From positions 3,872,001 through 3,936,000 of the forward strand of contig OZ243938.1 in the NCBI GenBank assembly GCA_965214095.1: 64,000 bases of DNA, given 5' to 3'. Origin of the DNA: Candidatus Poribacteria bacterium (GTDB lineage Bacteria; Poribacteria; WGA-4E; WGA-3G). The position numbers were made by a program, and so were the translations under genes. The notes beneath the pieces are model-generated. The model did not search any database. It was not told the origin of the DNA and worked only from the letters and a program-made list of their open reading frames with translations. Shown here in pieces: positions 1 through 64,000 of the stretch (its first letter is position 1; each line of letters opens with the position of its first letter).

Positions 1-778
1 ACTTCCCTTTAAACCAGTCCTTCAAATAATCACTATCCCGATACTTTCTTAAAATAAATTGAAAGTTATACATCCCAAGATTATTCCATTGTGGATTAGC
101 ATCTACAAATTCCCTATACTGTTCATTTGTCACAGGATATTTATCTATGTAGAATCCATCAACATATACTGCATGTGCAGGTTTTTCGTTTGCATGTGAA
201 TCATATTCGTCACTCCCCATTTGGAATTCGCCAGCCGGTATAAAGACCATCCCATCATTTTCTAAAGGTACAGAACTAACATCACTTTTGGGTGTATTGG
301 TAGCAGACTCTTCATGTGCTAATTCTTCTGCATCTAAAACTATTTCCTGTGTTGGTGATACACTGTTTTCAAGCCTGTTGATATACGCATTACGTTTTTC
401 AACATCCATTAGAATATCACGCGCTTGATTCAGAAGTGTTCTCCACTGCTCTTCACTTTGACCATCAGCACGAGGACGACCACCTGCTTTCAACGATTCA
501 GCATATAATTTTTTATGTGCTGCTTCTACACGAGAGATAATATCAACTTCCGATCGGTCATCAAACTCAGAGATTGTTAAACCCAACACCTCAAAATAAT
601 CAACTTGTTCACCGATAACCAACCCAGATTCGTTCAGTATATCAACCGCCTCATTAACTGAAACGTTATACTGTTGAACCGCTCTACGGAGAAGTTCTTT
701 TCGTTGTCCATCAGAAATTGTAGGAAAAATTGATCTTATCTCATTTATGAATGAAATATACTCATCTCGTTTAGACAT
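1..778 (-). CDS. J-like domain + FGE-sulfatase (SUMF1/CLec-like) protein, 3' end runs off window; paralog of 791..2053
   Basis: Not in the ORF track. Manual translation from ATG at 778 gives MSKRDEYISFINEIRS...VDYFEVLGL...LYAESLKAGGRPRADGQSEEQWRTLLNQARDIL...MVFIPAGEFQMGS...FYIDKYPVTNEQY, collinear with the neighbouring gene. Confidence 0.85.
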   Translation of the reverse strand, partial: MSKRDEYISFINEIRSIFPTISDGQRKELLRRAVQQYNVSVNEAVDILNESGLVIGEQVDYFEVLGLTISEFDDRSEVDIISRVEAAHKKLYAESLKAGGRPRADGQSEEQWRTLLNQARDILMDVEKRNAYINRLENSVSPTQEIVLDAEELAHEESATNTPKSDVSSVPLENDGMVFIPAGEFQMGSDEYDSHANEKPAHAVYVDGFYIDKYPVTNEQYREFVDANPQWNNLGMYNFQFILRKYRDSDYLKDWFKGK

Positions 779-790
779 TTTATGCTCATT

Positions 791-2053
791 TTAGGAATTG
801 GTAGTATTTGATTGGATTCCAGCAGGGTGTCTCTCTGCACCGTGTCCAGATAGCACAGACCAAACACAACGAAATCCTATTACATTCAGCGAAAAGGAAG
901 GTGACTCTGCATTACGATTCGCAATTCTTACTAAAGATGCAGGTATCCGCCAAGAACCACCACGCAGGACGCGGTTTGTTTCAACATCTAAAAAATGGTT
1001 CTCAACCCACTCAATCGAATTCGCACCAACGATCGGGTTGCGAGGCGATGACCCCATAGCGAAACCATCATGATACGCATCAAGACACCATTCCCATACA
1101 TTCCCACACATATCATATAAATCATACCTATTCGGAGGATATTGCCTAACAGGAGTAGTTTCACCGATGTTCCAGTCATAATTTGCCATTGATGGATCTG
1201 CATCATCACCCCACGTGTACTTATTCCCACTGACACCACCGCGTGCTGCTTTTTCCCATTCTGCCTCTGTAGGAAGTCGTTTGCCAATCCATTGAGCATA
1301 AGCCATCGCGGCATACCAACTCACATTGACAACTGGGTGTTCGGCTTGAGAATCACGAAAACTGTTCGCTTTCCAATGCTTTAGATAGTCAACATCACTA
1401 TATTCATGAGGAATGTTATGCCGGTTCCATTCTGGGTTTTCATCCACAAATGCCTTATACTGTGAGTTTGTCACAGGATATTTATCAATATAAAACGCAT
1501 CCAGATAAACGGAGTGGATAGGATGTTCATCACCATAAGCTTCGTCATCAGCACTGCCCATTTGGAATTCACCTGCAGGAATCAGTGCCATGTTGTCAAG
1601 TTTCGGAGTCCTCAACGTCTTCTCAATACTTACCGTCTCTTGTTGTATGCTTGACAGATGTCCCAATCTTCTTTTAGGGTCTATTAAAGAATCACGGGCT
1701 TGATTCAAGAGTGTCCGCCACTGCTCCTCTGTCTTGCCATCAGCACGGGGACGACCACCTGCTTTCAACGATTCAGCATATAACGTCCTATGTGCTGCTT
1801 CAACACGATGAACAATCTCTACTTCGCTGAGGTTTTCAAGTTCTGAGATTGACAAACCCAATACCTGAAAATAATCAACCTGCTCACCGACCTGTATTCC
1901 TGATGAATTGAGGATGTCTATGGCTTCATCAACAGTGAGTCCATATTCCTGAACACCTAACCGAACAAAACCTTTACGTTGTTCATCTGTTATTGTCGGT
2001 GAAGCTGTTCTGAGCGCGCTGATAAACGTAATATATTCTTCGCGCTTGGACAT
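791..2053 (-). CDS. N-terminal J-like domain fused to FGE-sulfatase/SUMF1-family domain
   Basis: FGE-family motifs IPAGEFQMG, PVTNSQY, PVVNVSW, RLPTEAEWEKAARGG, DMCGNVWEW, RGGSW, GFRCV. The N-terminal DYFQVLGL...LNQARDSLIDPKRR resembles J-domain helices. Confidence 0.85.
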   Translation of the reverse strand: MSKREEYITFISALRTASPTITDEQRKGFVRLGVQEYGLTVDEAIDILNSSGIQVGEQVDYFQVLGLSISELENLSEVEIVHRVEAAHRTLYAESLKAGGRPRADGKTEEQWRTLLNQARDSLIDPKRRLGHLSSIQQETVSIEKTLRTPKLDNMALIPAGEFQMGSADDEAYGDEHPIHSVYLDAFYIDKYPVTNSQYKAFVDENPEWNRHNIPHEYSDVDYLKHWKANSFRDSQAEHPVVNVSWYAAMAYAQWIGKRLPTEAEWEKAARGGVSGNKYTWGDDADPSMANYDWNIGETTPVRQYPPNRYDLYDMCGNVWEWCLDAYHDGFAMGSSPRNPIVGANSIEWVENHFLDVETNRVLRGGSWRIPASLVRIANRNAESPSFSLNVIGFRCVWSVLSGHGAERHPAGIQSNTTNS

Positions 2054-2154
2054 AAATTCATTTCCTATGCAAAAATACTTCGGACGAAGTTAGGAGATAC
2101 TATACCATTTCTGAAAAATGGTATATCAGACACAAATACATTGTTGGCAAAACA

Positions 2155-3750
2155 CTATTCAACAACAAGATCCTGAAGTTCTGTTTTAGCCTGTGCAACC
2201 TCATCTTCATTGAGCGTAGGTCGTTCAATAATAGAGAAAAGATCGTAAACAGCAGTCGCCTCATCATTTGAGAGAGATTTAGCGGTCACCTCAAGATTCT
2301 GGTCTAAGTTGTATTTATAGTTCACCTCAATCGGTGCCCCTTGTGGCAAACCGAGGGGTAGTTCCAGTGTACATTCACCCAATTTGTATTCATCAAACAG
2401 ATCAATATCATCCTTACGTTGGTCCTGCTCAAGTCCTTGCACCACTTCAATTAACACGGATGGTTGATTGTGGTCCACCGTCAAGAACTTATCCGCTACT
2501 TCACACGGAATTGCTGTCATTTTCGGTATCATCACATGAATAACATACTCACGCAGTGCATTAAGAACAATAAGACCAAGATTATGTGTTGCACCATCAG
2601 TAACCGTTACTTTCGGAACACCATCAGGACCGATGAAACGGTCTATAACTGCCTCGGGCATATCTACCGTCTCTGTATCTCCCTCCGTAATCTGACGGAG
2701 AGTCCCCTGAATCGCTGCACCGAGAGCCACGACTTCATCAGGATTGACTTCATGCGGATTGATCTCTTTCCCACTAAGTGTAGCTATCATCTCTTGTATC
2801 ATCGGCATCCGTGTTGAACCACCTACCAATAGGATTTTATCAATATCTTCCCACGACATATCTGCTTCAGAAAGGACAACATTGCACAGCACACGACATT
2901 TTTCAAGCAAGTCCGAGGTGAGTTGTTCAAACTTCTCACGTGTCAACTCAACACGTGTTGTTTTGCCATTGTAACCACATACGATCAATGCTCTCTGTCT
3001 TAACGACAAAGATTCTTTCGCAGTAATCGCATCCAATTGAAGGTCTTGATATGAGTGAAGGTCAACTAATGGATTCTCACCGTGTTCTATCTCAAACATC
3101 TCTGCGACATGCATGATGATTTTATCGTCCCAATCTTTTCCACCCAAACGATGGTCACCATTTGTCGCAAGCATCTGTATCTCCGACTCAGATACACTCA
3201 TGATCGTCACATCAAACGTGCCACCGCCAAGGTCAAACACAAATACATTCTGATTGCTTCCCAATTGGTCCATCCCATAAGCAAGTGCAGCAGCAGTCGG
3301 TTCATTGAGTACCTGCAAGACATTCAATCCTGCAATTCTACCAGCGTTTCGTGTTGCTTCGCGTTCAGCATCGTGAAAATAAGCGGGGACAGTAACAACA
3401 GCATCCGTTATCTCTTCACCCAGATAAGTTTCCGCATCCTGCTTGAGTTTCGTGAGAATAACCGCAGAGAGTTCTTCGGGGGAATAGTCCTTCTCATCAA
3501 ACGTGCGAAAGAATTCCGACTTGGATTTACCCATCTCGCGCTTAATAAATTCAACAATCTGTTCTGGTACTGCCCGTGCATTTTGCTTCGCTATCTTCCC
3601 AACCGTTACAAGATTGTCTTCAAACATTACAACCGAAGGTGTAATACGTTCACTCTCTAAGTTCGGTATTATCTCCGCTTGTCCATGTTCATTCACATGT
3701 GCAATCACTGAAAATGTCGTCCCAAGGTCAATTCCAACGACTTTACCCAT
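2155..3750 (-). CDS. Hsp70/DnaK-family protein (specialised paralog, truncated lid)
   Basis: GIDLGTTFS, TPSVV, TVPAYF, NEPTAAALAYG, DLGGGTFD, GGSTRMP. Likely start MGKVVG at 3750, overlapping the grpE stop. About 530 aa. Confidence 0.92.
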   Translation of the reverse strand: MGKVVGIDLGTTFSVIAHVNEHGQAEIIPNLESERITPSVVMFEDNLVTVGKIAKQNARAVPEQIVEFIKREMGKSKSEFFRTFDEKDYSPEELSAVILTKLKQDAETYLGEEITDAVVTVPAYFHDAEREATRNAGRIAGLNVLQVLNEPTAAALAYGMDQLGSNQNVFVFDLGGGTFDVTIMSVSESEIQMLATNGDHRLGGKDWDDKIIMHVAEMFEIEHGENPLVDLHSYQDLQLDAITAKESLSLRQRALIVCGYNGKTTRVELTREKFEQLTSDLLEKCRVLCNVVLSEADMSWEDIDKILLVGGSTRMPMIQEMIATLSGKEINPHEVNPDEVVALGAAIQGTLRQITEGDTETVDMPEAVIDRFIGPDGVPKVTVTDGATHNLGLIVLNALREYVIHVMIPKMTAIPCEVADKFLTVDHNQPSVLIEVVQGLEQDQRKDDIDLFDEYKLGECTLELPLGLPQGAPIEVNYKYNLDQNLEVTAKSLSNDEATAVYDLFSIIERPTLNEDEVAQAKTELQDLVVE

Positions 3751-4444
3751 TCGTATTGTCCCCTTTCTCACCAGAAGTAGATTTACTTACAATTTCTTCA
3801 CTGTTTTCTGTTGAATCGGAATAACGATAAATTGTCACCTCTTCCGGACGAAATACCTTGTCACGCCAATTGAACCCTATTTTATGTACTTCAGCAATTG
3901 TCTTGTCCTGCTTAGGATCATCTGTTGATATTGTTTGGCGAGTCTTATGCAGTTGCCGATCAAGCGTCCTTGTGGACTCCGCATAAGGTGTTACATCCAA
4001 ACGGTACAATACCTCTTCCAATTTATATCGGAAATTCTCAAGATTGTTCCGATATTGTGTTAAACCATCAGAGATAACTCCATCTTCCGCCTCAAGTATG
4101 ACATCAAGTTGAGATTCAAGCAACAGATAACTGTCGTAAAGTTGAATCAGATTGTGGATAATCGGTTTGTGAAGTACTTCCAGAAGGAAACTCTCTTTAT
4201 AGTCCTTCATCTCCGCATAAATCTTGTCAAACATCTCTGTCTGATTCTGATTGCGAGCAATCTGCTTCTCAAATAATTCTTGTAACGCAGCCAAACTTTG
4301 TTGGATTACTGATAACTCACTATGAGACGACATTTCAGGATTGTCTTCTGATGGAAAGGTATCCACTGCTACATCAAATTCCATTTCAGCCTCATCACTG
4401 TTCTCTTCTAAATGTGCATCATTTTCATTTTTTTTCTTATCCAT
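3743..4444 (-). CDS. grpE: GrpE-family nucleotide exchange factor
   Basis: Coiled-coil N-terminus; C-terminal LHK...IAEVHKIGFNWRDKVFRPEEVTI resembles the GrpE beta domain; adjacent to Hsp70; GGGAGG RBS before ATG at 4444. Confidence 0.8.
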   Translation of the reverse strand: MDKKKNENDAHLEENSDEAEMEFDVAVDTFPSEDNPEMSSHSELSVIQQSLAALQELFEKQIARNQNQTEMFDKIYAEMKDYKESFLLEVLHKPIIHNLIQLYDSYLLLESQLDVILEAEDGVISDGLTQYRNNLENFRYKLEEVLYRLDVTPYAESTRTLDRQLHKTRQTISTDDPKQDKTIAEVHKIGFNWRDKVFRPEEVTIYRYSDSTENSEEIVSKSTSGEKGDNTNG

Positions 4445-4535
4445 ATTTTTCGCATACCTCCCCAATTATAGAGACACCTGAGACCCAAAAGGATAGCAAT
4501 AAATACCAGTGGACTGACAAAGATATTAATTATTT

Positions 4536-5816
4536 TTACCCCTTCTGCCACGGCACACTTCCCGCTCTCTGAGTCTCCTCCTGAAACAGATTTCTCATCT
4601 CATTATACATTTTTTTATCCGATTGAGAAATATCTGTTGTCTCTAAAGGATCGTTGGATAGGTCATAAAGTTCCAACGGTTCAAATGGACGGTTATGCAG
4701 CAACTTTATATCACCTCGACGAACTGCATGCTGACACTGACCACTAAACTGTTGTCCACCTTCCCTACGTATCCAATATAAGAGACGATCAGACAAATCC
4801 TGTTTTTCTCCCTGAAATGTTCCCCAAATCGAATGACCATCAATTTCATGTTGAACAGGCACATCTGCAACTTCACATAGTGTCGGTAACAAATCACTCA
4901 ACATAGCAACCTGATCCGACACATGTCCTTCCGGCATATTTTCTTGCCACATAGCACAAGTCGGTACGCGTATTCCCCCTTCATACATCTCACCTTTCTG
5001 ACCACGCAACGGACCGTTGTGTGCACCAACATTCATCTGTCCTCCATTATCCGACGAATAGATGACAAGTGTGTTTGACAACTGATTAGTCTCCTCAAGT
5101 GTGTCAAGCACTCGTCCGATACCGGCATCCATGTGTTCAACAAGGGCAACATACTTCGCACGTTGATCAGAAATATCTGGTTCACGTTTCTTCACGCGTT
5201 CTATCCAATCGTCTGGGGGTTGAATTGGTGTGTGCGGTGCATTGTACGCGAGATATAAGAAAAATGGATGGGAAGTATGTGCATGCGTTCGAATAAAATC
5301 AACACTCCAATCAGAAAACAGATCTGTCGCATGCCCTCTCGGATCAATAGTACCATAATCGTCCCGCATATAGTTGTTGTTATGCCGAAGGTGTGTATAA
5401 TAGTCATCCATCATATCACCAAGGAAACCATGAAAATGGTCAAACCCGCGTTTACAAGGATGGTTCTCATCTTCAAGACCCAAATGCCACTTCCCGATAA
5501 GTGCCGTACGATAGTCTTTCTGCTTCAACATTGAAGGTAACGTAATCGCATCCTGACGAAAGTAACCCCAATTGTTCTGTGCATGTGTGCGAACCACTCC
5601 CGGAACACCAACCCTATCGGGATAACGTCCTGTCATCAGCGAAGCACGACTCGGAGAACACACTGAACAATTCGCATAAAAATTCGTAAAACGCACACCT
5701 TCATTCGCAATTCTGTCTATATTCGGTGTTTGTATTGATGGTCCATCATGTGCAGAAATATCACCATAACCGTGATCATCTGCAAGAATCAGTAATATGT
5801 TCGGTTGTTTTGCCAT
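4536..5816 (-). CDS. Arylsulfatase-family sulfatase (Cys-type)
   Basis: PNILLILADDHGYGD, FGly motif CSPSRASLMTGR, GKWHLG, SDNGG, YEGGIRVP. Confidence 0.93.
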   Translation of the reverse strand: MAKQPNILLILADDHGYGDISAHDGPSIQTPNIDRIANEGVRFTNFYANCSVCSPSRASLMTGRYPDRVGVPGVVRTHAQNNWGYFRQDAITLPSMLKQKDYRTALIGKWHLGLEDENHPCKRGFDHFHGFLGDMMDDYYTHLRHNNNYMRDDYGTIDPRGHATDLFSDWSVDFIRTHAHTSHPFFLYLAYNAPHTPIQPPDDWIERVKKREPDISDQRAKYVALVEHMDAGIGRVLDTLEETNQLSNTLVIYSSDNGGQMNVGAHNGPLRGQKGEMYEGGIRVPTCAMWQENMPEGHVSDQVAMLSDLLPTLCEVADVPVQHEIDGHSIWGTFQGEKQDLSDRLLYWIRREGGQQFSGQCQHAVRRGDIKLLHNRPFEPLELYDLSNDPLETTDISQSDKKMYNEMRNLFQEETQRAGSVPWQKG

Positions 5817-5877
5817 AGTATTCTCCAAATATGTGATTTTTGTTCTGATTAGATTTAAAAATACGCTTTACAATAAC

Positions 5878-5980
5878 TATGGTAAATTATTGAATTAATT
5901 CTACACATTGCTGAGGCGAGGTTAGGAAACCTCGCCTACCGTTGATAGAAAGTGTAGATATAATTTTATGCTTCACCATA
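5878..5980. mobile_element. TIR-bounded miniature element with internal REP-like hairpin (copy A)
   Basis: Imperfect 29-bp TIRs (tatggtaaattattgaattaattctacac versus reverse complement tatggtgaagcataaaattatatctacac) around the hairpin aggcgaggtt-agga-aacctcgcct. Related copies at 13591, 15231, 27295, 43301 and 60686. Confidence 0.65.
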
Positions 5981-6035
5981 AAACGCGTTAGTAGTCGCGC
6001 AATGCATTGCATCTAGTGTTCTGTCTACTCTAATC

Positions 6036-6121
6036 TTGTAGGTCGGGTAGAGGCACGAAACCCGACATGCAGCCATTTATCATCAATAAAGTCGGGTTTC
6101 GTGCCTCTACCCGACCTACAA
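6036..6121. repeat. REPIN-like perfect 31-bp inverted repeat of GTAG-type REP units
   Basis: ttgtaggtcgggtagaggcacgaaacccgac (6036-6066) and its exact reverse complement (6091-6121). Confidence 0.85.
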
Positions 6122-6242
6122 TGTCCGAATGGACACTCCACTAGGACATCTCCTTGCATAAGAAAGATACGCTAATTCAAATCGTATTACTAAACCCTAC
6201 CCAACCTCCAATAAAATGGATTCCAAATCTTCTAAACCATAT

Positions 6243-7223
6243 CTAAGCATACGCAGCTTGAATCAACGCATTTATATATCCAAATTGATATGCCCACGCC
6301 TGCCGAACTCGTCCAGACACACCTTCAGGAGCAGTATCGTCAGGATGAGATGGTGCATGGTCTGGCATCAACATATACGGATAATCCACATCACGTAAGG
6401 TTTGTGCAACCTTATACATATCCACATCACCTTCGTCAGGCCACACCTCTTGGAAGTTGTGCAAACCACCCCGTATATTGCGGAAATGTATGTTGAATAT
6501 CTTTTTGCGTTCACCAAAATACGCAATAATCTCGTATAATTCAGAACCGGGATCCTCTAAACCCTCAGATACAACTCCGCAGCAGAAATTAAATCCGTGA
6601 TATGGACTTTCATTGATTTCAGCAAATCTTTTTAATCCATCAAATATCGGATAATTCCAACGTTCAACACCTCGTAAAATTGGCGCAGGTGGATCATTAG
6701 GATGACATGCCATCTGAACCTTGTTTTCTTCCGCAACAGGAATGACATGTTCAAGAAAGTATGCAATTCTGTCAAATGCCTCTTCCCGACTCACCTCACC
6801 TGCATCAGAAAGTGTATCGTTGTCATACTTAGAGAAATCAAATGTACTATACCTTGAACCACCACGTCCAAGCGTGCTTTCTGTCCGTTGATGATTCAGG
6901 ATACAGAAATTATAGTTCAGACCACGTAAACCTGCCTTCGCAGCATGCTCTATGGTCTCACACACGCCATCAAGGTCTCTATCTCGTTGTGGATCTTGAG
7001 CCAATGTAATACTTCTTGGTAGTCCAATATGAATCATCTCAAGACTCACACCCGCAGCTTCTGCTTCTGCTTTGTGTTGCATCAACGTCTCGGGTTGAGT
7101 GTTTCTGACTGAAGCATCCATGTGTGTAACACCATGCCGCACAAGAAACTCCAACTCTTTTGGAGATGTCCCTACACCCTGTACCCCTACATGCATCTTC
7201 CCATTGTTGTTTGTTGTTTCCAT
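6243..7223 (-). CDS. uxuA: Mannonate dehydratase (UxuA) family protein
   Basis: ACHPNDPP, FCCG, IHFRNIRG, DEGDVDM, MPDHAP motifs; AGGAGG RBS before ATG at 7223. Confidence 0.75.
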   Translation of the reverse strand: METTNNNGKMHVGVQGVGTSPKELEFLVRHGVTHMDASVRNTQPETLMQHKAEAEAAGVSLEMIHIGLPRSITLAQDPQRDRDLDGVCETIEHAAKAGLRGLNYNFCILNHQRTESTLGRGGSRYSTFDFSKYDNDTLSDAGEVSREEAFDRIAYFLEHVIPVAEENKVQMACHPNDPPAPILRGVERWNYPIFDGLKRFAEINESPYHGFNFCCGVVSEGLEDPGSELYEIIAYFGERKKIFNIHFRNIRGGLHNFQEVWPDEGDVDMYKVAQTLRDVDYPYMLMPDHAPSHPDDTAPEGVSGRVRQAWAYQFGYINALIQAAYA

Positions 7224-7260
7224 AACACAATCCTCCTTTTGGTATAGAATCCATTGACGA

Positions 7261-7289
7261 ATTGTATCATGTTCACAACTTATGGTCAA
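7261..7289 (-). promoter_or_regulatory. sigma70-type promoter of the uxuA-like gene
   Basis: TTGACC-17 bp-TACAAT with extended -10 TG on the minus strand. Confidence 0.65.
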
Positions 7290-7361
7290 TTCCTACAACA
7301 TGTACTCTTGTTAGACGGGTTTCCAACCCGATTTCTTTTTACACGTTACACAAAAACAACA

Positions 7362-7390
7362 TTGCCATAAATAACAATACATGCTAAATT
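7362..7390 (+). promoter_or_regulatory. sigma70-type promoter of the TPR gene
   Basis: TTGCCA-17 bp-TAAATT with extended TG. Confidence 0.5.
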
Positions 7391-7420
7391 GAAAATAGCA
7401 AACAGAAGAGACTTATCACT

Positions 7421-8272
7421 ATGAAAACTAAATTTACCACACTACTCTTTTTCGCAATATTTCTACCACATTTCTTCAATTCTACATCAATAGCATTGCA
7501 AGATCCGCTTACACTCGGTGATCACTTTATTAAATTAAACAATTACGATGCTGCGATCACAGAATATAAACGGTTCATTTTCTTTCATCCAGACGATATA
7601 CGCGTCTCAGAAACCTACAATCAGATCGGACTCGCATATCGTTCACAAGGCTTATGGCAAGAAGCAATATTCGCACTGAGAAATGCCGTCTTAAACGCAA
7701 ATACAGACGAGCATAAATCTGTATTTCAACTTAACCTCGCAGTTACACTCATCGCATCAGAAAACTATGACCTTGCCCGATTAGAATTGATCAAAGTGAT
7801 GCTACGAAACACAAGTGATACAACATACAAACGTTCACTATTTTTACAAGCAGTGACGTATATTTACCAGTATCGATGGGAGGATGCTCGTAAAATCCTT
7901 AAGGACTATACCACTGATGAATCGCTAAATCAACTCTTTGAGAAAGCGATGAATCTCACACAAAAGTCTACAAAAGTCGCCAAAGTGTTATCCGCAGTCA
8001 TACCGGGAACAGGTCAGATGTATGCAGGCAGCTGGGGAGGCGGGTTGAACGCACTTGGACTAAACGGGGTGCTTGGATACGTTACAGTAGATGCCGTCTT
8101 GAATGGTCATTACATAGATGCAGCGTTATGGACATACTTTATTTTTAGGAGATACTATATGGGAAATCTGTATAGATCAGGAACCGCAGTAGAAACATAT
8201 AATCAAGAACAATCCCAACGTGCCGCTGAAAACATCCTACAAAGTCTTCAGGAAATTGCCAACAAGAAGTGA
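7421..8272 (+). CDS. Exported tetratricopeptide-repeat protein with hydrophobic C-terminal region
   Basis: Signal-peptide-like N-terminus; TPR-like helices (YDAAITEYKR, IGLAYRSQGLWQEA); LSAVIPGTGQMYAG motif. Confidence 0.7.
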   Translation: MKTKFTTLLFFAIFLPHFFNSTSIALQDPLTLGDHFIKLNNYDAAITEYKRFIFFHPDDIRVSETYNQIGLAYRSQGLWQEAIFALRNAVLNANTDEHKSVFQLNLAVTLIASENYDLARLELIKVMLRNTSDTTYKRSLFLQAVTYIYQYRWEDARKILKDYTTDESLNQLFEKAMNLTQKSTKVAKVLSAVIPGTGQMYAGSWGGGLNALGLNGVLGYVTVDAVLNGHYIDAALWTYFIFRRYYMGNLYRSGTAVETYNQEQSQRAAENILQSLQEIANKK

Positions 8273-8284
8273 TGGCTCAATCTC

Positions 8285-10180
8285 TCACGACTTCATCCGT
8301 GTCTGCATAATATACACAACACCAAGGAGGACAATACCAATAACAAACGTCCAGATAGAATTCATATAAGCGAGCAATGCCGCAACACCAAGCAAAACAG
8401 ACTCATACCAAGTCGTTTTACGCATGAAGTAACCCATCGCAACAGTCGCGAAAATGATAGTACCAGCAAGAGCAGTCACTACAGAAGTCACATATTGAAT
8501 CGGTGTCCCGCCAATAAATAGAATATGCGTATAAGCAAAAAGCAGTGGCATGATATATAGCAGCTTAGCAAACTTAATACATGCCCAACCAGTTTTCCAC
8601 GGGTCAGCACGCGCAATTGCAGCCCCCGCATAAGCACCTAACGCAACAGGAGGCGTAATGTTAGAGTCTTGACTCAACCAAAAAATAATCAAGTGAGAGG
8701 CAATAACGGATATTCCCATCTCAGGACTCGTTAGTATCGGTACAGCAAGTTGAGAGGTAATCAGATACGCAGCAGTAACGGGTATACCCATACCAAGCAC
8801 TAATGAAGCAGCAGCAAGCAGTAACACCGCAATCGCTCGGTTACTACCCGCAACAGACAAAACTAAATCAGGAAACTTTGAACCCAAGTCTGTTAGATTT
8901 ATAACACCGATGATAATACCGATGGTACCGACCGCACCACCGATAGCAAGTGAGTTCTTGGCACCCGCAACCATTGCTTCCCAAATCCGTTTGGGAGTCA
9001 AACGCGTTTCAGGACGGAAATAACTCACAACAATCGTAACAAGTATGGAGTAGAATGCAGCTTTATATGCTGAATACCCAGTCATGAGTGCACCAATGAG
9101 TGAAACCAACGGTAATAGGTAATACCACCCCGTTTTTAGAAGCACAGATAACTTGGGTATTTCTGATTGTGGTAACGGTTCAATGCCCTGTTTTTTCGCT
9201 TCAAAATGCACCATCAACCATACGGACATAAAATATAGGATTGCAGGCACAATTGATATAAGAGCGATTGTGCTATACGGTGCACCGGTCCGTTCTGCAA
9301 TCAGAAATGCACCTGCACCCATCACCGGCGGCAAGAATTGTCCGCCGACAGACGCGGATGCTTCTACTGCTCCCGCAATGTGCGGACGAAAACCTGTGCG
9401 TTTCATCAGTGGAATCGTAAATGCACCAGTGGTAACAGTATTGGCAATTGCACTACCCGCAACAGAACCGAAAAAACCAGAGGTAACAACGGACACTTTG
9501 GCTGCGCCACCGATTGACCTGCCTGTAAGTGACATCGGCAAATCAATGAAGAACTGACCAACACCAGATTTTTCCAAAAACGCACCGAAGAAAATAAAAA
9601 GGATAACATAAGTCGCCATCACATTTGCCATAATACCGAATATACCGTCTTGATTGAAAAAACAGTGTTCAATAATACGACGTAATGAGAAACCCGGATT
9701 CTGAATAACTTCTGGCATACTACGACCAAAGAGGGCGTAAAGGATTCCCACTGCAGCAATGATTGACAAACCCCAACCGACCGTCCGACGACTCATCTCA
9801 AAACTTACGATGAGTCCAAGAGCACCCATCACAATATCCAACTGCGTATAAGCACCAGCACGGTCGACAATATTGGGATAATCAATTATCCAATAACCAA
9901 TGGAGCATACACTGAAAACTACCAATAATATATCAATTATAGAGGGACGAGAGGAAGGCGAACGATGACGAAATTTATAGAGGATACCGATTAAGACAAA
10001 AGTAAAAAGTAGATATAAACCGAGATGATACTGTTCGGAAGCCGTGCCAAAACCTGCACTATAAATATAGAAACCGACAAAAAGGACGGCACAAATCTCA
10101 AAAATCCATTTGGAAATGCCCTGTATTTCGGGACGTTGTTTTGTAAATGCTGTTACTTCTTGTGTTTCTATCTGTTCCAT
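8285..10180 (-). CDS. TRAP transporter fused 4TM/12TM permease
   Basis: FFGAFLEKSG, GSAIANTVTTGAFTIPLMKR, GGQFLPPVMGAGAF, ITPPVAL. Confidence 0.93.
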   Translation of the reverse strand: MEQIETQEVTAFTKQRPEIQGISKWIFEICAVLFVGFYIYSAGFGTASEQYHLGLYLLFTFVLIGILYKFRHRSPSSRPSIIDILLVVFSVCSIGYWIIDYPNIVDRAGAYTQLDIVMGALGLIVSFEMSRRTVGWGLSIIAAVGILYALFGRSMPEVIQNPGFSLRRIIEHCFFNQDGIFGIMANVMATYVILFIFFGAFLEKSGVGQFFIDLPMSLTGRSIGGAAKVSVVTSGFFGSVAGSAIANTVTTGAFTIPLMKRTGFRPHIAGAVEASASVGGQFLPPVMGAGAFLIAERTGAPYSTIALISIVPAILYFMSVWLMVHFEAKKQGIEPLPQSEIPKLSVLLKTGWYYLLPLVSLIGALMTGYSAYKAAFYSILVTIVVSYFRPETRLTPKRIWEAMVAGAKNSLAIGGAVGTIGIIIGVINLTDLGSKFPDLVLSVAGSNRAIAVLLLAAASLVLGMGIPVTAAYLITSQLAVPILTSPEMGISVIASHLIIFWLSQDSNITPPVALGAYAGAAIARADPWKTGWACIKFAKLLYIMPLLFAYTHILFIGGTPIQYVTSVVTALAGTIIFATVAMGYFMRKTTWYESVLLGVAALLAYMNSIWTFVIGIVLLGVVYIMQTRMKS

Positions 10181-10186
10181 AAAGTG

Positions 10187-11584
10187 CTAAAAGTCTGTTG
10201 CAATCCCTACCATCACTGAGGTCTTATGGATAGGCTCAAATTGTACAACACCTTCATCTGTCGTTACACGACGGAAGCGATATTCATTGATTATAATCGT
10301 TTGAACAGGAGGAACAACAACATATCGGATTTCTAAGTTAAGAGCAGACCTTTCATCAAGATCAATCAAATCCTTGAAGAAACCTGTTATGCCATCTTCA
10401 CCAATATTCCGTTTAGTATAGAATGCACGAAATGAAAGACGTGGAACTAAACTAGATTCCTTTATGCCTAAATAGAGTTTTGATGTGTTATTGTTATATC
10501 TCTCAAAAGCACCCAGTAGATTGATTTGGGGTAGTGGTTGCCAAATAAGTTGTGTGTAATAACCGTGTCTCGCTTCATCGGTTTCTTCATATCCCCAAAA
10601 CTCAGGCGTTCCTATTTCATAAGTGTAATCAAAAACAGAAGGAATGTAGCCATCACTGAAAATACGGTATTCTAATTTGATAATCGCTTTGTTATGCACA
10701 AAACCGATACCGGTAGCATTTCCAATACCCAAGTCTGATACTGATGTAACCTCATCTGTTGTGGAATCATCCGGTTGTGTCTCAGTATCATCAACTTCTA
10801 AATCTATAACATCTGGTTTTGGAGGAGGATTAAGTGCAGCAATATCGTTATACAAATCAAGTCGAAAAGTACTACGTTCAAAAATTGGAAACCCAAAATC
10901 TACACCGACTGCATTCAAGGGTTCTTCACCTTTTTCCAGAGAGTTAGGGTCAATATCGGTAAGATAAGTAGCACCGACTTCAAATCGCGTCAAAAGGTTG
11001 TTGTTTTCTTGCCGTAGAAATGGTCGGTAAAACCCACGTCCACCGAAAATAGTGGGTGCACCGAAGTCATTCAACATTGTTTCAACACCATATTTCCTAT
11101 CAGATTTTCTGATGTTAAAATGCAAACCACGCCGATCATGATTAGAATAACCTGACATGATTGAACCGTGTCCTATCGTGAGATAGTCGAATTCACCCAG
11201 TCGGAAGTATAAAGGATCGTAAGGTTGTCCATAACGGAAATAGCGGATCAATCTTAACCAAGTGCTGAAGCTGTCCCATGTCTCACCATCCTCTGCCAGG
11301 AAGCGATCTTCTCCAACTTCTGCATAAGGATTGTAGAGCAACACAAAATCAAAACCCAGACCGAAATTGCCGATCGGGAATTCCGGTTGAAGTTGAAGTC
11401 GAACAAAAACATCACCGTTTATGAAAGTTAAGCCACCACCATAAAACCCACTTGTGAGGAAGTTCTTTTCAACCATCGGTGTTGACATATCTTGGGCAAA
11501 AATTGGCGGGCAAAAGAGAAACAGAAATGTGATAGCAATAAAAATACTTCGTCTTAACATACTAACCAACGTAATAGTTCTCAT
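10187..11584 (-). CDS. Exported hypothetical protein, possible outer-membrane beta-barrel
   Basis: Signal peptide, alternating beta-strand pattern, C-terminal Phe. Confidence 0.55.
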   Translation of the reverse strand: MRTITLVSMLRRSIFIAITFLFLFCPPIFAQDMSTPMVEKNFLTSGFYGGGLTFINGDVFVRLQLQPEFPIGNFGLGFDFVLLYNPYAEVGEDRFLAEDGETWDSFSTWLRLIRYFRYGQPYDPLYFRLGEFDYLTIGHGSIMSGYSNHDRRGLHFNIRKSDRKYGVETMLNDFGAPTIFGGRGFYRPFLRQENNNLLTRFEVGATYLTDIDPNSLEKGEEPLNAVGVDFGFPIFERSTFRLDLYNDIAALNPPPKPDVIDLEVDDTETQPDDSTTDEVTSVSDLGIGNATGIGFVHNKAIIKLEYRIFSDGYIPSVFDYTYEIGTPEFWGYEETDEARHGYYTQLIWQPLPQINLLGAFERYNNNTSKLYLGIKESSLVPRLSFRAFYTKRNIGEDGITGFFKDLIDLDERSALNLEIRYVVVPPVQTIIINEYRFRRVTTDEGVVQFEPIHKTSVMVGIATDF

Positions 11585-12255
11585 GCATCAATTATCCTCC
11601 CATCCTTCATCTGAATAATGCGATCTGCATTCTCTTTGAGTCCTTCATGATGAGTTACAATCGCAATGGTAGTTTGATGTTCATGTCGTAATTCTTGTAT
11701 GAGATTCATCAAATTATCACTTTGTCGGCTGTCTAAGTTTGCGGTCGGTTCATCAGCAAAGATGATTTTGGGTCGGTTGGCGAGGGCTCTGGCAAAAGAG
11801 ACGCGTTGTTTTTCACCGCCAGAAAGTTGTCCAGGACGATGATGTAGTCGATCACTCAATCCTACGCGAGACAGTAGTTCAATCGCGCGATTCTCTGATT
11901 CAAATGCTTTTGTCTTAGCAATGTCCATCGCAACCATCACATTTTCCATCGCTGTGAGATACGGCAACAGATGAAACATTTGAAACACAAAACCGATCTT
12001 TTCTCTACGAATCATGCTAAGATCATGATTTACAGTATCAACTTGTTCCCCATCAATTCGGATTTCTCCATCATCAGGTGTCAATATGCAACCGAGTAGA
12101 CTGATAAGTGTTGTCTTTCCACAACCACTATCTCCCATAATCATCACCAATTCACGTTCTTCTATATGGATATCAACAGAATCGATGGCGACAACAGCAG
12201 CATCACCGAAACCAAAACGTTTTGTCAGACCGATACCTTCTATGATTGCTGACAT
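11581..12255 (-). CDS. ABC transporter ATP-binding protein (LolD/MacB type)
   Basis: GDSGCGKTT, LSGGEKQR, IFADEPT, VTH. Confidence 0.93.
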   Translation of the reverse strand: MSAIIEGIGLTKRFGFGDAAVVAIDSVDIHIEERELVMIMGDSGCGKTTLISLLGCILTPDDGEIRIDGEQVDTVNHDLSMIRREKIGFVFQMFHLLPYLTAMENVMVAMDIAKTKAFESENRAIELLSRVGLSDRLHHRPGQLSGGEKQRVSFARALANRPKIIFADEPTANLDSRQSDNLMNLIQELRHEHQTTIAIVTHHEGLKENADRIIQMKDGRIIDA

Positions 12256-12280
12256 AATTCACAACCTTATGGGATTTTCC

Positions 12281-13558
12281 TTAATTTGTTGATATTGTAG
12301 CCACTGCTGGTGCAATATCTGTAGACCGCATCTGTGTAGTATCAATTTCACCCCGAAACGCAACCATCGGATCAACTCTGATGGCTTTACGCGCCGCTAA
12401 ATAACCGCTACCACAACAGACAACAAAACTAATCAATACCACGATGATGGATTCTACAAAATGTATCTTTACAAAGATAGGTGCTGCAGCAGCAAAGATG
12501 TAAGAGAGACAGTATCCGATGAAAACACCAATGAGAGAAATTAATGCAACCTGTTTGAGTAAGAGCAGTATGACATAGTTATTTGATGCACCAATGGCTT
12601 TCAGAACGCCAATTTCTTGCGTCTTTTCCAACATCGTCACATAGGTAATCATTCCAACAATCAATCCTGCTGCTAACCATAGCATAACCCGTAAGAACTG
12701 CACTGCCTTCATCGGTTCGTCAACCCAATACTCCATAATATCCGAGAGCGTTTGGTTTAAACTACGTGCTTCAATCGTATCCCAAGCGTCTAAATTGGCT
12801 GCAACTTCTTCTGCAGTTTGAAGATTGTTTATGTTCAATGTTGTTTGATCAGGTGTTTGGAGTGTACCGATATTAGCACCAATTTGTTCCTGCAGTTGTT
12901 TATGTAGTGTTTTAGCAACCATCATATTAATATGCGGTGTGTTTTCAAGAATAACGCGTTGTGCAACACGAACATCCATAAATAATAATGGAGTATCCAA
13001 TACAAACATCAGGCTTTTTGCTTTTCCTACGACTCGAACTTGGTCTTTACTTATAGTGATAACTTCACCTATTTCAAGTCCCATTTTTTCATCAACAACC
13101 ACTTCATAAGACACATTGTCTTCAGGACGATAGTCATCATAAGTGCGGGGTGTAAACATTCTGCCCTCTACGACCTGTTTGGGACCCCCGAGTTCTCCTA
13201 ATGTATATCCTACAACCATTGCCTTTGTAGGTTTCCCATTAACGTTTGGTCGTGCTTGTGCAAAAATCAACGGAGAGGCTGAGTCTGGTACTAACCCTTC
13301 CGCTGATTTCAAACCCGCCATGTATTCCTCTGCCAACAGTGAGAAACCGATAAACGCACCGCCTGAACCTTCTCCAGAAATCCAGATATCAGCACCAGTA
13401 GATTTAACATACTGTTGTGCTTGGATACGCATGCCGTTCATTATCCCACCAAGCAGCAAAATAAGCGAAATCAGTACAATAATGCCGAGTGCTGTTAACA
13501 CAACTCTCGCTTGACGAAAACGCATGTCTTTTAAATATAGGTATTTCATAACTGCCAA
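12281..13558 (-). CDS. ABC transporter permease (FtsX/MacB family)
   Basis: One TM, periplasmic domain, then three TMs; EIGVLKAIGA, AARKAIRVDP. Confidence 0.9.
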   Translation of the reverse strand: MAVMKYLYLKDMRFRQARVVLTALGIIVLISLILLLGGIMNGMRIQAQQYVKSTGADIWISGEGSGGAFIGFSLLAEEYMAGLKSAEGLVPDSASPLIFAQARPNVNGKPTKAMVVGYTLGELGGPKQVVEGRMFTPRTYDDYRPEDNVSYEVVVDEKMGLEIGEVITISKDQVRVVGKAKSLMFVLDTPLLFMDVRVAQRVILENTPHINMMVAKTLHKQLQEQIGANIGTLQTPDQTTLNINNLQTAEEVAANLDAWDTIEARSLNQTLSDIMEYWVDEPMKAVQFLRVMLWLAAGLIVGMITYVTMLEKTQEIGVLKAIGASNNYVILLLLKQVALISLIGVFIGYCLSYIFAAAAPIFVKIHFVESIIVVLISFVVCCGSGYLAARKAIRVDPMVAFRGEIDTTQMRSTDIAPAVATISTN

Positions 13559-13590
13559 AAAAGTTTATATTGATTATTGTTGTATACTAA

Positions 13591-13729
13591 TTATAGTAAA
13601 ATGTAAGAATATGTGCACACTTCCGGTAGATGCGGTTTCCTAACCGCATCTATGAGACTGAACAAACACCGGTTCGGTTAGGAAACCGAACCTACCGTAG
13701 TGTGCCAATAATTGTGGTTTTTACTATAA
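13591..13729. mobile_element. TIR-bounded miniature element with two REP-like hairpins (copy B)
   Basis: Ends ttatagtaaaa...tttactataa; internal hairpins gatgcggtt-tcct-aaccgcatc and ggttcggtt-agga-aaccgaacc; near reverse complement of 27295..27432. Confidence 0.75.
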
Positions 13730-13748
13730 TCTACTCAAACTTTGTTTG

Positions 13749-14042
13749 TTATTCTGATTCTATTTTCTTTGAATATTCAATTGCCCAATAGATTATTTTA
13801 CGGAGCACAATCATCAACGCAAGGACTAATAGGTTTTCCCAAAATGTAGATTTAATCGTTTCTCTAAAACGTTCAAAATTTGACAGTAAAGGGTCCGTTG
13901 TATGCCATGCTTTAACATTGAAATATATTGCTAAACCAATAGGGATAAGACTAACCCAAAGTCCGAAAATAAACTCTACTGTAATCAGCATAAAATATGC
14001 TGCATCGGACATCAACTTTATCAGTCTATTAAATTTATTCAA
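13749..14042 (-). CDS. Small hypothetical membrane protein
   Basis: Two hydrophobic segments; GAGG RBS; lies just downstream of the PhyH gene on the same strand. Confidence 0.6.
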   Translation of the reverse strand: MNKFNRLIKLMSDAAYFMLITVEFIFGLWVSLIPIGLAIYFNVKAWHTTDPLLSNFERFRETIKSTFWENLLVLALMIVLRKIIYWAIEYSKKIESE

Positions 14043-14059
14043 GTGTACCTCTCAACTAA

Positions 14060-14968
14060 TCAATTAAGGTTATTTATTGATGCTATTCTTTCATGCATAG
14101 TCTGTCGTTTACGTCTGTGTAGTTGGACATGATCTAAATACATCTCATCATCTTTTTCCGATCCAGTATCCCGTTCAAGAAATAGTGGAAATTCTGATGC
14201 AGGAGGCTTAGCATTATGATAGGCGTGGCTATAACTCCGCATAATGATTCGTTGTTCACGGTTGAGCGTTTCTAACCAATCTTTTGATGAATGAAACCGA
14301 TCCGCAGGTGTAACCCAAGACGGACAATAAGCAACAAAGATGTTATATCGCACCACATCACTATCATTCGTTTCCACACGATGCCAAATACTGGAGTGCA
14401 TCACTGTCATTGTTCCCTTCCGAGGACATACAATTAACTCACCAGGTAGACTCTTATGTGTATCATATCCATTCATATATTGCTGTCGGTGGCTACCCGG
14501 CAACACAACAAGGTTTCCCATTCTTTCATGAGGTAGATCTGTCAACCAATATCCTATTTTGATTTGCAGAGGTAGATTGGGTGAAAACACACCATAAGGG
14601 AGTGCGCGTGCACCATCTGGATGCCACTGATTATACTGTTTGCCACCAGGTGGACGTAGAAAAAATTGACTCTGATGCAATTTGAGAAGCTCACCGAATA
14701 GATCATAAGCGTATCCAACGTGACGGTCATGATCAATCAACTCTGTAAAGACGGGATCACGTTCAACGATATTCTCCATTCCAAGGTAACCGCCTGCGGT
14801 ATATTTGGGATTACTTTCGGCAACACGATCTATTGCATCTTTATACACATCGATATCTTCATCTGATACTGCATTTTCAATGAAAATAATTCCGTCTTTA
14901 TTGAATGTATTCCACTGTTCCTGTGTAAATCCGGGTGGCGCAATTCGGTATTTCTTATCGGTTTCCAT
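14060..14968 (-). CDS. Phytanoyl-CoA dioxygenase (PhyH) family Fe(II)/2OG dioxygenase
   Basis: WHPDG, VLPGSH, IWH motifs (HxD...H triad). Confidence 0.88.
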   Translation of the reverse strand: METDKKYRIAPPGFTQEQWNTFNKDGIIFIENAVSDEDIDVYKDAIDRVAESNPKYTAGGYLGMENIVERDPVFTELIDHDRHVGYAYDLFGELLKLHQSQFFLRPPGGKQYNQWHPDGARALPYGVFSPNLPLQIKIGYWLTDLPHERMGNLVVLPGSHRQQYMNGYDTHKSLPGELIVCPRKGTMTVMHSSIWHRVETNDSDVVRYNIFVAYCPSWVTPADRFHSSKDWLETLNREQRIIMRSYSHAYHNAKPPASEFPLFLERDTGSEKDDEMYLDHVQLHRRKRQTMHERIASINNLN

Positions 14969-15100
14969 TGGATGACTCCCTCGGTTGAATATAGATGAGA
15001 AAAAAGAGTGTATAGGTTAGATTAAACTTGCGAAATTTAAAATCCAAATGGATGTTTGTTTAACCCAACCTACAGGTTTAGTTTTACTCACCTTTATGAT

Positions 15101-15116
15101 AGCAAATTCTGTGCCA
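15101..15116 (-). promoter_or_regulatory. sigma54 (-24/-12) promoter
   Basis: Minus strand TGGCACAGAATTTGCT fits the TGGCAC-N5-TTGC consensus, about 130 bp upstream of the PhyH ATG. Confidence 0.75.
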
Positions 15117-15166
15117 GTCTAAGACCTCAGCACTGGTGGGTTCTTTGTATAATACCATGAGCGAAC

Positions 15167-15213
15167 TGCACATAAGAGTGCAAACCCCTCGTCCAACTGC
15201 ACAGAATAGTGCA
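15167..15213. promoter_or_regulatory. Tandem enhancer-binding-protein sites (NtrC-like palindromes)
   Basis: TGCAC-ATAAGA-GTGCA (15167-15182) and TGCAC-AGAATA-GTGCA (15198-15213), 31 bp apart. Confidence 0.65.
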
Positions 15214-15230
15214 TTTCTACTTGAGGTCAA

Positions 15231-15327
15231 TTATGGTAAATTATTGAATTAATTTTACACATTGATGAGGCGAGGTTAGGAAACCGAACCTACCGTAGTG
15301 TATAAATAATTATGGTTTTTACTATAA
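15231..15327. mobile_element. TIR-bounded miniature element (copy C, A/B chimera)
   Basis: Left half matches copy A and right half matches copies B/D, joined at ggttaggaaacc. Confidence 0.7.
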
Positions 15328-15333
15328 TACCCA

Positions 15334-16518
15334 CTAAACCCCGACTGCTGTTTCGCACATGTCGTTCTGAAGTAGCCAAACCGAAACTGCGTGAACGATG
15401 ATTTGATTTGCCCGTTCAACAATCGGATTTAAGGATGGGATATGTGTAAACATGGTTTGTGCTTTATCTTTAAGATTCTCTGTTTTCGGTAACTCAAGGA
15501 TCTTCATCTCTTTGAGAAATGCTTCGACCTCTGCTTGACCGATACGAGCGCGTCTGCGGAGTTCTTCTAATTTTGGCGTATGTGCCCATACTTGTAATAC
15601 AGTTTTGCTAATCTGTTCAACCGAAAAACTCGCGGCAAGTTGTTGGGCAGCATTTTCAATAGCAACGAGAGACAGTTTACTTTTGCCTGCAACGACATGC
15701 GGAGGCGGTAAGCGAAGGTCCCAAACAATTCTAAAAACAGACAATAATTTCAAAATATAGTAAGTGATGTCAATTTGCCACCAACGAAAACCTTGTGGGG
15801 CAGCACTCGGAAAATGGTGGTGGTTATTATGCCATCCTTCTCCCAATGTAATGATGGCAAGAAAAATGTTGTTGCGAGAATTGTCTCCAGTGTCATAACG
15901 TTGCTTCCCATAGATGTGGGAAAGAGAATTGATAACAAAAGTTCCGTGATATAGAAGTACAGTACTTATTACAAAACCCACGACAAGTCCAGACCAGCCT
16001 GCAATTGCCCAAACGAAAACACCTAATAGTATCGCAGGTAATGTATGGAATTTCCCAAGCCAAACAAGTTCAGGATATTTTCGGAAGTCCTTTATCAGAC
16101 TGTAATTTACACTTAGCCCGCGTTTGCACAAAATCCAACCTACATGGGAGTACCAAAATCCATGTTTAACTGGTGAATGTACATCTTGTTCTGTATCAGA
16201 ATATTTATGATGTTCTCGATGTTTCGCTGCCCACCATAAGGTAGCCCGTTGTGCCGAACTCTGTCCGAGAAATGCCAAAAAGAATTGAAAGGCACGGCTT
16301 GTTTTGAATGCTCGATGTGAAAAGTAACGATGAAATCCTGCTGTGATACCAAACATACGGATAACGTAAAGAACGCCGCATATAATCCAATCGGTGGGTT
16401 GAACATCTACCCAAAAGACAGCAAAACATGCGAGGTGAATCAATATGAAAGGTATAGGTTGAGGATGAACAATGTCCACCGCATCGGCGGAACGCGAGTT
16501 GCTTGGTTCTTTAGACAC
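15334..16518 (-). CDS. Acyl-CoA/fatty acid (delta-9-type) desaturase
   Basis: His boxes HRYFSH, HREHH, HNNHH; GEGWHNNHH; extra helical C-terminal tail. Confidence 0.92.
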   Translation of the reverse strand: MSKEPSNSRSADAVDIVHPQPIPFILIHLACFAVFWVDVQPTDWIICGVLYVIRMFGITAGFHRYFSHRAFKTSRAFQFFLAFLGQSSAQRATLWWAAKHREHHKYSDTEQDVHSPVKHGFWYSHVGWILCKRGLSVNYSLIKDFRKYPELVWLGKFHTLPAILLGVFVWAIAGWSGLVVGFVISTVLLYHGTFVINSLSHIYGKQRYDTGDNSRNNIFLAIITLGEGWHNNHHHFPSAAPQGFRWWQIDITYYILKLLSVFRIVWDLRLPPPHVVAGKSKLSLVAIENAAQQLAASFSVEQISKTVLQVWAHTPKLEELRRRARIGQAEVEAFLKEMKILELPKTENLKDKAQTMFTHIPSLNPIVERANQIIVHAVSVWLLQNDMCETAVGV

Positions 16519-16709
16519 TAATTTTGTGTTCCTTCAGCATTTAGCTTTCAAGCATAACAACAATGTTATGCCATGTTAAAAAATGTGTGCGTGCCGCATC
16601 ACAAGTTCTTAGGACGCGTGACGCTTTGGTGTGTAAATTGTTAGATTCTGCCATATTCTCACTTGCAACCGAACTGATTTAGGATCGCACACATTATCAA
16701 AATTCATAC

Positions 16710-18149
16710 TTAAATCAAACTCGGATGTATCTCAACAGGGTAGGGTTTAGCATCCGACAAAATCTGATGCGTATTTCGTAATTTTGTAAGTTCTGTCTTT
16801 GTCCGTGCCTGAATGTCTATTAACTTTGGAAAATTATACAACAATTTTCCGTCTATTACAATAGGAATTAAGAGCGGCTCGCCATCAGGGATCGATTCAT
16901 CCCAAAGTGTAACACAATCCTTACAATAAAATCCATCTGTATTAGTATAACGATATATCTGTTTTCTACCGGGAATAGTAGCCTTGGCAGGTTCATCAAT
17001 CGTCTGTTTACCAACAGGAATACCATCTCGTTCTACAGACTTATAGACACCACCGAGGGCAGAGGGTCCACCTTCTCCCGTAAGTGAATTAAAGTTTGCA
17101 CCTGTCGCTAAACGGGTACCAACGCCGAAACTGTCTATCGGTGCGTTATTTTCAAGAAGTTTGTCTATCCCAAATTCATCAAGTTCATGACTTGCGATAA
17201 TCTGAACATACTCAAGTGCTGCATCATCAAGGATACTACGCACCTGTTTACTAAGCGACACAAGGTCACCACTATCCAAACGGACTGCTTTCAACTGCAA
17301 TCCACGACCTTCCATCTCTTTTGCTACGATACACGCATTCCTTGCTCCCTGAATCGTATCGTAAGTATCTATAAGAAGCGTTGAATTGTGTGGAAAAGCA
17401 TTGGTATAATCTCGGAATGCATCTATCTCTGAAGAGCGATCCATAATGAATTTATGACCCATCGTGCCGACATACGGAATATCAAAATATCGTCCAGCGA
17501 TGACAAGTGATGTCCCGCTTGCCCCTCCGATAAATGATGCACGTGCTGCAAGGATACCCGCATCTCTACCGTGAGCACGTCTCGCACCAAAATCAAAGAC
17601 TGGTTTTCCTCTCGCCGCGCGAACTATACGTGATGCTTTCGTAGCAATCAATGTCTGAAAGTTCATCACACTCAACAGATAAGTCTCAAAGAGTTGAACA
17701 TCGCGAGATCTACCAGTAACATTGATAATCGGTTCGTTAGGAAACACAATTGTGCCTTCAGGAACAGCATAAACAGAACCATCAAATCGGAAGTCTCTCA
17801 ATGATTCAACATAATCTACGCTCAATTCACTCTGTTGTAATAACCATTTGAGAGTGTCCTCAGTGAAACTAAGATTTTGTATGTAGTGGATTACTTGTTC
17901 AAGTCCTGCTGTGACAAGATATTTTCCCTGTGGAATTCTGCGGACATAGTAGTTTGCAGTAATAGTAGAATCGTTTCTATTCTTGAAATCTGCATTCCCC
18001 ATTGTGAGTTGATAGTAGTCTACAAAGAGCGACATATCTGATTCTGTCAATAGGGCAGATTTTGGAGAAGAATCAGGTTTCTGTTCTGAAACATCAGGAA
18101 TGGTGTTCATAGCAGTTGCTTTCGTATTGGACATACAAAACCATCTCAC
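16710..18149 (-). CDS. pncB: Nicotinate phosphoribosyltransferase
   Basis: DYYQLTM, DFGARRAHG, GTMGH, LIDTYD, VRLDSGD, FGVGT. The start may be the ATG at 18134. Confidence 0.92.
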   Translation of the reverse strand: MRWFCMSNTKATAMNTIPDVSEQKPDSSPKSALLTESDMSLFVDYYQLTMGNADFKNRNDSTITANYYVRRIPQGKYLVTAGLEQVIHYIQNLSFTEDTLKWLLQQSELSVDYVESLRDFRFDGSVYAVPEGTIVFPNEPIINVTGRSRDVQLFETYLLSVMNFQTLIATKASRIVRAARGKPVFDFGARRAHGRDAGILAARASFIGGASGTSLVIAGRYFDIPYVGTMGHKFIMDRSSEIDAFRDYTNAFPHNSTLLIDTYDTIQGARNACIVAKEMEGRGLQLKAVRLDSGDLVSLSKQVRSILDDAALEYVQIIASHELDEFGIDKLLENNAPIDSFGVGTRLATGANFNSLTGEGGPSALGGVYKSVERDGIPVGKQTIDEPAKATIPGRKQIYRYTNTDGFYCKDCVTLWDESIPDGEPLLIPIVIDGKLLYNFPKLIDIQARTKTELTKLRNTHQILSDAKPYPVEIHPSLI

Positions 18150-18190
18150 AAAAGTCGTCAGTACACTACAACCGTTTTATAGTTGTCTAT

Positions 18191-19903
18191 CTACCAATCC
18201 TGCGTAATCTGTATCAGTTGATTTGCTGTTATATTTTGAAGTGACTGCGTTTTTCCGTTAGTCCAGATAACCTTCAACAACTTAATCTGTGTTGACTTAC
18301 CTAATCCAAATTCAGCGGCATAACTGTTAGATGACATGTAACTTTCACCAGCATATATTTCTCGTATCTGTGTGGCATCAGCGGTTGTAAGTTGTATTTT
18401 CGCTCCAACAGCATATCGGTTTTCATTAGTACCTATCAATTTCACATGTAACCATTTGTTGCTATTCTTCAAAGTATCAGCTTGATTTTGAAGTAAAGTA
18501 GGTTTCGCATAATTGTTGACGATGAAAATGTCTACATCACCATCATTATCATAATCTCCGAAAGTAGCACCGCGACTGACACGAAAGGGAAGATCGGCAA
18601 TACCTGTGCTTTTACTTACGTCACTGAATACACCATTACCATCATTCTGGAACAGTTGATTGTGCTGTGGAATGAGTGTTTCTGGTTCATCTAATTTCTG
18701 GAAAGTACTACCGTTAGCAACGAATACATCTAAATCGCCATCGTTGTCATAATCAAATAGGGAAGTACCCCAACCAATTTCCTTGATGCTAACTTCAGCC
18801 AACATAGTGGTATAGGATTCATCTACGAATCTGATTCGTTTCGTGTTGTTCTCCTCATTCAACAAATTTCTGTAAAGCACATTTTCCTGATCAATCCAGT
18901 GCGTGATGAATAAGTCAATATCCCCATCGGAGTCGTAATCTCCCGTTGCTAATCCCATAGAACCGCGAAAGTCTGCTGCCCAAGACTCAGCACTGACATC
19001 AGTAAACGTACCATTTCCATTGTTACTGTAGATATGGTTTTCCGATGTGTCATTTGCAACATAGAGATCTACATCATTGTCATTATCAAAGTCGCTGAAG
19101 ATTGCCTGCATACTTCTCCCACCCGATGCAGCTACCCCCGCTTCAATCGTAACATCTGTAAATGTCCCATCACCGTTGTTCTGGTACAGCACGTTGTCTT
19201 GCGATTCAAAAACGGTGGGATTCAGGGCACTTGGTCCATATATTTCTGCTTGGTTTGCACCGATATTCATTTCCTGCAACTTTTCAAGATTGTATTTAAC
19301 ATAGTTACACACATATAGGTCTAAATCGTCATCTCCATCATAATCAGCAAACACAGCACCTGTACTCCATAGTGGACAACCTACGCCTGTCGTTTGAGTC
19401 ACATCAGTAAATGTACTATTCCCATTATTGCGATAGAGAACATTTTCACCGTAGTTTGTTACATATAGGTCGAGGTTGCCATCACCATTATAATCTGCAA
19501 AGACACACCCCATCCCGTAACCTGTGTCACCAACATTCGCAGATTCAGTTATGTCTGTGAAAGTCGCATCCCCGTTATTCCTATATAATACATTTGTAGG
19601 TACGTTTTTCACTTGCTTTGATGAAATATTCTTAAAAGGCCCATTGATATTTACAATGTATAAATCCAGATCACCGTCATTATCAATATCTGCGAAACCT
19701 GCACCTGAACCCATATCTTCTGGGAGAAGACTGGAACGTGAACCAATTGAGTGCTTGAAACGGATACCTGCATCGTCGGTTACATCAACAAAAGTAGGGG
19801 ACTGTGCATGAACATATATTACTATAGACAAGAATACGACAAGACACAGAATGGAGAGGGAAATGTGTCTATCTCCGATTGTTGTATCTATATATGTCTT
19901 CAT
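18191..19903 (-). CDS. CRTAC1-family FG-GAP/VCBS repeat protein with ASPIC/UnbV domain
   Basis: Repeated ADxDNDGDLDLYV and LYRNNGDGTFTDV; C-terminal GAKI...GESYMS...FGLG...W.NG; signal peptide. Confidence 0.9.
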   Translation of the reverse strand: MKTYIDTTIGDRHISLSILCLVVFLSIVIYVHAQSPTFVDVTDDAGIRFKHSIGSRSSLLPEDMGSGAGFADIDNDGDLDLYIVNINGPFKNISSKQVKNVPTNVLYRNNGDATFTDITESANVGDTGYGMGCVFADYNGDGNLDLYVTNYGENVLYRNNGNSTFTDVTQTTGVGCPLWSTGAVFADYDGDDDLDLYVCNYVKYNLEKLQEMNIGANQAEIYGPSALNPTVFESQDNVLYQNNGDGTFTDVTIEAGVAASGGRSMQAIFSDFDNDNDVDLYVANDTSENHIYSNNGNGTFTDVSAESWAADFRGSMGLATGDYDSDGDIDLFITHWIDQENVLYRNLLNEENNTKRIRFVDESYTTMLAEVSIKEIGWGTSLFDYDNDGDLDVFVANGSTFQKLDEPETLIPQHNQLFQNDGNGVFSDVSKSTGIADLPFRVSRGATFGDYDNDGDVDIFIVNNYAKPTLLQNQADTLKNSNKWLHVKLIGTNENRYAVGAKIQLTTADATQIREIYAGESYMSSNSYAAEFGLGKSTQIKLLKVIWTNGKTQSLQNITANQLIQITQDW

Positions 19904-21258
19904 GATTTTAGGAAGTTGGTAAAGATATTACGGTTTAAAAACCGTTCGTCATTAAGGATATCTTGATGGAGTGGAATAGTGGTCTTTATGCCTTCAATTT
20001 TAAATTCAGATAACGCACGTTTCATCCGGGAAATTGCTTCGTTACGATCACTACCTATTGCGATCAATTTAGCCACCAGTGAATCGTAGTGGGGTGGTAC
20101 CGTATAACCGTTGTAAACATATCCATCAACCCGAATACCGATACCGCCAGGAGGCTGATAGTCTGTTACCAAACCAGGAGAAGGCATAAACTGATTGGCT
20201 GGGTCTTCTGCATTGATGCGACATTCAATTGCGTGTCCCTTGATGTGAATGTCAGATTGATTGTACCCAAGTTCCTCACCCATCGCCAACCTTATCTGTT
20301 CCTTAATCAGGTCGACACCGGTAATGCTTTCTGTGATGGTATGTTCAACTTGAATACGCGTATTCATCTCAAGGAAATAGTAGTTTTCGTTTTTATCAAC
20401 GACAAACTCTATTGTGCCGGCATTCCTATATCCGATTGACTTGGCAGCCTTGACAGCTGCTTTGCAGATTTCATTACGGACTTTAGTGGATATGGACGCT
20501 GCAGGTGCTTCCTCAAGCAATTTCTGCTGTTTGCGTTGAATAGAACATTCGCGTTCCCCGAAGTGCACAACATTGCCGTGAGCATCCCCTAAAACCTGTA
20601 CTTCAATGTGTCGTGCGTCTTCAATCCATTTTTCAATGTAGACATCACCGTTTCCAAAAGCGGCTTCGCTTTCTGCTTTTGCGGTATGAAACAGGTTGAA
20701 CAGACTCGGACGATTGTATGCAATGCGAATACCACGTCCCCCGCCGCCTGCTGAAGCCTTGATTCCGACAGGGTAACCGATTTTTTCAGCAAGTTCAGCT
20801 GCTTCTTCAGGTGTTTCAACTGTCGCTTTCTTATCTTTTTTCCGTTTTTTACTTTGGCTACCTGGAACAAGTTTCAATCCAGCCTTCGCGACTGTCTCAA
20901 GCGCAGTTATCTTGTCCCCCATAGTAATCAGATCTTTAATGGAAGGTCCAATGAATTTAATTTGATGTGCTTCACATATCTCTGCAAATTGTGCATCTTC
21001 TGCGAGGAAACCGGCACCAGGATGTATTGCATCAACATTAGCAAAATCTGCGACAGCTGTGATGTTCGCGTATTTAAGATAACTTTCTGCGGAGGGTGGT
21101 GGACCGATACAGTATGCCTCATCCGCGTACTTGACGTGGAGTGCATCTTTATCTGCTGTAGAATATACTGCCACAGTCTTTATATCCATGTCCTTACAGG
21201 CACGTATGACACGGATAGCGATCTCGCCTCGGTTGGCAATCAGAATTTTTTGAAACAT
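19900..21258 (-). CDS. accC: Acetyl-CoA carboxylase biotin carboxylase subunit
   Basis: KILIANRGEIA, GGGGRG, ERECSIQR, EMNTRIQVEH, ECRINAEDP. Confidence 0.95.
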   Translation of the reverse strand: MFQKILIANRGEIAIRVIRACKDMDIKTVAVYSTADKDALHVKYADEAYCIGPPPSAESYLKYANITAVADFANVDAIHPGAGFLAEDAQFAEICEAHQIKFIGPSIKDLITMGDKITALETVAKAGLKLVPGSQSKKRKKDKKATVETPEEAAELAEKIGYPVGIKASAGGGGRGIRIAYNRPSLFNLFHTAKAESEAAFGNGDVYIEKWIEDARHIEVQVLGDAHGNVVHFGERECSIQRKQQKLLEEAPAASISTKVRNEICKAAVKAAKSIGYRNAGTIEFVVDKNENYYFLEMNTRIQVEHTITESITGVDLIKEQIRLAMGEELGYNQSDIHIKGHAIECRINAEDPANQFMPSPGLVTDYQPPGGIGIRVDGYVYNGYTVPPHYDSLVAKLIAIGSDRNEAISRMKRALSEFKIEGIKTTIPLHQDILNDERFLNRNIFTNFLKS

Positions 21259-21262
21259 AGTC

Positions 21263-21748
21263 TTAGTTTTGCCTCACACGGAAGAGGGGTTGATTATATT
21301 CAACTGCTTCTCCATCTTCAATAAAGATTTCAAGGATTTCACAATCGAAAGGTGCTTCAACATCGTTATATGTTTTCATGACTTCCAAAGTAGCGATAGG
21401 CTCACCAGCCCCAACTGAATCGCCTACATCAATAAATGGGGGTTCATCGGGTGCGGGGGATCGATAAAACCGGGCAGGCATAGGCGAACGAATTATATCA
21501 TCACCTGTTTCGCTTTCTGTAACAAGTGTTGGTGCTACTGGACCTGTAGATGTAGGTGCAGTAGTAATCTGCTGAACGGTTGCGCGTGAAATCTCAATTT
21601 CAATTTCACCCTCACGAACTCGAATCGAGGCTAAATCTGAGTGTTCTGCAATTGTAATCAGTTGCTCAAGCCGTTCAATGAGTAGATCAGAGTTGATTTC
21701 AGCATCAGCCGTAGAATCTTGTTCTTTACTATTATCGTTTTTATTCAT
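21263..21748 (-). CDS. accB: Biotin carboxyl carrier protein
   Basis: SPM...FYRSPAP, biotinylation motif EVMKT, VEYNQPLF. Confidence 0.93.
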   Translation of the reverse strand: MNKNDNSKEQDSTADAEINSDLLIERLEQLITIAEHSDLASIRVREGEIEIEISRATVQQITTAPTSTGPVAPTLVTESETGDDIIRSPMPARFYRSPAPDEPPFIDVGDSVGAGEPIATLEVMKTYNDVEAPFDCEILEIFIEDGEAVEYNQPLFRVRQN

Positions 21749-21751
21749 GTT

Positions 21752-22309
21752 TTAAACCCTTTCAACGTATTTTCCAGTCCGTGTGTCTACTTTTATGGTC
21801 GTTTCATTTTTAACAAAGAGCGGGACATTGACGACAGCCCCAGTCTCTAATTTTGCCGGTTTTGTTCCACCACTCACTGTATCTCCACGTAACCCTGGGT
21901 CAGTTTCAACAATTTGGAGTTCAACGAAGGTTGGCAATTCTACAGCAAGGGGTGTAGCACCATCCATTTTGACGATAACATTCTCACCTTCTTTTAGATA
22001 CTTCACGTTTTCACCGAGCATTGCTTCTGGAAGTTGATGCTGATCAAATGATTCGTTGTCCATGAACCAATGCAACTCACCTTCTCTGTAGAGGTACTGC
22101 ATCTCTTGATCTGTAAGGCGTACAGTTTCAATAGATTCACTGGAACGAAAAGTGCGGTCAAGAACTGCCCCATCTTTGACTCGCTTTATTTTTGTTCTGG
22201 CGAATGCTCCTCCTTTTCCCGGCTTAACGTGTTCACAGTCTACTACAGTGTAGACGATATCATCAAGTCGGATTACTAATCCGTTCCGTAAGTCTTTTAA
22301 TGCTGCCAT
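21752..22309 (-). CDS. efp: Elongation factor P
   Basis: HVKPGKGGAF, GDT...KPAKLETG, VPLF, DTRTGKYVER. Confidence 0.97.
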   Translation of the reverse strand: MAALKDLRNGLVIRLDDIVYTVVDCEHVKPGKGGAFARTKIKRVKDGAVLDRTFRSSESIETVRLTDQEMQYLYREGELHWFMDNESFDQHQLPEAMLGENVKYLKEGENVIVKMDGATPLAVELPTFVELQIVETDPGLRGDTVSGGTKPAKLETGAVVNVPLFVKNETTIKVDTRTGKYVERV

Positions 22310-22385
22310 TAATATTCCTTTCTATAATACCGAAGTATGTATTCTATCAAGATTTCATATATGTGTTAATAGTGCTTTTGAATGA

Positions 22386-22976
22386 TCATATTAATTCAAG
22401 TGCTAATCGCAACGCTTCTCCTCTATGACTGATGCTGTTTTTGACAGTTTCACCTAATTCCGCAAAAGTTTCCTCATATCCATCTGGCACAAAAATTGGG
22501 TCATATCCGAAGCCGCTTTCTCCTGACGGTGTCTGGGTGATCTGTCCTTCACATTTTCCCACAACAACTTTTATGTCATTGCTATTATTCGGTTCAGCAA
22601 TGGCGATTGCTGCGACAAATCGTGCCTTCCGATTTGTCGCACCTTCTATTGCTTCAAGCAACTTCTGGATACGGATAGCATCGGTAGCATCCTCACCTGC
22701 CCATCGTTTTGAATGAATACCAGGTGCACCGTTAAGTGCATCAACTTCTAATCCAGCATCATCGGCAAGTGTGCGATGTCCTGTCCACTCTGCAATTACT
22801 GTTGCTTTCTTGGCTGCGTTCTCTTGATATGTATCTCCATCCTCAACCACTTCTGGTGCATCGGGAAAATCCTGAAGCGATAAGATCTGAATGTTCCGAT
22901 GCTCTTTATCTGTGTTGAGCATTGTTGTCAACTCTTTGACTTTGCCAAGATTACGGGTTGCCAATACTAACTTCAT
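22386..22976 (-). CDS. rdgB: dITP/XTP pyrophosphatase (Ham1 family)
   Basis: [43 protein letters not shown]; follows rph. Confidence 0.93.
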
Positions 22977-23754
22977 CAAGATTCTCAAGCATAATTCTGT
23001 TCTGTAGACGAACAAGTTGTTGAATTCCATTTACAGCAAGGTCAAGTAATTCATCAGACTCTTCACGAGTAAACGGGTTATGTTCAGCAGTGCCTTGGAT
23101 TTCAATGAACTTACCACTTCCTGTCATGACAACATTCATGTCAACATCCGCAGCAGAATCTTCAGTATAACAGAGATCCAGCATTGGCGTTCCATCAATA
23201 ATACCAACGCTTGTTGCGGCGATATTCTCAACGATAGGCAACTCATCAATTATCTTCTGATCTTGTAGTGTCTTACATGCATCCCAAAGTGCCACATAAG
23301 CTCCCGTTATCGCGGCAGTACGTGTTCCACCATCTGCTTGGATGACATCACAATCAAGCCAAATTGTCCTCTCACCTAAAATGTCAAGGTCAACAGCTGC
23401 CCGTAGCGATCTGCCTATGAGTCTTTGTATTTCCTGGGTTCGTCCACCGAGTCGTCCTTGTGTTGCTTCGCGTTGCATGCGTTCAGAAGTGGAACGTGGT
23501 AACATTGAATATTCTGCAGTAACCCACCCTCTACCTTGAATGTTTTGCTCTCTCATAAAACGTGGTTGCCGATCATCCACTGATGCTGTGCAGATAACCT
23601 TCGTATTCCCTGTATTTATCAGGACTGATCCTTCTGCGTGTATAGTATAATTGCGCTGTATTGTAACAGGACGCATCTCATCCGGTTTTCTCTCATCATC
23701 TCGGATAATTGCCCTCTCAGTATGTCGGACATTATTGGTATTTTGTGTTGTCAT
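22951..23754 (-). CDS. rph: Ribonuclease PH
   Basis: [48 protein letters not shown]. Confidence 0.96.
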
Positions 23755-23980
23755 AAGTTAAACTCTTGTAATATTTTAGTGTTGTCAATTATGACAATCC
23801 ATAGCTGGCAATACAATGACATGATAGTCAGATTCTCTTTTGATAGAGGTTTTGTAAGCCCAATGTTGTGAACCTAAACCTACAAAATCGGACTTACAAA
23901 ACCTTCCAGCAATAAGTAGGATACATTAATTGACATATATGGAAATCAATTAGTTCTGCTCAAGCAATGTTATTACGCAA

Positions 23981-24184
23981 TTACAATTCTTTAAGTAGCT
24001 CCAACGCCTTTGTATAACTTTTCCGTTCCAAATAGTGCATTAGCATTTTTGGTGCGGTTTCTTTAATTTCGGTTGATAACTGCTGAATTCGGAGCAGTTG
24101 ATCTGTAATTTCGCCACCAGCAGAGATACGGTTCATCATATCTTCTAATGTGTTGTGAAGTTCAGTAGATTGTTGTGTTGTCAT
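23981..24184 (-). CDS. Small hypothetical protein
   Basis: ATGA overlap with the upstream PhyH stop; helical, ending HYLERKSYTKALE. Confidence 0.65.
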   Translation of the reverse strand: MTTQQSTELHNTLEDMMNRISAGGEITDQLLRIQQLSTEIKETAPKMLMHYLERKSYTKALELLKEL

Positions 24185-25113
24185 TGTGCACCATTCTCTT
24201 CCGTAGGTATAGGTGGTAGTTCGTTGACTGCTTTACATGTTCGCAAGCCTATGCTTTTCGGTGGTTCATCATATCCTTTCCAAGAATACGGGTCAACGCC
24301 TGAAACAGGAACAACACAGCGACGGTCAGCACTTGCGGGGCGTTCACCTTCTCTGATTGACCACGGTAACAACGACCATGAATTACAGTAATGATTAACA
24401 AGCACACGTCGGAATGTACTGCCACGATTTTTGCGGGAACGGTGGAGTAAATATCCGTTGAAGAAAACCAGTGCACCAGTTTCCACCTCAACAGGGACTT
24501 CTTCAGAACCGTCAAAGCCGTAACTCTCTTGAGCGAAGTCAAATTCATCAGGATTTTCGTGATTGCGTTGTGGATAGAGATACCCTTGACGATGTGAACC
24601 AGGGAGCACCCACAGGCACCCGTTTTCAACATTAGCATCGTCCATTGCAATCCATGCACCGATTAGGGAACGGTCACGAGTGGGAATATAGATCTCATCC
24701 TGATGCCACGCCTGTCCTTGAAAATTAGGTGGTTTGACAAATAGCATGGACTGCATACACTTGACACTACCGTCCCAATAAGGCAGGTGTGCAGCGGTTA
24801 TTTGACTAAGAATACCGCAGATTTTAGGATGCTTGACATACTGCTCAATAGTATCGCTTACGAAATGCGGTTGATGGATACAGAGAATCCTACCTATTGC
24901 TTCTTCGTCTGTAACACTATCAGGCAGTGGATTCATATTATCGCATTCATATCCACCGCGAGCAAGTCTGACTGCATCTTGTCTGAGTTCTTCAATCTCA
25001 CTTTTGGAAAGCAAGTTCGGTACGACAAGGTAACCGTTGTCTATAAAAAACTGACATTCTTCGTCAGATACGATATTTGGAACATCAATTCGTTCTGATA
25101 TTTCAGGACCCAT
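24181..25113 (-). CDS. PhyH family dioxygenase
   Basis: FVKPP, AWHQDE, ENGCLWVLPGSH, LLHRS. Confidence 0.92.
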   Translation of the reverse strand: MGPEISERIDVPNIVSDEECQFFIDNGYLVVPNLLSKSEIEELRQDAVRLARGGYECDNMNPLPDSVTDEEAIGRILCIHQPHFVSDTIEQYVKHPKICGILSQITAAHLPYWDGSVKCMQSMLFVKPPNFQGQAWHQDEIYIPTRDRSLIGAWIAMDDANVENGCLWVLPGSHRQGYLYPQRNHENPDEFDFAQESYGFDGSEEVPVEVETGALVFFNGYLLHRSRKNRGSTFRRVLVNHYCNSWSLLPWSIREGERPASADRRCVVPVSGVDPYSWKGYDEPPKSIGLRTCKAVNELPPIPTEENGAQ

Positions 25114-25163
25114 TTGTTTATATTCCTCCTATGGCTTAATCAAAATATGAAGTCTTTCTACGA

Positions 25164-27260
25164 CTATACCCTATTTGCCAGGAACATCTCCGTTATTGCA
25201 AGTGCAAATACAGCTAACAAGATAAATGTAGAAAGGCTCTGATTTCTCTCTACATCCTCTTTATATTTTTTCACAATTTCAGGTGTAAGTTCGGTTGGTG
25301 TGCGATCTGTTTCTGTCGTACCAATTAGCATGCTGGTCAATTCTTCAGGATTCCGGGGCGTTAAATCCGACTCCACAGTATCCACATTGATAACGAAATA
25401 GCGTTGTTCTTCACCAGACTGATGCACTGAATAGATACCTGGATTTAATGTATCTTCATAAAAGAGATTGCCCTGTTCATTTAGTGACATCCTTGTTTCT
25501 TTACGGTCAGGATCAAAGACTGCTACCTCTTTTCCCGCATTTTCTTGAGAACTACTGTATTCTATTCCATCACCAATCCGATAATCTGGCACTTTACCAG
25601 CTTGCTTCAATGCCAAATATTTTATGGTTTCATGAAGGAACGGAAGAAAGACACCGTGTATAGGCAAGTCATTCCACTCCCTATCAATCGTGGAAGTATA
25701 ACATAATACACGTCCGTTTCCATATATTTTTTCTACAACTGCTGGATTTCCATCATCAAAAACAGCGATGACGGAGGCATCAGATGTGGGTGTTGACTGA
25801 TAATAACGGAAGAAACGTCCTTTGGCAAAATCACCATGATTTGGATTACTAAACGGTGCAAAAATGGGATGTCGATATTCTACATTCGCAATAACCTGAA
25901 ATTCCTCTTTACCGATGGGATCACCAACAGCTTGCATTAATGTGCAAGGCAAGAGTGAATTTTCGGTTCCACCAAGTAGTTGTTGATAAACACCAGAATC
26001 CACCTGATCTCCCATTGTGAGAATTAATCCGCCGCCAACATTGACATAAGTTTTCAACCTTTCTGCTTCAGTAGAGCTCATTTTGCTGAGATTTGCGAGG
26101 ATTAGCACATCATATCTTTGTATGACAGCTGCGGATGGAATAGTAGTAGATTCAGTATAATCAATTGGCACGCCATCATCCCCAACATCCACAAGTGCTC
26201 TTGTCAAAAAGAAGGTTTCATCATCTATATCATTTCTTTTCCGTTCACCATTGACGCAGTGCGCCTTGATGGACTTCATACTTTGGACAGTAAAATAACG
26301 GACATTGTCAATTTCCAGGTCATCACTCTCAATTTCAACCCTACCTGTATGAGCCGATTCTGTTTGAAGATCGATTTTGATCCTAAAGGCAGCATCTAAA
26401 CTGTCATTAGGTTCAATATCCAATTGTAATGTTTCTACCTTATTATTATCAATGAAAAGGCTAACGGGGAGATTCTCAACACGTTCATTACTGTAGTTGT
26501 GGATACGTGCCACCAATTCTGCATCTTTTTGATCGAGAAGGACAATAGGGGGAACATTGATAACTGTAACTGCTCTGTTTTCTTGCTGTTCAGCTGCAAC
26601 ATCAACAAATTCAATATTAACATCTGGACTCAAGCGATCCGTTTCAAGGAAACTTTCCCATCCACTCTTTTGCAGGTCAGCAACAAGATATATCTGCTTC
26701 TGACCAACTGAAACAGCCTTAAGTATTTCATTAGCAGTTTGTATAGCATCAAGGTAATCCGTTGTATAATTTGTTAACGTTGCATTTTCTATGGCAGATC
26801 TGATGTGACTATGTTCAGAGTCAATTGGTAATATCTGTCTTGCTTTGTCTGCAGATAGAATAAGTGCTACGGCATCTGCACTTTCTAAACTATCAAGCCG
26901 TTTAATTGCCTCTTTTTTGGCTTCTGCAAATGTGTCTGCATACTGCATACTGTAAGAAGTATCCAAAATTATCACAGCATTTCTCACACCACCTAATTCG
27001 GGTGCTGTTGCGGGGTCCTCAGCAAAAAATGGTCGTGCAAAGGCAAAACCGAGTAGCAGTAGCATCAACATACGCATCAGTAGCAGAAGTAATCGCTTTA
27101 GTTTATGTCGCTGCACATTCGTTTGATGTGACATCTGAATAAAGCGAACAGTACTAAAGACAAGTCGCCGTGCCCGTTCCCGGTTCAATAAATGGATAAT
27201 CAGAGGGATAGATGCCCCTACTGCCCCTGCTACGGCAAACATTCCAGCTAAAAGACCCAT
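25164..27260 (-). CDS. BatA/aerotolerance N-terminal + vWA domain protein
   Basis: IPLIIHLLNR BatA N-terminus, MIDAS DTSYSM, GATase-like C-terminal region, C-terminal TM. Confidence 0.85.
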   Translation of the reverse strand: MGLLAGMFAVAGAVGASIPLIIHLLNRERARRLVFSTVRFIQMSHQTNVQRHKLKRLLLLLMRMLMLLLLGFAFARPFFAEDPATAPELGGVRNAVIILDTSYSMQYADTFAEAKKEAIKRLDSLESADAVALILSADKARQILPIDSEHSHIRSAIENATLTNYTTDYLDAIQTANEILKAVSVGQKQIYLVADLQKSGWESFLETDRLSPDVNIEFVDVAAEQQENRAVTVINVPPIVLLDQKDAELVARIHNYSNERVENLPVSLFIDNNKVETLQLDIEPNDSLDAAFRIKIDLQTESAHTGRVEIESDDLEIDNVRYFTVQSMKSIKAHCVNGERKRNDIDDETFFLTRALVDVGDDGVPIDYTESTTIPSAAVIQRYDVLILANLSKMSSTEAERLKTYVNVGGGLILTMGDQVDSGVYQQLLGGTENSLLPCTLMQAVGDPIGKEEFQVIANVEYRHPIFAPFSNPNHGDFAKGRFFRYYQSTPTSDASVIAVFDDGNPAVVEKIYGNGRVLCYTSTIDREWNDLPIHGVFLPFLHETIKYLALKQAGKVPDYRIGDGIEYSSSQENAGKEVAVFDPDRKETRMSLNEQGNLFYEDTLNPGIYSVHQSGEEQRYFVINVDTVESDLTPRNPEELTSMLIGTTETDRTPTELTPEIVKKYKEDVERNQSLSTFILLAVFALAITEMFLANRV

Positions 27261-27294
27261 CGTGTTTATCTCCTTCGTTCACTCTTTACACAGT

Positions 27295-27432
27295 TTATAG
27301 TAAAAACCATAATTATTTACACACTACGGTAGGTTCGGTTCCTAACCGAACTGGTGTTTGTTCTGTCTCATAGAAGCGGTTAGGAAACCGTTTCTACCGG
27401 GAGTGTGCATGTATTTTTACATTTCGCTATAA
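27295..27432. mobile_element. TIR-bounded miniature element (copy D, inverted relative to B)
   Basis: Near reverse complement of 13591..13729 along its full length. Confidence 0.75.
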
Positions 27433-27441
27433 CTACCACTA

Positions 27442-28404
27442 TTATATAAATCCCTGTCGTTTCGCTAGATATGATGAGAGTGCCCTATCAATCGGTGTTG
27501 TCGTATTCATCAAATTATAATCTATATCCGATTGGTTTAATGTTGTTCGGTAATGATTTATAAATTCGTTAAAATTACTGAGATAACTTTCTTGTATCAC
27601 TTGTGGAGTTGTAATTATCTCTTGGTCGCTTTCAGAATCGACGAATCTGATGAGTCTTTCAAACTCAAAATCTACTTCCTGTTGAGATAGAATATGAAAA
27701 ACAATGACTTCGTGTCCATCATATCGCAAGTGTTCCAAACCTTCAATAACTTCATCAGGATTTTCATCGTATAGGTCAGAAATCAAAATGACTAACCCCC
27801 GTTTCGTAAGCCGTTCTGCGATTTGGTGTAGCGGTTCTCCGATGCGTGTTTGCTTTTCCGTTTGAATGTTCTCCAATGTTAACAAGATAGTGTGCATGTG
27901 CGATGCACTACTCCGTGCTGGCAAGTACTGATGGACTTTGTCGTCAAAATATGCAAATCCAACTGCATCTCGTTGCTTCGCCATGAAATAGGAGAGAGAA
28001 GCGATGAGAAAACATCCATAGCGGAGTTTGGATAATGGACCTGTTGTTGATGATTCATCGGTTTGTTGGATTTCATCTATCTCCGCTAAATCTTCAGGAG
28101 CGGGATGTGCCATAGACTGACTCGTATCCAACAAGATATAGCAGTTGAGGTTTGTCTCTTCCTCAAACTGCTTGATATAGTAACGATCAGTTCTTCCATA
28201 GACTTTCCAGTCAATGTGTTTTGTATCGTCTCCCGGCATATATTGTCTATATTGCGAAAACTCAACACTAAACCCGTGATAAGGACTTTTGTGTAAACCA
28301 GAGATAAATCCTTCCACTACATATTTGGCAATGAGTTCAAGGTTCCCTATTTGTGCAAGAATGGTGGGATTTAAGTAATTTCGTCCTTCTAATCGCTGTT
28401 GCAT
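27442..28404 (-). CDS. DUF58 (vWA-like, MoxR-associated) protein
   Basis: GLHKSPYHGFSVEFSQYRQYMPGDD...IDWK, LLDTSQSM, ISDL. Confidence 0.9.
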   Translation of the reverse strand: MQQRLEGRNYLNPTILAQIGNLELIAKYVVEGFISGLHKSPYHGFSVEFSQYRQYMPGDDTKHIDWKVYGRTDRYYIKQFEEETNLNCYILLDTSQSMAHPAPEDLAEIDEIQQTDESSTTGPLSKLRYGCFLIASLSYFMAKQRDAVGFAYFDDKVHQYLPARSSASHMHTILLTLENIQTEKQTRIGEPLHQIAERLTKRGLVILISDLYDENPDEVIEGLEHLRYDGHEVIVFHILSQQEVDFEFERLIRFVDSESDQEIITTPQVIQESYLSNFNEFINHYRTTLNQSDIDYNLMNTTTPIDRALSSYLAKRQGFI

Positions 28405-28417
28405 GTGTGTTGGTTTC

Positions 28418-30292
28418 CTATTTTTTTCGTAAAACAAGAAGGGTTAAATCGTCAAATTGATCAGCATTTCCCTGAAAATCAATTACAGATTCATAAATCA
28501 GATTACATATTTGAGAAGCATCCTTATCAGGACAAGTTTTAGACACCTTTTCAAGCCGTTCTTCATCATAAAATTCATCGTCTATATTGACGGTTTCAGT
28601 AACTCCATCTGTATAGAAGATGACAATGTCCCCACTTTCCAGAATTGTCTGTTCCGCCTCATATTTTGCGATGAGCGGCACCATATCATTTGGAAACATT
28701 CCGAGTGGTAACCCGCCAACTTCTTCTCCGAGCCACACAATGTCTCCGTTGTTTTTCACTATTAGCGGTGGGTTATGTCCACCATTTAATGATGTCAAAG
28801 TGTCCGTTTCTGGACAAAGATGACTATAGAAGAATGTCGCATACTTTTCTTCTGTGCCACTAACATATAGTAACGAATTCAGGGTCATTGCCATGTCAAT
28901 CAGTTCATTTTTCATATCAGCAAGTTCATCTGCATCAGGAACTGTTGCACTTGATAATTCGGAGATAAGTCCGGCCCGTAGCGTAGCCATCAATAACGCT
29001 GCTTGCATCCCCTTTCCAGAGACATCAGCAATGGCAAGCCCCCATCCACCTGCAGACAATTCAATACAGTCGAAATAATCTCCACCAACTGGTCCCCGTG
29101 GTTCGTAGTGTCCAGCCACCTCATACCCAGGTATGTCAGGAAGCGTATCAGGGATTAGGTTTTCTTGAATTTTGCGTGCTTCTTCCATTTCAGCTTGCAA
29201 TTGACGTGCTTCAAGTGCTTCTTGATGTAGGTGTGCGTTTTCTATCGCTACACCAGCCTGTTTGGCAAATGAATCAAGGAGTGTTTCATCTTCAAATGTG
29301 TATTCTGCGTTTCTACGACCCCGTTCTTCTTTGTCACCCACAACGAGTACACCTAATATATCACCATCTCGACCTTGAATTGGACCCGCCATCAGGTTTC
29401 TGCCACCAAACAGTGAATCCACTTTTGCTGAACATTGTCCCGGTCTACCCTCTTTAACAACATTAACTAACATCTGCTGAGACATTTGGGATTCACTTTC
29501 ATCAACATCTTCCATTGAAATTATAAACTTTTTCTCAGGATCATTTTCAGGATCATCAGCCACCAAAATATCCGGTGGAAACGCATAGTGTAATTCAAGG
29601 TTCGGTTGGTTTGTTTGAATTAGCATCAGTGCTCCAACATTAGAGTCAAGAAGTGCTACTGCTTGATGAACTACCTGTTCAGCAGCATCTTCAGGCTCAA
29701 GAAGTTGACATATTTGTGGTGCACTTTCTGCCAACATAAACAACCGAAACTTTTCACTCTGTATACGTTCCTCATTACGAGAATATGCGATTGCAATAGA
29801 AATCTGATGTGCAAGAATAGTTAGGAGTTCTTGCTCCCATTCTTCTAATTTTGCACGTCCCAAGAATTCGCCCAAACAAAGGATTCCAAGGAACTCATCT
29901 TGTATTTTTAATGGCACCCAAAGGCGATGCATAGAATTGTCTGTCAGTAGATCCGAATTTCTGTTAATAAAATTGTGTAAGTCTTCCGGAGTTTTGTCTA
30001 GTTCAACAGATGAAGATTCAAGCAAACATGCAACTTCGTCTGGTTGAATGTCTAATTGTGTATCATCAATTTCTGGTGTTGAGGCAGCGATTGACAGATA
30101 GTTATCTGTTTCGTGGTAACATAGAATTGCACCACGTCTTACCTGAAGAGTCCCGAGTGCTATGCGCAAATATGTCTTACTTGAAAGCTTAAAGTTGCTA
30201 TGTCCGGAGATTAGTGTTTGACCTAACTGCTCCAGTTCGGATAGGCTAAAGATTAACCTTTGTATAGTTTCTTCTGCAGAACTGAGGTGCAT
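28418..30292 (-). CDS. GAF-GAF-SpoIIE (PP2C) phosphatase, RsbU-like
   Basis: GGDYFD, ADVSGKG, GH.PP, YTDGVTE, DDLT; two GAF-like segments. Confidence 0.9.
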   Translation of the reverse strand: MHLSSAEETIQRLIFSLSELEQLGQTLISGHSNFKLSSKTYLRIALGTLQVRRGAILCYHETDNYLSIAASTPEIDDTQLDIQPDEVACLLESSSVELDKTPEDLHNFINRNSDLLTDNSMHRLWVPLKIQDEFLGILCLGEFLGRAKLEEWEQELLTILAHQISIAIAYSRNEERIQSEKFRLFMLAESAPQICQLLEPEDAAEQVVHQAVALLDSNVGALMLIQTNQPNLELHYAFPPDILVADDPENDPEKKFIISMEDVDESESQMSQQMLVNVVKEGRPGQCSAKVDSLFGGRNLMAGPIQGRDGDILGVLVVGDKEERGRRNAEYTFEDETLLDSFAKQAGVAIENAHLHQEALEARQLQAEMEEARKIQENLIPDTLPDIPGYEVAGHYEPRGPVGGDYFDCIELSAGGWGLAIADVSGKGMQAALLMATLRAGLISELSSATVPDADELADMKNELIDMAMTLNSLLYVSGTEEKYATFFYSHLCPETDTLTSLNGGHNPPLIVKNNGDIVWLGEEVGGLPLGMFPNDMVPLIAKYEAEQTILESGDIVIFYTDGVTETVNIDDEFYDEERLEKVSKTCPDKDASQICNLIYESVIDFQGNADQFDDLTLLVLRKK

Positions 30293-30419
30293 ATCGGATT
30301 GTTCCTTTTATGTCTTCTCAACTAATTTCAGGTATTCAATCCTGTAGACCCATTGGGTTAGAGAACGTTGGATTGGGCAGTTAAGGTTCATTATTGGGGT
30401 GAGTCTAGTTTAAAGCAGT

Positions 30420-30764
30420 TTAAAAATTTGCAATGGCAGTCTTTTCATCTGGAAAGATACCAGCATATTTTGCGATTGCCATCATACGAAAAGTCCGTTC
30501 TTGTGTTGCGGACAACCCACAAAAATTCAAAGTGCCATCACGTTCATCAAGTGCCTCTATAATTTCTATCAGTATAGAGATACCTATGCTGTTAATCAGA
30601 GCAGTTTGCTCTAAATTAATTACAAGTTGTGTATATCCTTTTTCAATAAGTTCTTGTGCCTTTTTTGATAGATCTTCACCGAGAGCATCATTTAAATAAC
30701 CTGCTGTTTCCAACACAGCATATTCGTGCTCAGCACGTACCTGAATATCAAATTTATTTGCCAA
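30420..30764 (-). CDS. STAS-domain anti-sigma factor antagonist (RsbV-like)
   Basis: LVINL...INSIGISIL phospho-Ser motif; 114 aa. Confidence 0.85.
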   Translation of the reverse strand: MANKFDIQVRAEHEYAVLETAGYLNDALGEDLSKKAQELIEKGYTQLVINLEQTALINSIGISILIEIIEALDERDGTLNFCGLSATQERTFRMMAIAKYAGIFPDEKTAIANF

Positions 30765-30801
30765 ACCTATACCTCCTCAGAATGCAATGTCCGTTTTGAA
30801 A

Positions 30802-31236
30802 TTATGATGCCGTTCTTTTTATAAAACTAACCGTTGTTCCGTTTTCACCACTCTCAATATTGAATTCATCCATCAGAGTCATTGTAATCTCTAAACCCCA
30901 TCCACGTTTTCGCATTTCCGTATGGATCTGTTGACGGTTAGTGATTCTGTTATGGTGGTCTTCTGCTGTGAAACCGACACCGTGGTCAGTTATTTTACAT
31001 TCCAATTCATCAGCCTTAACTATGTATTTAATGAAAACTTGTCGATCTTCGCTTTGGCTATGTTCAAAGGCGTTAATGCATGTTTCTATGATCGCTAATT
31101 GAATCTCTTCAGTCTGATCCTCGTTAAAGTGGTTCAATTCGGCAAGAACTGAACCAGTTTTGGCTGCTACAAGCTCCATGTCTCGGTCCATCGGGATTGT
31201 CAGACACACTTGATCTTTCAAAACTGTATTGGTCAC
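30802..31236 (-). CDS. Anti-sigma factor Ser/Thr kinase (RsbW-like HATPase)
   Basis: E...NAFEH, DHGVGF, RGWGL...LMDE, GTTV. Confidence 0.88.
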   Translation of the reverse strand: MTNTVLKDQVCLTIPMDRDMELVAAKTGSVLAELNHFNEDQTEEIQLAIIETCINAFEHSQSEDRQVFIKYIVKADELECKITDHGVGFTAEDHHNRITNRQQIHTEMRKRGWGLEITMTLMDEFNIESGENGTTVSFIKRTAS

Positions 31237-31698
31237 GCTGAGTTGCCTCCTTGTTAAGGGTAATCCGATTCTCTCACATAAGATAAATAATTATTGGCAA
31301 TTTAGATCTCTTAATATTTAATGATTTATATTATGATTCCATATTGATGAAGTAGATCTATTTTTAGTAATTATAACGCCAACTAATCTATCCTGTTTTC
31401 CCGATTGGTTTGGATTCTTGCTTAGCAATAAGATTCTATCTTTTCTAAAATAACATTCAACTAACTTTTGCTATATCTTAATGATTTTAATTTCTGTATT
31501 ACTAATATTATAGGATAACACGGTTGATTTAAAATTTCAAGGTATTTTCTCATAAATTCCAGAAGCATTCAATTGTTAGAATTCGCAATTTTTGGGAGAG
31601 TTCTAACGCAATTCAGAAAATACAGAATCTCGACCATTGAATAGATCTGTTTTACCTTAGATGTTATAGAATTAATGTTATTTCAACCTTGTCAAATA

Positions 31699-32238
31699 CT
31701 AAGTATTTGCTGTTTTCGTTTCCTCCACAAACCACCGTGCATCTTCCATTCGTGCACCAGCTTCATCGTCTTTGGGTTGATATTTAGTGAACTTTACTAT
31801 ATCACAATGCATAAGAAAACCTTGTAAATGTTTGACATATATTTCATCAATTTGTTCATTTGATATCTGTCTCAGAAGTCCGACAGTAGTCAACTCCAAT
31901 GCGGGGATGTTGTATCGTGCGGAAATATATTCTCGGATTATGTATGATATTTGAGTATGATATGTTTCCAAATCACAAGATGTCGAATCAAGTGTATTCA
32001 ACTTTTCCAAAGCAATCTCATGGGCAGGAAATATAACGACATCTTCTATTTGAGTAAGCGGGGCAGGTTTGCGTTTACGAAGATATAACGATACCATACC
32101 AAAAACAACACCGAGGATGATTATACCAAGGATGAAGTAAGGTATCAGATTAGGTGGAATTTCAATAGGGGGTTTAATGTCACGCAGTTTTGGGTTTGTC
32201 GGTGATGTTTGCACAAGGAGTTGTGGAAGAAAGGACAT
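31699..32238 (-). CDS. Hypothetical single-pass membrane protein (Bat/vWA-associated type)
   Basis: LRDIKPP then TM; HEIALEKL, IREYI...ALELTT, DIVKF.K motifs. Confidence 0.7.
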   Translation of the reverse strand: MSFLPQLLVQTSPTNPKLRDIKPPIEIPPNLIPYFILGIIILGVVFGMVSLYLRKRKPAPLTQIEDVVIFPAHEIALEKLNTLDSTSCDLETYHTQISYIIREYISARYNIPALELTTVGLLRQISNEQIDEIYVKHLQGFLMHCDIVKFTKYQPKDDEAGARMEDARWFVEETKTANT

Positions 32239-32242
32239 GATG

Positions 32243-32836
32243 TTACGGAGAAACAGGTAACGGTTCTATCACGATCGATTTTGGATCTGTAGGACAAGCA
32301 TATTGACACACACCACACCCCGTACACCCAGAATCCAGAACTTCTACAACACCCTCTGGAGAGAACTTGATAGCATCTTCTCCAATAGGACAGGTATCTA
32401 CACAGTAACTACATTCAACTGCTTTTGTGCGTAGGCAAGTTTCAGCATTGAAAACAGCAAGTCCGATACGGATATCTTCAGCATAGACAAGTTGTAGCGC
32501 ACCACTTGGACAAACATGCATGCATGCTAATGATTCGCAGATGACACATGGCTGTTCTTCAGGGTCAATGTAAGGTGTATTTCTAAGGTCAGGAGAGTAA
32601 CTTTCTAATGGTAGTATTGCATTTGCCGGACAATTTCTGACACAATTTCCACACCGAAGACAAGTTTCCAAGAATTCCGGTTCAGACAAAGCACCTGGCG
32701 GACGCAAAAGTACACGATTTTGATCATCAGAAGGGAATGGATTTAAGACCCTATCATCAATGAATTCAGCGACAGGTTTCATGATCTGATTGAAAGCTTC
32801 TTTGAAAAAATCGCGTCTTCCTGTTTCGTCAGACAT
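32243..32836 (-). CDS. NapG/MauM-like multi-[4Fe-4S] ferredoxin-type protein
   Basis: RRDFF, LRPPGA, several CxxCxxCxxxCP motifs. The longer ORF start runs through a REP and is probably spurious. Confidence 0.85.
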   Translation of the reverse strand: MSDETGRRDFFKEAFNQIMKPVAEFIDDRVLNPFPSDDQNRVLLRPPGALSEPEFLETCLRCGNCVRNCPANAILPLESYSPDLRNTPYIDPEEQPCVICESLACMHVCPSGALQLVYAEDIRIGLAVFNAETCLRTKAVECSYCVDTCPIGEDAIKFSPEGVVEVLDSGCTGCGVCQYACPTDPKSIVIEPLPVSP

Positions 32837-32922
32837 TGATGCTGCCTTTAAATCGTGAAATGAATTCACATACCTAAAAGTAATACCATTTCTAAATAAT
32901 AGCTTAACCTTACCAAAACTGC

Positions 32923-32951
32923 TGTTCGTAGTCGCGCGATTCATTGCGCCT
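32923..32951. repeat. GTAG-type REP (second family)
   Basis: gttcgtagtcgcgcgattcattgcgcc; related copies near 5991 and, inverted, at 44037-44062 and 44135-44160. Confidence 0.7.
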
Positions 32952-33010
32952 CTTACATTGACAAATATGATATGTTCAAAACAAGCAAGAGTATTCAAAT
33001 AAAAGTAGTA

Positions 33011-33697
33011 TTACTTATTCTTTTCGGATGATTCTGATTCCGAATTCATACATTCTGCTTTAGGAATACGATAACAACACCTATGGCTCCCCTGCATAAG
33101 GTGTTCCACTCGGTGAACCTTTGTGCCTAATGACTGGCGGAAAAGTGCCAATTCTATCTCACATACATGTGGATATTCCTGTGCAATCGCTGCGATTGGA
33201 CAATTGTGTTCAATCAGTACATAATCGGTGTCATTTTCATCAAAACGTGCCATATATCCTTCTTCGTCGCGAATATGAGCAAGTTCTTTAATACGTTCAA
33301 TTATGTTTTTGCCACGAAGTCGTTCCTGATACATTTGAAGTTGGGATTTCATACGACTTCTGAACACTTTATTGATGAATCCAGGTCCATTGAATTTTGC
33401 GACTTCTTGCATCAAACCCATTGCAAAATTGGCATAAGTCGTTGGAAAAAGACTGTTTGCTTCTTCGGTCAAACTGTAAATATGATGCGGACGACCACGT
33501 TCCTGTTTTTCTTGATGAAATTCAACCAAGCCTTCTCCCTCTAAAATTGACAGATGCTGTCTAATTCCCATAGAACTGATATTCAGAGCATCTGTCAACT
33601 CGTTGACAGTCATGCTACTCCGCATCTTCAATAGTTGAAGGATCCGCATTCGTGTTTCACTCATTTCACAATTCATGTGAATTTCCCTCTGATACAT
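33011..33697 (-). CDS. SufR-like HTH transcriptional regulator
   Basis: wHTH IRQHL..LE.EGLV...RGRP..IYSLT; C-terminal HNCPI...C..E...C ligands. Confidence 0.8.
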   Translation of the reverse strand: MYQREIHMNCEMSETRMRILQLLKMRSSMTVNELTDALNISSMGIRQHLSILEGEGLVEFHQEKQERGRPHHIYSLTEEANSLFPTTYANFAMGLMQEVAKFNGPGFINKVFRSRMKSQLQMYQERLRGKNIIERIKELAHIRDEEGYMARFDENDTDYVLIEHNCPIAAIAQEYPHVCEIELALFRQSLGTKVHRVEHLMQGSHRCCYRIPKAECMNSESESSEKNK

Positions 33698-33710
33698 TGC
33701 GTTTAAATAT

Positions 33711-33739
33711 AGTATAGCACGTTACAGCAGTAAATTCAA
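33711..33739 (-). promoter_or_regulatory. sigma70-type promoter of the SufR-like operon
   Basis: TTGAAT-17 bp-TATACT with extended TG. Confidence 0.55.
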
Positions 33740-33994
33740 ATGGATATTTAAGATTGGGGTTACAAACCCTTCCAACAAAAGCAGAAATCCTTAAGTTGAC
33801 ACCTATGGGGTTTCGTACTTCACCCCAACCTACTTATAGTTTGTATCAAATGACACCACGAGTTATACTAATAGTATGTTCTATACTAACGGGTAGATGT
33901 ATTCGGATCCTCGTTAGCGCGTATGAGATTCAAACTCCCAATCCTGCCAATCCTTGTTCAAAAAAAGAAGGAGCGCGGAGCGTGCCTGCTACTT

Positions 33995-36601
33995 TTATTT
34001 TTTCATATCTGCCCAACGGATCGTCAGTTTTCCACTTGCGGAGATTAACCCTCTTAACCGAACAGTTGCCAACTGCTCGCGTTCACCCGCATGCGACACA
34101 TCCTCTATGCGATAATAGTAGACGGTGTTGGTTTTAGCAGTTGTGTCTGTCCACGTATATTCGTTGCGTTCACCTGTTGTACCCACACCTTGTATCATAG
34201 TTGTGTTAACAACTTTGAATGCACCATCTCTTGTTTCACTGCGGTAGATGTAGAAACCTGCATTGTCTACCTCAGACTCGGTTGTCCATTTGATGATAAC
34301 GCCAGTTTTTGTCTGTTCTGCTTGAAAACGCGACAACGTAACAGGTAATATACCGCCCAAGGTATAGGCAGGATTTCCTACATCTGTGAGATTACCATAA
34401 TATGTGGTTTTTCCGAGTTTCACATCTGTCGCATTTCGCCAGTTCGATTTTTCCGTGCCGATAAACGGCATACGCGTTTCATGATGATACTGTCTTAGTA
34501 TAGAACTCCGCGCACCGTTTTCTGTGGTGCCTGATGGTAAATTCCACGCGGGTGTGTCTTGTGTTTGACTATCTCCATCAAGGTTCCCAACCGTGTCAAC
34601 CACAACACCATTCGGTGTGGAAATTTGTAGGGAAAATCCATCTGGACTAAGTAGTCTTAAATCGGGAAATGTTTCGATCAAATCTGTAAGATGTTGACTA
34701 TGAATATTGTAGATACGTCTATCAGGTAGATTGTCAGATTTACTGGCAGTTGCCGTTACTATTAGCACTGTCTGGTTCGGTAGGACATTCAGATTTTTGA
34801 ACGTGAAAACTGCACGGCGATTCTGGTTGCCGTGCCTTGACTCAATCGTTATTCTCCATCCAGTGAGATTCACTGCTTTAGTCTGTGAACGGTTGTAAAG
34901 TTCGATCCACTGTGACACTGTTTGGTTACCGATTTTGTTTGTGAACATCACCTCGCTAACGTAGATTTGTCCACGACTGGTATTGGTTACTAACGAATCG
35001 TTATGATATCCGGGAGTGCCGGGACTTGTGCTTTTCGGTGCAGTGTTTTGATATCCGATACCGGCTTGGTATCCGCTTTCATCCCACGCCTCAACGTTGT
35101 AACCAACCTTTGGTGATTCTGACCGTTGCCATGCTGTGCCTTGTGTCAAGGGTTGATCTCCGGTCAACTTGTCGTGGAAATATGTTCCTGCGACATCCTC
35201 AATAGCTTCCAATGTGCCGTTGCTATTGCGATCACTTCGCAAAATCAACAGATACTGTGTATCTGGTAGTATAAGTTCATCAGCGACCATATAGTCGTGT
35301 TGTGCGCCTCTATATATATCTGGTGTTCTGATATTCTGGCCACGCAACAATGCAGTCTTACTTGGATCTGTATTTGTTATCAGCAAAACACCGCCTGCAG
35401 GTAATGTATAATCTGGAAATTCCACAATATCAATATCCTGTCTGTCAGTGTTATTTTGGCGGTCAAGAATGCTAATCTCCCATTCGTTGAGAGAAATATC
35501 AACCATGCTGATGTTGCGAAGTTCCACCCAGTCATTTTTGTCGTCAGTATCGTTTCGGATTTCATTGAAAAGCACACGCGTCTGTGCGACTTTTGATTCG
35601 TGTGGCACCGTAGTATCAAAATCAACATCCACCCCTAAATTAATCAGTTCCTGGATATGAGAAATATTAGAAATCGGGTTATCTGATATATCCACTCCCT
35701 CTAAATTTTTCAACTCCTGGAGCGGTTTTATGTTCGCGATCTGATTAGATGCCAACACCAAAGTTTGTAATTGCGTCAATTCTGTTAGGGGACTTATAAC
35801 CCGAATGTTATTAGATTCAAGCGACAGGTCAGTTAATTGCGTTAATTTAGATAACGTCGGCAGGACACTAATTTGATTGTCTCCAATCCACAAACCTTTT
35901 AATGCGGTTAATTCTTCCAATGGCATAAGATCGCTGATCTGATTTTCATTGAGATATAATTCTTCTAAATTGCCTAATCCTGCAAGCGGACCGATGTCAC
36001 TTATTCTATTTACCCCAAGCGACAATACCTTCAATTGTGTCAATCTTGCTAATGCGTTAAGGTCGCTGATGTCGTTGTCAAATAGAGATAACTGCTCAAT
36101 TGTTGTCAAGTCCTTTATGGCACTGATGTCAGATATCTGATTTGATTCAATGAATAAGATTTTTAGTTGTGTCAATCCTTTGATGGGTGTCATGTCGGTG
36201 ATGTTGTTTGAACCCAGCCATATAGTCTGTAATTTTGTAAGGTTAGCGATCGGATTTATATCGGTGATCTTGTTTGAACGAAGCGATAGCGTTTGTAAAT
36301 TTGTCAATCCCAAGATGGCACTGATCTGGGATATTTGATTTCCATTCAGATTTAGGTGTTTTATGTTTGTGGCGTATTCCAATCCTGTTAAATCGCTAAT
36401 TTGTGCGCGTTGTGCTGTTAATTTTGTTAATTCCTGCATTATCTGTTGTGTGATCGTTGTATCTTGAGGCAAATCTAATTGTTTTTGCACTGCGGTTATC
36501 AAATTCGCATCGGGTATTGCTACCTCTTGTGCTATCGCAATTTGGTTTATATTTATAAGAACAGTAAGAACACAAAATATAGTATTTATTATTTTTGTCA
36601 T
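33995..36601 (-). CDS. Secreted internalin-like LRR protein with two lamin-tail-like domains
   Basis: IPDANL cap, about 11 LRRs (L..L.L..N.ISD), NEIR...DWVELRN and SEVM...QWIELYN domains, LPVTLSRF...ESEVDNAGF C-terminal domain; AGGAGA RBS. Confidence 0.85.
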   Translation of the reverse strand: MTKIINTIFCVLTVLININQIAIAQEVAIPDANLITAVQKQLDLPQDTTITQQIMQELTKLTAQRAQISDLTGLEYATNIKHLNLNGNQISQISAILGLTNLQTLSLRSNKITDINPIANLTKLQTIWLGSNNITDMTPIKGLTQLKILFIESNQISDISAIKDLTTIEQLSLFDNDISDLNALARLTQLKVLSLGVNRISDIGPLAGLGNLEELYLNENQISDLMPLEELTALKGLWIGDNQISVLPTLSKLTQLTDLSLESNNIRVISPLTELTQLQTLVLASNQIANIKPLQELKNLEGVDISDNPISNISHIQELINLGVDVDFDTTVPHESKVAQTRVLFNEIRNDTDDKNDWVELRNISMVDISLNEWEISILDRQNNTDRQDIDIVEFPDYTLPAGGVLLITNTDPSKTALLRGQNIRTPDIYRGAQHDYMVADELILPDTQYLLILRSDRNSNGTLEAIEDVAGTYFHDKLTGDQPLTQGTAWQRSESPKVGYNVEAWDESGYQAGIGYQNTAPKSTSPGTPGYHNDSLVTNTSRGQIYVSEVMFTNKIGNQTVSQWIELYNRSQTKAVNLTGWRITIESRHGNQNRRAVFTFKNLNVLPNQTVLIVTATASKSDNLPDRRIYNIHSQHLTDLIETFPDLRLLSPDGFSLQISTPNGVVVDTVGNLDGDSQTQDTPAWNLPSGTTENGARSSILRQYHHETRMPFIGTEKSNWRNATDVKLGKTTYYGNLTDVGNPAYTLGGILPVTLSRFQAEQTKTGVIIKWTTESEVDNAGFYIYRSETRDGAFKVVNTTMIQGVGTTGERNEYTWTDTTAKTNTVYYYRIEDVSHAGEREQLATVRLRGLISASGKLTIRWADMKK

Positions 36602-36626
36602 ATTCTCTCCTTTTTGTCTGGACAAA

Positions 36627-39600
36627 CTACTTCATAATCAACATCTTCCGACTTTTTGTATATTGACCGGCTTGGAATTTAACAAAATATGTCCCCGATG
36701 TCACCTTCTCTCCGAGTTCGTTTTTGCCATCCCAATAGGCAGCACGTTCGCGTTGATAATAAACGCCTGCTTGCTGATACCCCAATGTTATTTTCCGCAC
36801 AATTTCCCCTTGAATATTGTAGAAAGTCAACGTTACATCCGTAGGTTTTGCGAGTTGATACGGTATCCAAGTTTCTGGATTGAACGGGTTTGGAAAGTTT
36901 GGGAGTAGTGCTGTTTCGGTGGGTATAAGTGTTAGTGGAGCCATACCGGGATCTGTTGAAATATCAACGTCTATGACGATCGTCCGTGGAGAGCCCGCTT
37001 GGAGTCGGCGGAGCGGTGCGTAATTTGTGATAGGATTATCTGCAATCAATAGGTAAGTGAGTTCGGTTAAAGATTCAAGCGCGCTAACATCGGTGATGTT
37101 ATTATCGTTGAGCCATAACCTACTGATTTTTGTCAGACCAGATAAAACACTAATGTCGCTGATGCTATTCTCCTCAAGGTATAACTTAGTGAGTTTTGTC
37201 AGACCAGATAAATCACTAATGTCGCTGATGCTATTGCTTCCAAAATCTAAACTCGTGAGATTTGTCAAGTTAGCAACTGCGCTAATATCACTGATACTAT
37301 TAGTCCAAATGTATAATTCTGTAAGATTTGTCAATCCTGATAACGCACTAATATCACTGATACGGTTCTCGGCAAGATATAACACCTTAAGATTTGTCAA
37401 TCCCGATAACGAACTGATATCAGTGATACTATTGCTACGTAGATGTAATTTCGTAAGTTTTGTTAGTCCCGATAAACCGCTAATATCAGTAATTTTATTA
37501 TACAAAAGAAATAACTCTTTGACGTCTGTCCAACCCGATAACGCACTGACGTCAGTGATTTCATTTCTATCAAGATATACTTCCGTGAGTTTTGTCAACC
37601 CCGAAAGTGGAGTAAGATCAGTAATATCATTACTATCAAGATATAACACCTTGAGTTTTGTCAACCCCGAAAGTGGAGTAAGATCAGTAATATCATTTCC
37701 CTGCAGACCTAACCTTGTGAGAGACGTCGCACACTCTAATCCAGTAAGGTCACTAATACCTAAACTTGGTATATAGAGCGAATTTATTCTCATCAGTCCC
37801 TCTTCTGTGACCTTGCTATCCGAACTTAAATTCAGGATTCTTTGTAGACTTGCGAGTAAGTTTGCGTCTGGAATTTCTTTAACTGTTCCGGGATTCACAG
37901 TAACAGAAATGGTCTGTGTTGCTGTAAAACTACCATCGGTTGCAGTTACTGTAATCGTTGCTGTCCCTTCCGCTTTATTAGTGATTGTAATGGTATCCCG
38001 TAAGACACTCACGGTAGCGACACTGGTATCACTAGAGGTTGCAGAATAAGAAAGTGTATCGTCATCTGGGTCGCTAAAGTAGGAAGACAATCCTAATGAC
38101 AGTGACCATGACCCGACAGTCGTCGTCTGAGCGGGTATAGAACCTTCTGCTGTCGGTGCTCTGTTGGCTTCATTGACAGTAACAGAAATGGTCTGTGTTA
38201 CCGTTGCATTGCCATCAGTTGCGTTTACCGTGATCGTTGTTGTCCCTGCCGCTACAGCACTGATTGTAGCTGTAGACCCCGAAATAGACGCAGTTGCAAC
38301 GCTGCTTTGACTGGATTCTACTGTATAAGTGAGAGTATTACCGCCTGGATTGTTAAAGTAGGCAGATACATCAAGGGTCAGTGCCGCATCACCTACAGCC
38401 ATCGTCTGCGCGGGAATAGAACCTTCTACTGTCGGCGCACGATATAGAGCATTCACAGTAACTGAAAAGATCTGTGTTACCGTTGCATTGCCATCATTTG
38501 CAGTTATCGTAATCCTTGTTGTCCCTGCCGCTACAGCACTGATTGTAACTTTAGACCCCGAAATAGACGTGGTTGCAACGCTGCTTTTACTGGAGGTCGC
38601 AGTATATGTCAGTGTATTATTGCCTGGATTGTTAAAGTAGATAGATACATCAAGGACCAGTGCCGCATCACCTTCAGTCATCGTCTGTGCGGGAATAGCA
38701 CTTCCTACTGTCGGCGCACGATATGGAGCATTCACAGTAACTGAAAAGGTCTGTTTTACCGTTGTATTCCCATCAGTTGCGTTTACCGTGATCGTTGTTG
38801 TCCCTGCCGATACAGCGCTGATTGTAACTTTAGATCCCGAAATAGACGCAGTTGCAACTGTGCTTACACTGGATTCTACTGTATAAGTGAGAGTATTACC
38901 GCCTGGATTGTTAAAGTAGGAAGATACATCAAGGCTCAGTGCCGTGTCACCTACAGTCATTGTCTTTGCAGGAATAGCACTTCCTACTGTCGGCGCACGA
39001 TATGGAGCATTCACAGTAACTGAAAAGGTCTGTTTTACCGTTGTATTCCCATCAGTTGCGTTTACCGTGATCGTTGTTGTCCCTGCCGATACAGCACTGA
39101 TTGTAGCTGTAGACCCCGAAATAGACGCAGTTGCAACGCTGCTTTTACTGGAGGTCGCTGTATATGTCAGTGTATTACCGCCTAGATTGTTAAAATAGGC
39201 AGATACATCAAGGGTCAGTGCCGTGTCCCCTACAGTCATCGTCTTTGCGGGAACAGCACTTCCTACTGTCGGCGCACGATATGGAGCATTCACAGTAACT
39301 GAAAAGGTCTGTTTTACCGTTGTATTCCCATCAGTTGCGTTTACCGTGATCGTTGTTGTCCCTGCCGATACAGCGCTGATTGTAACTGTAGACCCCGAAA
39401 TAGACGTGGTTGCAACGCTGCTATTACCGGAGGTCGCAGTATATGTCAGTGTATTATTGCCTGGATTGTTAAAGTAGATAGATACATCAAGGACCAGTGC
39501 CGCATCACCTTCAGTCATCGTCTGTGTGGGAATAGCACTTCCTACTGTCAGCGCACGATATGGAGCATTCACAGTAACTGAAAAGGTCTGTTTTACCGTT

Positions 39601-41468
39601 GTATTCCCATCAGTTGCGTTTACCGTGATCGTTGTTGTCCCTGCCGATACAGCACTGATTGTAACTTTAGACCCCGAAATAGACGTGGTTGCAACGCTGC
39701 TATTACTGGAGGTCGCAGTATATGTCAGTGTATTATTGCCTGGATTGTTAAAGTAGATAGATACATCAAGGACCAGTGCCGCATCACCTTCAGTCATCGT
39801 CTGTGTGGGAATAGCACTTCCTACTGTCGGCACACGATATGGAGCATTCACAGTAACTGAAAACGTCTGTTTTACCGTTGTATTCCCATCAGTTGCGTTT
39901 ACCGTGATCGTTGTTGTCCCTGCCGATACAGCGCTGATTGTAACTTTAGACCCCGAAATAGACGCAGTTGCAACGCTGCTTTGACTGGAGGTCGCTGTAT
40001 ATGTCAGTGTATTACCGCCTGGATTGTTAAAATAGGCAGATACATCAAGGGTCAGTGCCGTGTCACCTACAGTCATCGTCTTTGCAGGAATAGCACTTCC
40101 TACTGTCGGCGCACGATATGGAGCATTCACAGTAACTGATCGTAAGTTAACAACCTGACTGGTCACAGTGACAGATATTGTTTGCGTTGCAGTTAATTCA
40201 CCGTCACTTGCTGTAATGGTAATCGTTGCACTCCCTGCTGTCTGTGGTGTAATCGTGATGTTTGAACCTGATACGTTGACAGTGGCAACACTGCTATTAT
40301 TGGAGCTAGCTGTATATGTGAGTGTATCGCCATCAGGGTCGGTGAACTTATCTGATATGTTAATAGTATCTGCATTACCAATTCGCAATGTTGATGTTGA
40401 GATACTCCCCACAGAGACGGGTGCGTTGTTCGTGACAGGTGTATTACTTGTGCCTGTATAATATGTGATGACATCAGGTGTTGAATTGAAATTGATGTTA
40501 TCTATCTCAAGGTCAGATACAATTGGCATTGGAACGTCGACTATTTTCTTATCATAACTCCACAACTCGATTCCAAATGGAGAAAAGTCCAGTTGGATTT
40601 CACTGCTAATTACAGCATCAACCCCAGCAGTAAAACCTTCATCGTAGCTGCTTTGTATAGAATAAGAGTCAAGTGAAGGATCAAAACTGGAAGCGGAGAC
40701 CGTCTGATTATCACTCGTAATAACTTGTCCATCCACTGTTATCCCGTCTCCTGACAAAGTGAAAGTATTCTTGAGGTCAGCATTTAATGTAATCCCACCC
40801 TCTTTTAAATACTCCTTTATAATATCACCCGCCTTTTTTGCGGTGATCTTCGGCAATGTTCCTTCTTTGATCAAGTCTGCGAGCGATTCAGCAATTTGAA
40901 CGGCACTTAACTCTATTTTAATAAGGTCTTCAATTCCTCCCTCAACCTGAATAGACTCACCATTGAGAAGCAATGTGTTAAAGAAAGTTTCACCATGCAA
41001 AGTGTCATTGATTTGAGAAAAATCCGGTATCGTCTGCGTGTAGTCGACGTGTATCTCTGAGAAAAATGGTATAGGCAGCATAAAATCATAAATTATCGCG
41101 CCTGAAACACTTAACCCTGCGGAATATGTAAACTTCCCGACATAGGCATCCTGTGCTGTCGTTACAGTGCGCGGTTGTATCCGCAACAGCTGATTATTCT
41201 GCTCAAAAAATAGATCAGCATTTATCTCTGTTTGTACTGTTCCAGGATCTACATTAACATCAAAAGATAAGTTGATCGTATCAAAGTCATCAGGAACTGA
41301 ACCTTTCCATTTAATTCCGTCACCGAAAGGCTTGAATTCAGAAGTGTAAGTTATAGGTTCTTGTATCTCTTCAGAGAAACCCATCTGCTGGAAATTCAGA
41401 AAAAATAGTAATATGATAACTGAATATACACAAACACTCAATCTACACAAGCTATATTTATTGACCAT
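36627..41468 (-). CDS. Giant secreted protein: 9 Ig/cadherin-like repeats, internalin-type LRRs and FlgD/T9SS-like C-terminal domain
   Basis: 93-aa repeats, about 11 LRRs, C-terminal PNFPNPFNPETWIPYQLA...WDGKNELGEKVTSGTYF. Confidence 0.88.
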   Translation of the reverse strand: MVNKYSLCRLSVCVYSVIILLFFLNFQQMGFSEEIQEPITYTSEFKPFGDGIKWKGSVPDDFDTINLSFDVNVDPGTVQTEINADLFFEQNNQLLRIQPRTVTTAQDAYVGKFTYSAGLSVSGAIIYDFMLPIPFFSEIHVDYTQTIPDFSQINDTLHGETFFNTLLLNGESIQVEGGIEDLIKIELSAVQIAESLADLIKEGTLPKITAKKAGDIIKEYLKEGGITLNADLKNTFTLSGDGITVDGQVITSDNQTVSASSFDPSLDSYSIQSSYDEGFTAGVDAVISSEIQLDFSPFGIELWSYDKKIVDVPMPIVSDLEIDNINFNSTPDVITYYTGTSNTPVTNNAPVSVGSISTSTLRIGNADTINISDKFTDPDGDTLTYTASSNNSSVATVNVSGSNITITPQTAGSATITITASDGELTATQTISVTVTSQVVNLRSVTVNAPYRAPTVGSAIPAKTMTVGDTALTLDVSAYFNNPGGNTLTYTATSSQSSVATASISGSKVTISAVSAGTTTITVNATDGNTTVKQTFSVTVNAPYRVPTVGSAIPTQTMTEGDAALVLDVSIYFNNPGNNTLTYTATSSNSSVATTSISGSKVTISAVSAGTTTITVNATDGNTTVKQTFSVTVNAPYRALTVGSAIPTQTMTEGDAALVLDVSIYFNNPGNNTLTYTATSGNSSVATTSISGSTVTISAVSAGTTTITVNATDGNTTVKQTFSVTVNAPYRAPTVGSAVPAKTMTVGDTALTLDVSAYFNNLGGNTLTYTATSSKSSVATASISGSTATISAVSAGTTTITVNATDGNTTVKQTFSVTVNAPYRAPTVGSAIPAKTMTVGDTALSLDVSSYFNNPGGNTLTYTVESSVSTVATASISGSKVTISAVSAGTTTITVNATDGNTTVKQTFSVTVNAPYRAPTVGSAIPAQTMTEGDAALVLDVSIYFNNPGNNTLTYTATSSKSSVATTSISGSKVTISAVAAGTTRITITANDGNATVTQIFSVTVNALYRAPTVEGSIPAQTMAVGDAALTLDVSAYFNNPGGNTLTYTVESSQSSVATASISGSTATISAVAAGTTTITVNATDGNATVTQTISVTVNEANRAPTAEGSIPAQTTTVGSWSLSLGLSSYFSDPDDDTLSYSATSSDTSVATVSVLRDTITITNKAEGTATITVTATDGSFTATQTISVTVNPGTVKEIPDANLLASLQRILNLSSDSKVTEEGLMRINSLYIPSLGISDLTGLECATSLTRLGLQGNDITDLTPLSGLTKLKVLYLDSNDITDLTPLSGLTKLTEVYLDRNEITDVSALSGWTDVKELFLLYNKITDISGLSGLTKLTKLHLRSNSITDISSLSGLTNLKVLYLAENRISDISALSGLTNLTELYIWTNSISDISAVANLTNLTSLDFGSNSISDISDLSGLTKLTKLYLEENSISDISVLSGLTKISRLWLNDNNITDVSALESLTELTYLLIADNPITNYAPLRRLQAGSPRTIVIDVDISTDPGMAPLTLIPTETALLPNFPNPFNPETWIPYQLAKPTDVTLTFYNIQGEIVRKITLGYQQAGVYYQRERAAYWDGKNELGEKVTSGTYFVKFQAGQYTKSRKMLIMK
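38175..40127. repeat. Seven near-identical 279-bp intragenic tandem repeats
   Basis: Anchor gagcattcac recurs at 38447, 38726, 39005, 39284, 39563, 39842 and 40121 (period 279). Confidence 0.95.
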
Positions 41469-41572
41469 TTTATTTATTTCCTGTTGTCCTTTCATCTTGA
41501 AAAATGTGCGATGAAAGATTTATATTTACTTCGTAATTTGTAATGCGGTTAAATAGATACTTATTAAATAAT

Positions 41573-42614
41573 AGACATTATAATGAATTAAATAGTAGGA
41601 GTTTCATAACACCAGGGTCTGAAGTTTAGTCGAAAATTGTGTAAACCACAACAGGTTTCCATAACTAAGTCACAAAACCCTTTCTTCCAATTTCTGAGTT
41701 TGTCTTTGACAATGCGGTATCTTTTGACACCACTAATGGCATGTTCAACACGTATGCGTATAGACGCTATCTTTCTATTGATTTCTTTTTCTTTTTCTGT
41801 CAGTTCTCCACCTTTCGGTTTTTTCTTCGGTTGAACGATGTGAACATCAGGAAGAGTGAACCCCTGAAAACCGGTATCTTGATACAAGGTGCTTCCCGGG
41901 GGCACACAATAGCCCACCTGATCAGCTATGTATTTGTCATGGTGTCTTCCTTCAAAAGAGGGTGTCAATAGGACGACTTTGCAGCTCTCATTGATAATCA
42001 GATTATTTTTTGCTGTATGACATTTCTTTTTACCGCTATAATATGCCTTTTGAGCTTCTGGGTCTCTTGGACGCCGTATTCGCCGTTCTATACCATCATG
42101 AAAAAAAATACGCTTTATCTTGACTTTGACTTGATACCTCACAAGTATCACACATAGATGTGGGAACTGTTTCCCGAGATGGCAGCTCTTCAAGTTCTGC
42201 TAATGCGGTGTTCAATATCGGTAAAAGCAAGTGAATCCATTTATTCGCAAGAGGTTGAGCCATACCAAAGAGCGTGCCGAATAGAACCTGTTTCGGAGCT
42301 TCATGAAGATAAATTAATATAAATAGCAACATATCTTCATGTGAAGCAAAACAACTATTCTTGTAGGGTTTATATCTCCGTTTTATGCGCGGTTTTCCAT
42401 CAAGGGTATGTGTTTCCATATAAGCTAAAAAACATTTAGAAAAATGAGGTAATAGTTTTGTAAACTCTTCTAAAGTATATCCAGTGAGAGATAGAAGCGT
42501 ATCAGCTTTGTCCTTAATATCTTCAAAAACGATAATGAGAAAACCTCCATTTATAAGATTGTAATTAGAATAACAGAGGTTAACTAAACTTGCAACTAAA
42601 TCATTATAATGTCT
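41573..42614 (-). mobile_element. IS5-family (ISL2-like, HTH_Tnp_4 + DDE_Tnp_4) insertion sequence, about 1.04 kb
   Basis: TIRs tagacattataatgaatta / tagacattataatgattta (18/19 match), flanking AAT (or TA) duplication, split transposase. Confidence 0.88.
41588..42536 (-). CDS. Frameshifted DDE transposase (two ORFs joined at a T8 run)
   Basis: ORF1 LLSLTG...EF...LLFILIYL...LFGM; ORF2 HDG.ER...RP...YSGKKK.HT.K, DTGFQG, PKKKPKGGELT, RIRVEHAI..VKR. Confidence 0.85.
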
Positions 42615-43300
42615 AATGGAAAAAAACTCCTTGTTTCTATTGGCAGAGATCGGATTCGTTTATTACCACCAATCGGGTATTTAAATTGCGTGTTGACCAA
42701 TGTGAAAGATTTTATGATAAGTGAAAATTGTTGCACATGCCAATCTCTTTGACAGATCCAGAGTTTTATGATTGTATTGTCTTCCTCTGCTGATTTGCAC
42801 TCCAAAACATAACAGTTCTTTCCATTCATACTTTCTCTACTTTTCAGTTGTAATTCTGTGTCATTTAACTTTTGAAGGGCACTTAGCAACTCAACCCGGA
42901 AAATACCGTGTCGAGATTTACGAACCTGTTTTACTACGTGTTCGTTAGGTTTTCTAAAAAATAGGTTGAAGGATATTATCGGTTCTTGCGAATCAAAGAT
43001 ACTGCCGGATACATCCATTGATGGTGCTACATACGTTTGGACATCTGCCTTGTAATTATCAATTTTGTCATAGACATCTAAGGCATTTTTCATGACTTCG
43101 TACGGCGTGATAGCAGAAACATTTGTTGGAAGAACCGCAACATATAGTAAGGAAGCGAGTATGACAACGATATTTTTGATGCATACTGTTGCGACACGTG
43201 ACATTTCAAAGTTGAGTCTCATAAATTTACTCCATATAAAAACCATTTTGAGTAGTAACATCCCATGAAAAACTACATTCATATAAGTAATTTTGAATCA

Positions 43301-43404
43301 TTATGGTGAAGTATAAAATTATATTTACACTTTCATCCCACGGTAGGCGAGGTTTCCTAACCTCGCCGATATAGAGTGTTCAAGTAATTTCAAAATCTAC
43401 TATA
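43301..43404. mobile_element. TIR-bounded miniature element (copy E, A-type inverted)
   Basis: ttatggtgaagtataaaattatatttacac...cggtaggcgaggtttcctaacctcgccg...ctactata. Confidence 0.65.
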
Positions 43405-43484
43405 TATACATATATATATTATGAACTTATATGACTTATAAAAATATGTTAAATCAATTTATTTTGCATTTATGGTTAAATAAA

Positions 43485-43692
43485 TAATTACTCTTACCAA
43501 TTCTGAATGTTTCTAAGTTCGTTAGTTTTGCAAGGGCACTTATATCACTAATTTCAGTACCTCTGAACCATAACCAGCGTAGTTTGTAAGTTTTTCGAAT
43601 ACACTTTCGAGCGCATTTAAATCGCTAAATTCATAGTCGATTTCCAGCCGTTGTAGGTCCGTTAGTTTTTCAAGTGGACTTATATCAATAAG
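43485..43692 (-). pseudogene. Frameshifted relic of an LRR gene
   Basis: Manual translation IDISPLEKLTDLQRLEIDYEFSDLNALE...KLTN / RWLWFRGTEISDISALAKLTNLETFRIGKSN, with a frameshift and no start. Confidence 0.7.
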
Positions 43693-44002
43693 CGATGACT
43701 TATTTCATTCACCCGATCCTTATTTCAAACTGCCTCAAAAACAAGAAACTAAAATATTATATATCATTAATCATATTAACTCAACTATACTAATTATGTA
43801 TTATAAAAAATAAGTTGATTTAATATGACTTATATCTGCAATTCATAGAACTATCATAAAGCACAAAGTTACTTGAATGCTTGTATAGTGCAACCTTTTT
43901 GTTTGTGTCTATTGGTGCACAAACTACATGAATATAAAAATAAATTCGGTGATGTTTGGTGAGAAGTTCTACGCGCTTACAAAGCACGTCTACGAGTGGG
44001 AA

Positions 44003-44160
44003 AATCGGGGTTGGAAACCCCTCCAACAATGGAAGTGGCGCGTGAATTGCGCGACTACGAACGGGATTTTGTCTGGTTCAGACATTGGCGGGGTTGGAGA
44101 GCAATCGGGGTTGGAAACCCTCCAACAATTGAAAAGGCGCGTGAATTGCGCGACGACAAA
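44003..44160. repeat. Tandem two-family REP cluster (about 100-bp period, 2 units)
   Basis: aatcggggttggaaacc(c)ctccaacaat followed by ggcgcgtgaattgcgcgac, present twice. Confidence 0.8.
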
Positions 44161-44811
44161 TTACTGCATAATGCACTGCTGTGTGTGGCATATATTATTT
44201 GATTGCTTTTTGATATTCATAAGTCCAGTCAACAACCTTATATCCGAGATTACTATAAAAGAGAATAGCTCGATAATTCTCCAAATTTGTGCTTATGGAT
44301 GCATGACGGTAACCTGCCTTTTGCATCTCTTGAAGCGAATACTGAAGTAAGAATTTCCCAAATCCTTTTCCTTGAAAGTCATCTTCAATTCCAAGCCATT
44401 CTGTATATGTCCAGTCTTGTGCGTCTGGATGTCGTGAAAAAACACCTGCTGAGATACTATGACATTCACCAACTTTTTCCTCTGCTTTGTGAGCTTTTAC
44501 GGTACAGTTTGCCCGTTCTCCACGACCCTCTGTCCATTCTATAGAGAAGGTAATAGGTATCTTTGGCGGAGTTGGTGTTACATTGAAGTTCTCCCAATCA
44601 AAGATTGCTTGTCCATGAATACGTCTGTACCCGTTATATCCAAGCAGTGCTTTAACGTGACCAAGTCTGTCGGAAAGCTGCGCATAAGCGAAGTAATAGC
44701 AAGGATACCTATAATGTCTTGAATAGGCATAGACCTGTGTTATATTCTTACCAAACGTTGCGGTGTGAAAGCCCAAGTCTTTAGATTTGGGATGAAACAC
44801 CGCCAAAAACC

Positions 44812-44840
44812 TTGATTTTGTTCAAGAAATGTGGTATATT
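44812..44840 (+). promoter_or_regulatory. sigma70-type promoter inside the IS605-like element
   Basis: TTGATT-17 bp-TATATT with extended TG, just inside the LE. Confidence 0.55.
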
Positions 44841-44846
44841 CTATAT

Positions 44847-45274
44847 GTCAACTGGATAGGAAAGCAATCATTGGCAACCTTGCCAATGTCTTATCCAATC
44901 CACTTGCTTGGACAGAGTTGATGTTGATACTCTCAACGATACCACATTCGGTTGTATACGCTGCAAGTTGTGATCCTTGCCAGTCGTTTGTGATGAGTTC
45001 TGGAATCGCTTTATGAGATTGTGGCGGTGTTCCCTCCACAACCGCGAAATAACAGAACAATAGACAAAGTATCTGGGACGATTTTGGGGTAATAAAGTAG
45101 TCCCTGTTAGTCGTGTCTTGGCGGGCACCCCCACAATTGCTGTGCTGGTAAACTTGGCTTGAACCCAAGTGAGTAGTCTATAAGCCTATAAAAGATGCCC
45201 ACATTTTCAAAAAACTCTCGGAGTGAGAAGATGACCTAAAAGAACCCCAATCCTTTAGGTTTAGGAGCCGTCAG
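44847..45274 (+). ncRNA. Candidate structured RNA (omega/reRNA-like) of the IS605-like element
   Basis: Downstream of the promoter, no convincing ORF, multiple stems (cattggcaa/ttgccaatg inside tggatagga/tcttatcca; acttgg/ccaagt; gggca/tgccc). Confidence 0.35.
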
Positions 45275-45642
45275 TACGCAAGTAATCTTCAGTCTTTTCA
45301 AGAATTGCTTGTCCAACCTGTCGGGCATTAACTTCGTATCCAAAAAACAGGATATGTGCAGTTTTGTCAATATTATGCTCTCTATCTTGTGACAAGCCTA
45401 AATGTATAAAAGATTTCACTTTACCATTTTGCACCGCGACAAAAGCAGTTTCTGACTTAAAATCGTCCTTATAGTAATATTTGGATTTACCTATAACGCC
45501 ACTCGTAGCAAACTCTAAATCATCTTCTTTGACAGGATAGCAATGAGGAACATCAACTGTAAAATCATTGTAAAACTTTGTCAAAGGTGTCAGTAGGTCA
45601 GAGGTATATTGGATTATTTCCATAAGTAAATTCAATCCTCAA

Positions 45643-45736
45643 TTATGGAATATTCTATAGTGGTATCGATCCATCTATACTTCCACTTCCGAGTGTCTTC
45701 CATCAGAAGCAAAAGCAATTGACTCAATCAACCACT
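45643..45736 (-). pseudogene. Relic of a terminal WD40 repeat
   Basis: Manual translation LIESIAFASDG / KTLGSGSIDGSIPL*NIP*, a decayed VxSVAFSPDGKTLASGSxDGTIxLWD. Confidence 0.55.
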
Positions 45737-45875
45737 TTATAACTAAACCTAAAAACATTAGGATACTTAACCATGGTAGGATGGGTTTCTGTTTCTCCCG
45801 TTGTCATCCAACGTGAAGACAGAAAATCCTGGTCATTTATTCATCTTGAAAAACTTGTTCAGACAAATGTAATGA

Positions 45876-46616
45876 TTAATCCGGTGGTCTGGGTTGTGAG
45901 TCAAACCCATAAAGCCTACGCATAATAGGTGTAGCCCGTTCTAATGCTTCTGGTTTGAGGAAATGCACAAAATCAAACATCGGTTTAATATATGACCTGC
46001 AGCAAAAACAGATAAGGGCAACGCGCTGACGATCCGTCTTGTTTGCACCTGCTGAATGCCAGATTGCACCGTTGAATAAGAATACTGAACCTTTTGGAGC
46101 AGTAAGTCGTACTTCGTCGGGATGGTGTGTTGTTCCCGCAGGCGGTTTTATCTGTTGAAGATGAATTCCAGGAACATGACGTGTGCCACCATTTTCTGGA
46201 GTAAAATCATCAAGTAACCATAGACTGTTAGCCACCAATGGAAAACTCGGGAGTGGTTCTGGCATGCCACCCAAAACGTTATCAACGTGATACCCACCGT
46301 CAGGTGCACCCGGATCGAGAATGTTTGAGGTAAGTGTGCTTAATGTATAATCTGGACCAAGCAGATGTTCAAAGAACGGCATCACTTTAGGATGTGCAAC
46401 GAGTTTGTCGTAAATCTCACCTTTGTTAGGCAACCATCTCACGTGCTGACCATGATCATTAGAATGACGAAGGGCTGAACCATTCTGTTTTTCTTCATCT
46501 GCTATACGAAGTATATCCTCACGATACATCTCAATTTCTTCGTTAGAAAGCACATCAGGAATGACAATACATCCCTGCTCATCCAACTGCTTCTTTTGCG
46601 CTTCGGTGATACTCAT
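45876..46616 (-). CDS. PhyH family dioxygenase
   Basis: YHVDN, LDDFTPENGGT, IWHSAGAN...R. Confidence 0.9.
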   Translation of the reverse strand: MSITEAQKKQLDEQGCIVIPDVLSNEEIEMYREDILRIADEEKQNGSALRHSNDHGQHVRWLPNKGEIYDKLVAHPKVMPFFEHLLGPDYTLSTLTSNILDPGAPDGGYHVDNVLGGMPEPLPSFPLVANSLWLLDDFTPENGGTRHVPGIHLQQIKPPAGTTHHPDEVRLTAPKGSVFLFNGAIWHSAGANKTDRQRVALICFCCRSYIKPMFDFVHFLKPEALERATPIMRRLYGFDSQPRPPD

Positions 46617-46663
46617 CTGTCAATACCTTATCATTTTTTCCCTAATTCATTCCAACCTTCAAT

Positions 46664-47878
46664 CTACGCTGCGAAGTCTTTCATACATTCATCATAGACG
46701 TTAAACTGCTCACCTTCGTGTTCCTCAGCATCAACGAGTTTGAGCCATAACGCGCTGTCTTTCTTTTCACCGCTAAGTTGACGACGACTCCCAAGATTAG
46801 ATGGATCGGGACCACTCCATACAACTTCTCCACCTTGCAGATAGATAAAATTCCCTTGATACTTATCAATCATTTTTTTCTGGTTGTCAAGATAGACTAA
46901 ACCTTGTTCACAGGTTGTGCGTCGCCAATTTGCAACCATTTCTGGTGTATCCGTTTCCACAGAATCAAACTCAGCAAGTGGAGCTTTAACTTCACTCTCC
47001 CAATCAATCTCATTCAGGTCAACCGTTCCGTATCCCCGTTGTGCTGCAATGAGTATATGATTGCGATCGCGCTTAAATGGAGGTGTAGGCCAATCGGATG
47101 CCGGATCATGACCCATCAGGTGCATGCCGACTGTATCAGTTGAAATCGGATGATCACCTGCTATAAGTGCGTTGCATATCCTGCCTTCACCTCCCCATTC
47201 GCGTCCCCACTGTCCTGTGAGTGCATCAATGATGTTGAGACACGGCTTTGTGATCAACGCAAGATCTGGCAAAACATAAGATAAACGTATAAGGTGGTGA
47301 TAATAGCTTCGTGTCCTACCTTCAGGAAGCAACATCGGGGGCAACCCAAACAGATTCTTTGTGCATAAAGTAATCCCCATAAATGCATGGTTCTTCATCT
47401 TCGCCACTGAAACAACAGCATCCGCATCGTCAAAACAGGCACTCAATGTATAACGATCAAACATTGAACCGCCATCCGGCACATCGTAGTCCTTGAAGGG
47501 TGGCAAGTTTGAATCAACAAACTGCACGTCAAATTCTTTGAGGTGATGTTCGTAATTAAATCCTGGTGGCATTCTATTTCCGTGTGTATACGGGTTGGTA
47601 TCTGTAGCGATGAGTTGTGCGGTAGTTCGTTCCTTTAGCAATCGTAATACAGCGCGGCATACCGCATCATCCACCAGTTCACGTCTACGTCCTTCAAAAT
47701 AGATGATACGTTCATGCGGTTTCATCATGTTGAATTTGATAACAACCTTTTTTGCAGACTCAATTGGTTTCCAAGAATGGGTGAGTGGATCGGTTATTTT
47801 ACGTAGTATCTTGTAGATTTCCTCTTCAGTTGCCCGGTAATCACAATGTGCTGCTCTAACTTTGAACTGTTTGTCCAT
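46664..47878 (-). CDS. DUF362 domain protein
   Basis: VVIKFN, VSVAKMKNH...ITLCTKNLFG, IIDAL.G motifs; GGAGCAGGA before ATG at 47878. Confidence 0.8.
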   Translation of the reverse strand: MDKQFKVRAAHCDYRATEEEIYKILRKITDPLTHSWKPIESAKKVVIKFNMMKPHERIIYFEGRRRELVDDAVCRAVLRLLKERTTAQLIATDTNPYTHGNRMPPGFNYEHHLKEFDVQFVDSNLPPFKDYDVPDGGSMFDRYTLSACFDDADAVVSVAKMKNHAFMGITLCTKNLFGLPPMLLPEGRTRSYYHHLIRLSYVLPDLALITKPCLNIIDALTGQWGREWGGEGRICNALIAGDHPISTDTVGMHLMGHDPASDWPTPPFKRDRNHILIAAQRGYGTVDLNEIDWESEVKAPLAEFDSVETDTPEMVANWRRTTCEQGLVYLDNQKKMIDKYQGNFIYLQGGEVVWSGPDPSNLGSRRQLSGEKKDSALWLKLVDAEEHEGEQFNVYDECMKDFAA

Positions 47879-47997
47879 AATATCCTGCTCCTTATGAAGT
47901 TTGACAGGTAGTTCCATGAAATATAGTAGATATTGTTTTTGACCTATGAAAATTATATCAGTATTTTTGATTATATGCAATGGAGTTAATCTCATAC

Positions 47998-48720
47998 TTA
48001 TGATACGAGCACACAAACCGTATCCATTGTCATAGCGACAAGCCAATGGATCGCTGCACCATAGATAAATGAACGTGTCTCCAAAGCGAGCACACCCAAT
48101 AAAATACCCGCAACGATTGATCCAAGTGCCTCCGGCAACGGTTTAGAAAAGTGCATAACTGCGAACGGAATCGTCTGAATTAAGATACTATAGTTACCGA
48201 ATCTCTTCTCCAATCCAAAGAGCATAAATCCACGGAAGAAGAACTCCCAAGAAAACATGTAGATGCCATAAGCCAACTGATATGGTAAAAATGCCTGCCA
48301 ACTACTCGCCACTTCCTTGCAAAATGGATACTTCTGTGCAAATGGAGGGTACACCTTGACCGCTACAATAACAACGGGTATCATCAACAACCATGATGCC
48401 AACGTCACACTCCATCCAAGTCTCTGCTTCCCCAAACGAATTCCGTAATCTCGCAGTCGTTGATTCGTACCAATTGCTGCAACAATGACAGGAATAAGAA
48501 ACAGTGAAATAGCAGTTGTCAAAAACCAGTAATAATATGGGTGGCTTGCTTCCAAAGGCAGAAAATCAAAATACTCTGTTAAATTCTCACGATAATAACG
48601 GGTACGACTGTAATTCCTATGCAACGTTAGTATCACCGCAGCAGCAATCAAAACTACAGTTGACTGTCGTTCCCACCCAAGTAGATACTTTTGTTTCAAA
48701 GTTTTAAGATACGGTTTCAC
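47998..48720 (-). CDS. CPBP/Abi (CAAX type II) intramembrane protease
   Basis: WEFFFRG, FAVMH.SKP..E, A.HW; multiple TMs; likely GTG start at 48720. Confidence 0.85.
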   Translation of the reverse strand: MKPYLKTLKQKYLLGWERQSTVVLIAAAVILTLHRNYSRTRYYRENLTEYFDFLPLEASHPYYYWFLTTAISLFLIPVIVAAIGTNQRLRDYGIRLGKQRLGWSVTLASWLLMIPVVIVAVKVYPPFAQKYPFCKEVASSWQAFLPYQLAYGIYMFSWEFFFRGFMLFGLEKRFGNYSILIQTIPFAVMHFSKPLPEALGSIVAGILLGVLALETRSFIYGAAIHWLVAMTMDTVCVLVS

Positions 48721-48721
48721 C

Positions 48722-48750
48722 TTGACACTCCACATATTTTGATGTATTAT
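48722..48750 (+). promoter_or_regulatory. sigma70-type promoter of the GT9 operon
   Basis: TTGACA-17 bp-TATTAT. Confidence 0.65.
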
Positions 48751-48800
48751 ACCGTGACAATAAGAAATAAGCAATTCATAGCAACAGACGAAATATTACG

Positions 48801-49838
48801 ATGTTTGCATCCGATAAGATAAAACGTATCCTAATCATCAGACTCGCACCATTGGGAGAAACTGTTTTAACAACACCTGTTATTCGTGCTTTACGACAAC
48901 ACTTCACCGATGCATACATTACCTATATGGTAGCACCGACACGGGAGGATTTAGTCTCAGCAAACCCACACTTGAATGAAGTTATTACCTATCAGTCGTC
49001 AGTTCCTAAATTAATCCATCAACTTCATCAGAGAAAGTTTGATATGGCGGTAGTCCTACAACCCACTTTCCGTTTAGTGTTACTCACATTTCTTGCCAGA
49101 ATTCCGTTTCGTATAGGACTCGAAACCAATTCAGGTGGGAAAAGGTTGCTACACGTTTCAGTTCCTAACAACACATCGCAGCACGAAACACAACGATACC
49201 TTGATGTTGTTCGTGCAATTGAGATAGAAGTTGAAGATGACGAACCAGATGTGTTTGTAGATGATGCGGGGAAAGTATGGGGAGACGATTTCCTTGAAAG
49301 TAAGAATCTAAATGATGGCAGACCAATTATCGGACTAAATCCAGGTGCAGCAACATCTTATCGTAGATGGTCTGTTGGCAACTTTGCAACTATCGGTGAC
49401 ATGCTCCACGATACTTATGATGCACATATCATCATAACAACAGGACCGAATGAAGGAGAACTTGCACATCAGGTGCAGAAACAGATGGTATTTTCATCCA
49501 CTATTGTTGACGATGTAACACTGATGCAACTCGCCGGACTCTTACAACGTTGCCATCTTTACATCAGCAATGATACGGGACCGATGCACCTAAGCACAGC
49601 AGTGAAAACGCCTACAATTGCACTTTTCGGAGGATCAAACCCAACTCAATGGGGTCCAAAATGGGACAAACATACAGTAATTGCACGACAAGGATGTGAG
49701 TTGATGCAAACACTATCACCGAAAGAATGGGACGACTATGCAGATGTAGCACGCAAAAACTTGAAATCTATCACACCAGAAATGGTGTTTGCTGCTTCGG
49801 AGAAAATGGAATGGAAAATCAAAGACAAATCATCATAG
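48801..49838 (+). CDS. Glycosyltransferase family 9 (LPS heptosyltransferase-like)
   Basis: ILIIRL..LG..VL.TP, LNPGA...RRW, NDTGPMHL..A...PTIALFG. Confidence 0.9.
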   Translation: MFASDKIKRILIIRLAPLGETVLTTPVIRALRQHFTDAYITYMVAPTREDLVSANPHLNEVITYQSSVPKLIHQLHQRKFDMAVVLQPTFRLVLLTFLARIPFRIGLETNSGGKRLLHVSVPNNTSQHETQRYLDVVRAIEIEVEDDEPDVFVDDAGKVWGDDFLESKNLNDGRPIIGLNPGAATSYRRWSVGNFATIGDMLHDTYDAHIIITTGPNEGELAHQVQKQMVFSSTIVDDVTLMQLAGLLQRCHLYISNDTGPMHLSTAVKTPTIALFGGSNPTQWGPKWDKHTVIARQGCELMQTLSPKEWDDYADVARKNLKSITPEMVFAASEKMEWKIKDKSS

Positions 49839-51280
49839 ACCAACTAAAAACACTTCAAAACAGAGCACGCAATCAGGTAATGATAAAGTATGTAACAATC
49901 TGTCTTTTCATTGAAGTTTGTATTATGGCAGTTCTATACATCGCTGTTCGTCTGATCCCATTTCCATTCACTATATTAAACATAACTATAAGTACAGTTG
50001 GATTTGCAGTTGTAATAGGTATTTTTCTCGGACTTAGGCATCGTGAAAAGTTGACAAAAATTGCCACCTTTGTTGATGACACAATGCAACTGAAAGAACG
50101 TGTCAATACATCATTAGAAGTAATTCAGAAAAACCAAGAAGGTGAAATTGTTGATCTACAAATTGGTGATTCAGCAGAAGCAATCGCAAACTGTGATCCA
50201 AAAAAGATAATTCCTTATGTTATGCCACCAATATTAAAATGGTTATCTATTCCTATTGTCGTCATTGCACTATCTTTTGCGATACCTCGTCAATATGATT
50301 TGCCAACACCGTTAACTGCTGCAGAACAAAATGCCATTGCCATGACAATTGCTAATCTTACTGAACAATCTGTTGATGTAAGTGATTCTAAGATCAAAGA
50401 AGAAATCAGTAATACTATAGAAAAGTTGAAAAAGGTAACAGATGCTAATGCTGCACATCAACATCTACACACATTGAATAGTGAAGTGCGTAAACACAAA
50501 TCAGAACATCCAGATGAAACGGCTATAGCAGAAGCAACCCAAACCACACAGCACTTCAAAGATATGGATACCACTGCACTTGCTGATGAACTTAATAGTC
50601 TATCGGAAGAACCGGGACTAACACCTGAACTTCAGGAGCAACTTACAAAACTTTTTGCCAAATTGGCTGAGAATATACCACAAGGGAAAGTTCGTCAAAC
50701 GTTAGAGCAAATTCAAGGACAAACAGTTTCACCCGATACACTACAAGAAATTGCAGATGTACTGCATCAAGCCAATCAACTCAAACTTCTTGAAGAACAG
50801 TTGATAGATAGTCGTAAAGATATTGCATTAGCAGGCATTGACACAGACCAGTCTTCAAGGGAAATTGCCAGTAGTAGTAGTGCACCGGGTCAAGAATCTG
50901 GTAACATAGAAACACAAGGTACTCAGGTTGAAAACAGCACATCCGATTTCACATCTACGACAAATGATGTTGTTTCTCGCACTACTGATGAAACCACGTC
51001 AACTCCTCTCACGGGCAATGAAACCCCCTCAATACAAATCTCACGTAATAAATTAACATTAAAACCGGAGGCATCAACGGAAACCCAAAGCATCACCAGA
51101 GTTTTTAGTGGAAATACTGCCAATCAAGAAACAGAACCTGACTATATACCGTTCAGCGATGTTTTACTAGCCGCACAACGAGAGTACGCGCTGGCAATTG
51201 AGAACAATCGCATACCTGTCCGATACCGATCACAGATAAAAGCATACTTGGAAGCAATTGCTAAAGCAAATGAAAAGTAA
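49811..51280 (+). CDS. Hypothetical membrane-anchored coiled-coil protein
   Basis: Three N-terminal TMs, LKERVNTSLE, C-terminal IP..YR..IKAY. Confidence 0.7.
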   Translation: MENQRQIIIDQLKTLQNRARNQVMIKYVTICLFIEVCIMAVLYIAVRLIPFPFTILNITISTVGFAVVIGIFLGLRHREKLTKIATFVDDTMQLKERVNTSLEVIQKNQEGEIVDLQIGDSAEAIANCDPKKIIPYVMPPILKWLSIPIVVIALSFAIPRQYDLPTPLTAAEQNAIAMTIANLTEQSVDVSDSKIKEEISNTIEKLKKVTDANAAHQHLHTLNSEVRKHKSEHPDETAIAEATQTTQHFKDMDTTALADELNSLSEEPGLTPELQEQLTKLFAKLAENIPQGKVRQTLEQIQGQTVSPDTLQEIADVLHQANQLKLLEEQLIDSRKDIALAGIDTDQSSREIASSSSAPGQESGNIETQGTQVENSTSDFTSTTNDVVSRTTDETTSTPLTGNETPSIQISRNKLTLKPEASTETQSITRVFSGNTANQETEPDYIPFSDVLLAAQREYALAIENNRIPVRYRSQIKAYLEAIAKANEK

Positions 51281-51944
51281 ACTGATTAAATTAATTATTG
51301 TAATCGGACTCGGAGTATTTGCCTATCTACTGTTGAGAAATTACGGTGTAACAGAATATATTCATCTGAAAAACACACCCAAACTCAAAGAATGGGTTTC
51401 AAGTTTTGGAATAATCGCGCCCATAGTCTATATCTGTCTTTATATTGTTGCGACACTTTTCTTTTTGCCGGGGTCACCCATAACGGTGCTTTCAGGAATT
51501 GCATTCGGTCCGGTGTGGGGTGTTGTCTATGTGTGGATTGGCGCAACAATCGGTGTTGCTCTTGCCTTTCTCGTCGCGCGTTATGCTGCGCGCGAACTTG
51601 TTGCGGGTTGGATTTCAGGAAACGCACAATTTGCAAGAATAGATGCAAAGGTGGAACAGGAAGGATGGCGTATTGTCATGTTCACGCGATTAATGCCGTA
51701 TATACCCTTCAATTTACAGAATTACGCTTATGGATTAACAAAAATAAGATTTTCAACTTACGTCCTTGTTTCGGCGATATTTATTTTGCCAGGAACTATC
51801 GCGTATGTGCAAATCGGTGGTGCGTTAGTCAGTGGTGAGGGTAATCTTTTCAAAACGCTACTTTATCTGTCTTTAGCCGCTGTCCTTGTCCTCTTGGTTT
51901 CTCTCATTCCGAAATTTCTACGTGGTAGACAAACAGATTTATAA
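51270..51944 (+). CDS. TVP38/TMEM64 (VTT/DedA-like) membrane protein
   Basis: LPG...G..FG...G, F..AR, RLMP..PF...NY..GLT, PG. Confidence 0.9.
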   Translation: MKSKLIKLIIVIGLGVFAYLLLRNYGVTEYIHLKNTPKLKEWVSSFGIIAPIVYICLYIVATLFFLPGSPITVLSGIAFGPVWGVVYVWIGATIGVALAFLVARYAARELVAGWISGNAQFARIDAKVEQEGWRIVMFTRLMPYIPFNLQNYAYGLTKIRFSTYVLVSAIFILPGTIAYVQIGGALVSGEGNLFKTLLYLSLAAVLVLLVSLIPKFLRGRQTDL

Positions 51945-53249
51945 GGAATTGGTATTACTATCCAATAATCTCTCTACCAAAGCAAGTGCCTCCTCTCGCG
52001 TTTGAATCTTACCATAAAACTGTTTATCTTCTATCTGTCTTAACAAGATACCAATCTCTTTTCCTTCCTTAAGTTGAAACTTCCTAATAAGATCTTCTCC
52101 TGTGATGAGTCGCCCCTGTTTTTGTATAGGTAAAATATGTTGATAATATGTATCAACGATTTGCCTCAGTACTTTGTCAGGGATAGAATGCATGACAGCA
52201 GAAAACAAAAGCACACCCCACCATTCGGCCCCTGGCACCCTTAAGAAATCGATTATCTGTTTCTTTGTCAGTTTGTCATCAGTCAGGTGTGGATACCCAT
52301 CTACCATACAATTCATAAACTGCACCGCTTTTCTACTAAAACGCAGTTGTTTACCTATGTCTTTAACATCTCTATGCAGAAGAATGCATAGTTTAATCAA
52401 CGATTGACGGATGGCATATTGACCTAATTCTTCTATCAAGTAAGCATCTATTTCTGTCTGATAAGATGAAAGTGCTGTGGGAATCGGTGTTTCTTCAAAC
52501 TTTCCAAGTTCGGACCAATTCGCTATCTGTAGATCAATCTTTGGAAATACTTGTGATAGTAGACCTATCTTAGCGATCTGTTGTAGATAGGATTTTGCTT
52601 TAGGTACGTTAAGTATTTTCAACAATTCTTCTCGTATACGTTCTTTTGAGACTTGTCGTAGCAGATCTTTATGTTTCTTAACTAACCCAAGGGAATAATT
52701 TGACGTTTTAAATCCTAACTCCGCACTAAAGCGAAATATCCGCAGTAACCGAAGCGGATCATCAAGAATAACCTGTTCGCTGGGAAAGCGTAGGTGATGT
52801 GCTTCCAGGTCCTTCACACCATTACATGGGTCTATTATTACGGTGTTTTCAGACCCCATTACAGATTCCAATGGTATCGCCATAGAGTTTATTGTCAGGT
52901 CTCGGAGACATAAGTCATCCTCAAGGCTTGCTGCTCGATATTGTGCGAAATCTAAGCACATTTCACTTGGCACAAGGTCAGACGGTTTCACTATTACTCT
53001 TGCAGTAGGAGGGTTTTCTTCAAGAGGAATGCACGGTGCACGGATGCCTTGAGCGAATTTTTTTGCAAATGTAATCGCATCCGAATCCATCGTGAAGTCA
53101 TAATCTGTGGTCGGTCTGTTCAGAAGCAGATCGCGCACGACACCCCCAACAAGATATAGTTCAACACCATGCTTCTTAGCAAAAGCATGCAGAGATCGCA
53201 GAATTGGATTGTTACGTAGTTCATGCATACCAAGTTTCTCTAAATTCAC
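51939..53249 (-). CDS. Class II tRNA nucleotidyltransferase (probably CC-adding)
   Basis: VGGVVRDLLL...DYDF, RDLTINSM, DPLRLLR..RF, SKERIREE; lacks the flexible loop and HD domain. Confidence 0.85.
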   Translation of the reverse strand: MNLEKLGMHELRNNPILRSLHAFAKKHGVELYLVGGVVRDLLLNRPTTDYDFTMDSDAITFAKKFAQGIRAPCIPLEENPPTARVIVKPSDLVPSEMCLDFAQYRAASLEDDLCLRDLTINSMAIPLESVMGSENTVIIDPCNGVKDLEAHHLRFPSEQVILDDPLRLLRIFRFSAELGFKTSNYSLGLVKKHKDLLRQVSKERIREELLKILNVPKAKSYLQQIAKIGLLSQVFPKIDLQIANWSELGKFEETPIPTALSSYQTEIDAYLIEELGQYAIRQSLIKLCILLHRDVKDIGKQLRFSRKAVQFMNCMVDGYPHLTDDKLTKKQIIDFLRVPGAEWWGVLLFSAVMHSIPDKVLRQIVDTYYQHILPIQKQGRLITGEDLIRKFQLKEGKEIGILLRQIEDKQFYGKIQTREEALALVERLLDSNTNSL

Positions 53250-53845
53250 CGGTTTGCTCTTTTTTTACGAGAACGAAATAGAATTCCATCAAGGTAAAGA
53301 TGTGATGCATATCCAATTAGACCAGCAACATAGAATGCCAAGCCGCTTCGGAAGGTCTCATCAAGGTTCTCGTGCTCAACTAACGAATCAAGCAATTCTG
53401 GAAGTTCCTTCCATGCAACACCATAACCGGAATATTCTACATAAAGCGGAATAACCAAAAACAGACCTGGAAGCAGAATCATAGTAATCCTGGAATGAGT
53501 CCAACCTCTATGTTTGCTAAGTATTGGAACCATGGCAAACAATCCTAATATTGCTGACTCTGAGTATCTTTGAAAAATAAAAAAAAGCGATAGGTTCAGA
53601 ACAAACAGAACGCTATAAAATATCTTTTGACTTTTGCTTTTGATGTCTACATCGGGAAACAAGCCGAACAGCAACGCGATGATGAAGCATGCAAGGATAC
53701 CTAAAGGATCCATTTCAATCGTCGGATTCCAGTCAAATGATGATCCGTATAAGATTGAAACAGAAACTGACAATATCAACGAAAATATGAAAAAGACACT
53801 GTAGGCGGTTAATCCACCGAGCCAGTGTTCACGAAACATACTCAT
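53246..53845 (-). CDS. Metal-dependent hydrolase (YdjM-like inner membrane family)
   Basis: H...G, FPDVD, HRGWTHS, SHLYLD. Confidence 0.8.
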   Translation of the reverse strand: MSMFREHWLGGLTAYSVFFIFSLILSVSVSILYGSSFDWNPTIEMDPLGILACFIIALLFGLFPDVDIKSKSQKIFYSVLFVLNLSLFFIFQRYSESAILGLFAMVPILSKHRGWTHSRITMILLPGLFLVIPLYVEYSGYGVAWKELPELLDSLVEHENLDETFRSGLAFYVAGLIGYASHLYLDGILFRSRKKRANR

Positions 53846-53886
53846 GCAAATAGTATAACATGCATGACAGAAAAATAAAATAAATC

Positions 53887-53916
53887 TTGACAAAAGTATG
53901 TACATTAAGTTAAACT
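53887..53916 (+). promoter_or_regulatory. Possible sigma70 promoter of the rimP operon
   Basis: TTGACA-18 bp-TAAACT. Confidence 0.45.
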
Positions 53917-54154
53917 TATTTATATTCATACGTCTTAAACAAAAACTTTCTTCAAAGGAACTTGCTGTGAAATTATCAGGTTTCTTAGTAATCATTGGTG
54001 TGGAACTTGAATTTGGCTTGAATACCAAAAAGGATAGTGTTAGCATGCTAATCTAATGTCTGTAGGTCAAATTCATCATGCCGCTGTAGTTACAGTGGTA
54101 GTTGCGAATGTCTATTCCCAATTTACTCGGAATAGAAAATCGCTTATGAAGAAC

Positions 54155-54193
54155 CGCGAGGTCTCTCCACAACCGAGAACAATCGCGTTTTTT
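54155..54193 (+). terminator. Terminator-like hairpin in the rimP leader
   Basis: cgcga...tcgcg stem followed by TTTTTT, 20 bp before the rimP ATG. Confidence 0.45.
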
Positions 54194-54213
54194 GTTTTTA
54201 GAAGGTTATAGTT

Positions 54214-54675
54214 ATGACAGAAGGAATAGACATTATCGTTTCGGATATTATAATCCCTCTGCTTGAAAGACAGGGTTATGAATTGGTGGCTGTGGAAACG
54301 GCAGGAAATCGGAGAAATCAGATACTCCGATTATTGATACACAAACAGGGAGGATTGTCTATTCAAGATTGCAAGACTGTAGATAAAACGGTTCGTCCGG
54401 TTTTGGAAGTACATCAAATATTGGATAACTATAAGCAGTTAGAAATTGCATCACCGGGGTTAGACCGTCCGTTGACTACGTCACGCGATTTTCAACGAAA
54501 TATAGGGAGAACCGTTAAAATTGAAACCACTTCAACTAACGGACAGTTTCTTGAAGTTCAAGGACTGCTAAAAAATGTTGTAGACGGATGTATAGTTTTA
54601 GAACAAGCATCAGGGAAAAACACAAATATTGATATTTCACAAGTTTGTAAAGGATACATTCAACTGGCCTGGTAG
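54214..54675 (+). CDS. rimP: Ribosome maturation factor RimP
   Basis: LEIASPGLDRPL...F; first gene of the nusA operon. Confidence 0.92.
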   Translation: MTEGIDIIVSDIIIPLLERQGYELVAVETAGNRRNQILRLLIHKQGGLSIQDCKTVDKTVRPVLEVHQILDNYKQLEIASPGLDRPLTTSRDFQRNIGRTVKIETTSTNGQFLEVQGLLKNVVDGCIVLEQASGKNTNIDISQVCKGYIQLAW

Positions 54676-54825
54676 TCAGTAATAAAATTTATGGTGTAAT
54701 CTGAATATAATAGACACGGTCGTGCAATGACAGGTGAGACACCCCGACCTTTGTGCATATACAGCATGTCTAAATTATTAAAAAAGAGACTATAATTTAC
54801 AGACTGTGTCCTGATTAGGAGAAAT

Positions 54826-56064
54826 ATGAGACAAAAAACTGAGGAAAGAAGAGAGAGTTTACAAAATTCGATTCGGCAAATGATGGGACACACCGATTTA
54901 CCGGAAGATGTGTTCTTAAGTGCTATTGAAGAAGCACTACGTGTCATTGCTCTACGACATTACGGGCCGGAAGCTAAGGTCTCTATTGATATTCAACTGG
55001 ATAGTGAAGAGATAAAGTGTCACGTCCCTAAGAAGGTTGTAAATATAATGCAAGATTTCTCAACGGAAATTCCGGTTGAGGAGGCAAAGAAACTCAAACC
55101 TGATGCAGAAATTGGCGATATATTAGAAGTTGAAATCAATCCTGAGGAATTTGGTCGCATCCAAGCACAATTAGGACGACAGATACTGCTTGGAAAACTC
55201 AGAGAAGCTGAACGCGAACTCATCTACAATGAATTTGAAGGACGCGAAGGTGAACTTGTTATTGGATATGTACAACGGTATGATGGTCCAAATGTCATTA
55301 TGGATTTGGAACGTACAGAAGTGTTGCGGACAGAAGCGTTGTTACCTGCAAGCCACATACCGCAACCCCATCGGTATAATCGTGGGGATTCCTTAAGGTG
55401 TTTGATTATTGAAGTAAAAGATACCATGACCGGTGAACAGTTGATTGTTTCCAGAACAGAACCAGACCTGATCACAAGGCTTTGTGAACAAGAGGTCCCC
55501 GAAGTTTATGAAGGTCAAGTTCGCGTGATGGCTGTTGCACGAGATCCAGGATACCGTGCTAAAGTTGCAGTCGCCGCAACTGAAGATGGTATTGATGCTG
55601 TCGGAACTTGTGTCGGTGTGAGAGGGGCAAGAGTTCAAACTATGGTTCGTGAACTTAAAAATGAAAGGATCGACTTTATTGATTGGGACGAAGATCCTCG
55701 CGTCTATATTAAGAATGCACTCAAACTTTCAGAGATACGACGTGTTGAACTTAACGATGAAGACAAAAGCGCGAATGTCATTGTCGCAGAAGACCAATTG
55801 TCGTTAGCAATTGGTAGACGCGGACAAAACGCAAGACTCGCAGCAAAAGTTACTGGATGGAATATTGACATAAAGAGTGAATCCGAAGTTCCTGTGTCAT
55901 TACAAACACTCTTTAAAGAAAGTGTACAGGATTCTGATGAAGATATAGAAGCAGATGAAACACCTGTAAACACAGAAGAGGATACTGCCGTTGAAGGTGA
56001 AAACGATGCGACTTCTGAGGCAGATATTGCATTGGATGATACATCTGAAAGCAACGATAGTTAA
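54826..56064 (+). CDS. nusA: Transcription termination/antitermination factor NusA
   Basis: FGRIQAQ, S1 domain, ARDPGYRAKVAV, CVGVRGARV, LSLAIGRRGQNARLA. Confidence 0.96.
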   Translation: MRQKTEERRESLQNSIRQMMGHTDLPEDVFLSAIEEALRVIALRHYGPEAKVSIDIQLDSEEIKCHVPKKVVNIMQDFSTEIPVEEAKKLKPDAEIGDILEVEINPEEFGRIQAQLGRQILLGKLREAERELIYNEFEGREGELVIGYVQRYDGPNVIMDLERTEVLRTEALLPASHIPQPHRYNRGDSLRCLIIEVKDTMTGEQLIVSRTEPDLITRLCEQEVPEVYEGQVRVMAVARDPGYRAKVAVAATEDGIDAVGTCVGVRGARVQTMVRELKNERIDFIDWDEDPRVYIKNALKLSEIRRVELNDEDKSANVIVAEDQLSLAIGRRGQNARLAAKVTGWNIDIKSESEVPVSLQTLFKESVQDSDEDIEADETPVNTEEDTAVEGENDATSEADIALDDTSESNDS

Positions 56065-56141
56065 CTGTCACACACTAATTATTTGTAATGCTTCATTTTT
56101 TTAGGAGTCTAATTGCTACACTATTTCTCCGTAGTAAATTG

Positions 56142-56415
56142 ATGAAGAGCGTGAAACCACCTATTCGCACCTGTATTGGGTGTCGTTGTAAATTTCCACA
56201 GAACACTTTAATCCGTTTTGTATGTCATAGAGGAGAGTCATTGAAAATACAAGCGTTGACAAAACTACCTGGACGCGGAGTTTATGTCTGTCGTTCTACG
56301 TCATGCATTCAGGAAGCATTCAAAGTCCCTAAACGGATAAACGCATTGCTACGAGTGCAATTACCGAAATCAGTTATCAACGAGTTCAAACTGACAATTC
56401 TTGATAAGGAGTTAT

Positions 56416-56429
<14 letters not shown>
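56142..56429 (+). CDS. ylxR: YlxR/DUF448 nucleic-acid-binding protein
   Basis: PIRTCIGCR, L.RFV, GRGVYVC...C; lies between nusA and infB. Confidence 0.88.
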
Positions 56430-58527
<2,098 letters not shown>

Positions 58528-58937
58528 GTATGCAAGTCAATTTAATTTCCATCATCAAAAACTGGACGTGAATCTACACCTAATTCGTACCTTTAAACTC
58601 GTTTCAAACGTTGAAAGTTAACATTCATTCCGTTGTTGTTTTCTTGTCTGCCAAAATTGCTCTTTGGTGAGAAGCAAGTGTCTCCTCTGATATCGCTTCA
58701 CTGCACACGAAACCATCAGAACAATTTGCATATTCCTAAAGCACAGTATGTCTACAAACAACGTTTTTACGGCTGAACGGGAAGTACTAGTGCCATCAAT
58801 AGATTTACCAGATATTTTAAAACCGAAATTGTGGAATCTGCTATAAGGGCAGTTACTCAAAAGAATCCTCCTGGAGCATATATCCGTGAATAAATAAATT
58901 GTATACATTCAACCTATATTATAGATAAATTATCCAA

Positions 58938-59222
58938 ATGCACATCGGTGTTTGTAAAATAAAGTTATATTTACCAGAAAGTCAATCCCTGAAGGAAAAA
59001 CGTAGGATACTAAAGAGTCTAATTGCGCGGTTAAAGAATAAATTCAACATTTCTATTGCCGAAGTTGACACACTTGATATGCATCAATCGGCTGTTATTG
59101 GAGTGGTCTCTGTGGCAAATGAAGTTAAATTTGTAAATCAAATTTTGTCTCAATGTGTTAGATTTATTGAAGTAAATTCATCTGTTGTCTTGCTTGATTA
59201 TGAAACCGACTTCTTTTACTAA
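58938..59222 (+). CDS. ylxP: DUF503 (YlxP) protein
   Basis: SLKEKRR...L...FNISIAEV; lies between infB and rbfA. Confidence 0.88.
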   Translation: MHIGVCKIKLYLPESQSLKEKRRILKSLIARLKNKFNISIAEVDTLDMHQSAVIGVVSVANEVKFVNQILSQCVRFIEVNSSVVLLDYETDFFY

Positions 59223-59308
59223 TCCTATGTTTTTGTAGTTATTTAGGAAATACTGTACAAACTAAAAAGATAGAAAAAATGCTTCCAAGTCCAGAAAGGG
59301 TGACAATT

Positions 59309-59689
59309 ATGATAGAGAATAGAAGACAAGACAGGGTAAGTGCACTTATCCAAAGAGAATTAAGCGAGGTAATTCACCGTGAAGTGAAAGACCCGAGAGT
59401 TGCATTTTGCACCATCACACATGTTGAGGCATCTGCAGACCTAAAATATGTTAATGTAAAAGTAAGTGTTATTGGAGGAACAGAGCAGAAGGAAGCGACA
59501 CTTGCTGGTCTTAAGAGTGCGGCGGGGTTTCTTAGACGTGAGATGAACCGACGTTTATCACTCAAACATTCACCTGAACTTCGCTTTAGTTTAGATGATT
59601 CAGTTGACCATCTGATGAAGATTGATGGTCTCCTTAAAGAAATTGAAGATGAAGTACTGGAAAATGAACCGAAAGAAAATGAACTGTGA
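59309..59689 (+). CDS. rbfA: Ribosome-binding factor A
   Basis: R..RV...I.RELS, KDPR, SADL, GFLR...L.LK..PELRF..D. Confidence 0.95.
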   Translation: MIENRRQDRVSALIQRELSEVIHREVKDPRVAFCTITHVEASADLKYVNVKVSVIGGTEQKEATLAGLKSAAGFLRREMNRRLSLKHSPELRFSLDDSVDHLMKIDGLLKEIEDEVLENEPKENEL

Positions 59690-60669
59690 TGAATAGTTTT
59701 CGCACCCTCCATACCCTTATTGATAAATACAAGACATACGCACTTACAACGCATGTTAACCCGGATGGTGATGCAATCGGGTCTGAATTAGCGTTTTACT
59801 TATACCTAAAAAGGTTAGGAAAAACTGTAAAAATATACAATGCAGATCCTGTTCCCAAAAAGTATCAGTTTCTGCCAAATTGGGAGAACATAGAGGACGC
59901 TCAAGCAGCATTAAACTATAGTCCAGAAATATTGATCATTCTTGATGCAAGTTCGCGTGACAGGATAGGCAACTTTCTCAACAAATGTCTAATACCACTC
60001 AATGCGGTTGTGAATATTGACCATCACATTACTGCGGAGGAATTTGCAGACTACAACATTATTCTACCTGATGCCTCATCAACTGCTGAGATCATTTACA
60101 AATACATAGATTCGACAGAAATACAAATTGACCCAGATTGTGCTTTATGCCTATATACTGGCCTAATATTTGATACAGGTTGTTTTCGTTACAGCAACAC
60201 AACACCTGAAACCCATCGGATAGCGGCAGATTTGATTGAATTGGGAGACTTTGCCCCAGATGAAGTTTACAGCAGAATATATGAACATGTCCCACTGGGA
60301 AAAATCCATCTTTTAGGTCAAACTCTTCAGACATTAGAACTCAGCAACGAAGGCAGAATAGCATGGGTTTTGGTTAACCAGTCTATGTTAGAGGATACGA
60401 ATACAACCTTAGATGATTTGGAAGGTTTTGTAAATCAAATTCAAGCCATTGAAGGTGTTGAGGTTGCTCTCTGTCTATGTGAACTACCGGATGGAAATAC
60501 AAAAGTTAGTTTACGTAGCGAAGGTAGAGTTGATGTTGCAGCACTTGCAGCCGAATTTAATGGTGGTGGACATGAACGCGCTTCAGGTTGTCGTATCAAC
60601 CAACCACCAACTTCAGCGATAAAATTGCTATTGGAGAGTACCAATCAACGTATTAAAGATATAAATTGA
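59686..60669 (+). CDS. nrnA: Bifunctional oligoribonuclease/PAP phosphatase (DHH family)
   Basis: HVNPDGDAIGS, NIDHH, DTG.F, SLRS, GGGH..ASG. Confidence 0.92.
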   Translation: MMNSFRTLHTLIDKYKTYALTTHVNPDGDAIGSELAFYLYLKRLGKTVKIYNADPVPKKYQFLPNWENIEDAQAALNYSPEILIILDASSRDRIGNFLNKCLIPLNAVVNIDHHITAEEFADYNIILPDASSTAEIIYKYIDSTEIQIDPDCALCLYTGLIFDTGCFRYSNTTPETHRIAADLIELGDFAPDEVYSRIYEHVPLGKIHLLGQTLQTLELSNEGRIAWVLVNQSMLEDTNTTLDDLEGFVNQIQAIEGVEVALCLCELPDGNTKVSLRSEGRVDVAALAAEFNGGGHERASGCRINQPPTSAIKLLLESTNQRIKDIN

Positions 60670-60685
60670 TGATTCACTGAATCGG

Positions 60686-60789
60686 TTATGACAAATCCGA
60701 AAAATAGAAGGACACTTTCCTCCTACGGTAGGTGAGAAATCCTAGTCTCCGTTGATACAGTGTCAAATTGATTCTAAGGTCTACGATAA
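60686..60789. mobile_element. Degenerate TIR-bounded miniature element (copy F)
   Basis: Same length and layout as copy E (ttatg...gacactttc...acggtagg...cagtgtc...gataa) with a decayed hairpin. Confidence 0.45.
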
Positions 60790-60861
60790 TAAAGAAGATT
60801 AGGACCAAAAAATCTTTTCAGTATAGTCATTTCAAATAACAACAACTCGTGGAGAGAGATT

Positions 60862-61785
60862 TTGCAAACTTATTTTAATTTGGAATCTATCCCTGATTTT
60901 ACGCAGGATGCGGTGGTTACCTTTGGGGTATTTGACGGATTACATATTGGTCACCAAGATGTCCTTGACAAGGTTCGTGAACGTGCAACTGCGGAAAGAC
61001 TGGTAAGTGTTCTCTTCGGGTTTTATCCACATCCGCTGTCATATCTTGCTCCAAAGAATTGTCCACCAGTCTTAATGTGCTTACCCAAACGTATTGAAAT
61101 CCTTGAAGAACTTGGTTTTGATATCGCAATATTCGCGAACTTCAATGAAAAGATCGCTACTATGTCGCCAAAAACTTTTGTAGACGACATTCTACGAAAG
61201 TTATGCCGTGCTAAACATATAGTTGTTGGTTATGCATGTCAATTTGGCAAGGATAGAGAAGGGAATGCGGAGTTATTGGAATCTATAGGACAGCAATCTG
61301 GATTCGGTGTATCTGTTGTCCCTCCTACGCAGCTCAATGGCTTCCCTGTACATAGCACCCGTATTCGTCACGCAATCGCGAGGGGTGACCTCGGTTTAGC
61401 ATCGCAACTGTTGGGTAGAAACTATTCAATGAGCGGTACTATTGTTCAAGGTGATGGCCGCGGCAGTCAAATCGGATTTCCAACTGCAAATATTGAACCG
61501 GGTGAACAGATCTGCCCACCGAACGGTGTCTACGCAATCCGTGCCAAAGTAATAAATCAATGGTTTGACGGTGTTTTGAATATCGGGATTCGACCTACAT
61601 TTGATGGGACGAAATTTCAAGTAGAAAGCCACTTATTCAATTTCGACGAAATCGTATACGGTGAAACTATTGAGATATGTTTTATTGAAAAAATACGGAG
61701 TGAACGGAAATTCTCAGATATGCATGCTTTAGTTAAGCAGATACATCGGGATATTGCTGTTGCAAATGAAATACTCGCTCAGTAA
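60862..61785 (+). CDS. ribF: Bifunctional riboflavin kinase/FAD synthetase
   Basis: G.FDGLH.GHQ, STRIR, GFPTAN, P..GVYA, NIG.RPT, E.H, R.E.KF. Confidence 0.95.
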   Translation: MQTYFNLESIPDFTQDAVVTFGVFDGLHIGHQDVLDKVRERATAERLVSVLFGFYPHPLSYLAPKNCPPVLMCLPKRIEILEELGFDIAIFANFNEKIATMSPKTFVDDILRKLCRAKHIVVGYACQFGKDREGNAELLESIGQQSGFGVSVVPPTQLNGFPVHSTRIRHAIARGDLGLASQLLGRNYSMSGTIVQGDGRGSQIGFPTANIEPGEQICPPNGVYAIRAKVINQWFDGVLNIGIRPTFDGTKFQVESHLFNFDEIVYGETIEICFIEKIRSERKFSDMHALVKQIHRDIAVANEILAQ

Positions 61786-61807
61786 CCTTTACTGCATCCG
61801 ATAAAGA

Positions 61808-62443
61808 TTAAATCCTATTTCCAACCCACAACACACCACGTCGTATTACTTCTTGAAAACTTGGGTTCTCAAGCACGACCATATCGTGTCCAAGTGCATA
61901 ATAGAACACCCTTCCCTCACCATAAGTGTGATGGAACGCCATGACGTGTGTTTCATCTTTGGTATTATCATAGGCATGCATCAGATGATGTGAGGCATCG
62001 GGATTGTGCTTCAAATAGTAAAGTTCATCCTTTACATCATAGTCATCTAATCCTTGTGTGATAGGGTGATCAACATCGCTCACATTGACGGTAAAGTCCA
62101 TATAAGGACTATGTCCGTTGAAAAACCCATTGAGCATGCTGTGATAACCTTCAGATTCCCTAAAGGACGCGGCAGCTGTATGCAGTCCAAAAAAACCACC
62201 ACCTGAACTTATATAACTTAGCAATCCTTCCTCTTGTCCTGCTGTGAGTTCACCAACATCCGTGTAGAATAACACAGTCTGATATGCATCAAGACCATCA
62301 GCGAGCACATTGTAGTCTTGTGAGAAATCTGCTTTAATATTATCTGATTCATTGAGCATAGCAGTGATATATTTACCATTTCCTTCATGCTCGTGGTAAA
62401 TACCTTCTGTTCCAACAAATATGAGTGTTTTAAGGCTATCCAT
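61808..62443 (-). CDS. ThuA (trehalose utilisation)/class I GATase-like domain protein
   Basis: GGGFFGLH, HPITQGL...DELY, GEGRVFY.ALGH. Confidence 0.85.
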   Translation of the reverse strand: MDSLKTLIFVGTEGIYHEHEGNGKYITAMLNESDNIKADFSQDYNVLADGLDAYQTVLFYTDVGELTAGQEEGLLSYISSGGGFFGLHTAAASFRESEGYHSMLNGFFNGHSPYMDFTVNVSDVDHPITQGLDDYDVKDELYYLKHNPDASHHLMHAYDNTKDETHVMAFHHTYGEGRVFYYALGHDMVVLENPSFQEVIRRGVLWVGNRI

Positions 62444-62457
62444 TTATTATCTCCGTA

Positions 62458-63489
62458 TTATTTATTTGGCATAACAAGCACTTTCACAGATCCGTGTTCA
62501 TCTCTTCCCGCTGCAACCGCAAATGCTTCAGATATTTCACCCAACTGGAATTGATGCGTAACTAACGGACTCGGGTCAAGTTTTCCTGCAGCGAGCAGAT
62601 CAATCGCAACCTGAAATTCAGTTTTTCCTCCGCGTCTCCCGTAGCAAAATGACCATAAAATAGTAAGTTCTTTGCTGCGAGCAAATCTTTCTGAAAAGGT
62701 GAGTGGTGCGCCATGTCCACCTACCATGCAGACACGTCCCCGTTTCGCCGCTATTTGCGTTGCCTGTTCTAATGTATTCGCTTTCCCACCGACCGCTTCA
62801 AAAACAACATCTGCCCCGCGTCCATCACTCCACTCCATCACAGCAGTTACTGCGTCGGTCTCATCCACATTTATTGGTACTGCATCAACTGCTTTGTGTG
62901 CAATCTGTATCGGTGCATCCGGTTTTCCTAAAACAGCAATAGACGTTGCACCCGCTACATCTGCTACCTGTGCAATCGTCAATCCGACAGGTCCACTACC
63001 AATAATTGCAACACGATCACCGGGTGAGACCATCGCCCTATTGACAGCATGGACAGCCACGGCATACACCTCTGCTAATGCACCACCTTCAACGGAAACA
63101 CTGGCGGGAAGAAAATAAGCATTTGATGTGGACGCGACCATATACTCCGCAAAACCACCACCCGCATGCCGTAAATTAGAACAGATGTTGTAGTAACCGT
63201 TCAAACACTCTGGACAGGTGTTGCAGGGACTTATCGGTTCAATTGCAACTCGCGCTCCGGCTTTATGTTCAGTAACATCCTTGCCAATATCTACGATTTC
63301 TCCTGCAAGTTCATGTCCACCGATACGGGGAGATTGCGGTTTTTCTGGTTGTCGATGGTATCCGTGTAGGTCGCTGCCGCATATTCCAGCTGCATCCACC
63401 TTAACGAGGACCTGCTCTGGGGTGGGTGTCGGGTCGGGTACTGTTTCAACCCTGATGTCTTTTCCACCGTAAAATAGGGCTGCTTTCAT
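62458..63489 (-). CDS. Zinc-dependent alcohol/sugar-alcohol dehydrogenase (MDR family)
   Basis: GICGSDLH, GHE, C..C..C...C structural Zn site, GSGPVG. Confidence 0.92.
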   Translation of the reverse strand: MKAALFYGGKDIRVETVPDPTPTPEQVLVKVDAAGICGSDLHGYHRQPEKPQSPRIGGHELAGEIVDIGKDVTEHKAGARVAIEPISPCNTCPECLNGYYNICSNLRHAGGGFAEYMVASTSNAYFLPASVSVEGGALAEVYAVAVHAVNRAMVSPGDRVAIIGSGPVGLTIAQVADVAGATSIAVLGKPDAPIQIAHKAVDAVPINVDETDAVTAVMEWSDGRGADVVFEAVGGKANTLEQATQIAAKRGRVCMVGGHGAPLTFSERFARSKELTILWSFCYGRRGGKTEFQVAIDLLAAGKLDPSPLVTHQFQLGEISEAFAVAAGRDEHGSVKVLVMPNK

Positions 63490-63537
63490 AATTCCAAAAT
63501 CCTAAATTGTCTAAACTATATCTTCTCTAACACATCG

Positions 63538-64000
63538 TTACTTCTTAACATATCTCCACCCATCAATAAGCACAGGAATCCCTCTAATCAAGCACATCAC
63601 AACAGTAATGTATGCAAGTATCAAAGACACCAACATAAAGGAATCAGTGACAATGATAGGGATGTTTGGAAAGGCATCTGTGTATTTGAGAACATACACG
63701 GTCGGAAGCAGAAGAAACATAACCGTCTTGGCTACGCCATAAACTGAGCGGGATATACGCGAACTCGTCAATGCACGCGCCCACGGAATAGTCATCATAT
63801 CAAATGGTGCTTTTCCTTCTGTCAGAGCAATACTGCGCACACCGTCTGTCAGAAGACCGCGAGTCACAACAACTATTGGCATCCAAAGAGGTATGAATTC
63901 TATCTTATAAGCAAAATATATCCACAATACATTTTCAACAATCCTGTCAGCAACAATATCAAAGACAGCACCGAATGTGGAGGTCTGATTCTTTTTACGC
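63538..64000 (-). CDS. CDP-alcohol phosphatidyltransferase family protein (5' end outside window)
   Basis: The frame stays open to the window edge: RKKNQTSTFGAVFDIVADRIVE, the CDP-OH transferase G...D...D motif. Confidence 0.8.
   Translation of the reverse strand, partial: RKKNQTSTFGAVFDIVADRIVENVLWIYFAYKIEFIPLWMPIVVVTRGLLTDGVRSIALTEGKAPFDMMTIPWARALTSSRISRSVYGVAKTVMFLLLPTVYVLKYTDAFPNIPIIVTDSFMLVSLILAYITVVMCLIRGIPVLIDGWRYVKK

Follow-up and report, generated by a model that had tools for sequence, protein, structure and literature searches.

A protein-less IS200/IS605-family element of Poribacteria that probably provides a stand-alone omega RNA

The insertion, its ends and its copies

The window, as the whole 64,000-nucleotide stretch of Candidatus Poribacteria DNA analysed here is called, contains a GNAT gene on the minus strand that is divided in two. 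Its C-terminal part occupies 44195-44751, an open reading frame that matches PF00583 (E 2.3e-9), and its N-terminal part occupies 45275-45635, an open frame joined without interruption to the C-terminal part in relatives and in RNA-library contigs. What separates them, 44752-45274 on the plus strand, is an exact 523-bp insertion that lies directly 3' of TTAC (44748-44751) and has produced no target duplication, as an earlier note on this DNA had proposed from the letters alone. The proposal is supported by copies of the same segment in unrelated flanks and by the empty sites that the note had recommended looking for. In four related genomes (G027, G016, G017 and G021) the flanks adjoin at exactly 44751|45275 (query positions 557|1081), and in contigs from two RNA libraries, X1 and X4, base 44751 is followed directly by 45275, so that exactly 523 bases (CA..AG) are missing and the joint is unambiguous. 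From these empty alleles it follows that the insertion is exact, free of duplication and polymorphic in nature. The RNA-library contigs are unstranded and are usable only for this joint and for the presence of short pieces; those pieces of the interior that they cover are short and belong to other copies, and neither their depth nor the uncovered stretches of the element are informative about expression.

Removal of the insert restores the GNAT gene in frame, and on this point too the earlier note was right. The N-terminal part contributes 361 nt before 45275, and the C-terminal frame has 44751 and 44750 as the second and third positions of a codon, so that the junction codon becomes AGT (Ser) once the insert is taken out. 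The surroundings of this gene have a history of their own. When locus L070 of G027 is compared with window positions 44195-45635, its N-terminal GNAT part is 98% identical and the C-terminal part adjoining it 81%, and a 98% match to the C-terminal end of the window's gene sits about 1.2 kb further along; this pattern points to GNAT paralogues in tandem, with the locus rearranged in one of the two genomes. A search for open frames of at least 150 aa in L070 1300-2600 and one for tandem repeats near 43600-44400 of the window found none.

Both ends of the insert are of the IS608 type, as the earlier note had read them and as the sequence bears out. The left end (44752-44811, plus strand) has an outer stem that pairs 44760-44766 with 44797-44803, the guide AAAG at 44768-44771 and a hairpin at 44772-44791, and the right end (45242-45274, plus strand) consists of GAAC (45242-45245), a hairpin (45246-45265) and the cleavage site TCAG (45271-45274), its limit being fixed by the empty sites. 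In IS608 itself the right-end tetranucleotide is TCAA. The ends of the insert are sub-terminal hairpins, not terminal inverted repeats, and the hairpin arms covary among copies, including the pairing counted as helix 23.

The genome of the window (G000, 5.2 Mb in four contigs) holds three full copies of the element, 100, 98 and 94% identical, in unrelated flanks. All three have TTAC immediately 5' and GCCGTCAG at the 3' end, followed by 3' flanks that differ, and further copies occur in relatives; the earlier note had named copies in different flanks as something to look for. A fourth, divergent copy on contig C1 (about 79745-80290, minus strand) has TTAT immediately 5', and in copies elsewhere the target covaries with the left-end guide. 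Several reduced derivatives lie on the same contig. At C1:1527901-1527949 (plus strand) a minimal element of 49 bp, with TTAC before it and GCCGTCAG as its last bases, joins the left end's 5' half to the right end's 3' half via the hairpin that the two share. A truncated copy at C1:789283-789400 (minus strand), again after TTAC, comprises the left end, the promoter and 27 nt of the RNA before it passes into unrelated DNA, and a solo left end after TTAC at C1:4250584-4250645 (plus strand) is now a near-perfect palindrome. Two of the four full copies, C1:79745-80290 (minus strand) and C1:1997607-1998129 (plus strand), each lie a short distance 3' of the right end of an IS that bears tnpB. The distance is 55 nt for one, where the IS has tnpA and tnpB, and about 150 nt for the other, where it is counted from the right end of a 341-aa tnpB frame. 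Such neighbourhoods may reflect chance or a site preference.

A promoter and a covarying interior

Just inside the left end lies a sigma-70-type promoter (44812-44840, plus strand): TTGATT at 44812-44817, a spacer of 17 nt and TATATT at 44835-44840, with TGG upstream as an extended -10. A consensus promoter scan detects it as one of 6 sites in 1.1 kb, where 2.1 are expected, so that the scan alone is weak evidence. The comparison of copies says more. All 22 aligned copies, drawn from 11 genomes, have identical or almost identical -35 and -10 cores, and this conservation across species upholds the promoter where the earlier note had placed it. The promoter is also homologous to the tnpB promoter of a related tnpB-only IS family (nhmmer model positions 5-50).

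No transposase gene follows this promoter. A blastx comparison of the element with all open frames of at least 80 aa in its genome gave no transposase match, neither tnpA nor tnpB; this result, the lack of any Pfam match and the lack of a conserved frame agree with the earlier statement that no intact copy of either gene lies inside. What does follow is a predicted RNA of about 430 nt, starting from about 44847, in which three regions can be told apart on the plus strand. The 5' domain (44847-44937) comprises helices P1, P2, P2a, P3 and P4, and it resembles the 5'-UTR leader of related tnpB genes. The middle domain (44943-45058) contains P5, P5b, P6, P7 and P8, and its 3' part is a relic of the stretch that codes for RuvC-III in tnpB. 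The third region (45069-45273) is an omega-RNA-like scaffold with helices S0-S7, a proposed pseudoknot and the right-end hairpin; its homologues are the 3' ends of related tnpB elements. Covariation is found in all three.

Is this interior truly folded as drawn? RNAalifold, applied to 22 aligned copies, returns 80 pairs, 32 of them with compensatory changes. A fuller structure of 110 pairs was drawn by hand on 35 distinct copies, with 19 named helices and the pseudoknot, which the counting tool splits into 23 helices. This structure was derived from the very sequences on which it was scored, which lends it some favour, and the copies are related; read with that limit, 89.9% of its cells are paired, compared with 34-44% when partners are slid by 1-3 columns, and double-sided changes occur in 63 of the 110 pairs, compared with 18-24 in the slid controls. 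The covariation score over the 35 copies is 0.292 against 0.05-0.08 in the same kind of control, and on four of five measures none of 500 shuffles reached the observed value (6 of 500 did so on the fifth). G-U cells outnumber A-C cells by 195 to 86 (2.3:1), which favours the plus strand. The hairpin-rich interior that the earlier note had suspected of being RNA is thus a covarying structure on the strand that the promoter faces. The evidence for RNA structure is comparative, not thermodynamic: taken alone, the sequence folds with an ordinary energy (z = -1.52), and 9 of 100 shuffles fold equally well.

The proposed pseudoknot deserves separate mention. It would pair a hairpin loop at 45119-45123 (UGGCG) with 45269-45273 (CGUCA), and the two partners change together, reading UGGCA/UGUCA in the parent family and UGACC/GGUCA in the divergent copy. 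The scaffold terminates at the right end in all aligned copies. A match to the Rfam models for HEARO, the IS605-orfB motifs or group I introns, which the earlier note had thought worth seeking, did not emerge: a search of window positions 43500-46500 against all families of Rfam 15 gave no match at E up to 1, and neither did seven related loci, among them parent-type tnpB elements.

Origin and possible partners

The origin of this interior can be followed through its relatives. Homology connects the last 240 nt or so of the element with the 3' end of an IS family that has tnpB only, the region in which TnpB elements encode their omega RNA (summarised in PMC10055086). In a comparison with the 3' ends of such elements by nhmmer, 14 loci match at E < 1e-5 (best 3.5e-12), and positions of about 214-418 of the family profile align with the last 115 nt or so of tnpB and the DNA downstream of it in related loci; the link between the 3' half and the TnpB guide-RNA region, suggested in the earlier note, is thereby supported. 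Against the 3' region of the tnpB-only IS resident in the window's own genome the profile scores weakly, at E 0.13 on the genome scale and 0.003 in a small set. The alignment extends into coding sequence, with the stretch of about 45015-45050 corresponding to the RuvC-III codons (HRDGxGAIN) of the tnpB-only family, so that this part of the insert is a coding relic now evolving as RNA. The earlier note was partly right on this matter: a relic of tnpB is present here, in the RuvC-III stretch, but the CxxC string that it had quoted is not conserved among copies.

The 5' portion tells a similar story. Bases 1-87 of the insert, promoter included, show 85% identity with the left end of the resident tnpB-only IS, which has an intact tnpB and likewise follows TTAC. 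A covariance model of the first 100 nt or so of the RNA, named R1, matches the 5' UTR just upstream of tnpB in 12 of the 20 loci searched, 7 of them at E < 0.2, and it matches best (E 2.9e-7) in G012, at the leader of a different TnpB family. Run against the whole genome of the window at E up to 1, R1 finds only the four copies of the element, the resident tnpB leader not being among the matches; in a small search that leader scores E = 2. On these alignments the simplest history would be that an internal deletion joined promoter and leader directly to the region of the omega RNA.

The leaders themselves have a feature worth recording. In at least two TnpB families, tnpB genes carry beside the promoter a structured leader of the form P1[P2[P2a]]P3 (L143 of G012, reverse strand 152-252, and the 5' UTRs of L074-L092), after which the 3' strand of P1 is repeated, overlapping or abutting the start codon. 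The repeated strand could be a translational switch.

Another candidate for the parent, the IS with both tnpA and tnpB that is present in four copies, was rejected: the shared sequence reaches only to the right end of this IS, an end that overlaps the stop codon of tnpB, and the IS uses TTCAC as target. The element-like DNA that follows one of these copies is a separate insertion at TTAT. Partial matches to the interior in other genomes were examined at ten loci, none of which has tnpB beside it, and a motif pattern scan of the genome was uninformative, its matches being mostly chance.

Which proteins, then, might serve the element? The resident tnpB-only IS lies at about C1:2247160-2248560, directly after TTAC, and encodes an intact TnpB of 391 aa (P0001, C1:2247208-2248380) with matches to PF07282 (E 1.5e-22) and PF01385 (E 1.1e-11). 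TnpB of this parent type is encoded once in the genome, in an element with the same left-end type and the same TTAC as the insert. The 3' ends differ, however: all of the protein-less elements end in GAGCCGTCA and all parent-type elements in GAGT(AT)GTCA, and the scaffold of the former has an additional hairpin of about 45 nt, S6. The scaffold is therefore a diverged paralogue of the 3' region of the resident TnpB, not a copy of it, and compatibility is not assured. The parent family is itself unusual, with Gly in place of the RuvC-II Glu in all 17 aligned members, which read IVIGDL, against E(T/N/D)L in the other TnpBs of the genome. PMC10691335 predicts that TnpBs with this change are active, an activity that it describes as untested. 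As for a transposase, four intact genes for Y1 TnpA are present, each in an IS that combines tnpA with a tnpB of 421 aa, and in three of the four IS copies the left-end hairpin is 96% identical over 25 nt to that of the insert.

Other genomes of the genus give a view of how element and partner travel together. Parent-type TnpB is found in 9 of the 13 genomes with the element compared with 7 of the 27 without it, these genomes being related and not independent. The four remaining element-bearing genomes have no close parent-type TnpB, and three of these four are multi-contig drafts. In G027 and G030 the protein-less copies and the parent-type tnpB element alike carry a TTAT-type left end, and in the genome of the window both carry the TTAC type. 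The parent-type copy of G040 is a pseudogene after TTCAC.

Taken together, the ends, the promoter, the structured interior and its relatives make it probable that the insert is a non-autonomous PATE of the IS200/IS605 family that was derived from a tnpB-only IS and expresses a stand-alone omega RNA for a TnpB supplied in trans. Almost the entire tnpB reading frame would have been deleted from such an IS. The resulting PATE would have kept both ends, which Y1 TnpA would need for single-strand peel-and-paste 3' of TTAC; the tnpB promoter with the structured mRNA leader; and the last 330 nt or so of the parent, which would encode the omega-RNA scaffold. A Y1 TnpA supplied in trans would move the element. 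Transcription from about 44847 would yield the scaffold of about 430 nt and run across the right end into the flank, where the first 16 nt or so past 45274 would form the guide (45275-45290, plus strand), a segment predicted by analogy with TnpB omega RNAs. In the empty allele this segment lies directly after TTAC 44748-44751, which would act as its TAM. The TnpB of the parent family, encoded at C1:2247208-2248380, would load the element's RNA in trans and, after excision, cut the empty site of TTAC plus guide; recombination would then restore the element, and its retention would be favoured. Transcription, binding by TnpB, cleavage and mobilisation by the resident TnpA are steps that we infer.

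A bolder extension of this reading, one that we regard as unlikely, would make the element a hyperparasite that depends on one IS family for TnpA and on a second for TnpB, and that outnumbers its parent (in G027, at least seven copies of the element are present against one parent-type tnpB). The retained leader would then be a functional RNA module, perhaps a repeated-strand switch, that serves to make, stabilise or load the omega RNA and does not only control the translation of tnpB. The same structured leader also stands upstream of tnpB in at least two TnpB families.

Could the interior be an RNA with a role other than that of a guide? It might titrate TnpB as a decoy, regulate by way of the leader that it has kept, or be antisense to the genes it enters, or its hairpins might act in the single-stranded DNA intermediate of transposition. 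The leader domain is conserved with no open frame downstream of it, the leader repeat permits two alternative pairings, and in the window the RNA would enter the 5' part of the GNAT gene in antisense. Moreover, the top strand that TnpA handles is also the RNA strand, so that covariation cannot separate DNA folding from RNA folding, and the excess of G-U over A-C cells is only 2.3-fold. However, the scaffold shares with omega RNAs a 3' limit precisely at the right end, the partners of the pseudoknot between loop and 3' end covary across three subfamilies, and a conserved promoter would be needless for a function in DNA alone. Roles of this kind we consider rather unlikely.

Less likely still, and in our view quite improbable, is that the element is an inert deletion remnant, mobilised via its ends, whose interior has no function and whose apparent structure was simply inherited from the coding and omega regions of the parent. 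The derivation of the interior from the tnpB leader and the tnpB 3' end, the ordinary folding energy and the presence of truncated and minimal derivatives in the same genome would all suit such a remnant. Yet the promoter is invariant in copies that have diverged by 18-29%, the double-sided changes extend to helices of the leader and of former coding sequence although no reading frame survives there, and the same interior is found on different left-end and target modules. A small protein as the product is hardly credible and was rejected: frames of 106 and 88 aa on the minus strand and of 61 aa on the plus strand are present in the window copy, but none of the three has a Pfam match, the 106-aa frame is already disrupted in the 94% identical copy, the longest open frame differs over 35 copies in its strand, its frame and its length, which runs from 53 to 137 codons, and the indels between copies are not multiples of three.

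Known systems, distribution and target variants

The stand-alone omega RNA, the reading that we prefer, has published company. Stand-alone, mobilised omega RNAs occur alongside effector loci and were reported to function in trans when an effector is compatible (Altae-Tran et al. 2021, in the summary given by PMC10691335). Like them, the present element is a mobilised guide-RNA locus that has no effector or transposase gene and sits in genomes with effector-bearing loci; unlike those described in that summary, it has its own conserved promoter, a tnpB mRNA leader, a length of about 430 nt and a scaffold that is a diverged paralogue of the resident TnpB RNA. The omega RNAs that PATEs, for their part, often encode need a TnpB that other IS copies supply (Meers et al. 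2023, PMC10055086). The ISGst PATEs of Geobacillus stearothermophilus are likewise minimal derivatives of IS200/IS605 that have a left and a right end but no gene for a protein; by comparison, the poribacterial element belongs to a different phylum, is conserved over many species with covariation, and combines several left-end and target variants with the same cargo. IS608 of Helicobacter pylori, as portrayed in the same source, resembles the element in its insertion 3' of TTAC with no duplication, its sub-terminal hairpins, the 4-nt guide AAAG that precedes the left hairpin on the 5' side, and cleavage at the right end a few bases past the right hairpin (at TCAG in the element). It differs in that the element has neither tnpA nor tnpB and shows the target variants TTAT and TTAA with matching changes of the guide. 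The Gly at the RuvC-II Glu of the parent TnpB family (17 of 17 members) recalls the RuvC-II-rearranged clades (RIIr), the largest of which has the same change (PMC10691335), a likeness of motif.

Stand-alone omega RNAs and PATEs that bear omega RNAs are thus already in print, and the element is a well-documented further case. A narrow literature search returned nothing on Poribacteria or on this RNA family, which published supplements may list. The accepted picture is unchanged, and what is added is a well-resolved case from sponge-associated bacteria. Its interest lies in the clean natural example that it gives of guide, nuclease and transposase on separate mobile elements within one genome: the guide alone is carried by one kind of element, the nuclease alone by a single other whose ends and target motif match, and the transposase by further elements whose hairpin is nearly the same. 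The many diverged copies, in addition, yield a structure, backed by covariation, for a long omega RNA from a TnpB clade whose active site is rearranged, and they illustrate how the target is changed (TTAC, TTAT, TTAA) via one base of the left-end guide.

The element is a poribacterial one on present evidence. In the taxonomic family, 68 of 112 genomes have some match to the insert, most of these matches covering the end hairpins only. The full-length interior is found at 71-82% identity in nine other genomes, eight of the same genus and one of a sister genus, and four further genomes of the genus have only pieces of the interior longer than 200 nt. An exact-pattern scan of one genome per species over 185,579 species detected 38 stretches in seven assemblies, all of them Candidatus Poribacteria.

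Within this range the target varies in step with the left end. Distinct left ends combine guide and target as AAAG/TTAC, AAAA/TTAT, AAAT/TTAA and AATG/TTAC, and this matching of guide to target is the recognition rule of IS608. In other genomes the same interior is borne on these different left-end and target modules.
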